From positions 1-64,000 of IMG/VR virus record IMGVR_UViG_3300042937_000216: a stretch of DNA of 64,000 bases. The stretch is one strand, 5' to 3'. The notes below the pieces were generated by a model. That model worked only from the letters and a program-made list of their open reading frames with translations. It made no database searches and was not told the origin of the DNA. This document shows, one piece after another, positions 1 to 64,000 of the stretch. Position numbers and translations under genes: made by a program. How positions within the stretch are numbered: position 1 is the first letter of the stretch; each line of letters starts with the position of its first letter. The DNA comes from a virus.

Positions 1-1761
1 GATGCGGTGTACAGCAACGCCGCAGTTCAATCAGGTGCCATTGCCAACGCAACAACAGCTATCACCACTGCTAACACAGCAATGAAAGGCTATGTCGACG
101 GGCAACTGTCGACAGCCAATACCGCAATGAAAGGATATGTTGACGCTATCAATTCTACCTTAACTGCCAATGCTAGTTTACAAGCAGGTAATATTGCGAC
201 TATACAAAGTAGCTATGCGCAATTAGTAGGAGCATCATTTAGTGGCGCAATATCCGCACCAAGTTTAACACTATCAACTACAGCATTGGCTATATCATCC
301 GGTGGTACAGGAGCAACAAGTTCAAGCGAAGCGTTAAACAATCTATTCCCAAGCGGTGAAACTAGCGGTTACGTATTAAAAACGTCAGGACCTGGAAGCT
401 ATTACTGGGCCGCCAGCGATACAGGTTCGAGCGGAGCAGTAGGCACTATAATCAGCACTAGTCGTGTTTATAAAACAGCCACTTCAGGACAAACAGTATT
501 TACAGGACTAGGTACCTTTACACCAGGTACCGGGCAACTGCGTATATACATCAACGGTGTCAGGCAGTTCGATAGTGCCTACACAGAAACTAATAGTTCG
601 GCTATTACATTGGCGGCTAGTGTAAGTTCAGGCACAGTGATATTAGCCGAAATTGATGCTTACACCGATTACAATGCCTATGCTAACATAACCTACAGTA
701 GTCCAGTTGGCACAATTAGTGCTACTAATGTACAAGATGCTCTGGCAGAATTGGACACAGAAAAAGCCGCATTGAGTGGAGCAACATTTACAGGTAATAT
801 TAGTGTACCCTATATTACAGGTGCTACAACCGTTACTGGTAATTTAACTGTGGGCGGCAATTTAAATGTATTGGGTAATGTAACATCATTTAATAGTAAT
901 AATGTAACTATACAAGATGCCTTAATTTATCTAGCTGATGCTAATGGCGCAGACGTACTTGACATAGGATTTGTGAGTTCATTCACTAACGGCGGCTATC
1001 AACATACAGGATTGGCACGTGATGCTACTGATGGCACATGGAAATTATTTGCCAATGTAGTAGCTGAACCAACAACTACCATTGACTTTACTAATGCTAC
1101 CTACAGTAATTTAAAAATAGGACAATTAACTTCAACTGGAGTAACAGCAACAGGGCCAGCAACTGTAGGTAACCTAACTGCTAATAATACTAGTATCACA
1201 GGTACAATGACCCAGGATGGTGTTGTTGGCGGTATTGTGCCAGTAGGTGGCATTATTATGTGGAGCGGAAATATCGCTTCAATACCAACAAGATGGGCAC
1301 TGTGTAACGGTAGTAACGGAACACCAGACCTACGTGATAGATTTATTGTTGGAGCAGGTAGTACGTATGCTCCTGGCGCTACAGGCGGTAGTAAAGATGC
1401 TATAGTAGTAAGCCACTCGCACTCTGCTTCGTCAACATTTAGTGGCAGTCCTTTAGGATCACATTCACACTCGGCTACTTCGACTGTAACTGACCCCGGC
1501 CACGTTCACAACGTAACTAGTATGTCAAATGGCGAAACTGGCACCGCTAAATTTGTAAATGGTAATGACGGCACCGCACCTTCTGGAGTAACTGTTCCGT
1601 CTGCCACTACTGGAATTACGGTAGGAACGTCGATATCATCTGAATCGGCAGGTACCCCAAGTGGCTCAGTAAGCACAACAGTGAATACAGAAGGGTCAAG
1701 TGGTACCAATGCTAACTTGCCACCATACTATGCTCTAGCATACATTATGAGGATTAGTTAA
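1..1761 (+). CDS. Tail fibre / short-tail-fibre-like protein with C-terminal tail-collar domain (5' truncated by window)
   Basis: Frame open from base 1. Thr/Gly/Ser/Ala-rich with ANTAMKGYVD repeats. Collar motif IVPVGGIIMWSG..WALCNGSNGTPDLRDRFIVGAG and T4 gp10/gp12-type C-terminus NLPPYYALAYIMR. Confidence 0.8.
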   Translation, partial: DAVYSNAAVQSGAIANATTAITTANTAMKGYVDGQLSTANTAMKGYVDAINSTLTANASLQAGNIATIQSSYAQLVGASFSGAISAPSLTLSTTALAISSGGTGATSSSEALNNLFPSGETSGYVLKTSGPGSYYWAASDTGSSGAVGTIISTSRVYKTATSGQTVFTGLGTFTPGTGQLRIYINGVRQFDSAYTETNSSAITLAASVSSGTVILAEIDAYTDYNAYANITYSSPVGTISATNVQDALAELDTEKAALSGATFTGNISVPYITGATTVTGNLTVGGNLNVLGNVTSFNSNNVTIQDALIYLADANGADVLDIGFVSSFTNGGYQHTGLARDATDGTWKLFANVVAEPTTTIDFTNATYSNLKIGQLTSTGVTATGPATVGNLTANNTSITGTMTQDGVVGGIVPVGGIIMWSGNIASIPTRWALCNGSNGTPDLRDRFIVGAGSTYAPGATGGSKDAIVVSHSHSASSTFSGSPLGSHSHSATSTVTDPGHVHNVTSMSNGETGTAKFVNGNDGTAPSGVTVPSATTGITVGTSISSESAGTPSGSVSTTVNTEGSSGTNANLPPYYALAYIMRIS

Positions 1762-2582
1762 TGTCATTAACACAGGTAACACCAGACGTACTACATAATA
1801 TACAAAGTAATGTTACTCAAGTAGGTACTTTGGTTAGTCTAACGGTTACTGGTAATATATCATCAGGTAATGTAACTGCTACAAATTTTACAGGAACCGC
1901 TAGTCTGGCAAACAATGCCAGCTTCCTTGGCGGAACGCCAGCTGCTAATTATGCTCTTGGGTCAGCAGTTACTACAGCCAACACTGCTATGAAGGGGTAC
2001 GTTGATGCGATAAACACGACACTAACATCAAATGCCGCAGTACAATCAGGTGCTATTACTACTGCTAACACTGCTATGAAAGGGTACGTTGATGCGATAA
2101 ACACGACACTAACATCAAATGCCGCAGTACAAGCTGGTGCTATTGCTACACTAACAGCCAACGCTGCAGTACAGGCAGGGGAGCTAGCAACCATTCAAGC
2201 AGGCGCAATTGCCAAAGGATATATAAGTTTTAGACCATCAGATGGTGCTGTGTTTGCGTCAAAAAATCTGTCTGTATCTAAAATAGCCGCTGGTAATTTT
2301 ACAATAACACTAGCTGCAGGAATTCAAAACGGTACAGTAAATTATGCGCCGATGGTAACTGCTATTAGTAGAGGGCATGTAGTTTCTTCAGCGTTTACAA
2401 CCCTAAATTTAGAAGTATACGGAGTTGGTATATTTTCTATCACAAGTTCAAACTTTACTGTTCTAGCTAATAGTAATTACAATACCGGCTTGTTCTATGC
2501 TGGTGGTAATGATGGTAACGAAGCACAACAATTTGCAGCGGCCTTGTTTGACCCAGAACGTATAACAGTTGTTGTATTTTAA
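1761..2582 (+). CDS. Small tail-fibre-like virion protein
   Basis: Shares ANTAMKGYVDA repeat with the upstream fibre; start overlaps the upstream stop (TAATG). Confidence 0.6.
   Translation: MSLTQVTPDVLHNIQSNVTQVGTLVSLTVTGNISSGNVTATNFTGTASLANNASFLGGTPAANYALGSAVTTANTAMKGYVDAINTTLTSNAAVQSGAITTANTAMKGYVDAINTTLTSNAAVQAGAIATLTANAAVQAGELATIQAGAIAKGYISFRPSDGAVFASKNLSVSKIAAGNFTITLAAGIQNGTVNYAPMVTAISRGHVVSSAFTTLNLEVYGVGIFSITSSNFTVLANSNYNTGLFYAGGNDGNEAQQFAAALFDPERITVVVF
1971..2132 (+). repeat. Near-perfect 87-nt tandem repeat (29-aa TTANTAMKGYVDAINTTLTSNAAVQ unit)
   Basis: Copies start at 1971 and 2058 and differ at only a few synonymous positions. Confidence 0.85.
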
Positions 2583-2599
2583 AAGGTAGCAGATTAACA

Positions 2600-3094
2600 A
2601 TGCAAAAAATTATATTTTTTACTCCATTGGTAGAAACCGGAAAACTAGCTACAATTATTTCTAATGACTCGGTCAGTGAGCTAAAAGAACAGGGAATTAT
2701 TCCTAGTAACTCGGCAACCTTAATTAAAGATTATGATGAATCGGATCTTGATTTACGATATTCAATTTACCATGTTGATTTTTTTACATTCAACGATGCT
2801 ACAAATCCAACAGATATTGTTTTTAATAAAGAATTATTTGATATATATGTTCTTGATGTATTTAGACAAAAAAGAAACGAAGTATTTAAAATTTTAGATT
2901 CTCTTCAAACTAGGGCGATGCTAGCAAATAAATCAGAAGTAATCGCAGAAATTGAAGCAGATAAAACAGTATTACGAGATACCCCCGATAATATTGATTG
3001 GTCAAATAAACTAACAGTAAAAGATTTTTATTCTAATATGCCTATTGAACTAACTATTGATTATATGGCCAAATATGAATCAAAACTTAAATGA
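2600..3094 (+). CDS. Putative tail-fibre assembly chaperone
   Basis: Follows the fibre genes. C-terminal RQKRNE..D..EIEADKTVLRDTP resembles Tfa/gp38-type chaperones. Confidence 0.45.
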   Translation: MQKIIFFTPLVETGKLATIISNDSVSELKEQGIIPSNSATLIKDYDESDLDLRYSIYHVDFFTFNDATNPTDIVFNKELFDIYVLDVFRQKRNEVFKILDSLQTRAMLANKSEVIAEIEADKTVLRDTPDNIDWSNKLTVKDFYSNMPIELTIDYMAKYESKLK

Positions 3095-3602
3095 AATTCA
3101 ATCTATAATTGAAAAGAATATTCCATTAATTAAATATCATGCTTGGCTTAAAAATGATAAACCAAAAATTGATGGAAAACATTATGTATCGGAAGAATAC
3201 TTAGATTCGCTTGACAATAAAGACGCAGCAATTGGCAAGTATAGATACACGTTTGATTTTGCTGATTTAAAAATAGCAGACAAATTATACTCGTATGTTG
3301 AAAAAATGTTTCCGGGTTATAAACCATTGGTGTCCGGGCATTGGTATTACCCAAATGGTGGTTACATGAGTTGGCATACAAATTCAGATAAACCAGAAAA
3401 ACGTGTTTATATTACATACGTAGACGAACCCAATAAATCATTTTTTAGATCGTCTGTAAATAATAAAATAACAACTGATTGGGATTCTGAAAAGTTAACC
3501 GTAAGAGTATTTGATGTAGTAAGTACAGAGCCGTATTATTGGCACTGTGTTTATAGCGAATGTAATAGATACAGTTTTGGCTTTAGGTTATTTGAAAAAT
3601 GA
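3075..3602 (+). CDS. 2OG-Fe(II) oxygenase / double-stranded beta-helix protein
   Basis: YYPNGGYMSWHTN...WHCV...RYS motif layout; ATG at 3075. Confidence 0.55.
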   Translation: MNQNLNEIQSIIEKNIPLIKYHAWLKNDKPKIDGKHYVSEEYLDSLDNKDAAIGKYRYTFDFADLKIADKLYSYVEKMFPGYKPLVSGHWYYPNGGYMSWHTNSDKPEKRVYITYVDEPNKSFFRSSVNNKITTDWDSEKLTVRVFDVVSTEPYYWHCVYSECNRYSFGFRLFEK

Positions 3603-3955
3603 TTCATTTAATGGAAGATGAGTGGCAAATACAGGGTATAGGCCGGTCACAGATTATAACTGCTAATTTATATCCATTTATTAAATATAAAAAAATGAAT
3701 CCTGTTGAATTACACATTGACGAATTTGCCCACAAACCCCTAGATACTATTGAAATTGATCACCCTAGATATAAACTAGCAGATGTTATCTATCCGCTGT
3801 TTGCTGTTGACGGGATGCCTAATCCATATAATAAAAAATATAGAATGATAGATGGCAGACATAGACTACTAAAACAAATTAATTCAGGTAAAAGTGTATT
3901 TTTATTCTATGTGTTTGATTATCATACTATTAAACACTATATTCACCGATGTTAA
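3599..3955 (+). CDS. ParB/sulfiredoxin-like N-terminal domain protein
   Basis: YRMIDGRHRL motif. Confidence 0.6.
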   Translation: MIHLMEDEWQIQGIGRSQIITANLYPFIKYKKMNPVELHIDEFAHKPLDTIEIDHPRYKLADVIYPLFAVDGMPNPYNKKYRMIDGRHRLLKQINSGKSVFLFYVFDYHTIKHYIHRC

Positions 3956-4072
3956 CCAAACTCAAAAACTTCTCTCTCAGCTAAATACATTAAACACACT
4001 GTCTGCTCAGGGGATATGGAACCGCAAGCACACATACAGTTATAAAATAATATTGCGGAGTATTAACCTGAG

Positions 4073-7000
4073 ATGTCAAACTTAACCAGAATTAAGAATA
4101 ATCAGATTACGGATTCAACAATCCTTGCTAACACCAAGATTGTTCCGGGATCTATAGTAGGTAGCTTATTTAATGCTAACCTAACAATGACCAGTGATGT
4201 TACTATTACTGGTAACTTGACAGTACAGGGGTCAAGTACATACCTAACAGTAGCTAGTACTAATACCTACGTAAACGATCCGTTGATCGTTATGAACAAT
4301 GCCTACGCAGGCACTAATTTATATGACATTGGTCTATTGTTCAATCGTGGTAGTGACACTAACCAAGCATTTATCTGGGACGAAACAGAAGACGAATTCC
4401 GCTTAATAGGCACAGGTGAAACAGGCACTACTTACGGTAATGTAACAGCCAGCAGTTTTGCTAACCTACACATTGGTAATATTACTGTTGATTATATTGC
4501 TTCTGTTGGTACATTAAATTTAACCAATGCTACACTAACAGGTGATCTAGCAGTCAACGGTGGTGACATTACTACCACTGCTAGTACATTTAATCTAATA
4601 AACACAGATGCTACTACAGTAAACTTTGCTGGTGCCGCAACCAGTGTAGTAGCAGGTGCCACCACTGGTACATTCAATCTACGTAATGCTAACATTTATC
4701 TACCCAATGCCACTACATTGTACAGTGGTCAATCAACGTTATCGTTGGCAAACGAAAATGTAACAACATTAAACTTTGCTGGAGCAGCCACAGCATTAAC
4801 ATTAGGTGCTACATCAGGCACAGCAACTATTCGCAATGCTAACGTAGCGTTTCCAAATGCTACTACATTCTTTACTAGTCAAGCAACGATTTCGTTATTT
4901 GATGCTAATGCTACGACTGTAGACGCATTTAAAGCAGCCACCGACATAGAGATTGGCGCTACCAGCGGTACATTTAAAATTAACAACACCGCACTTGTAG
5001 GTAGCCAATCTACACAAGATGTGTTTAACACAGCTGCTACAACTGTAAACGCATTTGGTGCAGCAACTACAGCTAACATTGGCGCGGGCAGCGGCACAAT
5101 TACAATTAACAACCCGACATTAGTCGGACAACAAACAACACAAAACTTATACAACACAGTAGCAACCACAATGAATTTTGCTGGTGCTGCAACAAGTGTT
5201 AATATTGGTGCTGCAAGCGGTACAACAAACATTAAAAACAATGTTGATGTTGACCTAACATTAAATGCTCGTGATATTAACAGCACCGTAATTGGTAATG
5301 TAACTCCAGCAACCGGTAAGTTTACTAATATCTACAATACAGCATTAACCGAAACACGTGTTACATTTGTCGGAACTGCTAATGTAATTACTGACAGCGC
5401 AAACTTAACGTTTGTTACAGACACCTTAACTATTAGAAATTTAAGCGTTGATGGCGACACCAATACAATTGCTACATCATCGGGTAACATTAATTTATTG
5501 CCATCAAGTAGTATAGTTGATGTTGGCAGTGCTACATTGGCTAATGTTGCTGACCCAACAGAATTACAAGATGCTGTAACTTTAAACTATTTAAATACAC
5601 AAATTTCAAGTGCTGTTACCAACATTCAAGACGATGACAGTGATATTACTATTACTGATACTGGATCAGCCGCCGGCCAAATTACAGGTAATGTTGATGC
5701 TGTAAGATTTATTACAGTTAACGCTAATACCACGGCATTCTATGGTGACAGTAGTGCTGCTATTGTCTACATTGATGAATTAAACTCAAACGTGGGTATC
5801 AATGGTACTGCCCATATAGGTGACGATTTAACAGTAGCCGCCGGCGGGATTGTATACGTTAAAGACACAACAGAGGCTACCGCAGTAAATAGTGGAGCAT
5901 TACAAGTAACTGGTGGTGCTAGTGTTGCTGGCAACTTATATGTTGGTAGTAACAATTCTGTTGCTGGCAACATAGAAATTACAGCGTCTACACCAAGTAC
6001 ATCAACATCAACTGGTGCCTTACGTGTAAGCGGCGGCGCAGGTATCGCAGGTAATGTATGGATTGGTGCTAACTTAACGGTAACTGGTGATTTAACTGTT
6101 CAAGGTAACGTTGTTTCGTTAAATACATCAACTTTAGATGTTGAAGATTTAAACATCACAGTAGCCAAAGGTGCTGCTGATAGTGCAGCGGCAGACGGTG
6201 CAGGTTTAACAGTTGATGGCGCCGGCGCAACTATCTTATACACACATGCTACAACAAGTTGGAACATTAATAAGACACTAATAGGCATAGATGCTACACT
6301 GTCTGGCGATCTAGCAGTTAACGGTGGTGACTTAACTACTACAGCGGCAACATTTAATTTATTAAATGCTAACGCGACCACTGTAGACGCATTTAAAGCT
6401 GCAACTGATTTAGAATTTGGTGCTACTAGTGGTACATTAACAATCAACAACCCAACCGTAGTTGGCTCACAAACAACACAAGCATTGTATAATACAACTG
6501 CTACAACGTTAAACTTTGCTGGTGACGCAACTAGTGTAGTAGCAGGTGCCACTACTGGTACGTTTAATATACGTAACGCAAATGTGTACTTACCAAACGC
6601 TACAACATTATACAGTGGACAATCGACACTTGATATTGCTAATGTAAATGTAACAACATTAAGTATTGGTGGCGCAGCCACTGCTCTTGTTCTTGGAGCA
6701 ACTACAGGTACACTAACATTACGCAATGCCACAGTTACAACACCTGGGCAAATAGTCAGCACACGTGCTGGTAGTGCCACAACTGGCGATGGGCAAATAT
6801 TCCTAAACGGAGCAACAAGCAATCGTATTGACTGGGCGGCTACAGGTACAGGTGCTCCAACATTTACCACAAGAACTGATGGTACTAAAGTAGTTCTTTA
6901 CCCAGCACTAAGTGGTAGCACAGTTGATTACGCTATTGGTATTGACAGCGCAACAATGTGGTCTAGTATTCCAGAAGCTACCAGCGGATTTAACTTTAAA

Positions 7001-9043
7001 TGGTACGGTGCTGAAACACTAGTAGCAAACTTATCAGGTACTGGTAATTTTACTACAGTGGGTGATATAGCAGTTAACGGTGGCGACCTTACAACTACAG
7101 CGGCTACATTTAATTTATTAAACACAGATGCTACTACGTTAAATGTAGGTGGCGCCGCAACTAGTATTGTAGCAGGTGCTACAAGTGGTACGTTTAACAT
7201 ACGTAACGCAAACTTGTACTTGCCAAATGCTTCAACAGTGTTTAGTGGTCAATCAACTGTAGCGTTTATGAACAATGTTCCTACAACTGTTACAGCATGG
7301 GATGCCGCAACAGCGTTAACATTAGGTGACGCAACAGGATACACACGCATAGACAGTGGTAATATCTACTTGCCTAATGCGGCTAACATAGCAAGTACAC
7401 AGGCCACAGTAGCAGTGTTTAATACAGACACCACTACAGTTAATGCGTTTGGTGCTGCAACTAGTGTTGTAGCAGGTGCCGCAAGTGGTACGTTTAATAT
7501 ACGTAACGCAAACTTGTACTTGCCAAACGCAAGTACAATATTCAGCGGTCAATCAACACTTAGCTTTGCTAACACAGTAACTACCACAGCAGATTTGTTA
7601 GGTGATGCTACAAGTATCAGAATTGGTAGTTCAACAAGTGAAGTGATTGCTCGTAGTAATGTAACTGTCGGTAGTCATTTACGTGTTATATCTAATCAAA
7701 ATGCTGACACAGGTGGTAATGCTGCCCTAGTAGTTAATGGCGGAGCATTCATTACAGCTAATATTATTACACCAAGTATTGCTGTAGTTGGCGGAACTAT
7801 TATTACAGGTAGTTTCCCAAGCACTAGTGTAGACAACGGTGCGTTAGTTATTGAAACAGGCGGAGCAGGCATTGACGGAAACATTAACGTTGGTGATGGT
7901 GCGCAGTTTAATATCAACCAATCACTAAATCCATTCCGTGTATATGGTAAATTTGCTAATACATTAATCTACGCCGACAGTGTAACTGATACAGTTACCA
8001 TCGGTGGCAGTAATGTTGCTTCTGTAGCTGGCACAACACTTCGTGTTAACGGCAATGGTGCGATGATTATTCCAATTGGTGCGTCATCTGATCGCCCAGG
8101 AAGTTCAGGCAACGTTGACGTTGATGGTATGATACGTTTAAACAGTACTACAAACGTATTTGAATACTATATCGATGGCGGTTGGCAAACATCACAGGGT
8201 GCGTTTACTGTTATCACCTCTGATAACTTTAACGGCAATGGCGTAGCTAATACGTTTGTGTTGTCAAGCAGTACCACTACAACCGCTACAATGGTTATGA
8301 TCAACGGTGTAGTACAAATTCCTTCTACATCATATAGTATCAGCGGCAATGTGCTAGCATTCACTGAGTCTCCAGAAACAGGTGACGTTATTGATGTTCG
8401 TTCGTTAACCACAACTGTAACGGTTGCTGAGATTGGATCTGGATTTAACAACTTTAAAGCAAACGTTGATTACTTATTCTTAACAACTGGAACATCATCG
8501 GGCGAAACTCGAATGTTAGTAGACACAACAGGTCTTACTACATTTACAGGTGATGTAGAAATCTACGGTAACCTAACTGTTAAAGGTAATAGTGATGGAC
8601 AAATTACTATTGGTGATACTGCTGGCGATAATGTAGCGTTTAACGCAGACGTTAATAGTAGTGTAACACCAAACGTCGATGACACATACAATTTAGGTAG
8701 CGCAACTAAACGTTGGAAAAATGTTTTTGCTGGCAATATCGTACACGATCAAACAGCAATTAATACAAGTTCAACTACTACAGTGATAGATAGTTTTGCG
8801 ACATCAAATTACTCAAGCGCCAAATATATTGTACAGGTTAAAAACGGAGCTAACATTGAGGCAATGGAAGCATTGGTGGTTTCAACTTCGGCCGATGCGT
8901 ATATTACAACATATGGTATTATAAATGCTGGTTACGCAATGGGTTCATTGACTGCTAACGTAGTTAGTGGTAATGTGCGGTTGTATTATACAACAGCATT
9001 GAGTAACAGTAACGTTAAAGTACAAACAACATACATTGTGTAA
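4073..9043 (+). CDS. Large repetitive virion structural protein (fibre/baseplate-associated)
   Basis: 1656 aa, T/A/N/G-rich. Repeats GDLAVNGGDLTTTAATFNL (3x) and ATSVVAGATTGTFNIRNANLYLPNA (4x). Late-promoter-like CTAAATA at about 3981. Confidence 0.7.
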   Translation: MSNLTRIKNNQITDSTILANTKIVPGSIVGSLFNANLTMTSDVTITGNLTVQGSSTYLTVASTNTYVNDPLIVMNNAYAGTNLYDIGLLFNRGSDTNQAFIWDETEDEFRLIGTGETGTTYGNVTASSFANLHIGNITVDYIASVGTLNLTNATLTGDLAVNGGDITTTASTFNLINTDATTVNFAGAATSVVAGATTGTFNLRNANIYLPNATTLYSGQSTLSLANENVTTLNFAGAATALTLGATSGTATIRNANVAFPNATTFFTSQATISLFDANATTVDAFKAATDIEIGATSGTFKINNTALVGSQSTQDVFNTAATTVNAFGAATTANIGAGSGTITINNPTLVGQQTTQNLYNTVATTMNFAGAATSVNIGAASGTTNIKNNVDVDLTLNARDINSTVIGNVTPATGKFTNIYNTALTETRVTFVGTANVITDSANLTFVTDTLTIRNLSVDGDTNTIATSSGNINLLPSSSIVDVGSATLANVADPTELQDAVTLNYLNTQISSAVTNIQDDDSDITITDTGSAAGQITGNVDAVRFITVNANTTAFYGDSSAAIVYIDELNSNVGINGTAHIGDDLTVAAGGIVYVKDTTEATAVNSGALQVTGGASVAGNLYVGSNNSVAGNIEITASTPSTSTSTGALRVSGGAGIAGNVWIGANLTVTGDLTVQGNVVSLNTSTLDVEDLNITVAKGAADSAAADGAGLTVDGAGATILYTHATTSWNINKTLIGIDATLSGDLAVNGGDLTTTAATFNLLNANATTVDAFKAATDLEFGATSGTLTINNPTVVGSQTTQALYNTTATTLNFAGDATSVVAGATTGTFNIRNANVYLPNATTLYSGQSTLDIANVNVTTLSIGGAATALVLGATTGTLTLRNATVTTPGQIVSTRAGSATTGDGQIFLNGATSNRIDWAATGTGAPTFTTRTDGTKVVLYPALSGSTVDYAIGIDSATMWSSIPEATSGFNFKWYGAETLVANLSGTGNFTTVGDIAVNGGDLTTTAATFNLLNTDATTLNVGGAATSIVAGATSGTFNIRNANLYLPNASTVFSGQSTVAFMNNVPTTVTAWDAATALTLGDATGYTRIDSGNIYLPNAANIASTQATVAVFNTDTTTVNAFGAATSVVAGAASGTFNIRNANLYLPNASTIFSGQSTLSFANTVTTTADLLGDATSIRIGSSTSEVIARSNVTVGSHLRVISNQNADTGGNAALVVNGGAFITANIITPSIAVVGGTIITGSFPSTSVDNGALVIETGGAGIDGNINVGDGAQFNINQSLNPFRVYGKFANTLIYADSVTDTVTIGGSNVASVAGTTLRVNGNGAMIIPIGASSDRPGSSGNVDVDGMIRLNSTTNVFEYYIDGGWQTSQGAFTVITSDNFNGNGVANTFVLSSSTTTTATMVMINGVVQIPSTSYSISGNVLAFTESPETGDVIDVRSLTTTVTVAEIGSGFNNFKANVDYLFLTTGTSSGETRMLVDTTGLTTFTGDVEIYGNLTVKGNSDGQITIGDTAGDNVAFNADVNSSVTPNVDDTYNLGSATKRWKNVFAGNIVHDQTAINTSSTTTVIDSFATSNYSSAKYIVQVKNGANIEAMEALVVSTSADAYITTYGIINAGYAMGSLTANVVSGNVRLYYTTALSNSNVKVQTTYIV

Positions 9044-9049
9044 ACATAA

Positions 9050-9787
9050 ATGCTAAAAATTAATAAACTTTATAGAAGAGGGTACACTGGGGAAGAGATT
9101 ATTGCCCAGCGTACTCTTCAAGATGGTAACTGGAATACAGTTACAGAACATGTACCTAATAATGTTACAAATAATCAAATATCAAATCGTGCTGTAGTAT
9201 TTGGCAACGGCGAAAGTCGACTAACATTTAATACCAAACATGTAATGGGTCATAAATCGGGCTTGTTGGGAGCAGACACACTACAAACGTATGCGTGTAA
9301 TGCTTTCTATAGAGACTACACTCCGGACTTTTTGGTGTGCTCGGATCGTAGGGTTGCCCAAGAATTAGTAACAAGCAACTTTACTGCTGATAATGTAGTC
9401 TACACTCGTGTTGATATTATGTTAGAGTTCCCTAATAAGTTTTATCTAATTCCGCACGATATATACGCAGATGCTGGTACTACTGCTTTATATCTAGCTG
9501 CTTTTGATGGTCATAAACGAATCTATATGTTGGGATTTGATGGGCAAGAATCCGCAGTAAGAAACAATAATATATATGCTGATACAAATGGTTATGATGC
9601 TAGGACAGCATCAATATCTGGCAGCAAATGGGAACAAAATCAAAAAAGCATATTTGATGTATACGATGATGTTGACTTTATTCATGTTAGTGAAACAGGT
9701 CGCCATAGAATCCCAGAAAGCTGGAAGTATTGTTCGAATCTCAGACGTATTAGTTATCGTGATATGGTATTAGAAGCGGACCTATAG
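9050..9787 (+). CDS. Maf/DUF115-like (sialyltransferase-like) protein
   Basis: VFGNGES..ACNA..DAGTTALYLA..IYMLGFD motif series. Confidence 0.5.
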   Translation: MLKINKLYRRGYTGEEIIAQRTLQDGNWNTVTEHVPNNVTNNQISNRAVVFGNGESRLTFNTKHVMGHKSGLLGADTLQTYACNAFYRDYTPDFLVCSDRRVAQELVTSNFTADNVVYTRVDIMLEFPNKFYLIPHDIYADAGTTALYLAAFDGHKRIYMLGFDGQESAVRNNNIYADTNGYDARTASISGSKWEQNQKSIFDVYDDVDFIHVSETGRHRIPESWKYCSNLRRISYRDMVLEADL

Positions 9788-10210
9788 TATTGCTTCTAGC
9801 GTTTTAATCTTAGCCGCAACGGCATTAAAATTAATAGTACGCCAAACTCCCGGGTGTAAGGGCTTAGGATGGTCTTCTAACTCAACCCAGCAGTAACCTC
9901 TATGCTCGTTGTTCAACACAGGAACAAATTCGGTATCTACTGGCGCAATAAATGTGTGATATGTAAAGTTACCGTTGTCGCTGGTAAATTTTTCTATAGG
10001 AATAAGTTTTGAGTCTTGAATTGTTCCACCAAGCTCTTCGCGTATCTCTCGCAACAGACTTTCAATTATACGCTCGCCCTGTTCTATCTTTCCACCAACA
10101 ACTCCCCACGTGCCAGAATACTTACTACTGTTACGCAATAGGAATAGATACCGTTTGGTTGTGGTACAATAGATAAAAGCGCCTACACTTTCTAAAGGAC
10201 GAGAGTCCAT
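9782..10210 (-). CDS. Nudix hydrolase
   Basis: Nudix box GGKIEQGERIIESLLREIREELG; probable start at 10210. Confidence 0.85.
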   Translation of the reverse strand: MDSRPLESVGAFIYCTTTKRYLFLLRNSSKYSGTWGVVGGKIEQGERIIESLLREIREELGGTIQDSKLIPIEKFTSDNGNFTYHTFIAPVDTEFVPVLNNEHRGYCWVELEDHPKPLHPGVWRTINFNAVAAKIKTLEAIL

Positions 10211-11598
10211 TGGCCGTTTTTGTATTCGCCTTCCCAGCTTTTCACCCACTGATTGAGATTCCATTTATATTGCGTCCCACTTGTTAGATTACTTACATAT
10301 TGTACATTATCTTCTTGCTGGCTGTCAAATACAATATTCCAATGAGTTCCGTTGTATTCAATAATATCGTTTGCGTTGGCTACTAGGTCTCTATTATCTG
10401 AACCGCGCCAAGCAATAGCACCTTCGCCAGGCAGATTATCCCAACTGCCAATTGCTTTAAGTATTAGGTAGCGAGTACCGGTAGCTGGACTGAGTATGCT
10501 AGCATCGACTGTGGCTTTAGTAGGATCAATAATCGCATTGATAGCTGACAGGGTATTGCTTGGTAATGTATCTATGTCGGGATTAAAAATCATTAACAAT
10601 TCATCAGTTGGGTGATAGCTGACTTGTCCCACAATCTCAGTAATGCCATCTTCCTGTAATAGTCTAATTTGACTAATACCATTTTCTAATACACCGTAGA
10701 CATTAATTAAATTACGCCATTGATCTCTAGTACCAATTTTAGTAGGAGTTTCTAGTGTGGGTTCTCTAGGAGTTTCGACGTCTTGTACTTTAAGCAAGGT
10801 TAAGTTATTGCCAATTAACAGCAATCCGTAATCCATTGGGGTAAAGTATTGACGCATGCCTAAGATATTAGAGTTATTATATACTTCTGTGCTTAGATCA
10901 CCTTGCGCATCGTGTATACTAGCAATAATTTTTTGAATAACACCAAGTTTTTTAACTTTAGTTGGTAGACTAATCCACACAGGTAATTTAAATGTCAATG
11001 TAGCAACATCAATTGGATTCTCGGTGCCAACTGGGATACTACGACTAGACCAATTTGGACTATCTAAATAAACAACACTCAGACTAGTCCAATCAATGTA
11101 GTTATCTGTGCTTTGTATTTCAAAAGCAGGATTAAATAACGGAACTATTTGTTCGATTAACTGTAATTTTTGTTTAGTGTTGCTAGTCCAAATATCTACT
11201 TTTAATTCTATAGTATACGGAACTGGCATTGATCGCTCAATAGTAAACGCATTACCTTGACGATTTTCGTATTCTTGAGTAGCTTCGTTGTAGTAACGTT
11301 GACGCACATGCATTTTGCCTATGTAAGCAGGGTCTTGAACACGATCTCGATCATAGTTAAGATTACTAATATACACAGTCATAGCGGGTGTTGTTGGTAA
11401 TGTGTTTTCGCTATTATTTTGAATAATATTCATTACTTGTTTACTGCCATCGCCGTAGTATACAGGTACACGCTGTAAGGTTGTATTACCTGATTGATCT
11501 GCGCCAAATTCTACTTGGAAACCACTGATCATACGTATAAATTGAACCAAAAAGCGTTCAATTTGCGCATCATAAAAGAATTGTTGAAGTGCGGCCAT
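10192..11598 (-). CDS. gp15: Tail completion/terminator protein, T4 gp15-like with C-terminal extension
   Basis: FFYD.QI, VPV.YG, PVPY.I.....IW..N, Q.IEQI.P.F.P motifs; next to the neck gene. Confidence 0.7.
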   Translation of the reverse strand: MAALQQFFYDAQIERFLVQFIRMISGFQVEFGADQSGNTTLQRVPVYYGDGSKQVMNIIQNNSENTLPTTPAMTVYISNLNYDRDRVQDPAYIGKMHVRQRYYNEATQEYENRQGNAFTIERSMPVPYTIELKVDIWTSNTKQKLQLIEQIVPLFNPAFEIQSTDNYIDWTSLSVVYLDSPNWSSRSIPVGTENPIDVATLTFKLPVWISLPTKVKKLGVIQKIIASIHDAQGDLSTEVYNNSNILGMRQYFTPMDYGLLLIGNNLTLLKVQDVETPREPTLETPTKIGTRDQWRNLINVYGVLENGISQIRLLQEDGITEIVGQVSYHPTDELLMIFNPDIDTLPSNTLSAINAIIDPTKATVDASILSPATGTRYLILKAIGSWDNLPGEGAIAWRGSDNRDLVANANDIIEYNGTHWNIVFDSQQEDNVQYVSNLTSGTQYKWNLNQWVKSWEGEYKNGQWTLVL

Positions 11599-11600
11599 AG

Positions 11601-13028
11601 TTAATTATCCGATGTTGGGCGTAGGGCATCACTTAGCCCTTGGCGTTCATAGACCACATTAGCATACACTGTGTATTCTAATAGCGACCCAATTAATAAG
11701 TTTTCAGTACCAACGGTAACTGCTAGATTACCACTGCTATTGCTTAATGTGTTGTTGACTTTAGTTCCGTTGATTAAAGTTTTAACACCGTAATTGGCAT
11801 TGTATCTAATCTCGGTAACTACTGCCCCGGTGCTGATATTAAACGAACTTGTGATCGCATTAGCAGGCGGAACATAAGTATTGGCAATTTTAATAACGTC
11901 CCAACCTAATGAATTTTTATAACTAGCATTGGAGTTGTTGATAAAACTATTGCGCTGTGTTTTGTTAGTAGTACCCGGTGTAAGATTTGTTCTCACATTG
12001 TCTTCAACTTTAACCCAACGCTTGCCGTCGAAGCGGAATAGTCTGTTTGGTTGGTAATCTAATCTTAAATAGAAATTACCAGTGGTCGCATTGCTTGGAA
12101 ACGCTATACCAGCAGCAACTACAGCACCGTTTGGTGGAACACCGTCACCAGTTAAATAACCTTGTATTTTTGCGCTTGGCGGTGTTGTTCCTGCGGTAGT
12201 ATCTTGAACGCTATCGCTAGTGTCTTCGGTAAGGGTACTAGCATCTAGTGGCCCCGGATCACCCGGAAACCCATTTTCTGTTACTGGAGCAGTATACATC
12301 CAGCTGGTATCGTATCCACTGGCAGGCAAATCAACTTCAGCACGATCAACAATAGCATCGTTTATCTCTAATAGTTTGTTTAATGTACTGTTTAGTTGAC
12401 CTAAACTAGTATCCGGAATGCCGTCACCGTCGGTATCGATATCAACACGATTAATAATGTCTTTGAATTCTTGACTATCTACCATTGGTGCTAGTTTAAT
12501 GCGCCATAGGTGCGGATACCAAGTTGGGGCAAAGCCTTCTGCCGCACGTGTAGCATCTTGTACTACATAGTAACGCTTAAGCGCACCACTTAACCCTTCG
12601 TCTAACGCATAATAGTCTTTAAGATGCGGCAATTCTAACACATCACCAACCATTACCTTGCGGCCCATCGAATCGACCATGTCGTTCAGGTGTAAGGTCA
12701 TGAATATAGTGTCACCGGTTAAGAATAACCCAAATTGCTGTAGGTCAAAATCGTTATCATTAACACGATAGATAGCACGCATTTTATAGATATCTGCGTC
12801 ATATTTGCGATCACGGTTTTCTAAGAACAGTAGGTCTTGAATATTTTTAGCACTGTCGCTGGCATATCCAGGTTCAGTTGCGCTGATAGCAACATTACCT
12901 GTGTTAGGGCCAAGGTACTTGTGTACGTATACATCAGTACCACCTACAGTGAACATTTCACTAATTCGACGATCAAAGAACCTGTAATCGTTACCTTTGT
13001 TCTCGCGCCATAAACTTAAACGTGGCAT
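11601..13028 (-). CDS. gp14: Neck protein, T4 gp14-like
   Basis: GTDVYVHKY, DLLF.E.R.RKY, LQQFGLF, GDVLELP motifs. GATAAATA late promoter on the minus strand at 13050-13057. Confidence 0.65.
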   Translation of the reverse strand: MPRLSLWRENKGNDYRFFDRRISEMFTVGGTDVYVHKYLGPNTGNVAISATEPGYASDSAKNIQDLLFLENRDRKYDADIYKMRAIYRVNDNDFDLQQFGLFLTGDTIFMTLHLNDMVDSMGRKVMVGDVLELPHLKDYYALDEGLSGALKRYYVVQDATRAAEGFAPTWYPHLWRIKLAPMVDSQEFKDIINRVDIDTDGDGIPDTSLGQLNSTLNKLLEINDAIVDRAEVDLPASGYDTSWMYTAPVTENGFPGDPGPLDASTLTEDTSDSVQDTTAGTTPPSAKIQGYLTGDGVPPNGAVVAAGIAFPSNATTGNFYLRLDYQPNRLFRFDGKRWVKVEDNVRTNLTPGTTNKTQRNSFINNSNASYKNSLGWDVIKIANTYVPPANAITSSFNISTGAVVTEIRYNANYGVKTLINGTKVNNTLSNSSGNLAVTVGTENLLIGSLLEYTVYANVVYERQGLSDALRPTSDN

Positions 13029-13061
13029 TTAACATTCCTAATTATCTAGTATTTATCGTCA

Positions 13062-13090
13062 TTGACAAGCTAGCCAAATGATGTTATAAT
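13062..13090 (+). promoter_or_regulatory. Sigma70-type early promoter
   Basis: TTGACA-17nt-TATAAT, perfect consensus. Confidence 0.85.
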
Positions 13091-13099
13091 ACTAAAACT

Positions 13100-13369
13100 A
13101 TGAGATACCAAATACAGACTAGTTTAGATTGGCCAGCTACTCAAACAGCACTTGAAGCAACCATACACAAAATGAACAAGTATACTAATGATCTATGGAA
13201 CATTAGTCATAATATTGGTTTAATGGTTAAAGACCTAAGTAAAGAAGAAATAAACTGTCGTAGATATCAAAAACAAACACGTGTCCATAAAGAAATGCTA
13301 GATAAGATTAATGAAGAGATAGCATCTTATGATAGAATGCTAACATTTGCGGTATTACTAGCTGGTTGA
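13100..13369 (+). CDS. Hypothetical early protein
   Basis: ORF directly after a consensus promoter. Confidence 0.6.
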   Translation: MRYQIQTSLDWPATQTALEATIHKMNKYTNDLWNISHNIGLMVKDLSKEEINCRRYQKQTRVHKEMLDKINEEIASYDRMLTFAVLLAG

Positions 13370-13394
13370 CTTTTAATAGAAAGGGCTATATAAT
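13366..13394 (+). promoter_or_regulatory. Sigma70-type promoter
   Basis: TTGACT-17nt-TATAAT. Confidence 0.7.
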
Positions 13395-13401
13395 GTTAAT
13401 T

Positions 13402-13581
13402 ATGACAATAGAAGAAGCATACGCAGAAGTACAAGGGTTTGGAGAAATGAGTGGTGTTCGCAATCTGTGGGCGGCACTTAAGGCAATCGAAACTGAATGG
13501 GATGATATAGACACCCACACAAAAACAGCCTATAAAATGGTCAAGCGAGAATTAGAAAAGGAAATAGCAAATGGCAATTAA
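13402..13581 (+). CDS. Small hypothetical protein (MTIEEAY...)
   Basis: ATG 8 nt after the -10 box; overlaps the next gene start. Confidence 0.5.
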   Translation: MTIEEAYAEVQGFGEMSGVRNLWAALKAIETEWDDIDTHTKTAYKMVKRELEKEIANGN

Positions 13582-14761
13582 AATTGATGGAGCAAAGAAA
13601 AAAACAAAAGTAACACGTGATCCAATTTTTGCTGATGAAAAAGCAGTGGGTAGTGAACCAGTATGGGATACCGAACGTGCTCTTAAAATGGATGACGTTG
13701 ATTTTGACCATCACATGCGTGTGAGCTTGCGCTATTACAACTATTTCTATTCTAGCAAAGAGCTTAAAAAATACTTAGTTGATTGGTTAAAGCAGACAGC
13801 GGGTGTTGCACACAAATTAGATGCTGTAACTATTACACGTTTTGCTAAAAGCACAGATGGATATACTCCGTTAACTGCTCCTGCGCTGATTAAAGCACAC
13901 AGTAAAGGTATGCCGTTGCGTGAGCGAGAAATTAAGTATATTATTGGCGTTGTTCATAAAACATTAGAAATGGATGCTGGCGAAGAAAAGATTGCTGAAA
14001 TAGTAGAAAAATCCAATGCTACAGTAGTTAAGGTTCCTACTATTCAAGACCGTATGAACGAAATTATGCGTACTCATATCCTACACTTTGAAGAGTTGGA
14101 AGATAGTCTATACGAAGGTGCCACGGTAGACCCAAAAGCCTACGAATACCTATCAGGCAAAAGCGTACCACAGGCTATGTTAGGCAAGATACAGGCAGTG
14201 TTTGAACGTCGCTATGCTGAAATCGTAGAAGCCAAGACTACAGATGACGAAGATCTTAAAGAAGCATACAGCTATATGAAGTCAGCAGACTACAAACGCT
14301 ACGATGCTTTCTATACAAAACTGTTTGATGGCATCGCCCAATACGGGCAGGTTAAGAAAGCAACTAAGAAAGCAAGTGTGCGTAAACCACCACAAAAAGA
14401 GAAGTTGGTTGCTAAACTTAAGTATCAAAAGAATGATACAACTAATAAACTCGTTTCGGTTAGTCCTGTAGATATCATCGGAGCACAAGAGCTTTGGGTC
14501 TATAACACCAAAACACGTAAGCTAGGTAAGTATGTAGCAGAAGAAATGGGTGGCGCACTTGGTGTTAAGGGTACTGCTATAACAGGTTTTAACGAGTCTA
14601 AGAGCGTACAAAAAACTCTCCGCAAGCCAGAGCTACAGTTAAAAGACTTTTTAAGTGCCGGCAAGATTGAGCTACGTAAGTTTATGGATAATATCAAAGC
14701 AACTGATATCAAACTTAATGGCCGTATTAACGTAGACACTATCCTACTTAAAGTAGCATAA
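13571..14761 (+). CDS. Hypothetical phage protein, basic C-terminus
   Basis: 396-aa ORF with AAGGA RBS and phage-typical codon usage. Confidence 0.75.
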   Translation: MAIKIDGAKKKTKVTRDPIFADEKAVGSEPVWDTERALKMDDVDFDHHMRVSLRYYNYFYSSKELKKYLVDWLKQTAGVAHKLDAVTITRFAKSTDGYTPLTAPALIKAHSKGMPLREREIKYIIGVVHKTLEMDAGEEKIAEIVEKSNATVVKVPTIQDRMNEIMRTHILHFEELEDSLYEGATVDPKAYEYLSGKSVPQAMLGKIQAVFERRYAEIVEAKTTDDEDLKEAYSYMKSADYKRYDAFYTKLFDGIAQYGQVKKATKKASVRKPPQKEKLVAKLKYQKNDTTNKLVSVSPVDIIGAQELWVYNTKTRKLGKYVAEEMGGALGVKGTAITGFNESKSVQKTLRKPELQLKDFLSAGKIELRKFMDNIKATDIKLNGRINVDTILLKVA

Positions 14762-14764
14762 ACA

Positions 14765-14810
14765 AAATTATCCTGTTATTGATAATAAATACACGATAAC
14801 AGGATAATTT
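14765..14810 (+). promoter_or_regulatory. 15-bp inverted repeat with late promoter (AATAAATA) in the loop and the gp13 RBS in the 3' arm
   Basis: aaattatcctgttat / ataacaggataattt. Confidence 0.7.
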
Positions 14811-14812
14811 AA

Positions 14813-15715
14813 ATGGCAACAGCTACCGGAAATCTAAACTCTCGTCTAAGTATTACTACAGACAATCTATTCAATGCCAACACAGGTACAGGTGCCGGGC
14901 ATATTGACTTTAGCAGTGCTAGCATACAGGATGAACTAGCTACACTTGATCATCAACGTAACGACATTATTGACTATGTACGCCTACGATTAGGTGACGG
15001 AATGGTCGATGTTGAAGCAGACAAAGAGCATTTTGACATGGGCATCAAACAAGCCCTTATTCGTTATCGTCAGCGTAGTTCAAATAGCGTAGAAGAAAGC
15101 TATGCGTTCTTAGAATTATATCCAGAAACGCAAGAATATATATTGCCAAGAGAGATTATGAATATTCGAGCGGTCTATCGTCGAGGTATTGGTAGCGTGT
15201 CTGGTACTACTGCTAGTCAATTCGAACCATTTGCTAGTGGGTATTTAAACACCTACATGTTAGTAGCTGGTCGTGTTGGCGGACTAGTGAACTATGAATT
15301 GTTTACTGGATACCAAGAACTAGCTATGAAGATGTTTGGTGGGTATGTTAATTACCATTGGAACAAAACTACACATAAGCTAACACTTGTGCGTAAGATG
15401 CCATATCAAGGACCTACATACAGTGAAGATTGGAATGAAGGCGTTCTATTACACATAGACAACTACAAACCAGACGCAATGTTATTAAATGATCATACAG
15501 CATTTCCGTGGATCCAAGATTACGCATTGGCATTGGTTATGATCAGTGTCGGCCAAGCACGTGAAAAATTTGCTAGTATTGCTGGCCCACAAGGCGGCAC
15601 CACTCTTAACGGAACCCAACTTAAAACAGAGGGTCAAGCAATGCTTGACAAGTTAGACGAAGATATTAGAAATTACGTCGATGGCGGAATGCCAATGACA
15701 TGGATAACTGGATAA
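14813..15715 (+). CDS. gp13: Neck protein, T4 gp13-like
   Basis: DYVRLRLGDGMVDVE, WIQDYALA, KF..I.GP.GG.TLNG motifs. Confidence 0.8.
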   Translation: MATATGNLNSRLSITTDNLFNANTGTGAGHIDFSSASIQDELATLDHQRNDIIDYVRLRLGDGMVDVEADKEHFDMGIKQALIRYRQRSSNSVEESYAFLELYPETQEYILPREIMNIRAVYRRGIGSVSGTTASQFEPFASGYLNTYMLVAGRVGGLVNYELFTGYQELAMKMFGGYVNYHWNKTTHKLTLVRKMPYQGPTYSEDWNEGVLLHIDNYKPDAMLLNDHTAFPWIQDYALALVMISVGQAREKFASIAGPQGGTTLNGTQLKTEGQAMLDKLDEDIRNYVDGGMPMTWITG

Positions 15716-15776
15716 CCAAACTGCTAGACCTAATAGCTTAACTGTATTACAATAGTATATCAATTAGGAGTTTTCA

Positions 15777-16439
15777 ATGAGTTCTATCATCGCCATCTGC
15801 GGCTTTATGGGTTCCGGCAAGGACACCATAGCCGATTATCTAGTTAATTTCCACGGTTACAAAAGAGAAAGTTTTGCCAACAGCCTTAAAGATGCTGTAA
15901 GCGTAGTGTTTGGTTGGGACCGTGAACTGCTAGAAGGTCGAACTAAACAAAGCCGTGAATGGCGCGAAACTCGAGACGAGTGGTGGAGTAAACGCCTAAA
16001 GCAGGATATTACTCCTCGCTGGGTTCTACAGTACTGGGGCACTGAAGTAGTACGTAGAGGATTCCATAACGACATGTGGGTGGCTAGTCTGGAGAATAGA
16101 CTGTTACACAGCAAAGACGATATTGTTATTACTGACTGTCGTTTTCCAAACGAAATTAAAGCCCTAAAAAATATAGGCGCCAAAGTACTCAGAGTTAAAC
16201 GCGGCCCTGAGCCAGAATGGTACGAGCATGCTAAGAACTACAACAAAGGTCAGAAACGTATTGGGTGGGCATTAGGCAAACACGCATTAGACGAAGCCAA
16301 CGTTCATGCTAGTGAATATAGTTGGGTAGGTAGTAAGTTTGATAAAGTTATTACTAACGATACTACCATTGAGGACTTGTACGAACAAGTAGAGGAACTA
16401 TTAAAAGTCGGGGACGAGATCGCCCTGACGCCAGCCTAG
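15777..16439 (+). CDS. Deoxynucleoside monophosphate kinase (T4 gp1-like)
   Basis: GFMGSGKDT P-loop, TPRWVLQYWGTE, ITDCRFPNE, HASE. Confidence 0.9.
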   Translation: MSSIIAICGFMGSGKDTIADYLVNFHGYKRESFANSLKDAVSVVFGWDRELLEGRTKQSREWRETRDEWWSKRLKQDITPRWVLQYWGTEVVRRGFHNDMWVASLENRLLHSKDDIVITDCRFPNEIKALKNIGAKVLRVKRGPEPEWYEHAKNYNKGQKRIGWALGKHALDEANVHASEYSWVGSKFDKVITNDTTIEDLYEQVEELLKVGDEIALTPA

Positions 16440-16751
16440 TCCTTCTTTAGCAACTTCAATTTGACAGTTGGCGCAGACTGTTTTTAGATTAGATAAGTTA
16501 GTATTGTTTAAATTGCCATCGACGTGAAATACAAATGATTGTTCTTTGTACTTAAACTTAAAGCCACACTTTTCACAGTGTGGTTTTTTCTTATATCCTA
16601 CTGCTAGCCATTTTGGTTTTGGCACAGGGATATTTTTCTTTTTTCTAATACAACTGTCGCAACGAGTCCTATAATACGTTTTTCCTTCACGTTTATAGTT
16701 GACAGCTACGGGCTTTTTGCCGCACACAGAACATAAATTTCGCCATTGCAT
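16401..16751 (-). CDS. Zn-finger/HNH-like small protein
   Basis: CxxC pairs and HVDGNLNN..NL..VCANC; TATAAATA 5 nt upstream of the ATG at 16751. Confidence 0.65.
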   Translation of the reverse strand: MQWRNLCSVCGKKPVAVNYKREGKTYYRTRCDSCIRKKKNIPVPKPKWLAVGYKKKPHCEKCGFKFKYKEQSFVFHVDGNLNNTNLSNLKTVCANCQIEVAKEGLGWRQGDLVPDF

Positions 16752-16850
16752 ACAGTTATTTATATGAACCTTTAAAAGGGCGGCATAACCAACCAAAAAT
16801 TAAAATAACTTATAAATAGTTTAAAGTAACCTAATTAGAGGAACAATACT

Positions 16851-19800
16851 ATGGCACTAATTTCACCAGGAGTACAGGTAACGGTAATTGATGAAAGTCA
16901 ATATACTCCAACAGCGGCAGGCACAGTTGCTTATGTTTTACTTGCTACTGCTCAAGATAAAGATACACCGGGCGGCGATCTAGCATCCTACACAACACTA
17001 GCTACTGCTGGTAAATTACAAAAAATTACCAGTCAACGCGATTTAGTGTTGAAATATGGTACACCAACATTCCAAGTTGATGCATCAGACAACCCAATAC
17101 ATGGCGACGAGCGTAACGAGTACGGCTTGTTAGCGGCTTACAGCGCATTGGGCGTTTCAAATCAAATTTATATCCAACGTGCAAACGTTGACCTAGCACA
17201 GTTAGAAGGAACAACAATCCGCCCAACTGGCACTCCGACTGATGGAACATATTGGTTAGATTTAGGTGCTACTAGTGCTGGTATATACGAATTTAACACA
17301 GCAAGAACAGGATTTACTCTACAATCAACTCGCGTAATTACTAGTGCGGATGATGTAGATGGTACTACTCCTAAATCTTCAATTGGTGCGATCGGTGAAT
17401 ATGCTGTAGTTGCTAGAAACACCAACAACCCAATATACCAAAAAGGTTATTTAAATAGATGGAATTTAGTAGGCACTGAAGAATGGGAAAGTAACGTTGT
17501 TACATTAACCGGTACAGTATCTAATCCAACTAATTTAAGCGTTGGAGATAAACTAGTTATCAACGGTGCTAATATTACACTTATTGGTACTACAGTAGCA
17601 AACGTAGCACAACAAATTAGTTCATCTGGTATTGCTGGCGTAAAAGCTACAGTAAATAGCGTTGGTCAAATTGAAATTCGTATTGATCGTAACTCAGAAA
17701 GCAACGGCACTACAGCCGATGGTGAAGTAACTATTGCTAAAGGAACTACAATTGGCGGAGTTGATGCTGCGGCTAAACTAGGTTTACTTACATCTAATAC
17801 ACAGACATTTAACGGTCCAACAATCCAATTTAGTGACTATCGTAATATCCCAGCATGGAGAGAAAGCGATGCTCCAAATACACGCCCGGCAGGTTCTGTA
17901 TGGTTTAAAACATCAGCAACCGGCAACGGTGCTAATTTTGGTATCAAACGCTACAGTTCAGCATTAGCTTCATGGGAAACATTAAGTGCTCCATTATATG
18001 CTAATGATAATGCCGCAATTTACGGATTAGATCCAAATGGTGGTGGTGGCACATTAGAAGCTGGTTTTATCTATGTAGAGTATGATGTTAATACTGGCAC
18101 ATTCATGGACAATGCTGAAGGTACATTTAAACTACGTAGAAAAAATACCGCTGGTATTTTTAAAATTACAGGTCAAGATATTACTCCATCATTTACTCCA
18201 ACTGAAACATTTGTAATTGAAGTAAGTGTAGCAGGTAATATTACACCACAATCAGCAACAATCACAATGAGCGGTTCAACTGCTTCATCATTCGTAGCTG
18301 ATATTTTAAGTGCTAATTTAAGAGATGTTATTGCTACTGTTGAATCAAGCGGAGCAGTAAGCATTACACACCTAGCTGGTGGTACAATTAAATTATCAGA
18401 AGGTTCTGGTACTCCTATTAGTGATGCTGGTTTAAACACAGCACCAGGCGTAGAAGAAATTGATACAGACGTGTACTTTGCTAGTCCATTTAGAGATCTA
18501 GTTTATACACCATCAGTATCTGCTCCATACAGCAACCCAACTGATGGTACACTATGGTACTATAACAGCCCATTAGAAGTTGACATTATGATTCATGATG
18601 GCACAAATGGCTGGAAAGGATATAGACAAGTTGGTAGTGACGCTCGTGGTTATGATTTAACAGCAACAGATTCAGAAGGCCCAATCCTAAGTGCTACACA
18701 ACCAACAACACAATCAGATGGTTCAAGCCCAGTAGTACCAGGCGAGCTATGGATTGACACAGGTGACTTAGAAAATTATCCAGTAATTCGTCGCTATGAT
18801 GGCGCAACATGGGAATTAATTGATAATACTGATCAAATTAACGTTGATGGTATTGTGTTTGCTGATGCCCGTTGGGACACTAGCGGTACAGTTAACCCAA
18901 TTACAGCAGATGCTGTAGCTATCAGTACACTAGCATTAAGTGATTATTTAGACCAAGATGCTCCTGATTACCAATTATATCCACGCGGTGCGTTATTGTT
19001 TAATACACGTCGTAGTGGTTACAATGTTAAACGTTTTGAAAGCACATGGCATAAAGGCGCAAGCCCAGAGCCCACAGTAGTAAGCGCATGGGTTTCACAT
19101 AGTGGTGTTGATAGCGATGCTGTTCCATACTTTGGACACAAAGCACAACGCAACACTATCGTTGAAGCAATGAAATCTGCTATTGAATCAAGTACTGAGT
19201 TACGTGAAGAGCAAACAGAGTTTAACTTAATTGTTTGCCCAGGTTACCCAGAACTAATTCAAAACATGATTACACTAAACAACGATCGCAAACAAACAGC
19301 GTTCATCATTGGTGATAGTCCATTAGATCTAAACAGTTCTAATATTGAACCTTGGATTAAAAATACTAACCTAGCATTAGACAACGGTCCTAAAGGTCTA
19401 GTAAGTAACAGTGAATATTTAGGTGTTTACTACCCAGCTGGATTTGGTACAGATTTAGGTGGTGAAAGCGTAGTAGTTCCAGCATCACACATGATGTTAC
19501 GTACATACATCCGTAGTGATAATGTTAGTTACCCATGGTTTGCTCCTGCTGGTGTACGCCGTGGCGTTATTGATAACGTTAGCGCAATTGGTTATATTGA
19601 CACTACAGAAAGCATTTTCCGTAGCATTGGTGTAACAGTTGGCCTACGTGATGTACTATACGCAGACAGAGTTAACCCGCTAACAGTATTACCAGGTGTT
19701 GGTCTAGTAGCATACGGTCAAAAAACTCGTAGCCCAATGACAAGCGCAATGGATCGTGTTAACGTAGCACGTTTAATTTGCTACTTACGTTTAGTATTAG

Positions 19801-20063
19801 ACAAAGTTGCTCGTCCGTTCATATTTGAACCAAATGATACAATTACTCGTAACCAAGTTAAATCATCATTTGAAGCAGTATTGAATGATGTAGTTGCTAA
19901 ACGTGGTTTATACGACTACTTGGTAGTATGTGACGAAACAAACAATACACCGGATCGTATTGATCGTAATGAATTGTATGTTGATATTGCTATTAAACCA
20001 GTCAAAGCAATTGAGTTCATCTATGTTCCAGTACGTATTAGAAGTACAGGAGCCCAATTATAA
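16851..20063 (+). CDS. gp18: Contractile tail sheath protein
   Basis: N-terminal SPGVQVTVIDES; C-terminal WFAPAG..RG, GQKT, FEPND, CDETNNTP, KPVKAIEFI. Confidence 0.95.
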   Translation: MALISPGVQVTVIDESQYTPTAAGTVAYVLLATAQDKDTPGGDLASYTTLATAGKLQKITSQRDLVLKYGTPTFQVDASDNPIHGDERNEYGLLAAYSALGVSNQIYIQRANVDLAQLEGTTIRPTGTPTDGTYWLDLGATSAGIYEFNTARTGFTLQSTRVITSADDVDGTTPKSSIGAIGEYAVVARNTNNPIYQKGYLNRWNLVGTEEWESNVVTLTGTVSNPTNLSVGDKLVINGANITLIGTTVANVAQQISSSGIAGVKATVNSVGQIEIRIDRNSESNGTTADGEVTIAKGTTIGGVDAAAKLGLLTSNTQTFNGPTIQFSDYRNIPAWRESDAPNTRPAGSVWFKTSATGNGANFGIKRYSSALASWETLSAPLYANDNAAIYGLDPNGGGGTLEAGFIYVEYDVNTGTFMDNAEGTFKLRRKNTAGIFKITGQDITPSFTPTETFVIEVSVAGNITPQSATITMSGSTASSFVADILSANLRDVIATVESSGAVSITHLAGGTIKLSEGSGTPISDAGLNTAPGVEEIDTDVYFASPFRDLVYTPSVSAPYSNPTDGTLWYYNSPLEVDIMIHDGTNGWKGYRQVGSDARGYDLTATDSEGPILSATQPTTQSDGSSPVVPGELWIDTGDLENYPVIRRYDGATWELIDNTDQINVDGIVFADARWDTSGTVNPITADAVAISTLALSDYLDQDAPDYQLYPRGALLFNTRRSGYNVKRFESTWHKGASPEPTVVSAWVSHSGVDSDAVPYFGHKAQRNTIVEAMKSAIESSTELREEQTEFNLIVCPGYPELIQNMITLNNDRKQTAFIIGDSPLDLNSSNIEPWIKNTNLALDNGPKGLVSNSEYLGVYYPAGFGTDLGGESVVVPASHMMLRTYIRSDNVSYPWFAPAGVRRGVIDNVSAIGYIDTTESIFRSIGVTVGLRDVLYADRVNPLTVLPGVGLVAYGQKTRSPMTSAMDRVNVARLICYLRLVLDKVARPFIFEPNDTITRNQVKSSFEAVLNDVVAKRGLYDYLVVCDETNNTPDRIDRNELYVDIAIKPVKAIEFIYVPVRIRSTGAQL

Positions 20064-20069
20064 CATAAG

Positions 20070-20096
20070 CTAGGGGAAGAAATTCCCCTAGATTTT
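20070..20096 (+). terminator. Intrinsic terminator-like hairpin
   Basis: ctaggggaa-GAAA-ttcccctag followed by atttt. Confidence 0.65.
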
Positions 20097-20136
20097 ATGA
20101 GACGAATTGGTATAAATATATAAAAGGAATAATAAA

Positions 20137-20754
20137 ATGGCAACAGCGTCATTAAGCAAATTTACAGTACCGTTAGCAACAGACCAAAGCGCATCAGCTC
20201 AAGGCCTGTTAATGCCAAAATTAAAGTTCCGCTTTCGCGTAACTTTTGAAAACTTTGGTGTAGATCCGGCTACTACAGAATTAACAAAACAAGTTATGAA
20301 CTTTACTCGTCCTAAACTAAGTTTTGAAGAAATTATAATCCCTGTTTACAACAGTAAGATCTACTTAGCAGGCAAACCAACATGGGAAACAGTTACCGTT
20401 ACAATGCGCGATGACGCATCGGGCGGTGTTTCTAAACGTGTTGGCGAGCAAATGCAAAAACAATTCGACTTTATGGAACAATCAAGCGCATCAAGCGGCA
20501 TTGACTATAAATTTATCACTAAACTAGAAGTATTGGATGGTGGTAACGGAGCAAATCAAGTTAATGTTCTTGAAACTTGGGAACTATATGGTTGCTATAT
20601 TAGTAATGCTGATTACGGCGATGCTGATTATAGTACAAATGATCCAATGACTATTGCGTTAACAATCCGCTATGACAATGCTGTACAAACTCCAGAAGAA
20701 ACAGGTATTGGTAGTACAGTAGCTAGAACGTTAGGTGTAACAACTACTGGTTAA
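20137..20754 (+). CDS. gp19: Tail tube protein
   Basis: Follows the sheath. PKLKFRFRV, AGKPTW, W.LYGC motifs; TATAAATA upstream. Confidence 0.85.
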   Translation: MATASLSKFTVPLATDQSASAQGLLMPKLKFRFRVTFENFGVDPATTELTKQVMNFTRPKLSFEEIIIPVYNSKIYLAGKPTWETVTVTMRDDASGGVSKRVGEQMQKQFDFMEQSSASSGIDYKFITKLEVLDGGNGANQVNVLETWELYGCYISNADYGDADYSTNDPMTIALTIRYDNAVQTPEETGIGSTVARTLGVTTTG

Positions 20755-20771
20755 TCCAGATGACACAACTT

Positions 20772-20799
20772 AAAGCCCGGTTAAAATCCGGGCTTTTTT
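20772..20799 (+). terminator. Intrinsic terminator
   Basis: aaagcccgg/ccgggcttt hairpin plus U-tract. Confidence 0.85.
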
Positions 20800-20831
20800 A
20801 TCTCGATAAATAATGTAAATAGGTAAACATT

Positions 20832-21926
20832 ATGGCAGGGTTCTTTAACCAATTTTTACAACAATTAGGTACAGGTGATGAAATTCACGACTGGCAACAT
20901 GCCTCTCGTACCTTTGTTGATGGTCTATATAGATTAAGTCCTAAAATTGGCACAATGTACCATGTGTTCATTGACCTTAATCCAACAGTAGCAACAGTAG
21001 ATCAAAATAGTCAAATTGAAATTGGGCTAATGGCTAAAAGTGTAAACTTACCTAAGTTTAGTGTACAAACTAAAACATTAAACGCCTACAACAGAAAGAA
21101 CATAATACAAGAACGTATTAACTATGATCCAATTTCGCTAACATTCCACGATGATAGCGCAGATGTAGTGCGTGAATTTTGGTACAACTATTACTCTTAC
21201 TACTATAGAGATGCCGATCACGAAGAATCACTTTTCCATCAAGATCACAAATATAAACAAAGACAAGAACAAACTTGGGGATATACTCCACAAGGCGGTA
21301 ATAACACACCAACCTATATTAACGCTATAAGAATATACAGCCTACATCAAAAGAGCTTTAGTTCTTATATATTGATGCGCCCAACTATTACTAACTTCCA
21401 ACACGGCCAACACATAGCTGGCGAATACGATACTATGGAACATAGTATGACTGTAGCATACGAAGCAGTACGCTACGAAACTGGTCCAGTAACCAATGGC
21501 ACAGTACAAGGATTTAATGTAATACACTACGACAACCAAGCAAGCCCACTGAGCAGTTTAGGTGGTGGCACCACAAGCATCTTAGGCCCAGGTGGTCTTA
21601 TTGAAGGTATAGGCGATGTAACAACTAACCTAGCCAATGGCAATTTTGTACAGGCTGCCTTGGGTGGATTTAGAACAGCAAATAATTTTAAAAATACCAA
21701 TTTGAAAAACGTAGCATCGGCAGAACTACAACAACTGGGTAAAAATATATTGCGTGGCCAAAATCCATTGAGCACAGTTTTTGTTCCAACAGCCGCTGGT
21801 ATTAATCAAGGTATTAGCAAGGCAATTAGCGCAATTCCGGGTGTTAATAAGATTACCAATACAAACAATATTAATAGTCAAGATAATCAATTACCGTCAA
21901 GTAATCAAGGTATCACAAACGTATAA
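20832..21926 (+). CDS. Tail-tube-fold baseplate/tube initiator protein (gp48/gp54-like)
   Basis: KSVNLPKF, NYDPISLTFHDD, MTVAYE tube-fold motifs; located after gp19. Confidence 0.6.
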   Translation: MAGFFNQFLQQLGTGDEIHDWQHASRTFVDGLYRLSPKIGTMYHVFIDLNPTVATVDQNSQIEIGLMAKSVNLPKFSVQTKTLNAYNRKNIIQERINYDPISLTFHDDSADVVREFWYNYYSYYYRDADHEESLFHQDHKYKQRQEQTWGYTPQGGNNTPTYINAIRIYSLHQKSFSSYILMRPTITNFQHGQHIAGEYDTMEHSMTVAYEAVRYETGPVTNGTVQGFNVIHYDNQASPLSSLGGGTTSILGPGGLIEGIGDVTTNLANGNFVQAALGGFRTANNFKNTNLKNVASAELQQLGKNILRGQNPLSTVFVPTAAGINQGISKAISAIPGVNKITNTNNINSQDNQLPSSNQGITNV

Positions 21927-21935
21927 GGAACAACT

Positions 21936-22298
21936 ATGGCTATCGGCAATTTACCACCAAGTTCAAGTTTAAATAACACAACTGAATACTTTAACAATTT
22001 CTTTTCACAAAATTATAATGTTAATCAAAACGTCAACGATGCGGTTGTTGGATACTTCCAGTCTGTAACTGGAGATAAATCTAGCGGCACATTACTAGCG
22101 GCGTCAGTTATCTATACTGCTCAAACACAGGGTATGGATATTATGTCGCTATTAGATGAATTCCGTAAACTAAAAACACAAGAACTTAGTGCGTACCTAG
22201 CAATGTTGTTAAACTTTAATAGAGTAGAAACTAGTCTATTAGGCATTAGCAACAGTCCACCTATTAACAAATACATTCAACGAGCAATTCTAGCGTAA
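21936..22298 (+). CDS. Hypothetical virion-module protein
   Basis: ORF with AAGGA RBS inside the structural operon. Confidence 0.65.
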   Translation: MAIGNLPPSSSLNNTTEYFNNFFSQNYNVNQNVNDAVVGYFQSVTGDKSSGTLLAASVIYTAQTQGMDIMSLLDEFRKLKTQELSAYLAMLLNFNRVETSLLGISNSPPINKYIQRAILA

Positions 22299-22300
22299 TT

Positions 22301-22732
22301 ATGAGTAAGTATGCCAACGGCAAATACACAATCAAACACCCAGAAAAATACATAGGTAAAAAAGTTCCTACCTATCGTAGCAGTTGGGAATTTACTTTTT
22401 GTAGTTTTTGCGATAATAATCCAGCAATAGTTAATTGGGCCAGTGAAGCAATACAGATCCCTTATTTCAATCCTGTAAAAGGCAAACAGACAATCTATGT
22501 ACCAGATTTCTTAATAGTCTATGTAGATGCTAATCAACGTAAGCACACTGAACTAATCGAAATTAAACCCAGTACTGAAACCACGATGGAATCAGCACGT
22601 AGTTATCGTGATAAACTTATGGTAGCAATGAACATGGCCAAATGGGCCGCCGCTGATGCGTGGTGTAGAGCCAACAATATTCGATTTAGAGTTGTAACCG
22701 AATACGACATCTTCAAGAATATGAAACGTTAA
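22301..22732 (+). CDS. gp4: Head completion nuclease, T4 gp4 / TnsA-like
   Basis: PEKYIG, YRSSWE, WASE, YVPDF, IEIKP, AKW.AA motifs. Confidence 0.9.
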   Translation: MSKYANGKYTIKHPEKYIGKKVPTYRSSWEFTFCSFCDNNPAIVNWASEAIQIPYFNPVKGKQTIYVPDFLIVYVDANQRKHTELIEIKPSTETTMESARSYRDKLMVAMNMAKWAAADAWCRANNIRFRVVTEYDIFKNMKR

Positions 22733-22742
22733 ATAATAAACT

Positions 22743-23249
22743 ATGACACAAAAACTATCAGACCTATTTAATTTACCGCCTGCGGAAGAAACAACAGTTG
22801 AACAAGCAGAGAACACTATAGAAGACAATCGCGCTATGATTGAAGACGTTGATCGTGCGATTGATAAAATAGATGCTGCACTGCCATTTGTAGCAGATTT
22901 AGACACTAGTGATAAAGAACTAGATGAACTAAGCGATCTAGCTAAAGAAAAGTTCAATGACCTAATTGATCTAGGCATGAACGTGGAAGCACGTTTTAGC
23001 GGGCATATCTTAGCCACAGCGGGCACACTGCTAGGACATGCTATTACAGCTAAACAAGCCAAGTTAGATAAGAAGCTACGTATGGTAGACCTACAGCTTA
23101 AGAAAATGCGCTTAGATCAACAAGCAGCCAAAGATGCTGAAAAAACCGACGGTAGCAAGCTACTAGACGCCGAAGACGGTAAAGGCGTTATACTTGATCG
23201 CAACGAACTATTAAACCAGCTTTTGGGCAAGAGTAATTTGCCAAAGTAG
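22743..23249 (+). CDS. Probable terminase small subunit
   Basis: Helical 168-aa protein after gp4 and upstream of terL, with C-terminal DRNELL. Confidence 0.5.
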   Translation: MTQKLSDLFNLPPAEETTVEQAENTIEDNRAMIEDVDRAIDKIDAALPFVADLDTSDKELDELSDLAKEKFNDLIDLGMNVEARFSGHILATAGTLLGHAITAKQAKLDKKLRMVDLQLKKMRLDQQAAKDAEKTDGSKLLDAEDGKGVILDRNELLNQLLGKSNLPK

Positions 23250-23281
23250 CATAAATAACACTATACAGGATCCTTACGAGT

Positions 23282-23905
23282 ATGAAGAACTTTTTAAATT
23301 ATCTAGCAGAGAATCAAAAAACTTACGAATTCCGTGTTAAGATTGCTAACTTTGACCCTAACGAAAGAATGGACCAAATCAAAGCAGCTCTCGAAGCATA
23401 CGCGGTAGAAAGCGTAAGTACACCAAAGCGTTTGCCAATCATGGAAAGCGATATTGATTTTCCTAACATCAAAAATTGTCAAGTATATCTATTAGATGCG
23501 GTACTTAAATACCCATGTAATAATGATCAGGTTCGTGCTGTTATTGCTGAACGTGCTAATATTCCGGCAGCTAATGTGTTTGTTGTTCCTAAGAACCACC
23601 CAGAAGAACTATGGCGTTGGAACGAAAGTGGTGACAGCGATCTACGTGAATTTAAACAAGGCGAAGCAGTATTAGATAAACCTTACGAAGACAATCCGGC
23701 AGCAACACAGGCTGGTAAAGACTATGCGAGTTTTAATAGTATTCTTAAAGAATTATCAACACCTAAAGAAGATATTGCTGAAGGTAAAGATGACACACCA
23801 GAAAGCAACAACGGTAAAACAACCAACGAATTACCACAAGGCAATACTAGCCCTGTAGGTAGCAATCAAAATAAGATCCCATCCGCTAAAAAAGGACAGA
23901 AATAA
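23282..23905 (+). CDS. Hypothetical head-associated protein
   Basis: MKNFLNYLAE N-terminus of the T4-like capsid-targeting type; CATAAATA late promoter upstream. Confidence 0.6.
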   Translation: MKNFLNYLAENQKTYEFRVKIANFDPNERMDQIKAALEAYAVESVSTPKRLPIMESDIDFPNIKNCQVYLLDAVLKYPCNNDQVRAVIAERANIPAANVFVVPKNHPEELWRWNESGDSDLREFKQGEAVLDKPYEDNPAATQAGKDYASFNSILKELSTPKEDIAEGKDDTPESNNGKTTNELPQGNTSPVGSNQNKIPSAKKGQK

Positions 23906-23906
23906 C

Positions 23907-25928
23907 ATGAGCAATATGTACGATATCTTAGGTAAATTAAAATCAGTGTTTGCTACCGAAGTAGCAACTCCAAAATCATCAGAGCCATTATACGAAAGTG
24001 TAGAGCCAAAAGGTGATATCATGGAAGCTGTTAAAAGTTTAGAAGCTAAATTCCAAACATTTAACGAATCTGCCAAACCAGACTTCTTAGACATGGACAA
24101 AGATGGCGACAAGAAAGAGCCAATGAAGAAAGCTGCTAAGGAAAAAAAAGCTGAACCTTTTAGTAGCGACGACTACGATGAATACGGTGTACGTCACTCC
24201 TCATCTTTTAATCAACCACCTAAGAAAGCAGTTAAAGATAAGAACAATGCTAAAGGTGCGTTTAAAGATATGTTTGGCGGTGACGCAAAAGATCTAACCA
24301 GCAAACTAAAAATTAAAGAAGGTCAAGGTCCATATACACTTGATGATCCTAAACACCCTAAGTTCAAAGCAAACTACGAAAAATTTAAAAAATCTAATCC
24401 TGATTGTAAACTAGCAGACTTTGTTGCGGCAATGAAAAAGAAAGAAGCAACGATGAATGAAGCGGCTTACGACGAGCCAGAAGCACCTAATGCCGATGCT
24501 ATTGCTAAACGTAAACGTCTACAAGCATTAAAAGACCGTCAAGAAGACGAACGTGCTGAGCGTGGTGGTAGCAATACAAACACCCCAATCCGTAAAGTTG
24601 CTGGTAAAGCCTACGGTGGCGCTGCACAGAAAGATGACGTTAGCGATTTAGATGAAGTAGCACCTCCAGGTGCTAAAGCCGAACGTATGGTTAAACACAT
24701 TAAGAAAGGTTATAGTAAAGACGGTAATCTATCTAAGAAAGAAAAAGGCATTGCTTATGCTACAGCATGGAAAGCAAAAAAAGCAGGTAATTTAGATGAA
24801 GGTACAGAGTTTGGCGACACTATTAAAAATTCTGCTCCTGATATGAAAAAAGCTAAACCTACTAAACTTAAAGAAAGTCGTATGATCCAAGAGAGTGATT
24901 ATTATTACGAAGAAATTGGCAAAGCATTAGCTGAAGACAATCCAAATTTAGACACATCAACTGGTGATTTTGAAGCGGCTGTACGTAAAGAAATGGTAGC
25001 ACGCGGTATGAAACCAGAACGTGCTAGAAACATTTTATTAATGGATGAAGACTTCTTGGGCGATGTAGCTAGTGCTTATGCTCACTATTGTAAAGAACTT
25101 GCTGAAAGCAGTATTGTTCCAATGACAGCACCTGTGTCAGCACCAATAGTATCAAACACTGAAGAATTAGATGAGATTGCTAGATTAGCAGGTTTACCTC
25201 CAACAGTTAAACCAGCAGTACTTGAAGTAACTGAACTTGATGAAGCTGTTAGTCGTAAAGATTTCCGTATGGTTGCTGATTTAATCAAAGCAAATCCAGA
25301 CCGTGCGAAAGCTACAGAGTTAGCACATCACCATGCTGGTATTTTTGCTCAACAAAATCCACGTTTTAAACGTGATATGTTCTTAAATGCCTGTGGCGTA
25401 GATACTACTCCAGAAGTTTCTGTAGATGAAGGTAACGAATTTACTAAAGCACGTCTTGATGCTATACAGTCAGGTAAAGATACATTTGTAGTTGGTGGTA
25501 AAACTCATAGTGTTTCTGGTGACGTATCGCAAGAAAAACAACAAGTTGAAGAAGCTATTAACGTAACAATTAATGCGTCAGCAGATAGTGCTGATGGTAT
25601 TCATGTATTACAGTTGTTAGCTGGATTACAATCAGCAGAGCTACCAGCCGAACCAACAGTGCCAGTGGCTGCTCCTGAAGTGCCGGTAGCACAAGAAATT
25701 CCAGTAGGTGACGAGGGCGGTGAAGTTGCTGAAGAACGTGACATTGAGTATGTAAATACACCAAATGAAAAAATTGCTCCACTAAGCGCAGCAATTCCGA
25801 ATGGTACTGATTTACATAAATCTAAACGTCAAGATCCACGCACAGCTAATAAAGCTGCTAATCCGTTAGCAGTTGAAGAAAGCCTATGGAAAGACTACGA
25901 AAGTTTAATTAGCGATATCAAAGCCTAA
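23907..25928 (+). CDS. Large charged internal head / prohead-core-like protein
   Basis: Many (L/I/V/F)xE motifs, DMDKDGD motif, EIARLAGL motif. Confidence 0.55.
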   Translation: MSNMYDILGKLKSVFATEVATPKSSEPLYESVEPKGDIMEAVKSLEAKFQTFNESAKPDFLDMDKDGDKKEPMKKAAKEKKAEPFSSDDYDEYGVRHSSSFNQPPKKAVKDKNNAKGAFKDMFGGDAKDLTSKLKIKEGQGPYTLDDPKHPKFKANYEKFKKSNPDCKLADFVAAMKKKEATMNEAAYDEPEAPNADAIAKRKRLQALKDRQEDERAERGGSNTNTPIRKVAGKAYGGAAQKDDVSDLDEVAPPGAKAERMVKHIKKGYSKDGNLSKKEKGIAYATAWKAKKAGNLDEGTEFGDTIKNSAPDMKKAKPTKLKESRMIQESDYYYEEIGKALAEDNPNLDTSTGDFEAAVRKEMVARGMKPERARNILLMDEDFLGDVASAYAHYCKELAESSIVPMTAPVSAPIVSNTEELDEIARLAGLPPTVKPAVLEVTELDEAVSRKDFRMVADLIKANPDRAKATELAHHHAGIFAQQNPRFKRDMFLNACGVDTTPEVSVDEGNEFTKARLDAIQSGKDTFVVGGKTHSVSGDVSQEKQQVEEAINVTINASADSADGIHVLQLLAGLQSAELPAEPTVPVAAPEVPVAQEIPVGDEGGEVAEERDIEYVNTPNEKIAPLSAAIPNGTDLHKSKRQDPRTANKAANPLAVEESLWKDYESLISDIKA

Positions 25929-26287
25929 TGAAAATTAACGAAATCGTTACTGAAGCTAAACTAAGAAAGGGAGCTCGTAGAGCTATCCCTGGCTTAGAAA
26001 GCTACCCGGGCCTGGATAATAACAATAATCCATATTTGGCGTATCGATTTGGCATTGAACTAGCAGGCAGTCCTAATAGTGATCGTGACGTTGATGATCA
26101 AGGCGGCTGGGGCAGTGAATTTGCTACTATTGCCTATACAGAAGGCGAACGCGAAATCATTGATCATGCTAAAAAGAAATTTGGTATTCCTACTAAAAAA
26201 CAAAGTAATAAAAAATCTTCTGAACTAGATAAAGTTAATAAAACTAGTCCAGTAGCTCAACGCAAAAAGAACAAATACGGTGTCTAA
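25928..26287 (+). CDS. Small putative internal head protein
   Basis: MKINEIVTE N-terminus. Confidence 0.55.
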   Translation: MKINEIVTEAKLRKGARRAIPGLESYPGLDNNNNPYLAYRFGIELAGSPNSDRDVDDQGGWGSEFATIAYTEGEREIIDHAKKKFGIPTKKQSNKKSSELDKVNKTSPVAQRKKNKYGV

Positions 26288-26597
26288 TCATATACATTTA
26301 AAGTCGACTGACTTTTATAAAACAGAAGATCTTATACCTGAAGCAGTATTAGATGAAAATGATCCTCTATTGGATATGAAACGATTAGCTGGTATTAGTT
26401 TAACTCCTGGTCTTAATGTAGGCCGTCTACAAGAATATACTACCCCAGGTAGTGTAACTACAGCAGGTAGTAATACAAGTATAACTGCTATGGAAAAGAT
26501 TAACTATCAAAACGAAAACAACGTACAACCAGGAAGTCCAGAATGGTTCCGTTTATGGTTTAGTAAACCATATCTAACAGGTGAAAGTCCCTGGTAA
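26280..26597 (+). CDS. Hypothetical protein
   Basis: DMKRLAGI motif; C-terminal QPGSPEWFRLWFS. Confidence 0.6.
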   Translation: MSNHIHLKSTDFYKTEDLIPEAVLDENDPLLDMKRLAGISLTPGLNVGRLQEYTTPGSVTTAGSNTSITAMEKINYQNENNVQPGSPEWFRLWFSKPYLTGESPW

Positions 26598-26635
26598 TTT
26601 AGCAATACCACCTCGCAGCCAGGATAAGTAATTAC

Positions 26636-28204
26636 ATGGCACAACCCAGAGCAACCGAAAACGTTCTAGTAAAGAAACCTCATACCATTGAGAGTTACAC
26701 ACAAGAACAACTACAAGAATTCGCAAAGTGCGCTGACCCTATTACTGGGCCAGAATACTTTATGAGTAATTATTTTTACATACAGCATCCTACTCGGGGC
26801 CGTATGTTGTATCAACCATTTGACTATCAAAAAGGCCTAATTAACAGCTACCATAACTATCGTTATAGTATATCGTTAATGCCCAGACAAACAGGTAAGT
26901 CAACAAGTGCCGCAGGTTACTTGTTATGGTACGCTATGTTTGTACCAGATAGTACTATCCTAATTGCCGCACACAAATACACAGGTTCACAAGAAATTAT
27001 GCAGCGTATTCGATATGCTTACGAAAGCGTACCCGATTATATACGTGCTGGTGCTACTAGCTATAACAAAGGTAGTATAGATTTTGATAATGGTAGTCGT
27101 ATAGTAAGTGCCACAACTACTGAAAACACAGGTCGTGGTATGTCTATATCACTACTATATTGCGATGAGTTTGCGTTCGTTCGCCCTACCATAGGACGAG
27201 AATTTTGGACTTCTATTAGTCCCACACTAGCAACTGGTGGTAAATGTATTATTACTTCAACGCCCAACAGCGATGAAGACCAGTTTGCTACCCTATGGAA
27301 AGGTGCGAACAAATGCGTAGATGAGTTTGGCAATCCAACTGAGTTAGGAATAAATGGATTCAGAGCATTCCGTAGCTACTGGCGAGAACATCCAGATCGT
27401 GACGAAAAATGGGCTATGGAGCAAAGAGCACAGTTAGGTGATGAACGTTTCCGCCGTGAAATGGACTGTGAGTTCATTATCTGGGACGAAACATTAATTA
27501 ATCCTAGTCATTTAGTTGATATGGAAGGTAAAGACCCTATAGAGCGCCAGGGCCAAGTACGATGGTATAAAAAGCCAGAAGCTAACAAAACATATCTTGT
27601 AAGTTTAGATCCTAGTCTAGGCACAGGTGGCGACCCTAGTGCTATACAGGTATTTGAACTGCCTACATTTATACAAGTGGGTGAGTGGCAACATAATCGT
27701 ACTATTGTACAAAGACAAATTGCTATTCTCAGTGAAATTACCAAGTACCTAAGTGAAACAGTTTCTGTTAATAACATTTACTATAGCTTAGAAAATAATA
27801 CATTAGGAGAAGCCGCGTTAGTGGCACTAGCGGAGTTGGGCGAGGAAAATATCAAAGGAACATTCTTGAGTGAGCCTAAGTCAATGGGCGGCGGCCGCAG
27901 ATATCGTAAAGGATTTAATACTACAAATAAATCAAAATTAAGTGCCTGCGCTAAGTTAAAAAACCTAATAGAAAGTAGAAAGATGACTGTTAATAGTAAG
28001 AATCTTATTAGCGAACTTAAAACGTTTGTGGCCAATGGTCCTAGTTATGCTGCTAAACCCGGTGAAACTGATGACCTAGTGATGAGTTTACTGTTGTCAG
28101 TCCGCATGGCAATGTTATTACAATCATATGACAGTAGTCTCGACAATGCTATGAGAGATACATTGGATGACATGATCGAGCCAATGCCATTCATACTTTT
28201 TTAA
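26636..28204 (+). CDS. terL: Terminase large subunit (T4 gp17-like)
   Basis: Walker A PRQTGKS, Walker B LLYCDEFAF, ITSTPN, nuclease DPS.G.GGD and DDLVM. Confidence 0.95.
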   Translation: MAQPRATENVLVKKPHTIESYTQEQLQEFAKCADPITGPEYFMSNYFYIQHPTRGRMLYQPFDYQKGLINSYHNYRYSISLMPRQTGKSTSAAGYLLWYAMFVPDSTILIAAHKYTGSQEIMQRIRYAYESVPDYIRAGATSYNKGSIDFDNGSRIVSATTTENTGRGMSISLLYCDEFAFVRPTIGREFWTSISPTLATGGKCIITSTPNSDEDQFATLWKGANKCVDEFGNPTELGINGFRAFRSYWREHPDRDEKWAMEQRAQLGDERFRREMDCEFIIWDETLINPSHLVDMEGKDPIERQGQVRWYKKPEANKTYLVSLDPSLGTGGDPSAIQVFELPTFIQVGEWQHNRTIVQRQIAILSEITKYLSETVSVNNIYYSLENNTLGEAALVALAELGEENIKGTFLSEPKSMGGGRRYRKGFNTTNKSKLSACAKLKNLIESRKMTVNSKNLISELKTFVANGPSYAAKPGETDDLVMSLLLSVRMAMLLQSYDSSLDNAMRDTLDDMIEPMPFILF

Positions 28205-28267
28205 TACCTTTTATTATGAATTGGTATAAGCAGTACACGCTGCTAAGAAGAATAGATAAATAATACT

Positions 28268-30325
28268 ATGAGAGAAACAGATAAAATAGCAGAAGCGTTA
28301 TTTGAAAAAATACGTGACAGATTTGAGGATGTTAGCCTAGGCGACGATAAAGCTAAAGCCACACAAGATCCTGAAAATGCCCGCTTCTTCAACTTTGACT
28401 ATGTAGTCGATGATAAAAACTACGGCAATATTACTATTAGCCTTATTGACGAGTCTAGTCTTAAAGTATATTTTAGTAAAAACATTAGCCACGAATTACA
28501 AGATGAAGAGCGCGACAAATGGTATGCGTTCTTACGTGAACTACGTGAATTTTCTAAACGTAATTTACTAAGTTTTGAGCCACGTGATATCACTCGCGCA
28601 ACACTTAAACATCGTGATCTACAACAGGTAAGCAAAGCTGATAGTACCTACGATAAAGACGAAGTAGTTAGTGAAAGTCGTATGTATGGCACAATGAATC
28701 GTAGCTATGAGGACTTTGGTCCTGTGCGTATCAAGGTAGCACATGCTAAACCTATTACCGACGAAACACGTGGTGCACGTTCACGTAACATTGCGGCATT
28801 GTTTGTAGAAAACAATCAAGGCGAGCGTTTCCGTATGCCATTCGAAAGCCTAATTGGCACCCGTGCTATGGCACGTCATATCAGCGCAGGTGGCACACCG
28901 AGTGACGAATTTGGTCAACATATCTGTGAAATGGTTGAAGAATTAAACAAACTGCGCCCATTTGTTCACAGTATGCGTCATAGACAATTTGAAGATGCTA
29001 CTACTAACGATATGTTAGAATCAGCATTTGAATATCACGGCCTGCTTAAAAATACTCTTAAGAAACTGAAGGGTAAAAAAGGCTATAACGAATATAAAGA
29101 ATCATATACTCCTCCGTTGAACGAAACAGACGAGTTTAATGAAGATGAATTACGTGAGAAGTTTGTTAAGAAAGTGTTTCCTGACAGACTATCACAAGCA
29201 CTACCAATTGTACACAAGGCTTATAATATGAAAAAAGAAAACGCAAATCAATACTCGGCACAATTTGAAAATTGGGCCAATGGGGTAGCTGAAAGCTGGG
29301 ATGATAGCAACGATGCCGGTAATGAACCGATTAGTGTTGATGATCTAGCAGACTTATTAGCTGAACCAGTCCCGTTTGGGGTTGATGGTATTAACGCAGT
29401 AGCAGCAATACGTGATGCTATTAATAGCAACGAATTAGAAAGCAAACTAGTAGCACAGGCCAAACAAAATCCAGACGCCGATGCCCGTGACAGTATTGTT
29501 AGTTGGGTATATGATAATGCTCCAACAGTGTATCAAGAGCTTATGAACGAAATTGGTGATGTAGACTCGGGCGAATTAGGCGAGTCTGGCACAGGTGATG
29601 CCCCAGTTGATAGCATGACACGTGCTGAATTGTTAGACTTTTTAGGCGCAAGCCCAGAAGAAGTAATGAACGTCAGTGATGATGAACTACGTGTTGCGGC
29701 TAACGAAAAAGCAGAATCATTACCCGAAGGTGACACATATGGCGCAAGCGGTACAGATGAACCGGTGGTAGATGAAGCACATGATGACTATGCGGGCGAA
29801 GATCAAATTGAATCTATCCAATCAGCTATCCTACGTAGAATCTTGGGTAATATTGGACAACATCAAGAACTATTAATGAAAGCAGGTCCAGATGGTGTTA
29901 TGAATGCCGCACGTGATGTAGCATCATTCCACGCACCGGTAGAAGAATTAGGCTCAAGCGATATTAGCATTATGGTCCGCGAAGTATATCGTGAAGTAGG
30001 CGTAGAATATTCAGAGTTACCTGAACAATTAGAAAAACACTTATCAGAAGAATACTGTGACGCATGCGACAGTGCTAAATGTTGCTGTGACAATGGTAAT
30101 GAAGAAATGGACGAATCTGTAGCAGGTGACGATCACGTTAACAAAGATGAAAAACTAAAACGTATGGGCGCAAAACCATTAAGCTTCAAAGACAAACTTA
30201 AAACTATTCCTCAAGGTATTAAGGCAATGGCCAAGGGCGAACCAGAAGACGATGTAACACTATACAATAAACAGTTCGATGAAGACATCGCACAAATGCG
30301 TAAGATAGCGGGCTTAGTAAAATAA
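28268..30325 (+). CDS. Large acidic hypothetical (probable head-associated) protein
   Basis: Late promoter 5 nt upstream; xxE motifs; C-terminal QMRKIAGLVK. Confidence 0.6.
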   Translation: MRETDKIAEALFEKIRDRFEDVSLGDDKAKATQDPENARFFNFDYVVDDKNYGNITISLIDESSLKVYFSKNISHELQDEERDKWYAFLRELREFSKRNLLSFEPRDITRATLKHRDLQQVSKADSTYDKDEVVSESRMYGTMNRSYEDFGPVRIKVAHAKPITDETRGARSRNIAALFVENNQGERFRMPFESLIGTRAMARHISAGGTPSDEFGQHICEMVEELNKLRPFVHSMRHRQFEDATTNDMLESAFEYHGLLKNTLKKLKGKKGYNEYKESYTPPLNETDEFNEDELREKFVKKVFPDRLSQALPIVHKAYNMKKENANQYSAQFENWANGVAESWDDSNDAGNEPISVDDLADLLAEPVPFGVDGINAVAAIRDAINSNELESKLVAQAKQNPDADARDSIVSWVYDNAPTVYQELMNEIGDVDSGELGESGTGDAPVDSMTRAELLDFLGASPEEVMNVSDDELRVAANEKAESLPEGDTYGASGTDEPVVDEAHDDYAGEDQIESIQSAILRRILGNIGQHQELLMKAGPDGVMNAARDVASFHAPVEELGSSDISIMVREVYREVGVEYSELPEQLEKHLSEEYCDACDSAKCCCDNGNEEMDESVAGDDHVNKDEKLKRMGAKPLSFKDKLKTIPQGIKAMAKGEPEDDVTLYNKQFDEDIAQMRKIAGLVK

Positions 30326-30344
30326 CAAATATAATATCAATTAG

Positions 30345-30371
30345 AAAAGGCACTTTTATAGTGCCTTTTTT
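30345..30371 (+). terminator. Intrinsic terminator
   Basis: aaaaggcac/gtgcctttt hairpin plus U-tract. Confidence 0.8.
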
Positions 30372-30391
30372 GTTGGCTGATAAGTAATTAT

Positions 30392-31243
30392 ATGAGTATA
30401 AAACTAGTATTACCATTTGTTGAAACTATGATTACGCAGGTGTGTAATCTAAGTTGTCACGGCTGTACTAACTACAGTGACCTAACACACACTGGATTTG
30501 TTACTTGGGCGCAAGGACGTCAAGAACTAGAAGCATGGCTGGATCGAGTTGATATATTAGACTTTGGTATCTTAGGTGGCGAACCATTGGTCAATCCGGA
30601 AGTAGACAAATGGATTGTGGGACTACGTGAACTGATGCCCAAGGCTCAAATACGTTTTACTACAAATGGCATTAACCTAGATAAAAAGTTTCATATAGTA
30701 GATCTACTACACGACATTGGTAACTGTGTGATTAAAATTGGTGTACATGTAGATGATCCTAGATTAGAAACAACCATACAACGTATCTATGATAGATACG
30801 ATTGGCAACCTGTAACTGAATACGGTATACAACGCCATACCACAGGTGACCGTGTTAGATTTCATGTAAAGCGTCCAGATACATTCTATAAAACATATCA
30901 AGGCACATACAGCGATATGAAACCGCACGACAATGATCCAGCAAAGGCATTTGCTATTTGTTGTCAACAAACGTGCCCGCTATTACACAAGGGTAAACTA
31001 CATAAATGTAGTACTGCTGGGTTAGTAAAAGAAACACTAGACAAAGTAGGCAATCCTAATGTGGAGTTGTGGGAACCGATGATAGATCATGGTATAGGTT
31101 CTGATTGCTCTGATTTAGAATTAGAACGATTTTTAGCTAACTTTGGCAAGCCCAATAGTATTTGCCGTCAATGCCCTACTGTAGACGACATTGACTCTAA
31201 AATTATACATTTAGAAAATGTGTCAACTAAAAAAATAAAATGA
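30392..31243 (+). CDS. Radical SAM protein
   Basis: CNLSCHGC, GGEP, TTNG motifs plus C-terminal Cys cluster. Confidence 0.85.
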   Translation: MSIKLVLPFVETMITQVCNLSCHGCTNYSDLTHTGFVTWAQGRQELEAWLDRVDILDFGILGGEPLVNPEVDKWIVGLRELMPKAQIRFTTNGINLDKKFHIVDLLHDIGNCVIKIGVHVDDPRLETTIQRIYDRYDWQPVTEYGIQRHTTGDRVRFHVKRPDTFYKTYQGTYSDMKPHDNDPAKAFAICCQQTCPLLHKGKLHKCSTAGLVKETLDKVGNPNVELWEPMIDHGIGSDCSDLELERFLANFGKPNSICRQCPTVDDIDSKIIHLENVSTKKIK

Positions 31244-32229
31244 CCTTAAGCATTGGCACACTTGATCGTAAGATATGGAGCAAGGATCTAATCCTAGTCT
31301 ACCTATACCACTGCCTTACCAACAACAAACGAGCAACAATAGACATGTTGCCTGAAGGGTCTTGTGCTATTGGATTAGGATTGTATGAATTATTAGATCA
31401 GTTCTGTGATACTACCGGATACCCTAAATCTAACGTTACAATTAAAACAGCTAATATGTTAGAGCAACATAGCGAATATCGAATAATACGTGATGCTAAC
31501 AGCTGGTATGAGATTAGCAGCATACAGGAATGGTTGTCTAATAGAACTATATCAACCGGCACTACTCCATCCAAACACTTTGCTAACTTTTCTAGTAGAA
31601 CAAACTGGTCAAGACTATGGATAGCAACTATATTAGATACCTATTACTCAGATAAAACATTACAAACATACTTGTACGACCAAACAACTAACAATTATAA
31701 TCCTAAATTATACACAGGAATAGATGATTTGATTAGACAGGGCTGTGATATGTATATAGAAGCAGCTAAGTTTATTGGTACATGCCCACGTACACTAGAT
31801 ATGCCTCAGATTTTAGAGCCTATACAACATCCGGAAAATTTAAAATTATTAGATTACTATCACGACATATTCTTAGATGTTGTGGTTGAACCCAATGTTC
31901 ACGGCAATTGTTTATTAGTAACAGAAAAGTTGTGGCGCTGTATAATAGCACGCAGACCTTTTATAGTAATGAGCAATAAAGATTATCTAAGTAATTTGCG
32001 AAAATTGGGATTCCGCACATTTGATCAGTTTTGGTCAGAGGAGTACGATAGTTACGCAGAAGCTGATCGTATACGAGCAATACACACACAGCTTGATCTA
32101 ATATCAACATATAAGGTGTCTCAACTAACTGAAATGTTAGATCTTATGAATGATATATTAGAACATAACTATAACACATTTATTGGACTAACAGCTCATA
32201 AAGTTAAACGGGTATTTTACAATGTCTGA
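31240..32229 (+). CDS. Glycosyltransferase-like protein (GT-B, TEK motif)
   Basis: VVVE...VTEKLWR.....RPFIV......LRKLGFRTF...W.EEYD. Confidence 0.55.
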   Translation: MTLSIGTLDRKIWSKDLILVYLYHCLTNNKRATIDMLPEGSCAIGLGLYELLDQFCDTTGYPKSNVTIKTANMLEQHSEYRIIRDANSWYEISSIQEWLSNRTISTGTTPSKHFANFSSRTNWSRLWIATILDTYYSDKTLQTYLYDQTTNNYNPKLYTGIDDLIRQGCDMYIEAAKFIGTCPRTLDMPQILEPIQHPENLKLLDYYHDIFLDVVVEPNVHGNCLLVTEKLWRCIIARRPFIVMSNKDYLSNLRKLGFRTFDQFWSEEYDSYAEADRIRAIHTQLDLISTYKVSQLTEMLDLMNDILEHNYNTFIGLTAHKVKRVFYNV

Positions 32230-33244
32230 TTTAGTTAATTTCTTCTGGCAACAGGTATACAATGTTATTGATCAAAATGATCGATATGAAACTGTATTAG
32301 AATTTGGCGACACACTAGTAATTAACTTTGATTGCCTGTACGAGCGTGAGCGAACACTACGGGCCAATGATCAATTGTTGTATTACCTACACAAAATAGG
32401 GCAAGATAAACGTTTTATTTTTATATCCGAAGATGGTGCTATACTAGAACATTCTGGTGCCATTGATGTAATCAACAATATAATTAAAACGTTTAATTTA
32501 ACTGCTAGCACCTGCGCAGTTATCTGTAGAGAAGAGATAGCAATACCTAATGCCACAGTTGATGTAGTTGATTGTGTACCCTATTGGTGTAAGGTATTGT
32601 ATAGCAGTGTTAAAGGTATCTCTATACCGCAGGGCAATTTTACAAAAAAGTTTGCTGTTTGGTTTAATCGTGGTACTATATTTAGATTAGCTATTACACA
32701 GCACTTGTACGAACACTATTTGAATGACAGTATAATATCCTATCAAGAACAGGGCGTGCTAGTTGATAGAAAAATGACTGATTATAATCAAGAGTTAATT
32801 GCCTGGGCAGAACAGCATACCCCTATAGTCTACGATCAACTGTTTCCTAATAGAACCTACACACACGAACTAATAGTAGGTCAACGCCACCCCTACAATG
32901 AATACTTTATGGAGATTGTTTGTGAAACCGATGTGCTTGGTACTAGTTGGATTACCGAAAAGACAATTAAAAATCTATACATAGGTAAACCTTTTATTGT
33001 CATGAGTGGGGCGGGCACGCTGGCTAAACTACAGTCTTACGGGTTTAAAACATTTGCACCGTGGATAGATGAAAGTTACGATAGTATAGACAATGTCCAT
33101 CTACGACAACAAGCAGTACTAGCAGAAATAGATAGTATAGCAACGCTATCATATGCCGATATTAATAATCTGTACTCCGAAATGAAACCCGTATTAGAGC
33201 ATAATAGGCAAGTATTTTTAGATGTAATACGGGCACAGCAATGA
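32222..33244 (+). CDS. Glycosyltransferase-like protein, paralog of the upstream gene
   Basis: IVCET..ITEKTIK....KPFIV......LQSYGFKTF..WIDESYD. Confidence 0.55.
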   Translation: MSDLVNFFWQQVYNVIDQNDRYETVLEFGDTLVINFDCLYERERTLRANDQLLYYLHKIGQDKRFIFISEDGAILEHSGAIDVINNIIKTFNLTASTCAVICREEIAIPNATVDVVDCVPYWCKVLYSSVKGISIPQGNFTKKFAVWFNRGTIFRLAITQHLYEHYLNDSIISYQEQGVLVDRKMTDYNQELIAWAEQHTPIVYDQLFPNRTYTHELIVGQRHPYNEYFMEIVCETDVLGTSWITEKTIKNLYIGKPFIVMSGAGTLAKLQSYGFKTFAPWIDESYDSIDNVHLRQQAVLAEIDSIATLSYADINNLYSEMKPVLEHNRQVFLDVIRAQQ

Positions 33245-33918
33245 CACAGATACTGCTAGCTGGAGATAGTTGGGGCATAGGCGTATATCAAACTGTGAAT
33301 GGAGTATATACTGCTACAGGGCAAGGAATTCAAACTATATTAGAATCACAGGGATACACTGTGACCAACATCAGTGTTGCTGGAGATGCTAATAATAATA
33401 TAGCACAGCGTATTAAAGGTAACACAGCAGATCATATACTGTTTTTACAAACAGATCCGTTTAGGGAGCATTGTCAACATAAAGATGGGTTTAAGAAACT
33501 AAGACCCGTATTTTTTAAACACTTACTTACATTTGATTCGATTGATCATTGTTTAGATGTATATTACAATAACCTATACACAACGCTAAACAGATTAAAT
33601 AAACCAATTATCTGTTTAGGCGGTTGGAGTAAACTACATCCTAGTATATATAATTACAGCAATTTAATACCGGCTGTTCCTAGTATAACAGAATTGCTAA
33701 TACCTACAGCAACAGATGTGTACTTAAGTGACTTTGAGTGGTTTGCGCAACTTAATGATAATGTAGAAGTTATGCTCAAGTTTGGTACAGAAATTAAACA
33801 AATAATGTTAGAATCTAGCACCAAATTTGACCTTATTAACCAACAGTGGAACGATGTACACCCTAACCTACAGGGTTATATGCTTTTGGTAGAAAAAATT
33901 CGAAAATATCTCTTGTAA
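33241..33918 (+). CDS. SGNH/GDSL hydrolase-like protein
   Basis: AGDSW block I and DVHPN block V. Confidence 0.65.
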   Translation: MTQILLAGDSWGIGVYQTVNGVYTATGQGIQTILESQGYTVTNISVAGDANNNIAQRIKGNTADHILFLQTDPFREHCQHKDGFKKLRPVFFKHLLTFDSIDHCLDVYYNNLYTTLNRLNKPIICLGGWSKLHPSIYNYSNLIPAVPSITELLIPTATDVYLSDFEWFAQLNDNVEVMLKFGTEIKQIMLESSTKFDLINQQWNDVHPNLQGYMLLVEKIRKYLL

Positions 33919-34001
33919 GATAAATAATTATAGCGTATAGTATATAAATGCTTATACGTTTTAGGCATATTAAAGACCAACTTAACATAAAGGAAAACAT
34001 C

Positions 34002-35030
34002 ATGGCAACATCATTAGCAGAAATTCGTGCGAAATTACAAGCACAAGAAACTCGTGGTTCAGGTAATTCACAACAAGGTGGCGACAACGCTATCTACGCT
34101 CACTGGAACATTCCAGAAGGCACTTCGGCAAGAATCAGATTCCTCCCAGACGCAGATCCAAAGAATACATTCTTTTGGGCAGAACGTCTAATGATCAACT
34201 TAACGTTTGCGGGCGTTAAAGGTCAACCAGATAGTAAACCAGTTACAGTACAAGTACCATGCGTGGAAATGTACGGTGACCAATGTCCAGTACTAGCAGA
34301 AGTGCGTACATGGTTTAAGGATCCAAGTTTAGAAGAAATGGGTCGTAAGTATTGGAAAAAGAAATCATATTTGTTCCAAGGCTTTGTACGTGACAATCCA
34401 CTAGCTGATGATAACACGCCAGCTAACCCAATCCGTAGATTTATTATTAGTCCACAGATTTTTAACTTAGTTAAGTCAGCACTACTTGACCCTGAGTTAG
34501 AAAACTTGCCAACAGACTACCAAGGTGGCCTAGACTTTACAGTGTCTAAAACATCAAAAGGTGGTTATGCTGACTATAGTACTAGTAAATGGTCACGTAA
34601 AGAAAGTGCGCTAACCTCAGAAGAAGCAACAGCAATTGACACTAACGGTCTTCACAACCTAAGTGATTTCTTACCTAAGAAACCAAGTGATGCTGAGTTA
34701 AAAGTCATTAAAGAAATGTTTGAAGCATCAGTTGATGGTCAAGCATACGACACAGAACGTTGGGGTGCTTACTATCGTCCACGTGGGGTTGCAGCTCCAT
34801 CAGGTTCAGCAACTTCAGCAGCTCCGGTAGGTGATCGCGCAGTTGTTAGTGAACATGTTGAAAGTACTCCGGTAGCACAACCTGCTGCTGTAGTAGCTCC
34901 GATAGCCGAAAATCCTCCATTTGAAGCAGACGAACCAACACCAACAGCACCAGTAGCTACTCCAGCCGCTGGCGGCCAACGTGCTGAAGACATCCTAGCG
35001 ATGATCCGTAGTCGTCAAAACAAAGCGTAA
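34002..35030 (+). CDS. gp32: Single-stranded DNA-binding protein (T4 gp32-like)
   Basis: IRFLPD, CPV, DYSTSKW motifs; AAGGA RBS before the ATG at 34002. Confidence 0.85.
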   Translation: MATSLAEIRAKLQAQETRGSGNSQQGGDNAIYAHWNIPEGTSARIRFLPDADPKNTFFWAERLMINLTFAGVKGQPDSKPVTVQVPCVEMYGDQCPVLAEVRTWFKDPSLEEMGRKYWKKKSYLFQGFVRDNPLADDNTPANPIRRFIISPQIFNLVKSALLDPELENLPTDYQGGLDFTVSKTSKGGYADYSTSKWSRKESALTSEEATAIDTNGLHNLSDFLPKKPSDAELKVIKEMFEASVDGQAYDTERWGAYYRPRGVAAPSGSATSAAPVGDRAVVSEHVESTPVAQPAAVVAPIAENPPFEADEPTPTAPVATPAAGGQRAEDILAMIRSRQNKA

Positions 35031-35044
35031 TAGTTAAACACGCA

Positions 35045-35065
35045 GGGCGGGGTATATCCCCGCCC
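35045..35065 (+). terminator. GC-rich hairpin between gp32 and uvsX
   Basis: gggcgggg/ccccgccc; U-tract is weak. Confidence 0.45.
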
Positions 35066-35087
35066 ATTACTTCAATAAGGATTAATC

Positions 35088-36164
35088 ATGGCAAAACCAT
35101 TCGACATTAGTAAATTTCGCAAGTCGATTACCAAGTCAATTGAAGGCTTAGGTATTGGCTTTAACGATCCAACCGATTGGATCTCAACTGGTAACTACAC
35201 ATTAAACTATCTATTAAGTGGAGACTTTCACAAAGGTATTCCAATGGGTAAGGTAACTGTATTCGCCGGTGAATCGGGCGCAGGTAAATCATTTATCTGT
35301 AGTGGTAACATTGTTAAAAACGCACAAGATCAAGGCATTTATGTAATCTTAATTGATACAGAAAACGCACTTGACGAAGCATGGTTACACGCATTAGGTG
35401 TAGACACAGATGAAAGCAAACTACTTAAACTTAATATGGCTATGATCGATGATGTGGCTAAAGTTATCAGTGACTTTGTTAAAGAATATCGTACCTTACC
35501 AGAAGAAGATCGTCCTAAGGTATTGTTTGTACTAGACAGTTTGGGTATGATGTTAACTCCAACAGACGTTAACCAGTTTGAAGCCGGTGAAATGAAAGGT
35601 GATATGGGTCGTAAACCTAAAGCACTTACAGCACTTGTACGTAACTGTGTAAACATGTTTGGTACATTGAACTTAGGTCTAGTAGCAACTAACCATACCT
35701 ACGCTAGTCAAGATATGTTTGACCCAGATGATAAGATTTCAGGTGGTCAAGGCTTTATCTACGCATCAAGTATTGTAGTAGCTATGCGCAAACTTAAACT
35801 TAAAACAGATGCTGATGGTAATAAGACTACAACAGTTAACGGTATCCGTGCCGCTTGTAAGATTATGAAAACACGTTATGCTAAACCGTTTGAGTCAGTA
35901 CAAGTAGAGATTCCATATGAAACAGGTATGAGTCCTTACTCGGGTATGGTAGATATGTTAGAAGCTAAGAGCTTGTTATCAAAAGAAGGTAACAGTCTAG
36001 TCTACAAACTTGCTGATGGCACTGTTATTAAACAATTCCGTAAAGCATGGGAACGTAACGAAGATGGTAGTTTAGATAAAGTTATGAAAGAAATTTCATC
36101 CAACTCTCATTTGCTAAGTACAAATGAAATAACAGAAGAAGCTGACGCCGAATCTGTTGAATAA
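35088..36164 (+). CDS. uvsX: RecA-like recombinase UvsX
   Basis: AGESGAGKS, IDTENA, VLDSLG, SGGQGFIYASS. Confidence 0.95.
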   Translation: MAKPFDISKFRKSITKSIEGLGIGFNDPTDWISTGNYTLNYLLSGDFHKGIPMGKVTVFAGESGAGKSFICSGNIVKNAQDQGIYVILIDTENALDEAWLHALGVDTDESKLLKLNMAMIDDVAKVISDFVKEYRTLPEEDRPKVLFVLDSLGMMLTPTDVNQFEAGEMKGDMGRKPKALTALVRNCVNMFGTLNLGLVATNHTYASQDMFDPDDKISGGQGFIYASSIVVAMRKLKLKTDADGNKTTTVNGIRAACKIMKTRYAKPFESVQVEIPYETGMSPYSGMVDMLEAKSLLSKEGNSLVYKLADGTVIKQFRKAWERNEDGSLDKVMKEISSNSHLLSTNEITEEADAESVE

Positions 36165-36176
36165 TTTTACTTAACT

Positions 36177-36710
36177 ATGACTGATGACAATCTATCTCTA
36201 GTGTTTAGTGCCAGCCAATACAACGGTTGGCCTAAACTTAAATTTTATCTTGACGATGACCTGTACGAGGATTATACCTTTACAGGGCCATCGGCTAGGG
36301 TAGATATCCCTTTGGTTCTTGTTGATGGCGAACATGAACTAACCATAGAATTATACGATAAAACTCACAACAACACAAAAGTCGTTGATGATCAAATCAT
36401 TGAAGACCAAATAGTAACCTTAGAGCAGATACAAATTGGTGGAGTAGCTGTTCCCGATTTTGTTAAATACTCTGGCGTGTACTATACTAAAGAACAAACA
36501 TACCCAAACGGATTAACGTGGGGTATCAACGGAGAATGGCGAGTAAAGTTTAAGATGCCATTTATCAGCTGGATATTAGAAGAAAAGAATAAATTTAATT
36601 CAGCAGTGTATGATGCTAAAGAAACACTTGTTGGCGACTACAACGAATCAAAAAAACAAACGCTTATTTACTACCTAAAACAGTTAGAGGAAATGTTGGC
36701 CAGTGAGTAA
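36177..36710 (+). CDS. Hypothetical protein
   Basis: 177-aa ORF overlapping the downstream radical SAM gene. Confidence 0.6.
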   Translation: MTDDNLSLVFSASQYNGWPKLKFYLDDDLYEDYTFTGPSARVDIPLVLVDGEHELTIELYDKTHNNTKVVDDQIIEDQIVTLEQIQIGGVAVPDFVKYSGVYYTKEQTYPNGLTWGINGEWRVKFKMPFISWILEEKNKFNSAVYDAKETLVGDYNESKKQTLIYYLKQLEEMLASE

Positions 36711-38265
36711 TTACAAACGAATAGCTGTACTATCAACAGGACTATTAAGTGTAGATCGCCCACCTGCGTCTAGCGCATTTCTAGCAGGCATTTGTGAAAA
36801 ACTTGACATAGAGTATGATATCTTTGACTTTAATATCATTGTAAAGAACGCTCTAGGCATTAGTCTATGGGAAAGACTGTTTGTAGTTCCCGTTGAAGGT
36901 GACCATTTTGTAACCATTGACCCTGAGTTATTAGCACAGGTTAAACAGGCTATATCAGCAGGTGTAGACAAACTCATAGCATACAATCCGGACCTTATTG
37001 CTGTTTCAGTCTTGAGCTTTATACAACATCCTTACGCAAAGCTAGTCACACAAGCTATACGTGAAAAAATGACCACAACTATCATTGCTGGCGGCCCGGG
37101 CATAGGATATCAAACAGAGCCTAACGTTACTATGGGCAAGCAGTTAATGGACCAAGGGTTACTTGACTACTATGTATTAGGTGAAGGTGACTATATATTT
37201 GAGGCATTCCTTAAAGGACAGCACGAACTAGGATTAAACGTTAAAGGAGCCAAATGGGAAAATTGGGTTCCGCAGATTGACAATCTAGATGGTCTTACAT
37301 TTCCTAGCTATAAAAAAGTTAAGTTTAGAGAATATATTAGTTCAGCTAATGACACAGGAACACCCATTGCTAGTATAACCGGCAGTAGAGGCTGTGTGCG
37401 CAGATGTACATTCTGTGACGTAGGTAATATTTGGAAGAAGTTTAGATTCCGTAGTGGCGACAACATTAGTCAAGAGCTACTACATCACTATCAACAAACA
37501 GGTATCCTAACATATCATTTTACTGATAGTTTAATCAACGGCTCGTTGAAACAGTTCATCGATCTACTAAAGAACATTATACAACTACAAGAACAATACC
37601 CAGAGTTTAAACAGTTAAAGTTTAGCGGGCAATTTATTGTGCGCCCAATCAAGCATCATCCAGAATATCTATACGAACTAATGCAGCAAGCCGGCTGTCA
37701 TCGATTAGAAGTAGGTATCGAATCGGGTAGTGATAGAGTGCGTGAGCACATGGGTAAGAAGTTTAGCAATGAAGACATAGACTATCACTATGCTATGTGT
37801 TCTAAATATAAAATTACAAATTCTTTATTAATGTTCACTGGTTACCCAACAGAAACATTAGAAGATCATCACGATACATTGAATATGCTTAGACGCTATC
37901 AAAAATATCTAATAGATGAAACAATCACCATGCTGGTATTATCAGAACCGATGGTATACTTACGTAATACTCCATTGGCTGAAACAGGCATGCAGGAAGA
38001 ATTAGGCATTCATTTGTTTAATAATGAGTATGGAAATACTCTATGGACATCAGACACTAATCCGGGACTAACTAATCACGAGAAGTATCGTAGATTTTTA
38101 GAAACAAATAGGTTAAGTGTAGAACTTGGATATCCTCGTTCGTTTGATGTAATACAACGACTACTGGATCATATCAGAGAAATGGTTCATTTTAAGAGTT
38201 CAAATTTAGAAGTTAAAGAAAAGTTTGATAATTTAATAGCTAATATGCTAACAGAAGGAGTGTAA
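36703..38265 (+). CDS. Cobalamin-binding-type radical SAM protein
   Basis: N-terminal B12-fold (IIAGGP, GEGD), SRGCVRRCTFC, GIESGS, GYPTET. Confidence 0.85.
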   Translation: MSNYKRIAVLSTGLLSVDRPPASSAFLAGICEKLDIEYDIFDFNIIVKNALGISLWERLFVVPVEGDHFVTIDPELLAQVKQAISAGVDKLIAYNPDLIAVSVLSFIQHPYAKLVTQAIREKMTTTIIAGGPGIGYQTEPNVTMGKQLMDQGLLDYYVLGEGDYIFEAFLKGQHELGLNVKGAKWENWVPQIDNLDGLTFPSYKKVKFREYISSANDTGTPIASITGSRGCVRRCTFCDVGNIWKKFRFRSGDNISQELLHHYQQTGILTYHFTDSLINGSLKQFIDLLKNIIQLQEQYPEFKQLKFSGQFIVRPIKHHPEYLYELMQQAGCHRLEVGIESGSDRVREHMGKKFSNEDIDYHYAMCSKYKITNSLLMFTGYPTETLEDHHDTLNMLRRYQKYLIDETITMLVLSEPMVYLRNTPLAETGMQEELGIHLFNNEYGNTLWTSDTNPGLTNHEKYRRFLETNRLSVELGYPRSFDVIQRLLDHIREMVHFKSSNLEVKEKFDNLIANMLTEGV

Positions 38266-38269
38266 TAAA

Positions 38270-38515
38270 ATGAGTTTAGAAGTAGATATCCTAGGCGAAA
38301 TGTGGTTAACCTGTAAAGAGTATATTAACCCTAAAGATAAACAAGCAGCCGCAGACCATGTGATCAGTGTTGTCGCTGACCATAGCATTACCGAAGCCGA
38401 TCTCAAATCATTTGGTGGTACTGACAGCTATCTTAAACGTGCTGTAGAAGAATATCTAGGCGAAGAAGAAGATCTTGATGAAGAAGAAGATCTCGACGGC
38501 AGTGACGACTATTAA
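38270..38515 (+). CDS. Small acidic hypothetical protein
   Basis: GAAGGAG RBS; D/E-rich tail. Confidence 0.65.
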   Translation: MSLEVDILGEMWLTCKEYINPKDKQAAADHVISVVADHSITEADLKSFGGTDSYLKRAVEEYLGEEEDLDEEEDLDGSDDY

Positions 38516-39777
38516 TGTCTGATAAAAAGTTTTTCCCTATACATACAGCTACAGCCTGCCGCTTAAAGTGGTCTTGGTCTACACTGTATTTAAATAATGG
38601 AAAAACTGCTAGTTGTCATCGTGCTAGTTTCTCAAAATTAACAGCAGACACGTTTGGTAATTTTCACAACACAGACGAAAAGGTCAAGGCTAGAGAATTA
38701 ATGCTAGAAGGCCAATGGCCCGGCGATGGGTGTGAGCACTGTCGTGATATAGAACAGCATAGTAATCTTAGCGACAGACTATTTCAAAATACTGTGCCCA
38801 ATGAGTATCCACTAGAACTTGATGTTGACTCTACACTAACCCAAGTTGATCCCAGCGTACTTGAAATTTTTTTTAAGAATACCTGTAATTTGGCCTGTTT
38901 ATACTGTGAAGAATCTTTAAGTTCGCGCATTGCCACAGAGAACAGGATACATGGTAAACTAGTGCCCACAGTAGGAATACCTGCTACGGGGTTATACCAT
39001 CCAGACGATAGCGACAACAAATACAATGAATTTGTAGAGTTGTTTTGGCAGTGGTTAGACACAGGATACAGCAAACTACAGCGTATAAACATACTTGGTG
39101 GTGAGCCGTTTATTCAAGATGATCTAGATAGGCTGTTTGATTATATAGAACAACACCCTAATCCCAAGTTAGAAGTTAGTATTATCAGCAATCTGATACT
39201 CAAAACAACCAAGTTAGAACAGTTTTGTGCTAGGGTAAAACAGATGATTGCCCAGGGCAAACTCAAACAGGTTAAGATATTAGCCAGTGTAGACTGTTGG
39301 GGCCAAGAACAAGAGTATATTAGACACGGTTTCGATTGCGATATTTTTGAAAAGAATGTACAATACTTACTAACACAGAAATATTTACATTTAAGTATAT
39401 TGAGTGTGATTACTTCTTTGAGTATTAATACTTTGCCTATGCTAGCAGGTAAATTTGTTGAGTGGAATAAGCATAGACCTATACATTGGTATGTGAACAA
39501 TTTACTGCCCTTTGAAGATAACGTGTTGCGAGCAACTATATTTGACTACACACTATTCAAACAGGCAATAGAAGAAACAGTAAAGTTAATGCCTGCTAGT
39601 GCTAGCGATACATTTTTAGGTATTGTTAAACATATAGAACAAGCAACAGAAGATTTACCGACACAGCATAAACTATTAGAATACTTAACTGAAATTGATC
39701 GTAGAAGAAATTTAGATTGGAAACAAACATTCCCTTGGTTACTGGAAGAATTTAAACGATGTGGTATAATAAAGTAG
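38515..39777 (+). CDS. Radical SAM protein with N-terminal SPASM/Twitch-like Cys cluster
   Basis: CRLKW..SCHR..CEHC followed by CNLACLYC and GGEPF. Confidence 0.8.
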   Translation: MSDKKFFPIHTATACRLKWSWSTLYLNNGKTASCHRASFSKLTADTFGNFHNTDEKVKARELMLEGQWPGDGCEHCRDIEQHSNLSDRLFQNTVPNEYPLELDVDSTLTQVDPSVLEIFFKNTCNLACLYCEESLSSRIATENRIHGKLVPTVGIPATGLYHPDDSDNKYNEFVELFWQWLDTGYSKLQRINILGGEPFIQDDLDRLFDYIEQHPNPKLEVSIISNLILKTTKLEQFCARVKQMIAQGKLKQVKILASVDCWGQEQEYIRHGFDCDIFEKNVQYLLTQKYLHLSILSVITSLSINTLPMLAGKFVEWNKHRPIHWYVNNLLPFEDNVLRATIFDYTLFKQAIEETVKLMPASASDTFLGIVKHIEQATEDLPTQHKLLEYLTEIDRRRNLDWKQTFPWLLEEFKRCGIIK

Positions 39778-40214
39778 TACAAAATATAGGCGCACTACCG
39801 GACTTCATTGATTACTACACTAATGAGTTAGCTGTAGCTAAAAAAGAAGTAGGTGTCTACGGCAATATTGAAAAGAACTTGGCAGCCTTGCCGGGTATTA
39901 CAGAGCAACGCTTTAATCAACTACAAGAGATTGAAGCAGTACTTAACCTATTAAACATTCGCTTACGAAAGATCCGCAAAGAACACTTTAAAAAATACTT
40001 AGAAGCCTACAATCGTGCGCTTACATCACGTGATGCTGAAAAGTATGTGGATGGCGAGGACGAAGTCATTGATATGGAAACTATCATTAATGAAGTAGCT
40101 CTACTACGTAACAAATGGCTGGGTATTATGAAAGGTCTAGAAAGCAAAAACTTTATGCTAGGGCATGTAACTAGATTACGTACTGCTGGTATGGAGGACG
40201 CATCAATTGGCTAG
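39759..40214 (+). CDS. uvsY: Recombination mediator UvsY
   Basis: YNRALTSRDAEKYVDGE, KGLESK.F.L motifs; near uvsX and gp32. Confidence 0.75.
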   Translation: MWYNKVVQNIGALPDFIDYYTNELAVAKKEVGVYGNIEKNLAALPGITEQRFNQLQEIEAVLNLLNIRLRKIRKEHFKKYLEAYNRALTSRDAEKYVDGEDEVIDMETIINEVALLRNKWLGIMKGLESKNFMLGHVTRLRTAGMEDASIG

Positions 40215-41106
40215 ACACAGTGAGATGATATTAAACTGCCTACGTGAGTATGATAGTTTTTTAGATAGTTTGAAGTTTATCGCAGATCTAGGCTGTGGTA
40301 CCGGTGAAGATATCACTTGGTGGGCTACGTTAGAAACACGTGACGATCGTCCAGAGCCCTATAACTATACCTGTTGGGCTATTGATAACGACCCTGCCAA
40401 ATTGGCTAATATCCCTAATTTACCAAACCTACACAAATTAACAGGCGACTTTACCAAACGATGTTTACCGCGCGAAGCTGATTTAATATTTGCTCACGAT
40501 GTATTACAATACAGCACTAATCCGTTAGAAACATTAAAACTGTGGAACGAACAGATGAACGTTAACGGCATGCTGGTATTAAGCGTGCCAACAGCCAGCG
40601 GTGTTGAATACAACAAATACTACAGTAGAAGCCACAGTGGTTGTTATTACAATCACACACCGGCTTCATTGATCTATATGCTGGCCGTAAATGGGTTTGA
40701 CACCCGCGATGCTTATATGTTGAAAAAGTTTAACGATCCGTGGATCAACATTGCGGTATACAAGTCAGATGTTAAACCGATGGATCCTGCTACCACTAGT
40801 TGGTTTGATCTAATGAACACAGGACTGCTACATCCAAGTGTGATTAACAGTCTTAATAAATTTGGCCATGTACGCCAAGAAGAATTATTGTATCCTTGGT
40901 TGGATAAAGAAAACTATTACATAGATTGGATTCCACAATGGACCGAAGTGCCAGCAGAAGCTGTACACAGCGAAACTGGTATAGTCAACACTGTAGTAGC
41001 GTCTGACAAGACTACTGTAGAGCAAGCACCGGCAGTAACTAAAAATACCAAACAGATGAAGTCTATGGGCGTACTCAGAGCTGCCAAGGGGCGGTATGTT
41101 AAATAA
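40207..41106 (+). CDS. SAM-dependent methyltransferase
   Basis: ADLGCGTG motif I. Confidence 0.75.
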   Translation: MARHSEMILNCLREYDSFLDSLKFIADLGCGTGEDITWWATLETRDDRPEPYNYTCWAIDNDPAKLANIPNLPNLHKLTGDFTKRCLPREADLIFAHDVLQYSTNPLETLKLWNEQMNVNGMLVLSVPTASGVEYNKYYSRSHSGCYYNHTPASLIYMLAVNGFDTRDAYMLKKFNDPWINIAVYKSDVKPMDPATTSWFDLMNTGLLHPSVINSLNKFGHVRQEELLYPWLDKENYYIDWIPQWTEVPAEAVHSETGIVNTVVASDKTTVEQAPAVTKNTKQMKSMGVLRAAKGRYVK

Positions 41107-41152
41107 GGTTGTTCTTGTTACAGGTGGATTTGACCCTAAGTTAGATAAATAA
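41096..41152 (+). pseudogene. Orphaned 5' end of the cytidylyltransferase gene (MLNKVVLVTGGFDP-KLDK*)
   Basis: Duplicates the N-terminus found at 41832 and is cut off at the HNH insertion. Confidence 0.75.
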
Positions 41153-41835
41153 ACATATAAGGAAATTATATGTTTATCGAAAACAAATATACATTATTGT
41201 ATTATAAAATTATTAAAAATAGAAAATTAAATCCATTAACTGGGTATATAGAAAAACATCATATTATTCCTAAGAGTATGGGCGGATCAAACAAAAACGA
41301 AAATTTAGTTAAACTATCTGCCAGGGAACATTTTATTTGCCATAGGTTATTGGTTAAGATGACAGAAGGACACAACAAAGTAAAAATGTCTTATGCTATA
41401 AGAACTATGATGAACAGAGAAAATCAATACCAACAGAGATATAAAATATCATCTAAAATTTATGAATCTATAATAGAAGAAACAAAAGCTACTATAGGTA
41501 ATAACCTAAAAGGCAGCAACAATCCATATTACGGAAAAAAACATTCCGAAGAAGTACGGCAAAAAATGAGAGAAAAACGAGCCTTACAGATTATGCCTGC
41601 CCGGAAAGGTAAAGTATATTCTGAAGAAACGTTATCTCGTTGGCGCGAAGCTAACAAAAAACAATTTACTGACCTTCATCAGATAGAGATACGTAGAACG
41701 AAGTGTAACAAAATACAAGGTATGAAAATTTATCATAATTCAGAAGGTAAAACAAAATACTACATCGAGGAAACTCAACCCAGCGGATGGGTTAAAGGCC
41801 GAGTTACAACAACAAAAGGGGGTGGTAATCAATGA
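41138..41835 (+). mobile_element. Free-standing HNH/NUMOD3 homing endonuclease insertion (ORF 41170-41835)
   Basis: EKHHIIPKSMGGSN...NLV.LSAREHFICHRLL and NPYYGKKHSEE. Has its own GATAAATA late promoter and AAGGA RBS; AT-rich. Confidence 0.85.
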
Positions 41836-42576
41836 ATAGAGTAATTCTTGTTACAGGCGGATTTTGATCCGTTACACAGCGGGCATATAGAATATTTTAA
41901 AGCTGCTAAAGCTCTTGGCAACATACTGGTCGTCGGAGTTAATAGTGATGTCTGGTTAGAGCGTAAGAAAGGTCGTGCGTTTATGCCCAGCGCAGAACGT
42001 GTGGCTATTATTGAGAATTTAAAAATGGTAGATCACTGTGTACTGTTCGACGACAGTGATGATAGTGCTCGTGAAGCAATACGTAATGTTAAGACGATGT
42101 ACCCTAACAGTCAGATAGTATTTGCCAATGGTGGGGATCGCACAGCTAACAACATTCCGGAAATGACCGAGTCTGATGTAGTGTTTAAATTTGGCATAGG
42201 TGGCCAAAACAAGCTCAACAGTAGCAGTTGGATTTTAGAGGAGTGGAAAGCGCCTAAAACCATTCGATCTTGGGGCTATTATCGTGTATTACATGACGTT
42301 TCTGGTGCCAAAGTAAAGGAATTAACCATTGACCCAGGTAAGAGCTTATCATTACAGCGACACGAGCACAGAACTGAATTCTGGCTGGTAACAGAAGGCA
42401 AGTGCCGAGTAACCAGCGGTGACAAACTAGCAGAAGAATTATGTAGGCACGACACTATCGAAGTACCTGAAGGCGCCTGGCATCAACTAAGTAATCCGTT
42501 TGTTGAACCGTGTCGTATAGTAGAATTACAATATGGCGCACGTTGTTTAGAGTCTGACATCGAACGTAAAGAATAA
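41832..42576 (+). CDS. Cytidylyltransferase-like (HxGH) plus mannose-6-P-isomerase-type cupin fusion; +1 frameshift after codon 11
   Basis: MNRVILVTGGF then +1 frame DPLHSGH..VGVNSD..RKKG..FANGGDR; cupin RSWG..LSLQRH..WHQL.N. Confidence 0.8.
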
Positions 42577-42586
42577 ATACAATACT

Positions 42587-43711
42587 ATGAAAATATTTGA
42601 AGTTACTGAAAAAGTTACCAGTTCTGAACGAGTTAGATATAACAGCGAAATAGCTATGCTACTAGCATTCACTGGTGGTGAATTAAAATCATTTAATCCA
42701 GCTGCTCCGGAAGAATCAATTCCGGCTGTATCTTTAGCTAACCCTCAAGAAGTATATGAAGGAATTAAACGTTTTTTAGCCCCTAACTTCGATCCTGTTT
42801 TATTTGAAAAATGGTATGCTAGAACTTTAAACTATATTCCAAAAATTCAAAATAAAATGGACGTCACTCCTAACCAATATACTTGGGCAGCTGGACAGAA
42901 TAAAGCAGATGATGCAGCCGATATAGGATTTGTGGGCACATTAGAAGCTGGAGTTAGCGTTAAAGATGTGGGCGGTATTACGTTATCAAATCTGACTCCG
43001 GACGCAGTTGGTCTTGGTGGTGGCGGTGATGTTATTGCTAAACATGCCGCTCCTGAATTTGCACATTTAAAAACAGTTGTATTCACAGAAGTAATGAAAT
43101 TAGCCTTAGCATCACCTGACAAATTGTTATCTTGGCACACTAAACACCAAAAATATTACATTACATATAGTACTGAAAAGAAAAAGTTTATTGTTGTTGG
43201 AAAAGGCGGCGGCGAGTCTGTGCAAACCGTTGAATTAACTCAACAAGAAATATTAAGTCAGGTGGCAACTAACAAAGATTGGCAACGTCCGTTTGGTGAT
43301 TGGGCTGTGGCCAATTGGAAAAACCCAGTTCTTCAAGCCGCTGCTCAACCATTGATTAACAAAGTCGCTGGCGATTTTGAAAAGATTATCGAAACAACCT
43401 TACAGGATAACGCTAAATTAGCAAATTTATTGCGCTTTGCGGCCAAACCGTACTTCTATGCTACTACAAAAAACTTATTCTATGTACCAACACTAGCAAC
43501 AGTCAATGAGTTAAAAGTTAAAAATGTGTATTTCGCCAGACCAAACGGTTGGACATTAAAATTCTTAGCAGACATTGGCCGAGAAGATAGCGAACAGAGC
43601 GCACGTGTTGAAATTCATATCAGATATGCCAATGGTATGTTTGCTTGTAATCCTACCGTGCGTGTACAAAGTCTTAAACTTCCACAGTTTATCAGCTGGG
43701 AACTCTTGTAA
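42587..43711 (+). CDS. Putative PD-(D/E)xK restriction-endonuclease-like protein
   Basis: AADIGF...GVSVK catalytic-like motif; adjacent to a DNA methyltransferase. Confidence 0.45.
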   Translation: MKIFEVTEKVTSSERVRYNSEIAMLLAFTGGELKSFNPAAPEESIPAVSLANPQEVYEGIKRFLAPNFDPVLFEKWYARTLNYIPKIQNKMDVTPNQYTWAAGQNKADDAADIGFVGTLEAGVSVKDVGGITLSNLTPDAVGLGGGGDVIAKHAAPEFAHLKTVVFTEVMKLALASPDKLLSWHTKHQKYYITYSTEKKKFIVVGKGGGESVQTVELTQQEILSQVATNKDWQRPFGDWAVANWKNPVLQAAAQPLINKVAGDFEKIIETTLQDNAKLANLLRFAAKPYFYATTKNLFYVPTLATVNELKVKNVYFARPNGWTLKFLADIGREDSEQSARVEIHIRYANGMFACNPTVRVQSLKLPQFISWELL

Positions 43712-43739
43712 TTTAATTCAATTGACTGTATAATACAGT

Positions 43740-44681
43740 ATGACTCTCAAACCTGTAAACGCACATCTTGACAGTGTTACCATCGGTGATGTTGAACTTC
43801 ACAAACTAATCACGACAGCAGAACTAGATAAAGATCTAAAGAATCTAGACAAGTTTGATGCTGAGTCTAACGCCAACAACTTTGCTGGCAATCCTTTCTT
43901 ATATCATTTTCAGTTTAAGAACTTATTAAACTGCCGTAGAAAAGATGGCAAGACCATATATGATATTTGGAACGATAAACCAGAGTGGGATAAGTTAATA
44001 GACAGCACACGTAAACGTAACCGAGGCGGGCGCACTGCCGCTGGCAATGTGTTTGAATGTTTCCGTATTAACCTAGGTAGTATTGTGATGTTCAAAGCAA
44101 CTACTGCCAAGTATCTTTATAAGAAGTACAATGCTACTAGTGTCTTAGATCCAACAGCAGGATGGGGCGGAAGACTATTAGGTGCTTGGAGTTTAGGCAT
44201 AGACTATACAGGCATTGACACTAACGTGGAAATGAAACCTGCGTATGAGAATATGATCACATTCTTAGATGAGTATACAGGATTTAAGAATAAGAATTTC
44301 AAAGTTGAACGTAACGGACAGCGCCAAATGATATGGGATAGCTGTTTAGCAGTAGACTTTAGTAAGTTGGACTACGACTTTGTATTGACTAGTCCGCCAT
44401 ACGTTAATTTAGAACTGTATGAACACATGACTCCTTGGGAAAAGGATGAAGACTTTTATACTAACTTCTTTATTCCCTTGTGGGCAAAATGTTGTAAGCA
44501 TATTAAACAGGGCGGCAACGTTGCGTTTAACATTAGTCCTAAGATGTATGAAGATGCGCTCAAGCATGGACTAACACCTTGTGATGAGGAAGAAGACCTA
44601 CTACAACAAATGGGTCAGAAGAAAGAGCTGTTGACCACAGGCAAAAAGAAACACGATAAGATTTATATTTGGCATTGTTAA
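43740..44681 (+). CDS. DNA amino-methyltransferase (N4-C/N6-A)
   Basis: Motif I LDPTAGWGG followed by motif IV TSPPY; TTGTAA-17-TATAAT promoter at 43706-43734. Confidence 0.85.
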   Translation: MTLKPVNAHLDSVTIGDVELHKLITTAELDKDLKNLDKFDAESNANNFAGNPFLYHFQFKNLLNCRRKDGKTIYDIWNDKPEWDKLIDSTRKRNRGGRTAAGNVFECFRINLGSIVMFKATTAKYLYKKYNATSVLDPTAGWGGRLLGAWSLGIDYTGIDTNVEMKPAYENMITFLDEYTGFKNKNFKVERNGQRQMIWDSCLAVDFSKLDYDFVLTSPPYVNLELYEHMTPWEKDEDFYTNFFIPLWAKCCKHIKQGGNVAFNISPKMYEDALKHGLTPCDEEEDLLQQMGQKKELLTTGKKKHDKIYIWHC

Positions 44682-44689
44682 AATAATAG

Positions 44690-44790
44690 TTGACAATGAC
44701 ACAAAAAGGCCATATAATATACATATATTTTAAGTAAGACATAAATAAATTAACAAACAGGTTGACAGGCTAATAAATAGACTGTATAAT
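44690..44790 (+). promoter_or_regulatory. Tandem sigma70 promoters (44690-44718, 44762-44790) plus late TAAATA box, heading the tRNA region
   Basis: Two perfect TTGACA-17-TATAAT; CATAAATA at about 44740. Confidence 0.85.
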
Positions 44791-44833
44791 AGTTTTTATA
44801 GTAAGAAATTAATTAAAGGAATGCGAAAGCAAA

Positions 44834-44965
44834 ATGTTTAACCAGCTACATCAATTTAAAATATCGAAACAAGTGTGCGCACTTGCCACGATGTCTTATT
44901 GGTCAGCGATTGAGACATTAGGCAATGATCGCACACCGAATAGTATCTATGGGGATCTTAGTTAG
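44834..44965 (+). CDS. Putative attenuator leader peptide, 43 aa, containing all 20 amino acids
   Basis: MFNQLHQFKISKQVCALATMSYWSAIETLGNDRTPNSIYGDLS*. Lies between the promoter and terminator; AAGGA 13 nt upstream. Confidence 0.7.
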   Translation: MFNQLHQFKISKQVCALATMSYWSAIETLGNDRTPNSIYGDLS

Positions 44966-45010
44966 AGTTTATATATAATATAAATGAATTTTAATTAAGA
45001 ACCCTAAGAT
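44945..45010 (+). promoter_or_regulatory. Antiterminator hairpin
   Basis: 44956-44972 pairs with 44984-45000 (17 bp incl. G-U), extended by UGGGG/CCCUA and AUCU/AGAU. It sequesters the terminator 5' arm. Confidence 0.7.
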
Positions 45011-45035
45011 CGAAAGACTTAGGGTTTTTTGTTTT
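45000..45035 (+). terminator. Intrinsic terminator (attenuator)
   Basis: aaccctaag-a-tc-GAAA-ga-cttagggtt followed by ttttgtttt. Confidence 0.85.
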
Positions 45036-45246
45036 ATGTGTCTCGGAAACGAGGTCCAGGCAAGGCACATTAAAGATAGTATGTTAAACGGGCGGACAAG
45101 TGGATGGCATGTTCTTATGTGAACAGAAAATACTTGTTATAATAAAGTACATTAATTGGCAACTAGGTCCCACGCAATGTGGATTATGTCAGAGGCGAGT
45201 AATTAGTGTGCTTTATTATACGCATTCATATGAGTGCGTTAACAGT

Positions 45247-45329
45247 TTGTAGATAGTCCTGTTGGGCCAGGAGCCTAGCCATGCTAGGTCAAGATCGCAA
45301 CTTGTTGGGTTCGATTCCCAGTCTACAAT
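45247..45329 (+). ncRNA. tRNA-like RNA (8/4 or 7/5 fold, long variable arm, aberrant CAU anticodon loop, no encoded CCA)
   Basis: Stems TTGTAGAT/GTCTACAA, TCCTG/CAGGA, CCTAGC-cat-GCTAGG, CAAG/CTTG, TGGG-TTCGATT-CCCA. Confidence 0.6.
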
Positions 45330-45383
45330 TTAACACGGCTCCTATCTATTGCCTACAGGGATAGCTTAGGAGTTATTTTATAA

Positions 45384-45462
45384 CTCAGTGTCGTATAGCC
45401 AGGCCTATTATGCGTGCTTTGGGAGCATGAGATCGTTGGTTCGAATCCAACCACTGAGACCA
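45384..45462 (+). tRNA. tRNA-Pro(UGG)
   Basis: Cloverleaf, loop TTTGGGA, CCA end. Confidence 0.9.
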
Positions 45463-45469
45463 AGTTTAT

Positions 45470-45554
45470 GGAGGTGTAGGAAAATTGGTAACCCCAGCGG
45501 ACTGTAAATCCGCCGCCCCTGGCATTGTTGGTTCAAGTCCAACCGCCTCCACCA
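45470..45554 (+). tRNA. tRNA-Tyr(GUA)
   Basis: Loop CTGTAAA, variable arm, CCA. Confidence 0.9.
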
Positions 45555-45560
45555 TATAAC

Positions 45561-45636
45561 GGAATGATAGCTCAATTGGTAGAGCAAGATGCTTTTAACG
45601 TCGAGGTTTAGGGTTCAAGTCCCTATCGTTCCACCA
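45561..45636 (+). tRNA. tRNA-Lys(UUU)
   Basis: Loop CTTTTAA, CCA. Confidence 0.9.
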
Positions 45637-45641
45637 GTAAT

Positions 45642-45719
45642 GGTCTGTTAGAATAGTTGGCCTACTTCGCCTGCCTGTCACGTAGGAGATCACGGGTTCG
45701 AATCCCGTACAGACCGCCA
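45642..45719 (+). tRNA. tRNA-Asp(GUC)
   Basis: Loop CTGTCAC, G73, CCA. Confidence 0.9.
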
Positions 45720-45727
45720 AAAAGATG

Positions 45728-45756
45728 TTGACAACTAACAATATAGAATATATAAT
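45728..45756 (+). promoter_or_regulatory. Internal sigma70 promoter in the tRNA array
   Basis: TTGACA-17-TATAAT. Confidence 0.85.
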
Positions 45757-45771
45757 AGTTGTATAGTTAAT

Positions 45772-45846
45772 AGCGGGGTGGGGAAGTGGCAACCCGTCGG
45801 GCTCATAACCCGAAGATCGGCAGTTCGAATCTGTCCTCCGCAACCA
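45772..45846 (+). tRNA. Initiator tRNA-fMet(CAU)
   Basis: 1-72 mismatch, GGG/CCC anticodon stem, loop CTCATAA. Confidence 0.85.
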
Positions 45847-45851
45847 GTAAT

Positions 45852-45927
45852 GCCGGATTAGCTCAGTTGGTAGAGCAGCGCACTTGTAATGCGAAGGTCG
45901 TCAGTTCGATTCCGACATCCGGCACCA
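45852..45927 (+). tRNA. tRNA-Thr(UGU)
   Basis: Loop CTTGTAA, CCA. Confidence 0.9.
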
Positions 45928-45933
45928 GTTTAG

Positions 45934-46009
45934 GCTCCCATCGTCTAGAGGCCTAGGACACCCGCCTTTCACGCAGGTAACACGAGTTCGAATCTCGTTG
46001 GGAGTACCA
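45934..46009 (+). tRNA. tRNA-Glu(UUC)
   Basis: Loop CTTTCAC, CCA. Confidence 0.9.
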
Positions 46010-46014
46010 AACAT

Positions 46015-46099
46015 GCCTCTGTGGTGGAATTGGTATACACGCTGGTCTTAGAAGCCAGTGCCGAAAGGCTTGAGAGTTCGAGTCTCTCCGGGGGCACCA
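46015..46099 (+). tRNA. tRNA-Leu(UAG)
   Basis: Loop CTTAGAA, variable arm, CCA. Confidence 0.9.
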
Positions 46100-46102
46100 A
46101 AT

Positions 46103-46176
46103 GCGGGATTAGTATAATGGTATTATGACAGCCTTCCAAGCTGATGACGAGGGTTCGATTCCCTTATCCCGCTCCA
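46103..46176 (+). tRNA. tRNA-Gly(UCC)
   Basis: Loop CTTCCAA, U73, CCA. Confidence 0.9.
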
Positions 46177-46179
46177 AAC

Positions 46180-46385
46180 ACTAGCTTTACACTTTGCGCT
46201 TTATCGAAAGTGGGTTATTGCCAATACCATAACGGCAGGGTACACACGATGGTCTAGACCATACCACAAGTCCCATTGCCGGGAGCCTTGAAAGTATCGT
46301 GGGTGTTTTACTGTTTTTAACCACAAAGCAAACAGGCGGACAGGGTAACTACTCAATCTAGGGCCAGGTGGTGCTGGTAGCTAGT
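46180..46385 (+). ncRNA. Candidate structured ncRNA (~205 nt) between tRNA-Gly and tRNA-Ala
   Basis: Ends pair (ACTAGCT/AGCTAGT); several internal helices; no ORF in the track. Confidence 0.5.
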
Positions 46386-46393
46386 CCTTACAC

Positions 46394-46469
46394 GGGGGTG
46401 TAGCTCAGTTGGGAGAGCGCATGCTTTGCAAGCATGATGTCGCAAGTTCGATCCTTGTCACCTCCACCA
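46394..46469 (+). tRNA. tRNA-Ala(UGC)
   Basis: G3-U70, loop TTTGCAA, CCA. Confidence 0.9.
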
Positions 46470-46476
46470 TACAATA

Positions 46477-46551
46477 GGACGGTTAGCTCAGCGGTAGAGC
46501 AGGGCCCTTACAAGGCCAAGGTCAAAAGTTCAATCCTTTTACTGTCCACCA
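46477..46551 (+). tRNA. tRNA-Val(UAC)
   Basis: Loop CTTACAA, CCA. Confidence 0.9.
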
Positions 46552-46558
46552 AGTTTAT

Positions 46559-46633
46559 TCCGAAGTAGCGTAGCGGTAGCGCAGAAGACTGTTAATCTTT
46601 TGGTCGGTGGTTCGATCCCACCCTTCGGAGCCA
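46559..46633 (+). tRNA. tRNA-Asn(GUU)
   Basis: Loop CTGTTAA, CCA. Confidence 0.9.
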
Positions 46634-46641
46634 TTTTAAAT

Positions 46642-46716
46642 AGTCTGTTAGCTCAGCGGTAGAGCAGGGTGTTGATAACGCCAAGGTCAGTGGTTCAATC
46701 CCACTACGGACTACCA
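46642..46716 (+). tRNA. tRNA-Ile(GAU)
   Basis: Loop TTGATAA, CCA. Confidence 0.9.
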
Positions 46717-46750
46717 ATTAAGTTGTTCTTTTCAATCAAAGGTGAATACT

Positions 46751-47221
46751 ATGAAAAAACTAGACATAAACCAAGTGCGTGACTTTATTCAAGCACAAAG
46801 TCTAGAAACCAAAGTCTACATTGGTGGTGACAGTCGACGTTTCCGTAAGAACGGACAATGGCATGCTGAATATACCTTGGCTATTGTAGTACACATTGAT
46901 GGGAAACATGGCTGTAAGATCTTTGGTGAAAGTAGTACTGAAGTGGACTACGATCAAAAACGTAGTCGCCCAAGTATGCGCCTAATGAACGAAGTCTACA
47001 AAATTAGTGAACTGTACTTAAAGCTACACGAAGTATTAGAAGACCGTGAAGTTGCTGTACATTTGGACATTAACCCAAACGAACTACATGGCTCAAGCTG
47101 TGTAGTACAACAGGCTATTGGTTATATCCGCGGAACATGTAACGTTATTCCAATGGTTAAACCAAACGCCTGGGCAGCTAGTTATGCGGCTGATCGTTTA
47201 AAAGAAATTATAGCAGCATAA
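46751..47221 (+). CDS. RNase H-fold YkuK/DUF458-like protein
   Basis: VYIGGDS, RLMNEV..., VHLDIN..GSS, KPNAWAASYAAD. Confidence 0.75.
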   Translation: MKKLDINQVRDFIQAQSLETKVYIGGDSRRFRKNGQWHAEYTLAIVVHIDGKHGCKIFGESSTEVDYDQKRSRPSMRLMNEVYKISELYLKLHEVLEDREVAVHLDINPNELHGSSCVVQQAIGYIRGTCNVIPMVKPNAWAASYAADRLKEIIAA

Positions 47222-47228
47222 GTTTAAT

Positions 47229-47303
47229 TGGGGTATGGTGTAATTGGCAACACAACACACTTTGACTGTGTCGTTTCAAGTTCGAGTCTTGATACCCCTG
47301 CCA
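47229..47303 (+). tRNA. tRNA-Gln(UUG)
   Basis: Loop CTTTGAC, CCA. Confidence 0.9.
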
Positions 47304-47305
47304 GT

Positions 47306-47550
47306 TTTGTTAGTGTGTGTACAGTAACCGTTATGTGACTATAGATTATACTTAATCCTTCTATAGTGTACCCGATGTCTGTAGCAACATATCTTAGGAT
47401 ATGTCTGTTGGTGAATTAAGTGTAGTCAACGACTAACAAATTTAAACAGTATCGGCCACGCCTCTTAACAATGCGCAACATGGTAAGCTGGATTTACAGC
47501 TAAAACTTGAGGACGCTCAAGGCTTCGGTCTTCCGGTGGGATAACCACCA
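47306..47550 (+). ncRNA. Candidate structured ncRNA(s) between tRNA-Gln and tRNA-Trp
   Basis: Rod closed by TTTGTTAGT/ACTAACAAA, followed by a three-hairpin unit. Confidence 0.45.
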
Positions 47551-47556
47551 ATCTAT

Positions 47557-47632
47557 TCCGGTGTAGTGTTAACGGCTAGCACGATGGTCTCCAAAACCAC
47601 AAGACGCGGTTCGAATCCGTGCACCGGAGCCA
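47557..47632 (+). tRNA. tRNA-Trp(CCA)
   Basis: Loop CTCCAAA, CCA. Confidence 0.9.
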
Positions 47633-47707
47633 AACATAATTTGTACAGTATAATGTACAAAATACCCCAAAATTGTACAGGATACTGTACACTTTAATAT
47701 ATAAAAT

Positions 47708-47784
47708 GCAACGGTACCAGAGTGGCCTAATGGCAAGGACTGCAAATCCTTTGTACGTCGGTTCAAATCCGACCCGTTGCTCCA
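47708..47784 (+). tRNA. tRNA-Cys(GCA)
   Basis: Loop CTGCAAA, U73, CCA. Confidence 0.9.
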
Positions 47785-47789
47785 ATTAT

Positions 47790-47866
47790 AGAGATGTAGC
47801 ATAGTGGCCTAATGCACTTGCTTCATACGCAAGCTACCGTAGGTTCAAATCCTACCATCTCTACCA
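47790..47866 (+). tRNA. tRNA-Met(CAU), probably elongator
   Basis: Loop TTCATAC, paired 1-72. Met versus Ile2 identity is uncertain. Confidence 0.75.
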
Positions 47867-47867
47867 C

Positions 47868-47946
47868 GCCCCCATAGCTCAGTCTGGACTAGAGCATAAC
47901 GCTACGAACGTTAGTGTCGGAGGTTCGAATCCTTCTGGGGGCTCCA
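47868..47946 (+). tRNA. tRNA-Arg(ACG)
   Basis: Loop CTACGAA, CCA. Confidence 0.9.
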
Positions 47947-48028
47947 AATAAAATGTTACTGAGCAGTAATATTTGCCGTCAAACCCGGCTAAATCAGTTC
48001 AAATATTACTGAGCAGTAAGATTAAAAT

Positions 48029-48103
48029 GCGGATATAGCGTAGCAGGAAACGCACGTGCTTGCCAAGCATGAGTCACGAGTTCGAATCTCGTTATCCGCT
48101 CCA
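48029..48103 (+). tRNA. tRNA-Gly(GCC)
   Basis: Loop TTGCCAA, U73, CCA. Confidence 0.9.
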
Positions 48104-48105
48104 AT

Positions 48106-48180
48106 GGTGTCTATAGTGTAGCGGCAACACTAAGGATTGTGATTCCTTCATCACGGGTTCGAACCCCGTTAGACACCCCA
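48106..48180 (+). tRNA. tRNA-His(GUG)
   Basis: G-1:C73, loop TTGTGAT, CCA. Confidence 0.9.
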
Positions 48181-48181
48181 C

Positions 48182-48210
48182 TTGACAAGTCAACCAAATG
48201 ACTGTATAAT
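48182..48210 (+). promoter_or_regulatory. Sigma70 promoter
   Basis: TTGACA-17-TATAAT with ATG 7 nt downstream. Confidence 0.85.
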
Positions 48211-48216
48211 ACGCTT

Positions 48217-48459
48217 ATGAATGATGAAGAACAATTAGCATGGGACATATTAAGCACGCCAAATAATGCGGACTTTAAGAATTATCGCAGACAGCATCGT
48301 ATGACATGGTTAACCAAAGACCGTAAGATATTGTTGATCAGAGACATGGAAACAGCACACATCATAAGTTGCGTTAATATGTTAGAAGCATTGGGGCAAG
48401 AAGAAACCTTGGCCTATAATGGCCTAATAGATGAACTAAGAAAGCGAGGACAAGAATAA
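48217..48459 (+). CDS. Hypothetical protein
   Basis: ORF at the predicted start site; WLTKD...IRDMETAHI motif. Confidence 0.6.
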   Translation: MNDEEQLAWDILSTPNNADFKNYRRQHRMTWLTKDRKILLIRDMETAHIISCVNMLEALGQEETLAYNGLIDELRKRGQE

Positions 48460-48842
48460 TGGACTTTACCATTGACTCAGAGTACTTAACAGATGTAACA
48501 ATTCGCAAAGAATGGAACACTTATACACAGAATGGTCGCGTACCAACTAATGAAGAACTTATTTTAATTATTCAAGGTAAAGGTGTGTGTTCAACTACAC
48601 ACTCAGAAGACCATCCGGAGTTTGCTAAGTTGCGTGAGCAGTTAGGCGAGTTGGGTTATATTGAGATTCAACGCAGTTGGTGGAATGGAGATAGAGTTCT
48701 AAAGCCGTTCAAACTTAACGGCAGAAAGTTCAAAGAGGGTGATCAGTTTAGTTGTGGTAGTGCAATGGGTAATCATCTTATTGTACGTGCCAAACACCCG
48801 GAATATTATAAGGATGAATACGATGATGAAACCATGGATTGA
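48459..48842 (+). CDS. Hypothetical protein
   Basis: GAGGA RBS; coupled to the upstream ORF. Confidence 0.6.
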   Translation: MDFTIDSEYLTDVTIRKEWNTYTQNGRVPTNEELILIIQGKGVCSTTHSEDHPEFAKLREQLGELGYIEIQRSWWNGDRVLKPFKLNGRKFKEGDQFSCGSAMGNHLIVRAKHPEYYKDEYDDETMD

Positions 48843-49242
48843 AAATATTAGTCTTGATGATGTGCGTAAAGGATATCACTACGACCCAGGTTTCAACAGT
48901 ATGCTAATACAGATTGTAGATCCTGGTACAGAATTCCCAACACCTAAGTATGACTTCCACACTGTACGCCAGTTCTACTTCTTAGATGTAGAAGAAAGCG
49001 ATAGCGAAAAGTTTTACTATGCGGCAGCCATTACCAATGAAGATGCTAAAGGTATTGCTAACGCATTAAAAGAAGCATGGGAACAGAGTATGAACGTAGT
49101 GGTACACTGCCACATGGGTGTAGCACGTAGTGGAGCAGTAGCAGAAGTAGGACAAATGATTGGGTTTAGAGATACAGAGAAATTCCGTGTTCCAAACCTA
49201 ATGGTCAAACACAAGCTAATGCACTATTTAGATTTAGTTTAG
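48826..49242 (+). CDS. Cys-based (PTP/dual-specificity-like) phosphatase
   Basis: VVHCHMGVARS = HCx5R loop. Confidence 0.8.
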   Translation: MKPWIENISLDDVRKGYHYDPGFNSMLIQIVDPGTEFPTPKYDFHTVRQFYFLDVEESDSEKFYYAAAITNEDAKGIANALKEAWEQSMNVVVHCHMGVARSGAVAEVGQMIGFRDTEKFRVPNLMVKHKLMHYLDLV

Positions 49243-49245
49243 AAT

Positions 49246-49321
49246 GCCACCTTAGCTCATCTGGTAGAGCACATGTTTGAAGCACATGGTGTGCCTGGTT
49301 CAAGTCCAGGAGGTGGCACCA
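49246..49321 (+). tRNA. tRNA-Phe(GAA)
   Basis: Loop TTGAAGC, CCA. Confidence 0.85.
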
Positions 49322-49334
49322 AGTTTGGAAGAAA

Positions 49335-49495
49335 GCCGGTACATTATGTATTCGAGGTTAGGAGAGACCGGCAAACCGTCCATATAAAGACCAGACCTCA
49401 ATCTCGTTAAGAGACAATTCTGGTTCCGCTGACGCGAAAAGAGGATGGGCTGCGCTCACGGGGTTTGTTAGGTTCCTGACACATGAATACCTAAC
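49335..49495 (+). ncRNA. Candidate structured ncRNA between tRNA-Phe and tRNA-Ser
   Basis: Helices GCCGGT/ACCGGC, CCGTCC/GGATGG, ACCAGA/TCTGGT, GTTAGGT/ACCTAAC. Confidence 0.5.
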
Positions 49496-49503
49496 ACTAA
49501 CAT

Positions 49504-49591
49504 GGAAGTTACTGAGGTCGGCTCCTCACACAGTCTTGAAAACTGTAGTTACCAGGAATGGTAAATCGTTCGATGCGATTAACTTCCGCCA
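49504..49591 (+). tRNA. tRNA-Ser(UGA) with 8/4 acceptor/T-stem fold
   Basis: GGAAGTTA/TAACTTCC, ATCG/CGAT, long variable arm, loop CTTGAAA, G73, CCA. Confidence 0.8.
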
Positions 49592-49596
49592 AATAC

Positions 49597-49625
49597 TTGA
49601 CACTGTCGGCAAACGGTGTTATAAT
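49597..49625 (+). promoter_or_regulatory. Sigma70 promoter for the last tRNA block
   Basis: TTGACA-17-TATAAT with extended TG. Confidence 0.85.
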
Positions 49626-49645
49626 AGTTGTATAGTAAGAAATTA

Positions 49646-49735
49646 GGAGAGTTGGCCGAGTGGTCGAAGGCAGCGGCTTGCTAAGCCGTCCTCCCAGTAA
49701 TGGGAGCATAGGTTCGAATCCTATACTCTCCGCCA
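49646..49735 (+). tRNA. tRNA-Ser(GCU)
   Basis: Loop TTGCTAA, variable arm, CCA. Confidence 0.9.
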
Positions 49736-49745
49736 AGATTAAGTA

Positions 49746-49821
49746 GGGCCGATAACTCACTCGGCGAGAGTACTGTGCTCATAACGCAGAAGGCAGGGAT
49801 CATAACCCTGGCGGCCCACCA
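49746..49821 (+). tRNA. tRNA(CAU), probably Ile2, with atypical T-loop
   Basis: GGGCC start, loop CTCATAA, A73, T-loop ATCATAA. Confidence 0.7.
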
Positions 49822-49822
49822 A

Positions 49823-49907
49823 GCGACTGTGGAGAAACTGGTATACTCATCAGACTTAAAATCTGACGCCGCAGGGCATGGCGGTTCGACCCCGCCCAGT
49901 CGCACCA
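49823..49907 (+). tRNA. tRNA-Leu(UAA)
   Basis: Loop CTTAAAA, variable arm, CCA. Confidence 0.9.
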
Positions 49908-49913
49908 GACACT

Positions 49914-49988
49914 CCGGTGTTAGTTAAATGGATATAACAGGGGATTTCTACTCCCTAGTTGGGGGTTCGATTCCCTCACGCCGGACCA
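49914..49988 (+). tRNA. tRNA-Arg(UCU)
   Basis: Loop TTTCTAC, CCA. Confidence 0.85.
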
Positions 49989-50006
49989 TAACAACAAGGA
50001 AACAGT

Positions 50007-50264
50007 ATGTCAATAATACAAAATTATAATGTAGAAGAACAACTAACCGCCGCAGAAAATCGAGCAATTGAAAAACGTGAAGCAGACGAAATTATCAATA
50101 ATGCTATGAAAGAATTCTTAGCCAGCGGCGGAAAGATACAACAGATTGAGCGGGGAGTTAGCCAGCAAGCAGACGGCGCATCTTATGCAGCCTGGGGAGC
50201 AGCACGCAAAGCAGGTCGCCCAACAACAGATACGACAGCTTCAATAGCAGACCTTAACAAATAA
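50007..50264 (+). CDS. Small hypothetical protein
   Basis: AAGGA RBS; EFLASGGKIQQI motif. Confidence 0.65.
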   Translation: MSIIQNYNVEEQLTAAENRAIEKREADEIINNAMKEFLASGGKIQQIERGVSQQADGASYAAWGAARKAGRPTTDTTASIADLNK

Positions 50265-50282
50265 TATAAAAGGTAATACTAT

Positions 50283-50531
50283 ATGAAATTTACCCTAGCA
50301 GAAATTATTGAATTAGCTAAAGAAGTAGAACTTAGCGATGAAATCGATTGGGACGATTTGCCCTTAGATAAAGATCGCATCTACCAAATCATTGGTAGTC
50401 AAACCTATGAGCTATACCAAGAGTATGCTCTGTCAGAAAACGGTGAAGCTATACTCTTAGCCACCATCACAAAGTTGTTGATCGAAAACTTCGTATTGAA
50501 TTTACGTGTGCGAGGCAACAACGTCTTATAA
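50283..50531 (+). CDS. Small acidic hypothetical protein
   Basis: AAGG RBS, 82-aa ORF. Confidence 0.6.
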   Translation: MKFTLAEIIELAKEVELSDEIDWDDLPLDKDRIYQIIGSQTYELYQEYALSENGEAILLATITKLLIENFVLNLRVRGNNVL

Positions 50532-50541
50532 ATACTCAACA

Positions 50542-51618
50542 ATGATACTGCTTTTCAATGTTAAAATCACCAGTCAAGGTCTGAGTTATTATCACCGTAG
50601 CGAATGGCTACCTGTGTATGATCGCATGGACATCTTTAAATACTGCCTAGCCAGTTATTCAGCACTACTCCCCTTACTAAGTAAATGTTTATTTTACATT
50701 CAAGTTGAACCAGAATTTGCTCACAGACAACAAGAATTACAAGCATGGATCACAGAGTTATTTCCTGCTGACCGTTTAGAACTACATTGGCATCGCATTA
50801 ATCACACTCGTGATTGGCGCACACTGGGCGAACAGTTTGCTGATGATGACCTAATATGGTTTGCTGGTAATGATGATCATATCTTTATAGATCACAACCT
50901 AGATGTAGTGGCCGCTGGCATTCGACTATTAAATGAAGACCCCGACCCACTAAGCGTAATTTACTACAGCCATTGGCCAGAACAGATGCGCCTAAGCATA
51001 CACCATAATGGCGAACTTACACCAGATGGTAATTACATTAAGCACGTTTGGCGCACGTTTGATGCTATACGAATTTTAAAAGGTCAACGCTTTAAACAGT
51101 ATTGGCAGGATAATGAGTACGGCGACGAGATTGTATTCCGCACAGATACCCTATGGCACAAGGGCTATGAGTTAACAGGCCCTGTCTACAGCCCAACACG
51201 TGAGCTAGTTCGTCACTACGATGGCTACAGTCATGTTAGTCCACATATTATCAACCTAGCACCTCCTATTGTTATTCCTCCGGGCTTCTTTACTCGAGAC
51301 ATGCGAGTGCGTATTGGCTACGAGGATAGAGACAACAGTGCTACTAATCTTTATGCCGCGGCACAATTCCTATATGCGGCACAGCCACAGGGTACTGACT
51401 ATCGTTGGACCATCGAAGACATTCCGTTATTTTGGAAGAAATACATAGCTGATGTTGATGTTAATCTAGATCAACATATCTACAGTCTACAACAAGCACG
51501 TGATGCGGCCTACTTGGCCAGTACACGTATTCCAATGACCTGTTACAGCACAACCTTTGATCATACAGGTGCCGCACCTGACAGTTGGTTTAATAATCAT
51601 TTGAGAACACGTGGATAA
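50542..51618 (+). CDS. Hypothetical protein, possibly glycosyltransferase-like
   Basis: TATAAATA 7 nt before ATG 50542; NDDH motif; heads the sugar-enzyme operon. Confidence 0.55.
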   Translation: MILLFNVKITSQGLSYYHRSEWLPVYDRMDIFKYCLASYSALLPLLSKCLFYIQVEPEFAHRQQELQAWITELFPADRLELHWHRINHTRDWRTLGEQFADDDLIWFAGNDDHIFIDHNLDVVAAGIRLLNEDPDPLSVIYYSHWPEQMRLSIHHNGELTPDGNYIKHVWRTFDAIRILKGQRFKQYWQDNEYGDEIVFRTDTLWHKGYELTGPVYSPTRELVRHYDGYSHVSPHIINLAPPIVIPPGFFTRDMRVRIGYEDRDNSATNLYAAAQFLYAAQPQGTDYRWTIEDIPLFWKKYIADVDVNLDQHIYSLQQARDAAYLASTRIPMTCYSTTFDHTGAAPDSWFNNHLRTRG

Positions 51619-52354
51619 TCTAGTACAGACATTTCGAGGGTTCAGCGGCAACCAAATATATCTAATGGATGACGGTAGTAAGTTGTTTGTTAGAAAAGTT
51701 GGCACGATTGGTCGTAATGTAGAACGTATGCTAGCACTAGTTAATAACTATCCTGTACCTAAAATATACAGGTACAGCGATATTACTCTAGACATGGAAT
51801 ATATACACGGTCTAGATATTAAAACGTATCTTAAGTCGCATCAACCAAATCGTTTATTACAATTTTTATTTGGCGTCTTAGATAAACTATCAGCTAATGC
51901 TGTAGATAAAGACTACACAGAAATTTACAAGGCTAAACTACAAGAAATTGATTTTAGTCTACTGCCGTTTACTGCGCAGGAACTCTTAGATAAACTGCCC
52001 AAACATTTGCCGCAAAGCGAATACATAGGTGATCTAACATTAGAAAACATTATCTACACAGAAGATGGATTCTATTTAATTGACTGCGCTACCATTGACT
52101 ACGATAGTTACATATTTGATATTGCTAAACTACGTCAAGACTTAAACCTACAGTGGTTTACTCGCAACAGTGACGTGGTATTAGATGTTAAGACTAACTA
52201 CATCAGTCAACAGCTTAAACAACGCTATCCACAGGCATTAGTGGATAACGATTACTTGTTAATTTTAATGCTACTACGTGTTTATCGACATGCCCCTCGA
52301 GGCACGTACGAACACGTATTTTTACTTGAAGGAATTAGACGATTATGGAAATAA
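51611..52354 (+). CDS. APH/choline-kinase-like phosphotransferase
   Basis: RGFSG, VRK, IGDLTLENII, YLID. Confidence 0.75.
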   Translation: MDNLVQTFRGFSGNQIYLMDDGSKLFVRKVGTIGRNVERMLALVNNYPVPKIYRYSDITLDMEYIHGLDIKTYLKSHQPNRLLQFLFGVLDKLSANAVDKDYTEIYKAKLQEIDFSLLPFTAQELLDKLPKHLPQSEYIGDLTLENIIYTEDGFYLIDCATIDYDSYIFDIAKLRQDLNLQWFTRNSDVVLDVKTNYISQQLKQRYPQALVDNDYLLILMLLRVYRHAPRGTYEHVFLLEGIRRLWK

Positions 52355-53370
52355 TTGTACCCGCCGCAGGATTAAGCACACGCTTTCCGGGCATGCGACC
52401 AAAGTATACCTTAGCCGACTTTACAGGCAAGATGATGTTTGAACGTAGTATTGCTCCGTATTTAGGCAGGCATCATATTACTCTAGGAATCATCGCAGAG
52501 AATGAAGCAAGATACGCTATTGCTGATTACGTTACTGAACACTACCCAGATGATATTACATTAATCGTCTTACCTGAACGTACCTCAGGACCAGCCAACA
52601 CAGTATATCAAATACTCAAAGCTATGGACTTTGCTCCCAGTACAGAATTCTTAATCAAAGACTGCGACAGTTTCTTTGAGCACGAATATCAAGAGGGAAA
52701 CTATGTATGTGTGAGCAGTATCAAAGATCATGAAGTACTTAAGAAGTTGGGCAGTAAAAGTTTTATTGTCAGCAATGATCAAGGCATTATTACCAGCATC
52801 ATCGAAAAGCAGGTAGTCAGCGATAAGTTCTGTGTAGGCGGATACAAGTTTGCCAGTGTTGGTATGTACCTAGATGCCTATGAAAAACTTAATGCGGCCA
52901 ACGTAAAAGAAATATTTGTCAGTCATGTTATTGAACAGTGCTTAAATGATCGTCATATCTTTAAAGAAGCCTTGGTCACTGACTACACCGACGTAGGCAC
53001 AGCAGATGATTGGTTTGAATACAATGATCGTGCTGTGGTGTTTTGTGACATTGATGGAACTATTATTCAAGCACAGAACTATAGAAAACATAATGTGCCC
53101 ACAGTGCCTTTGGCTAACAATATTGCCAGAGTTAAACAGCTAGTAGCCAACGGTGGACAGTTGATCTTTACTACAGCACGTCCCGAAAGCCGGCGTGAAG
53201 AAGATATCGCCATGCTAACAGAATTAGGGTTCAATGACTTCCAATTAGTATCAGGATTAAAGAATACCAAACGTATTCTAATCAACGACTACAATGAAGC
53301 TAATCCTTATCCACGAGCTATTGCGGTAAATATCAAACGCGACACGGATAATTTAACAGATTATATATGA
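52345..53370 (+). CDS. Sugar nucleotidyltransferase fused to a HAD phosphatase
   Basis: PAAGLSTRF...PK N-terminus; CDIDGT, TTAR, INDY HAD motifs. Confidence 0.8.
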   Translation: MEIIVPAAGLSTRFPGMRPKYTLADFTGKMMFERSIAPYLGRHHITLGIIAENEARYAIADYVTEHYPDDITLIVLPERTSGPANTVYQILKAMDFAPSTEFLIKDCDSFFEHEYQEGNYVCVSSIKDHEVLKKLGSKSFIVSNDQGIITSIIEKQVVSDKFCVGGYKFASVGMYLDAYEKLNAANVKEIFVSHVIEQCLNDRHIFKEALVTDYTDVGTADDWFEYNDRAVVFCDIDGTIIQAQNYRKHNVPTVPLANNIARVKQLVANGGQLIFTTARPESRREEDIAMLTELGFNDFQLVSGLKNTKRILINDYNEANPYPRAIAVNIKRDTDNLTDYI

Positions 53371-54110
53371 GGCTAGTGCTTTTTAGTTATACAAAACATT
53401 ATCATATTATGCAGTTAGCGTATAGACATGCTCTAACTGCCTTTGATAATATCACTGATGTAACAGTTATATGGGATGACCTGTATGACCGTAGCTGTCC
53501 AGCAATGCCATTTAAGGCCGATGTTATTACACATTCGTCGTTGGACTTTTTATCTACAGAACAGCATGGCTGGCTACGTCAACAATATGTAAAATTAAAT
53601 TTACACAAGCTGTTCAACGAAGACAGCTGGATAGTATTAGACGCTGACGTGATACTAAAAACTAAAAAATCCTTTGACTGTAAAGAAATATATACAGACA
53701 GCGAAGATCATTATGAGCCGTATTTTAAATTTATTAAATATGCTTTTAACTTAGATAAAAATGATAGTCCTAGTTATATGACGCATTTTGCTCAAATTGA
53801 GCGCAGAGTATTAGTTAGTATAGAAGAGTTTATTTTAAATAAACACGGTAAAGATTTAATTTCAGTTTATAAAGAATATCCGGATATATCTCCGCCAGCT
53901 TGCCCTGGGTTTAGCGAGTTTGAGATATACGGATTATTTGTAGAACGGATACTACAAGAAAAAATAGCATTACCAGAATACCAAATTGAAAATTATTTGG
54001 CTGATAATTTTATTAAACATTACCACGACAACTATGATTTATTGTTGGAAGGTGATGATGCTGGTGTCCCTGTAGAATTTTGGCAAGCAGAGAAAATTAA
54101 ATTTCAATAG
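53367..54110 (+). CDS. GT-A glycosyltransferase-like protein
   Basis: GWLRQQYVKL, LDAD, FSEFEIYG. Confidence 0.6.
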   Translation: MRLVLFSYTKHYHIMQLAYRHALTAFDNITDVTVIWDDLYDRSCPAMPFKADVITHSSLDFLSTEQHGWLRQQYVKLNLHKLFNEDSWIVLDADVILKTKKSFDCKEIYTDSEDHYEPYFKFIKYAFNLDKNDSPSYMTHFAQIERRVLVSIEEFILNKHGKDLISVYKEYPDISPPACPGFSEFEIYGLFVERILQEKIALPEYQIENYLADNFIKHYHDNYDLLLEGDDAGVPVEFWQAEKIKFQ

Positions 54111-54115
54111 ATCAA

Positions 54116-54144
54116 TTGACATAGGTAATGTAATAATGTATACT
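54116..54144 (+). promoter_or_regulatory. Sigma70 promoter
   Basis: TTGACA-17-TATACT. Confidence 0.7.
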
Positions 54145-54163
54145 ATATTTTTAAGGAGATATC

Positions 54164-54367
54164 ATGGCAACTAACGCAAGCTTCAATCTTTCAAAACCAG
54201 TTAAACGTATCGCGGCAACCATTTTAGACAAAGAAGTACGTAGATTATTTCTTAATGCTATGATTGATGCCGAGTACACTAAACTAAATGGCAAAGGTCG
54301 TAAATGGTCTGACCCAGCAACAGCACAAAGAGCTCCTAGGGGCAACGCAACACCTGCTACTGAATAA
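54164..54367 (+). CDS. Small hypothetical protein
   Basis: TAAGGAG RBS. Confidence 0.7.
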   Translation: MATNASFNLSKPVKRIAATILDKEVRRLFLNAMIDAEYTKLNGKGRKWSDPATAQRAPRGNATPATE

Positions 54368-55062
54368 TGACCACAGACGCAATCAAACAATTTTACAGTC
54401 GCATTAACTTTCCAGGCAAGTACTCTTGGGAAGATCTCAAGTTCTACGAAGAACAAGGGATCCACAACATCTATTTAAAAGAGATAGATGCTATTATGGT
54501 TGATGGCTACGATGTATTAGATGTTGGTTGCGGCACAGGCCTAGTAAGTAATCTATTTGCCATACACTATCCTAACAGTCAACTTACCGCAGTTGACTTT
54601 AGTGATAGTATTGACTATGCTCAGGAGTTTGCTAAAACAAATGGCATAGCCAATGTTAAATGGATTAAAAAAGATTTCTTAGAGTTTCGTACTGTTAAGA
54701 AATATGATTTAATTATCTGTTGTGGAGTTCTCCATCACATCCCTGAGTACCAACAAGCACTAGCTAAACTAAAGGGTCTATTAAAACCTGGCGGTAAACT
54801 AGTTCTTGCTGTGTACAATAAGTATGGCAAGATACTTAAAAAGTTCTTTGAGATCAAATATAACTCGCACACGCTATATCACGATCAAGAAAATAATCCG
54901 TTTGAAATGAGCTTTACCAACAGACAGGTCTTAAAGATGTGTAATGATTTAAAATTTGAATCAGTAACACCTAGTTTTAAGAATAAGTTTGTAGACACCC
55001 TAGCTTGGTTTAACAGCGAGAACGGTGGACTGGCTCTTTATGTCTTTACCAATCCTACGTAA
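54367..55062 (+). CDS. Class I SAM-dependent methyltransferase
   Basis: VLDVGCGTG, GVLHH, LKPGG. Confidence 0.9.
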   Translation: MTTDAIKQFYSRINFPGKYSWEDLKFYEEQGIHNIYLKEIDAIMVDGYDVLDVGCGTGLVSNLFAIHYPNSQLTAVDFSDSIDYAQEFAKTNGIANVKWIKKDFLEFRTVKKYDLIICCGVLHHIPEYQQALAKLKGLLKPGGKLVLAVYNKYGKILKKFFEIKYNSHTLYHDQENNPFEMSFTNRQVLKMCNDLKFESVTPSFKNKFVDTLAWFNSENGGLALYVFTNPT

Positions 55063-56953
55063 AAAAACAATTGTAGTCTGTAACTTTCCTAGATTCAGCG
55101 GTGAAATCTGGTTACCATACCTATGGGCCAGTGCCAAGACCTACTATGAACAATACGGTGAACGTAGTGATGAATGGACATGGTATCCTTGCTATGCTGA
55201 CATCTATAGTTCAGACAACATAGATAAAATCAAACAACTATTAACTGATGCTAAACCTGATGTGTTTGCTATTAGTCTGTATGTTTGGAACTATAACCTA
55301 GCCTACGAAATAGCCGCATGGGTCAAACAGACCTTTCCTAAATGTGTGATCATCAGTGGTGGTCCTCATCAATACTTTAAACACGATAGCAATTGGTTTA
55401 AAGAACATCCGTACTTAGATGCTAGTCTGCCAGGTGAGTGCTACGGCGAGCTGTGCTTTAACGAACTGCTGGACAATTACAGCGATGGCCAAATCAATTG
55501 GGATATGGTTACAGATGTACGCTACCCAAGCAAGGGCAGAAACATTAAAATTAGTAAGCAGACTATGGCGCATCGTGATAAGAAACAGTTTCAGTATGAT
55601 TGGAGTGCTCTACACAGCCAGTACACTGAACTTACTGCGTTTATTGAATTCCAACGCCATCACTTTCCTAGATCGTTGTTGCTGTGCGTAATTGAAACTA
55701 CTCGTGGATGCCCCTACGGTTGTACCTACTGTGATTGGGGTGGCGGTACTGCTACAACTGTTATTAAGAAAAGCATTGACAACGTTAAGTTAGACATTGA
55801 TGCTGTAAGTCAATTTGATCTTACATTCTTATACTTTGCTGATGCTAACTTTGGCATCTTTGGTCAACGTGACATTGACATTATCACTTACCTAATCAAA
55901 CGTAAAAAAGAAACAGGGCAACTGTTTAAGATTGGCTATGGTGGCTTTGCTAAAACAGAAAACAAGCTAGACGTTATTAGAGATATACTGCGTATTGACT
56001 TTGACAATTCACTAAGTCTAACCAAAGAACTTAAACTAAGCCTACAGACACTCGACGATGAGATACTAGAAAACATTGATCGTCAAAACATTAGCCTAGA
56101 AAAACAACTGGCTGTGTTTCAACCACTGGCACGTGATAAACAAATGCCTGTGTATGTTGAAATGATCATGGGCCTACCTGGTATTAGTTTAGAAAAATAC
56201 TATTACGAACTAGATGTATTGGGCAGTTATAATCTAAGTGTACAGTGGTTTGAATGGATCCTACTACCAGAAACACCTGCTTATGCCTATGCCTATAGAG
56301 CCAAGTATGGTATTGAAACCATAGCTAAAAACAAAGGTTGGGCAGTAGTAGAAGAAGATTCTGATAGAGAAGTTGTTGTAGGTGGACATACGTTTACCAA
56401 AGATGACTATCTACAAATGATATTAAGTAATAGCCTGTATCATTTGTTTGTACAGGGAGGCTTTTATAGAAATACCCTAGACTTCATACAAATATCTATG
56501 CCCGCAGATCACGGCATGATCATACGCGACATCTATGAACAGTTTTTTTTAAAGTCTAGATACAAAGATAAGGTACTGGCACGTTGGCAGGAAATTATTA
56601 ATAACCCTGATGTTCCCTGTACATTTGAAGTAGCTGGTGAACAGGTCTATGGCGGTTGGTACTTTGTTGCCCTAGCGTTCTCAGACGAAACGTTTGTAAC
56701 GTATATGATAGGATACCTACAGCAAAAATATATGATCCCATCTAGTATTATCAAACAAGACCGTGACATAACCATTAACTCATTTAACTTTGGATGTGCT
56801 AAGTGGCAGGGCCTAACTAGAATAAGCTATAAGAAAGCAGGTGGATTCCAAAATAACAGCGTACATTCGATGATTGGCCTGTTTATTAATCATATAGATA
56901 CAAATACAGTGTTCCACGGTAAGAAAAAGCTCTTAGGACTAATAGGCAGATAA
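55040..56953 (+). CDS. Cobalamin-binding-type radical SAM protein
   Basis: SLYVWN, ISGGP, ETTRGCPYGCTYCDWG, DANFG. Confidence 0.85.
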   Translation: MSLPILRKKTIVVCNFPRFSGEIWLPYLWASAKTYYEQYGERSDEWTWYPCYADIYSSDNIDKIKQLLTDAKPDVFAISLYVWNYNLAYEIAAWVKQTFPKCVIISGGPHQYFKHDSNWFKEHPYLDASLPGECYGELCFNELLDNYSDGQINWDMVTDVRYPSKGRNIKISKQTMAHRDKKQFQYDWSALHSQYTELTAFIEFQRHHFPRSLLLCVIETTRGCPYGCTYCDWGGGTATTVIKKSIDNVKLDIDAVSQFDLTFLYFADANFGIFGQRDIDIITYLIKRKKETGQLFKIGYGGFAKTENKLDVIRDILRIDFDNSLSLTKELKLSLQTLDDEILENIDRQNISLEKQLAVFQPLARDKQMPVYVEMIMGLPGISLEKYYYELDVLGSYNLSVQWFEWILLPETPAYAYAYRAKYGIETIAKNKGWAVVEEDSDREVVVGGHTFTKDDYLQMILSNSLYHLFVQGGFYRNTLDFIQISMPADHGMIIRDIYEQFFLKSRYKDKVLARWQEIINNPDVPCTFEVAGEQVYGGWYFVALAFSDETFVTYMIGYLQQKYMIPSSIIKQDRDITINSFNFGCAKWQGLTRISYKKAGGFQNNSVHSMIGLFINHIDTNTVFHGKKKLLGLIGR

Positions 56954-56963
56954 GTATTTTAAT

Positions 56964-57833
56964 ATGTTTACTATCACACCTAAATCATTAACAACAGCAT
57001 TGCTAGTCACATTTGTGTGGATAGTGGGCGGCTACGAACTGTACGATACCATCACACACTTTAGTGAGCAATGGTATTGGTATCCGTTGGCGTTAATCTA
57101 CACGGTGGCCTTAAATGATTGCTTTGTTCATATGTGCTGTGGACATGCTCTGTATGAAATAGATACTACCAGAATTGGTTATAAGATTACTTCTTTCTTG
57201 GCCACTGTAGAAAATGGCTGGGGACCAATAACAACCCTATGCCTAATACATAAAAATCATCATATGTATAGCGACCAAGGAAACAAAGACTGCTCTAATT
57301 GGCGTAATCATTGGTACAATATGAGTTTACTGAGTCCTATTAACTATATCTATCAAGAAAAAACAGAATATCCAGATGCAGATAACTTCTTTAAGAAACA
57401 ACGCGAAGTACATAAAAATATTTTAGATGATCTTTGGACTTTCTTTATTGAAGAATATTCAAATTGGCTGACTGTACTTTATTGGATCGTTTTATATTTT
57501 GTCTGTCCAATATTCTTATTTAAAATAGTGTTTATGGGTAGATTCTTAATGAGTTTAATATCTCCGTTTGCTAGTATCACTGGCCATGTTTGGTTGCCGA
57601 CAAACTATAGAAACTTTAATACTCCGGATACATCGTATAATAATATTATTTTTTATTACCTAACATTAGGTATATATCCAACAGCTATACAAAATAATCA
57701 TCATGGCATGAGATATAGTTTAAAAACTGGACATAAAGTTCGTTGGTTTGAATTTGATTTAAGCGTGTACATAGTTAAATTTTTAAAATATTTTACAGAG
57801 AAAAGAGGAGCAAAGATTGATAATGGATTTTAA
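56964..57833 (+). CDS. Membrane fatty-acid desaturase family protein
   Basis: His boxes HMCCGH, HKNHH, QNNHH; hydrophobic segments; WFEFD. Confidence 0.8.
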   Translation: MFTITPKSLTTALLVTFVWIVGGYELYDTITHFSEQWYWYPLALIYTVALNDCFVHMCCGHALYEIDTTRIGYKITSFLATVENGWGPITTLCLIHKNHHMYSDQGNKDCSNWRNHWYNMSLLSPINYIYQEKTEYPDADNFFKKQREVHKNILDDLWTFFIEEYSNWLTVLYWIVLYFVCPIFLFKIVFMGRFLMSLISPFASITGHVWLPTNYRNFNTPDTSYNNIIFYYLTLGIYPTAIQNNHHGMRYSLKTGHKVRWFEFDLSVYIVKFLKYFTEKRGAKIDNGF

Positions 57834-57854
57834 AATTGCGGATATTCAAACATA

Positions 57855-58526
57855 ATGATAGTACGCAGTATATTAGTACATCCAAATCAACAGAGCCTCA
57901 ACGGTGAATTGTTTAAAATGGCCAATGCTAGATTCGCTGAGTTGGGCTATACAGTTGAAACTTTAGATCTACATGCCAGCAAGGATGCTATTACTGAATC
58001 TTCTGAAATCTTGTATAAAACACCGAGACCAGATTCAGAGCGTAAATATAGATCAGTGTACAGTAATAATTATGGCAATGCTCGACAAGCAGGATTGCTA
58101 GGTGACTTTTCTAAAAATGAACTAGAAATGTTACAAAAAGCAGATCTGGTGTATGTTCAAACGCCTATATATGTTTGGTCAATACCTGCTATACTAAAGC
58201 TGTATATTGAAACTGTTTTTATAGATGATTATGTGTTTACTGTAACCGATGCCGGTGGAGATAAATTTCATATCGAGCCGCATTTAAAAGGTAAGCAAGT
58301 AGTGTTTAGTTTTACCACTGGTGGCCTGCCTAGTATGGCAACACAGGTATTAGGCAGCCCCGAAGCGTTAGTACAACCAGTCAAACCTATATTTGAATTT
58401 GTAGGATTTGAATGGTTACCCCACCATGTAACATGGGGAACATCAAAGTCACTCGATAAGTGTGACGAATATTTTAATCAATTTGGGGAGTATCTAAACA
58501 ATACTTTTCCGTTAACTGGAAGATAA
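57855..58526 (+). CDS. Flavodoxin-fold NAD(P)H:quinone oxidoreductase (KefF/MdaB-like)
   Basis: [12 protein letters not shown]....[20 protein letters not shown]....FTTGG. Confidence 0.8.
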
Positions 58527-58527
58527 T

Positions 58528-59814
58528 ATGGATTATAAAATCAAAGACATTGGACTTGCGGCGTGGGGTCATAAAGAAATAGCCATTGCTGAAACGGAAA
58601 TGCCGGGCCTAATGGCAGTACGTGAAGAATACAAAGAATCACAACCACTTAAAGGCGCTCGCATCGCAGGGTCACTACACATGACTATTCAAACTGCGGT
58701 ACTTGTACAGACTCTGATCGCGCTAGGAGCAACAGTGCGTTGGAGTAGTTGTAATATTTTTAGTACACAAGACCATGCCGCGGCTGCCTTAGCTGACCTG
58801 GGTATTCCTGTGTTTGCTTGGAAAGGTGAAACAGAGGAAGAATACTGGGATTGTATTCAACGCACCCTACATGGTCCAGATGGTTGGACACCTAATATGC
58901 TATTAGATGATGGACATGATCTAACCTATTATATACACAAACACCACCCGGGCCTATTAGGTAATATCCGTGGAGTGACAGAAGAAACCACAACTGGTAT
59001 ACACAAAATTAACGAAGCAATTGCCAAAGGTCAATTCCACCTGCGTGCTATTAACGTTAACGACTCAGTGACTAAAACTAAGTTTGATAATCTATACGGT
59101 TGTCGTGAAAGCCTAGTTGATGCTGTTAAACGTGCTACAGATGTTATGATTGCTGGTAAGATTGCTGTGGTAGCAGGCTATGGCGATGTAGGCAAAGGTT
59201 CAGCCGCTAGTCTACGTGCTCTGTCAGCTCAAGTTTGGGTAACTGAAGTAGATCCAATCTGCGCCTTACAGGCCGCAATGGAAGGTTACAAGGTTGTTAC
59301 CATGGACTATGCCGCAGACAAAGCAGACATCTTTGTAACAGCCACAGGTAACATCAATGTTATCACACACGATCATATGACGGCTATGAAGAACAACGCT
59401 ATTGTATGTAACATTGGTCACTTTGACAGCGAGATTGATATTGCTAGTATTGCTGGTTACGAGTGGGATGAAATCAAACCACAGGTAGATCATGTGACCA
59501 TGCCAAGTGGTCGTAAGATTATTGTTCTAGCTAAGGGACGACTAGTAAACTTAGGTTGCGGTACAGGACATCCTAGCTTTGTTATGTCAAACAGCTTTAC
59601 CAATCAAGTGCTAGCACAGATTGAAATGTTCCAAAACTGGGAAGACTACAATACTGGTAGTATTCATTTGTTGCCTAAACACCTAGATGAAAAAGTAGCT
59701 AAACTACACCTAGCACAAATTGGTGCGCAACTAACAGAGTTGTCAACGGATCAAGCTAACTACATTGGCGTTAGAGTAGAAGGTCCATATAAAGCAGAAA
59801 CATATAGGTACTAA
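58528..59814 (+). CDS. ahcY: Adenosylhomocysteinase (SAH hydrolase)
   Basis: [51 protein letters not shown]. Confidence 0.97.
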
Positions 59815-59818
59815 GATT

Positions 59819-60916
59819 ATGAAAATAACTAAAATCCCAGGGTTAGGTAGATTTGGAGTTATCATTGATGACTTAGATCTTAATAACATTACCAACGAAG
59901 AGTGGTTAGCTATTGGCCAGCAACATTTACAGAACCTTGTAACTGTTTTTAGAAAAGCCAATATAACCAAAGAGCGTCAAATTGAACTGACAAACATGTT
60001 AGGTGCTCAACGTTTTGGTACTAAAAATTACTTTATCAACAAGTATAAACAACCATGGGATCTTATTATTGCCTTGGCATTGGAAGATGACAAGTCAATT
60101 GATAGTTTAGATCGTACAGTGATACGTAGCTGTATTAGTGCGCAAGAGCACACAGATACAGGCTACGATATTACACGAGTACAGGGTGGATATGATGCCA
60201 ACGGCAATCCATTGGGTATGTTTGCTGAAGGTGAATTGTTGTGGCACAGTAACGAAAGTGGTACATTAACGTTTACTCCAGGTGTTAGTTTACTAGCGGC
60301 CAAAAACGTAGTAGGCAGTGCCACAGGATTCCTGACCACAACTGACTATTACGAATCAGTGCCGGATAGTTTTCGCCGTGAGTTAGATGAAATGATAGTC
60401 CTACATAGATTTACTCCGGGTAAGATCTGCCCTGGACTAAACAAAAAACAAGACATCATTATGAATCTTAACATGTGCCCATATGATGATACAGAAATTC
60501 CAATGATCATGACTAGCCCAGGCGGAGTCAAAGGTCTACACTATAGTGTTAACACAGTGTGGAGTATCAAAGGCATGACCAAGAAAGAAAGTGATAAAGT
60601 CTTTGCTCGTATTAACAAAGAATTATTTGTACCTGAGTACACCTACGATCATTGGTATGAAAACGAAGGCGATTGGTTATTATTTGATAACTCAATTACA
60701 CAGCACAGACGTTTGGGTAATATTAAAGATCGTTTATGCTATCGTATACAGCATGACTACACTAATATTCAAAATGGTGTTTGGTATCCTTACGCACAGA
60801 AAGATATTCAACGTAGATATGAGCAAGAAATACGTAGATTTATCAAAGCAACAGGACATAAAGATTTTAAACTACCACCACGTAGGCTCGCTGACTTTAT
60901 TCCTTTTTTTAAATAA
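59819..60916 (+). CDS. TauD/TfdA-family 2OG-Fe(II) dioxygenase
   Basis: WHSNES, GD.LLFDNSITQHRR. Confidence 0.75.
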   Translation: MKITKIPGLGRFGVIIDDLDLNNITNEEWLAIGQQHLQNLVTVFRKANITKERQIELTNMLGAQRFGTKNYFINKYKQPWDLIIALALEDDKSIDSLDRTVIRSCISAQEHTDTGYDITRVQGGYDANGNPLGMFAEGELLWHSNESGTLTFTPGVSLLAAKNVVGSATGFLTTTDYYESVPDSFRRELDEMIVLHRFTPGKICPGLNKKQDIIMNLNMCPYDDTEIPMIMTSPGGVKGLHYSVNTVWSIKGMTKKESDKVFARINKELFVPEYTYDHWYENEGDWLLFDNSITQHRRLGNIKDRLCYRIQHDYTNIQNGVWYPYAQKDIQRRYEQEIRRFIKATGHKDFKLPPRRLADFIPFFK

Positions 60917-60919
60917 CTA

Positions 60920-61453
60920 ATGCTTAATCAGTTGATATCTTTTTTTAAATCTAAAGAAAGTTATAGAACTCTACTAATGTTTGGGTCAGTTACTGACAGT
61001 GCCGCGGCAGAAATTACTGTCGACGGCACTATTGTACATTCTGGACCACTGACATCTGGTCTATTATTTAAATTTGTAACAAATGTAAAGGTACATGGAA
61101 CTGTAGACGTTAATATTAAATTAATCTATGGGTCATTTACTATTAATAATATTAGAGCCAGATACCCGGCACTAATTAATAATAGTTACCGAGGCTATAT
61201 AGACTTTCCACAACCAATTAGTCAACCCATTATTGATCACACACTACCACTAGTAGTCAATGATACTATATCATACAAACATTTTATGTATAATGGACCT
61301 AAGCAATGGTTAACAAATTCAAAATCAAACCAGCGTGTTGTAGTAATAGAAGATTATTACACAGCGGCCAAAACAGGCGTCATTAAAACAGATTGGCAGT
61401 ACTACTACAAGACTATTAATATAGAAGAATTAGATAATATAAATCTACACTAA
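60920..61453 (+). CDS. Hypothetical protein
   Basis: 177-aa ORF at the end of the operon. Confidence 0.55.
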   Translation: MLNQLISFFKSKESYRTLLMFGSVTDSAAAEITVDGTIVHSGPLTSGLLFKFVTNVKVHGTVDVNIKLIYGSFTINNIRARYPALINNSYRGYIDFPQPISQPIIDHTLPLVVNDTISYKHFMYNGPKQWLTNSKSNQRVVVIEDYYTAAKTGVIKTDWQYYYKTINIEELDNINLH

Positions 61454-61592
61454 CTAATTTGCTCAAAAAGCTGTTAAAACCCCGCTAGATCATTATATAA
61501 TATTTTATTGCTAGTATCAGCCATATAAATAAAACTGTGGCTTATACGCACCCATGTGGCATAAAAGCAACAATTAACAAAGAGGAAACACA

Positions 61593-62804
61593 ATGAAGAA
61601 ATTATTATTAGCAACACTATTAGCAAGTATGTACTCTACAGCTAACGCTGGCATTCAAATCCCAGCAGGTGACTGGACATTAGACATTGGTGGCGTGGTA
61701 AACGCTTACTATACTAATACACGCGGTACAGGTGATGTAGTAGTTGGTGGCCTTGGTGGTCCTAACAGCACAGGCCAACGTAATGAATCAAATATTACAA
61801 CTGGTTTATTACCAAACGTATTATCAGTTTCTGGTAAATCACGTCAAAATGATTTAGACATCGGTTTTACTATCGCAATTAATCCAGGCGCTTCAACTAC
61901 AGCGGCTGGTGATCAAGGCGCTAACCAAGAAAATCGTCAAGCATTTTTAACCATTGGTGACAAATCATGGGGTAGCGTAAAACTAGGTAAAGACCTAGGC
62001 ATTTTCGCTAGTGATGCTATCTTAAATGATATGACATTGTTGGGTGTAGGTTCTGGTGCTGGCGCACTAGCTGGTAACACAACAACATTGGGTCGTATTG
62101 GTACTGGCTTCATGTACGCTGATTGGAAATCACAAATTGCTTACACATCACCAAACTTTAATGGCTTTAGCTTTACGGCTGGTGTAACACAAGCATGGAA
62201 TGCTCAAACAGCTGACCTAAGTGCTGTGACTGCGGGTGTACAAGCTGCTTCAGCAACTTCAACAGGCCGTGGCGGTGCTCAACCAGCATTTGAAGGTAAA
62301 CTATCATACTCATTAGAAGGTCCTATCGCTGCTAAAGTATGGTCAAGTGCTATTTCACAAAAAGTTGAAGGTGTAACTGGCTCTGCAGCAGATGACCGCG
62401 CTTATGCTTGGGACGTTGGTACAAACTTGGCTGCTGGCCCATATGGTTTAACTGCTTACTACTTTGATGGTAAAGGTATTGGCCGTACACTACAATTAGC
62501 TGATGGTTTTGATACTACTGGTCGCCGTCGTGATTCAAACGGCGGATACGTTCAAGGTACATACACATTGCCTACAGCTACTAAACTTGGCGTAAGCTGG
62601 GGTCAAAGTAAACTAGATCGTAATAGTGGTGAAACAGCTACCGCATTAGTTTCGAAAAACGAAATGTGGACAGTTGGTGCTTATCACCCACTTACAAAAC
62701 ACGTTAATCTAGTTGCTGAATACTCAGACGTTAAATCAGAAGCACAAAATGGTGCTGAAGGTAAATCACGTTCAGTATCAGCAGGTGCTATCTTATTCTT
62801 CTAA
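61593..62804 (+). CDS. Gram-negative outer-membrane porin
   Basis: Signal peptide ..ANA, amphipathic beta-strands, IAYTSPNFNGF, C-terminal Phe; GAGG RBS; TATAAATA at 61524. Confidence 0.85.
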   Translation: MKKLLLATLLASMYSTANAGIQIPAGDWTLDIGGVVNAYYTNTRGTGDVVVGGLGGPNSTGQRNESNITTGLLPNVLSVSGKSRQNDLDIGFTIAINPGASTTAAGDQGANQENRQAFLTIGDKSWGSVKLGKDLGIFASDAILNDMTLLGVGSGAGALAGNTTTLGRIGTGFMYADWKSQIAYTSPNFNGFSFTAGVTQAWNAQTADLSAVTAGVQAASATSTGRGGAQPAFEGKLSYSLEGPIAAKVWSSAISQKVEGVTGSAADDRAYAWDVGTNLAAGPYGLTAYYFDGKGIGRTLQLADGFDTTGRRRDSNGGYVQGTYTLPTATKLGVSWGQSKLDRNSGETATALVSKNEMWTVGAYHPLTKHVNLVAEYSDVKSEAQNGAEGKSRSVSAGAILFF

Positions 62805-62828
62805 GATTTACTTCTTAGTTTAATAATT

Positions 62829-62855
62829 AAAAAGCCCCTTAACTGGGGCTTTTTT
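62829..62855 (+). terminator. Intrinsic terminator
   Basis: aaaagcccc/ggggctttt plus U-tract. Confidence 0.85.
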
Positions 62856-62859
62856 ACGG

Positions 62860-62899
62860 CTGTAATAAAAATTTAATCTGTTTGTAACACTACTGTAAT
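62860..62899 (+). promoter_or_regulatory. Putative Pho box (four heptamers at 11-nt period)
   Basis: CTGTAAT(62860), ATTTAAT(62871), TTGTAAC(62882), CTGTAAT(62893) versus consensus CTGTCAT. Confidence 0.65.
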
Positions 62900-62937
62900 C
62901 TTTGTGTGTTTAAATAATATATATAAGGGGAATATTA

Positions 62938-64000
62938 ATGACCATACAAAAGATTAAATCAATAATGTATTATGTAGTGATAGCACTAGCAGTATCAGTT
63001 GCAGGATTAAAGCAAGCGCATGCCGACAGCACTAGCGACATTGTTAACGCACTAGTTATGAAGGGTGTACTTACAGAAGAAGAAGGCGCACTTATAACCA
63101 AAGGACACAGCGGAGAAAAAGTAGCTGCTAAAAAAGAAAAAGACACTACTGTACATGCGGCTAGTAAAATGAACATTCGTGGCTATTTACAAGTGCGCAA
63201 TACTACTATGCTTAGTGGTGACGAAGGAGTCAACCTTTGGTCAGATCGATCTGTAGGTAATAAAAACTCTCTTGCTGATCAAGACAAAAACTTTCTTATC
63301 CGTCGAGCACGTGTGATCATTTCTGGTTCAGCTGGTGATCGTTTAGATTACTATATTCAACCCGACTTTGCTAGTACAGCAGGTACCACAGGTAACGTTG
63401 CTCAACTACGTGATGCTTACGGTGACGTGAATCTAACCAAAGACAAAGTACATCGTGTACGTGTAGGCCAAAGTAAAGTACCATATGGCTTTGAGAATTT
63501 ACAATCTTCACAAAATCGGTTAGCACTTGATCGTGCTGACGCATTTAATAGTGCGGTGCGTGATGAACGTGATTTAGGTGCGTTCTACTACTACACACCT
63601 GATAATATACAAAAGCTGTTTAAAGAAATACAAGATGCAGGATTAAAACATTCAGGAAACTACGGTATGTTTGGCATTGGTGTGTATAACGGTCAAGGTG
63701 CTAACCAACAAGATCGTAATGATAATTACCACACAGTAGCACGTCTTACTTACCCATGGAAAACAGAAAGCGGCCAAATATACGAAGCTGGTGTACAAGG
63801 TTATACAGGCAAGTATGTAAGAACAGGTAGTGCGTATAGAAGAAATATGGGCAACAACGTTTACGCAACTAAAACACCAACATTAGAACCAGGCAACACC
63901 ACTGGATTCAAAGACGAACGTATGGGTGTAAGTTTTATGATGTACCCACAACCGTTTGGTCTACAAGGTGAGTGGAACTGGGGCAAAACTCCTGGCTTAG
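62938..64000 (+). CDS. Phosphate-selective porin OprO/OprP-like (3' truncated by window; absent from ORF track)
   Basis: MTIQKIK..AHA signal; LVMKGVLTEEE, IRRARV, LRDAY, GQSKVPYGFENLQSS, RDLG motifs; AAGGGG RBS. Confidence 0.8.
   Translation, partial: MTIQKIKSIMYYVVIALAVSVAGLKQAHADSTSDIVNALVMKGVLTEEEGALITKGHSGEKVAAKKEKDTTVHAASKMNIRGYLQVRNTTMLSGDEGVNLWSDRSVGNKNSLADQDKNFLIRRARVIISGSAGDRLDYYIQPDFASTAGTTGNVAQLRDAYGDVNLTKDKVHRVRVGQSKVPYGFENLQSSQNRLALDRADAFNSAVRDERDLGAFYYYTPDNIQKLFKEIQDAGLKHSGNYGMFGIGVYNGQGANQQDRNDNYHTVARLTYPWKTESGQIYEAGVQGYTGKYVRTGSAYRRNMGNNVYATKTPTLEPGNTTGFKDERMGVSFMMYPQPFGLQGEWNWGKTPGL

Follow-up and report, generated by a model that had tools for sequence, protein, structure and literature searches.

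The window, by which we mean the whole 64,000-nucleotide stretch of viral DNA analysed (positions 1 to 64,000 of IMG/VR record IMGVR_UViG_3300042937_000216), carries a short open reading frame (ORF) between consensus promoters and an intrinsic terminator, ahead of a long array of tRNA genes. The features, all on the + strand, are as follows.

44690-44718, +: upstream sigma-70-type promoter, TTGACA-17-TATAAT, 12/12 match to consensus
44762-44790, +: leader promoter, TTGACA-17-TATAAT, 12/12 match to consensus
44815-44820, +: Shine-Dalgarno-like AAAGGA, read from the sequence, at a long spacing of 13 nt from the ATG
44834-44965, +: leader ORF, 43 codons (to 44962) and a TAG stop (44963-44965)
44873-44936, +: stable structured block inside the ORF, with the hairpin at 44870-44885; dG -29.1 kcal/mol, z = -3.75 against shuffles
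44945-45010, +: antiterminator hairpin, in which the last codons and stop (44945-44972) pair with 44984-45010, including the 5' arm of the terminator
45000-45035, +: intrinsic terminator, a stem (45000-45026) and a T-tract to 45035, from RNAfold and covariation
45135-45143, +: TGTTATAAT, a site resembling an extended -10 element in the interval from terminator to array, read from the sequence
45384-49988, +: 26 tRNA genes in one array, together serving all 20 amino acids and presumed to be the regulated genes, from ARAGORN and Rfam

Every element listed in an earlier, sequence-only reading of this DNA was found where that reading had placed it, including both consensus promoters ahead of the ORF. 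The TTGACA box of the 44762 promoter is identical across all 22 relatives, with TATAAT or TATACT as its second hexamer; at the upstream site, two of the five relatives compared have an aligned TTGACA...TATAAT (L033 and L034) and the other three deviate. Transcription from the 44762-44790 promoter should start near 44797. The ORF begins 44 nt beyond the -10 box of this promoter, and its AAAGGA and ATG are retained among the relatives, the spacing being reduced by a 5-nt deletion in L033. The whole leader element spans about 280 nt, its signals are those of consensus sigma-70, and the region folds well (z = -5.3).

The content of the ORF is as the sequence-only reading had described it: its 43 codons are of 33 different kinds and encode every one of the 20 amino acids. 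The twentieth residue type, proline, first appears at codon 35. Of the 25 decoding classes into which the phage's own tRNAs fall, the ORF uses 24 (P=0.2%). Each amino acid is encoded by one to five codons, and there is no run of any codon. That reading had also raised the question of chance. With the usage of this genome, a 43-codon ORF would contain all 20 residues with P=0.98%, and 0.66% of 43-residue segments of real ORFs do so. The leader ORF is the sole such case among 157 ATG-initiated ORFs of 35-55 aa, and one of two among 382 ORFs of that size when any start codon is allowed. The completeness of one ORF alone is thus only mildly unusual, because a 43-codon ORF has a chance of about 1% of reaching it.

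The hairpin noticed earlier, CAAGTG-TGCG-CACTTG, does occur at 44870-44885. Most relatives keep its stem and vary in its loop; stem changes are seen in L034 and the L041-type leaders. The larger block at 44873-44936 may act as a pause element. Its pairing with the antiterminator strand is not significant (P=0.62), and no anti-antiterminator was found in the window leader; an untranslated leader would therefore be expected to read through.

The overlapping hairpins downstream form a thermodynamic switch. The terminator proposed at 45000-45035 is present and foldable, with a stem (45000-45026; RNAfold dG about -12.5 to -13.5) followed by TTTTTTGTTTT up to 45035, and it is missed by a simple consensus scan because the stem is bulged. 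The pairing of about 26 bp that had been proposed to sequester its whole 5' arm was also recovered: arranged as 4+5+17 pairs, it is the minimum-energy fold of 44940-45045 and beats the terminator state by 3.2 kcal/mol (pair probability 0.97 vs 0.01). In a footprint model, ribosomes with their A site at codons 10-35 leave the antiterminator fold in place and those at codons 37-44 leave the terminator fold, so that the modelled switch point falls exactly after codon 35.

The distance from terminator to first tRNA gene is 349 nt in the window. The TGTTATAAT site in this interval, kept in L003, L028 and L034, is a possible independent promoter, and further 12/12 promoters lie within the array at 45728, 48182 and 49597. 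The caveat of the sequence-only reading about these sites was well placed, since together they allow part of the array to be made independently. Scanning 44000-50500 with cmscan (E<=1) gave no T-box or other Rfam cis-regulator; over 44790-45040 the sole match was MicX, whose 18.7 bits fall far short of its gathering score of 75.

Relatives, and codon-matched leaders in LR756504.1

Relatives were sought through the neighbouring methyltransferase gene and with DNA patterns; the latter fixed core codons 20-28, and conservation there carries no information. The distant methyltransferase loci L005-L027 had no leader and mostly no array, and were therefore uninformative. Megablast found no close relatives among GenBank phages, and the only blastn match there was a 62-nt terminator segment in LR756504.1. 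Sixteen relatives extend 687 nt or more downstream, and in every one of them same-strand tRNAs start 351-662 nt past the core motif.

The ORF is open in all 22 distinct relatives. Four simple indels inside it are all of 3 nt, whereas indels of 1, 2 and 5 nt occur just outside. Distinct codon changes comprise 12 synonymous and 41 non-synonymous, with variable sites spread 18/19/20 over the codon positions; substitutions look neutral, and no purifying selection on the amino-acid sequence was seen in the 22 relatives (codons 20-28 being uninformative). The ORF thus appears to behave as a translated frame whose product does not matter. The shared core, MSYWSAIET...NDRTP, owes part of its conservation to the search pattern, and the six degenerate positions of that pattern show no synonymous change in 22 sequences. 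An RNA-level constraint on the invariant core was considered and largely set aside, codons 20-28 being fixed by the pattern.

Both helices of the switch covary in these relatives. For the antiterminator, 84.2% of cells are paired, as against 31.8-54.3% when slid, and six pairs have changed on both sides; for the terminator, 99.5% of cells are paired, three pairs show compensatory changes, and 0 of 500 shuffles did as well. In 20 of 20 foldable relatives, folding of the nascent RNA joins the terminator 5' arm to a G-run in the last codons, by way of three different 3' modules. Sequestration of the arm averages a fraction of 0.62 in the leaders and 0.37 in 115 control terminators chosen for the same CCCTAR arm pattern (Mann-Whitney P=5e-4). 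Among 18 diverged leaders, cognate antiterminator duplexes average -17.7 kcal/mol, non-cognate ones -11.8 (0 of 20000 permutations as good, P=5e-5); the best partner of each ORF end is its own pre-terminator sequence, and the stop lies inside or adjoins the antiterminator strand in 18 of 18. The nascent-fold control and the cognate/non-cognate comparison replaced a duplex test on the short terminator arm alone, which had low power (P 0.002 to 0.87).

The expectation of the sequence-only reading for related leaders was borne out in the unconserved peptide, the kept frame and the covarying switch, but not in strict completeness, since Cys is absent from 3 of 22. Within the modelled sensing segment, only 7 of 20 relatives hold all 20 residues. 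All-20 leaders recur in seven widely differing sequences, 32-44 codons long (P 5.6e-4 to 1.2e-2 each), types that were found by terminator and tRNA adjacency and not by composition. A strict mirror, in which leader content equals array content, was rejected for the window's family: the Cys-less leaders L040 and L042 precede arrays that have tRNA-Cys, leaders of arrays without Phe and Val tRNAs still contain F and V, and the leader of one 13-tRNA array holds all 20 residues. In L048, both Cys in the leader and tRNA-Cys in the array are missing. The leaders of this family do not track array content finely.

A closer correspondence is found in LR756504.1, an uncultured 636-kb phage with four leaders of the same class before tRNA blocks. 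Each leader is rich in the amino acids of its own block: Thr/Asn/Arg/Ile/Met make up 19 of 30 residues in one, Glu/Ala/Ile/Val/Gly 19 of 33 in another, His/Phe 5 of 26 in a third and Leu/Ser/Cys 14 of 28 in the last (Fisher combined P=3.9e-10 for the own-block match; P>0.3 in 12 of 12 off-diagonal tests). Like the window leader, they have a terminator of the form xCCC...GGG followed by TTTTTTGTTTT, a stop in or near the antiterminator strand, and tRNA genes directly after; unlike it, each has runs of just those few residues that one tRNA block serves, in place of all amino acids, and in the block F leader, at least, the regulatory codons are predicted to fold against the antiterminator strand. 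The window leader reads as the all-amino-acid version of such a leader, for a complete 26-tRNA set. A match between codons and target is thus present in the window (all 20 residues, 24 of 25 classes) and in the four LR756504.1 leaders, and is not seen at a fine scale within the window's own family. As far as sequence comparison goes, the LR756504.1 matches are the strongest support for the attenuator reading set out below.

Proposed attenuation mechanism and rival explanations

We read the locus as a ribosome-mediated, leader-peptide transcription attenuator ahead of the phage tRNA array, with a probability of about 0.7. Host RNA polymerase would start at the 44762 promoter and transcribe the 43-codon ORF, which would be translated by a ribosome presumably coupled to the polymerase in time. 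With the last seven or eight codons ribosome-free, these codons and the stop would pair with 44984-45010, hiding the terminator 5' arm, and transcription would continue towards the tRNA genes; a ribosome at about codon 37 or at the stop would melt this hairpin, the terminator would form and transcription would end at 45035. Because codons 2-35 span every amino acid, along with 24 of the 25 classes that the phage tRNAs decode, slow decoding of almost any codon (its tRNA missing, uncharged or cleaved) would delay the ribosome and thereby increase tRNA transcription, which ample tRNA would shut down. Read-through would in this way respond to tRNA supply, and the phage would probably make more tRNA when ribosomes decode slowly.

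The sequence-only reading had gone further, to a leader that polls the whole tRNA pool. An attenuator that reads a very broad codon set is supported by comparison of sequences, but sensitivity to "any" tRNA is not strictly conserved, given the three Cys-less relatives and the seven of 20 complete within the modelled segment. More tentatively, and at slightly under even odds, the leader could be a universal gauge of decoding capacity, in which the time taken to translate 43 codons sets transcription of the full tRNA set through the switch. Such a self-balancing tRNA homeostat would be induced when any tRNA is destroyed or withheld by the host, as in starvation or, more speculatively, by anticodon nucleases, and may generalise a broader, so far undescribed group of codon-matched attenuators on phage tRNA blocks.

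The same switch could instead report general translation status, for example how many ribosomes are available, whether an inhibitor is present or whether the host has been shut off; the completeness of the residue set would then be incidental. The window leader has no codon runs, an untranslated leader should read through, the leaders do not follow array content finely, and only seven of 20 relatives are complete in the modelled segment, all of which would suit such a sensor; inhibitor-responsive, ribosome-sensing leaders are also known (msrD, vmlR and bmrCD). We nevertheless think it unlikely: an incidental alphabet would sit poorly with the saturating residue diversity of seven diverged leader types, with the 24 decoding classes of the window leader, and with the four LR756504.1 leaders that match their own tRNA blocks.

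Alternatively, the ORF might encode an ordinary small protein of 41-49 aa and form a transcription unit of its own, from promoter to terminator, beside tRNA genes by chance and with the long hairpin as part of its 3' end structure. Conservation of the ORF and its core in 22 relatives, and the promoter-like site downstream of the terminator in the window, would fit. We consider this improbable, however, as the core is partly imposed by the search pattern and the codon changes, even over codon positions, betray no purifying selection. In other leader types, moreover, the first tRNA lies 8-40 nt past the terminator hairpin, too close for a promoter to fit between them; covariation ties the antiterminator to the ORF end, and the LR756504.1 leaders mirror their tRNA blocks. 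A small non-coding RNA of about 240 nt from promoter to terminator, with an incidental ORF, is the least probable of the three. It would account for the good folding of the region and of its internal block and for the absence of synonymous changes at the six degenerate pattern positions, and RNA-library contigs cover parts of 44736-45006 in three of four runs from two studies, though DNA may be present in these libraries. Such contigs are uninformative about 3' ends and about ribosomes on the RNA, and no weight is given to the parts that they leave uncovered. Against it stand the restriction of ORF indels to 3 nt, the position of the stop in or beside the antiterminator strand in every diverged leader, and the lack of an Rfam family match, with MicX, the best, far below its threshold.

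Relation to known systems

Leader-peptide attenuators are well known from amino-acid biosynthetic operons, among them trpL, hisL, leuL and pheL (for pheL, PMC3082878) and the multivalent thrL and ilvL. The window leader resembles them in its promoter-proximal short ORF, its intrinsic terminator with an overlapping antiterminator, the (proposed) selection of structure by ribosome position, and a stop codon some 65-70 nt ahead of the T-tract. It differs in its target, phage tRNA genes in place of biosynthetic enzymes; in its codons, one to five for each of 20 amino acids in place of runs; and in its proposed signal, general decoding capacity in place of one amino acid. Since no 1:2 anti-antiterminator was found, superattenuation is not expected. 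The T-box riboswitch is also a terminator/antiterminator switch, one that responds to tRNA charging and has translation-related genes under its control; there, one uncharged tRNA is bound directly and no ORF is needed, unlike the arrangement in the window. In the literature searched, we found no report of such leader-peptide control of tRNA genes.

A comparable case is the trn operon of Anabaena sp. PCC 7120, a long accessory array of 26 tRNA genes that is reported to be silent until translation is impaired (PMC8421152, PMC10272220), its expression increasing under translation stress as proposed for the window. There the point of control is reported to be the promoter, where direct repeats and the repressor TrcR act, unlike the arrangement in the window, and the words "leader peptide", "attenuat" and "terminator" are absent from the text of PMC8421152. 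In the drug-responsive leaders ermCL, msrD, vmlR and bmrCD, a ribosome-bound drug causes stalling through a specific nascent peptide, and the stalled ribosome alters downstream RNA structure, as proposed for the window. The window peptide, in contrast, is unconserved outside the core; what stands out in it is its composition.

To our knowledge, the regulation of phage tRNA genes is largely unknown, as is the reason for near-complete phage tRNA sets. If the attenuator reading is correct, the trp/his paradigm would extend to tRNA genes as targets, and the signal would be the decoding of codons read by the regulated tRNAs themselves. Feedback would be direct, with the products of the operon speeding the ribosome that shuts it off. 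The all-amino-acid leader offers a simple and testable model of a sensor of any tRNA shortage, and such a sensor bears on phage counter-measures against tRNA-cleaving defences and on the infection of starved cells. The element could also be put to use as a compact reporter for decoding capacity, and because it is only about 280 nt long and carries consensus sigma-70 signals, we expect it to be testable in laboratory strains.

Some minor observations concern the surroundings of the leaders. Pfam searches of the neighbour genes gave only weak methylase matches and an RNase H-like ORF, and blastn with two group-2 leaders gave no matches. A 167-aa HExxH gene upstream of the group-2 leaders is found in T4-like phages (Melnitz, Cr30, DLP_6 and others); it was not beside a tRNA array in the three T4-like phage records examined. 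In one relative, an RNA-library contig joins the leader to the equivalent of 45086-45227, with 225 other letters between.

A proposed attenuator before the tRNA genes

We propose, with a probability of roughly 0.7, that the element at the head of the phage tRNA array is a leader-peptide attenuator that would gate the array; the whole reading comes from sequence comparison and folding. The type of mechanism is classical, and it is the tRNA genes as target and the near-complete codon roster that are new relative to print. The sequence-only reading knew of no described equivalent, and a full-text literature search (subscription-only papers outside its coverage) turned up no description of tRNA genes governed by a leader peptide. 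The closest functional parallel is the trn operon of Anabaena, which is induced under translational stress and controlled at the promoter level by the repressor TrcR (PMC8421152; PMC10272220), in contrast to the leader-peptide attenuator proposed here.

The window belongs to a 122-kb IMG/VR virus record and is present in DNA runs labelled lake-water metagenome. The promoters, all-20 ORF, terminator and RNA genes noticed earlier are all present (sequence reading, ORF list, promoter scan, ARAGORN).

Features of the leader region in the window
44690-44718: upstream promoter, 12/12 promoter scan match
44762-44790: leader promoter, 12/12 promoter scan match
13 nt upstream of the leader ATG: AAAGGA (sequence reading)
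44834-44962, plus strand, stop TAG at 44963-65: leader ORF, 43 codons, all 20 amino acids, 33 distinct codons
Also in the leader region: A+U-rich hairpin (sequence reading)
45000-45026, T-tract to 45035: terminator stem (sequence reading and RNAfold)
Between terminator and tRNA genes: spacer of 349 nt with TGTTATAAT at 45135-43
45384-49988: tRNA array, 26 genes, 20/20 amino acids served (ARAGORN)

The terminator (about -12.5 to -13.5 kcal/mol, RNAfold) is absent from the output of the consensus terminator scan because its stem has a bulge. The claimed pairing of the ORF end, which would sequester the terminator 5' arm, is the minimum-energy fold of 44940-45045, with 44945-44972 paired to 44984-45010 through 4+5+17 pairs. 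On 44940-45036 the antiterminator state has an energy of -30.4 versus -27.2 kcal/mol for the terminator state, and the pair probabilities are 0.97 and 0.01, respectively. The full 249-nt fold has the terminator formed and contains an implausible long-range helix. We modelled the ribosome footprint, thermodynamically and not kinetically, by masking an RNA span that starts 15 nt upstream of the A-site codon's first base and ends 14 nt downstream of it. A-site codons 10, 20, 30, 33 and 35 gave the antiterminator, and codons 37, 39, 41, 43 and the stop gave the terminator; Pro, the 20th residue type, first occurs at codon 35, the last tested position with the antiterminator (the next one tested being codon 37). 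A stable block lies within the ORF (44873-44936, z=-3.75). An anti-antiterminator was not found in the window leader (pairing test P=0.62), unlike in leader F of LR756504.1, an uncultured phage, where the regulatory codons fold against the antiterminator strand as in trp.

Translation and regulated read-through of the leader are predicted from sequence and modelling. The RNA-library evidence comprises four runs from three studies, all stored as contigs: parts of 44736-45006 are covered in three runs (two studies), and one relative's contig contains both the leader and 45086-45227, separated by other letters. At most, these contigs place the region in RNA libraries.

Past the terminator, about 100 nt of 45036-45240 are conserved in the window and in the IMG/VR loci L003, L028, L033 and L034, followed by the element at 45135-43; downstream of the same terminator, other relatives have another module. 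The conserved part may correspond to a structured RNA or hold a second promoter. At 45240-45330 the sequence is tRNA-like, with a GGTTCGATTCC T-arm and no ARAGORN call, and 45306-45320 gives a weak Rfam tmRNA T-arm match (12.1 bits). Within the array, a 159-aa ORF (46742-47221) matches PF04308, an RNase H-like family in Pfam (E=5e-15), and 47456-47483, between tRNA-Gln and tRNA-Trp, has a sub-threshold match to Rfam abiF RNA (30.6 bits; gathering score 37). Upstream of the leader, a 313-aa ORF (43740-44681) matches methylases only weakly and below threshold (Eco57I and N6_N4_Mtase); its relatives occur at 29 IMG/VR loci (49-89% identity) and at L032 (32%), most of these loci being without leader and without array.

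Relatives of the leader

Close relatives were not found in the GenBank phage set. Those in IMG/VR, reached via the upstream methyltransferase gene, the terminator and a degenerate pattern spanning codons 20-28, comprise 29 stretches, 22 distinct contexts and 19 distinct peptides; the constancy of codons 20-28, being set by the search pattern, says little. The ORF is open in all 22 contexts. Its frame is kept and its residues are not, since the four simple indels within it are each of 3 nt and substitutions fall evenly over the codon positions (18, 19 and 20 variable sites). Indels in the 5' leader and hairpin loop measure 1, 2 or 5 nt. Distinct codon changes number 12 synonymous and 41 non-synonymous, the single Cys occupies four or five different positions among the variants, and in one lineage His has shifted from codon 6 to codon 36. 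Such a pattern is what one expects of a leader that would be read only for the act of translation.

Same-strand tRNAs begin 351-662 nt past the core in 16/16 contexts whose downstream sequence extends for 687 nt or more; in the six contexts without tRNAs it extends for at most 484 nt. The leader can also sit inside an array, since 11 of the 22 contexts (L040-L042, L047-L049, L051-L054, L057) have tRNA-Met and tRNA-Arg(TCT) about 455-566 nt ahead of it (in L041, about 1170-1260 nt).

The alternative pairing was recovered in homologous leaders, and both helices covary. In nascent RNA truncated ahead of the terminator 3' arm, ACCC in the terminator arm pairs with the last-codon G-run in 20/20 foldable contexts, through three unrelated 3' modules and with the stop within the hairpin 5' strand. 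Across an alignment of 19 contexts (18 distinct rows), 84.2% of antiterminator cells are paired versus 31.8-54.3% when slid, a control in which the structure has an advantage because it was derived from the window's own sequence; in six pairs both partners changed, and 0/500 shuffles attained the covariation score. For the terminator, 99.5% of cells are paired, with three compensatory pairs and 0/500 shuffles as good.

Residue content and codon-matched leaders

A 43-codon ORF with this genome's codon usage contains all 20 residues in 0.98% of simulations, as do 0.66% of 43-aa windows from real ORFs; at 35-55 aa the leader stands alone among 157 ATG-ORFs, and it is one of 2/382 when any start codon is allowed. 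It covers 24/25 decoding classes served by the phage's tRNAs (P=0.2%), Arg-UCU being missing. The composition is less unusual than first sight suggests. The earlier claim of all-residue sensing stands in part: all 20 residues occur in 19/22 relative contexts, Cys being the sole absentee in the other three, and in the footprint model only 7/20 relatives hold the full set inside the antitermination-permitting window. The others have 18-19 residues there, with Cys, His or Pro too near the stop; more distant long leaders have 17-19.

Leader content and array content show no detailed correspondence across relatives. In L048 the leader lacks Cys and the complete array lacks tRNA-Cys. An exact mirror is contradicted by L040 and L042 (leaders without Cys, arrays with tRNA-Cys), by arrays without Phe and Val tRNAs whose leaders nonetheless contain F and V, and by the L003 type, with an all-20 leader before only 13 tRNAs.

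The strongest comparative evidence for the proposed attenuation comes from LR756504.1, the sole GenBank match (636 kb, 26% G+C, tRNAs in blocks). Terminators of the form GGG + T6-8 + GTTTT occur in exactly four places, each with a short ORF before and a tRNA block at once after.

Leaders of LR756504.1, tRNA blocks and own-set residues
MTTIIRNMNNNINRTRTTLGLSDKVLSFMKR: Thr, Asn, Thr, Arg, Arg, Ile, Met; 19/30, P=6.8e-5
MKTVNTNIAIVEIAVIGGAEEGVMGVYCLNSKTS: Glu, Ala, Ile, Val, Gly, Glu; 19/33, P=1.2e-3
MKNLTNIFWHFHFKATRRLGMENLYVS: His, Phe; 5/26, P=0.027
MKAMILSLCLSLSLSLQKLGVVGVCKVIS: Leu, Leu, Ser, Cys, Ser, Ser, Leu, Leu; 14/28, P=3.5e-5

Enrichment is limited to each leader's own set (12/12 off-diagonal tests P>0.3; Fisher combined P=3.9e-10). 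Among this phage's 2525 ATG-ORFs of 20-50 aa, none matches MKTVNTNIAIVEIAVIGGAEEGVMGVYCLNSKTS, 23 match MKAMILSLCLSLSLSLQKLGVVGVCKVIS and 489 match MKNLTNIFWHFHFKATRRLGMENLYVS, so that the His/Phe match taken alone is weak. The four Leu codon types of MKAMILSLCLSLSLSLQKLGVVGVCKVIS agree with the four Leu anticodons in the tRNA block behind it, ATA makes up 3/4 Ile codons before tRNA-Ile(TAT), and AGA and CGC precede Arg(TCT) and Arg(ACG). Two other tRNA clusters of this phage are without such a leader. The window leader is best read as a broad-spectrum member of a putative class that also has narrow, codon-matched members.

A shared A+T-rich promoter-like region lies upstream of all four leaders (near 135600, 222600, 309650 and 588400); it is preceded by ATATATACGTT in leaders A2, B and D, and in F by no more than AAACGTTTACTATAATA. 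The leaderless clusters, near 402435 and 461164, have a AACTTTGTAAGGAAGTTTAA element in common and start with unusual tRNA-like genes, assigned two-letter anticodons by ARAGORN.

More distant leaders

Among 117 loci, the matches listed for a generic terminator pattern include at least 11 places with same-strand tRNAs behind them, and scanning the collected loci for short ORF, terminator and tRNA yielded 46 different candidate peptides, a part of which are spurious overlapping frames. New leader types were selected without regard to composition.

Distant leaders and their residue types
L038: 41 aa, 20 types, 26 tRNAs behind
L084: 44 aa, 20 types
L099: 32 aa, GTG start, 20 types, start Met included
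L110, L222: 37 aa, 20 types, start Met included
L104: 39 aa, 20 types, start Met included
L259: 33 aa, 19 types
L141 type: 30 aa, 17-18 types
Four short leaders: 22-25 aa, 14-17 types

All-20 short ORFs before tRNA arrays, which the sequence-only reading had suggested seeking, recur in seven diverged leaders (chance of the residue count 5.6e-4 to 1.2e-2). The chance is 0.011-0.037 for L259, L141, L252 and L243 and 0.37-0.45 for L248 and L237. Because short motifs are common to them, the leader types are probably distant homologues; judged by their sequences, they have diverged too far for completeness to be explained by inheritance alone.

For 18 representative leaders, pairing of the ORF end averages -17.7 kcal/mol with the leader's own pre-terminator sequence and -11.8 kcal/mol with those of the others. 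The cognate partner is top-ranked in 8 leaders and among the best two in 12 (equalled in 0/20000 permutations), and the upstream strand always lies at -34 to +7 relative to the stop. Terminator-arm sequestration is 0.62 versus 0.37 for 115 control terminators with a CCCTAR arm (P=5e-4), reaching at least 0.6 in 11/18 leaders versus 33/115 controls. At many of these loci the first tRNA lies 8-40 nt past the hairpin, so the tRNAs there must be transcribed from the leader promoter, and an array behind a terminator that is not overridden would be silent.

The motifs GCGATTG and ATCGCACACC of the window (44906-44939) and its family are conserved at the nucleotide level, standing in swapped order in the very different L259 and L099 leaders, the second being reduced to ATCGC in L099; either order could form a GCGAU/AUCGC stem. 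The L237, L243, L248, L252 and L141 leaders lie downstream of a 167-aa HExxH gene. The short leaders of this group are probably leaderless mRNAs, since their ORFs start 5-8 nt past a TATAAT-like box. The HExxH gene itself resembles the WLM/SprT-like protease genes of T4-like phages.
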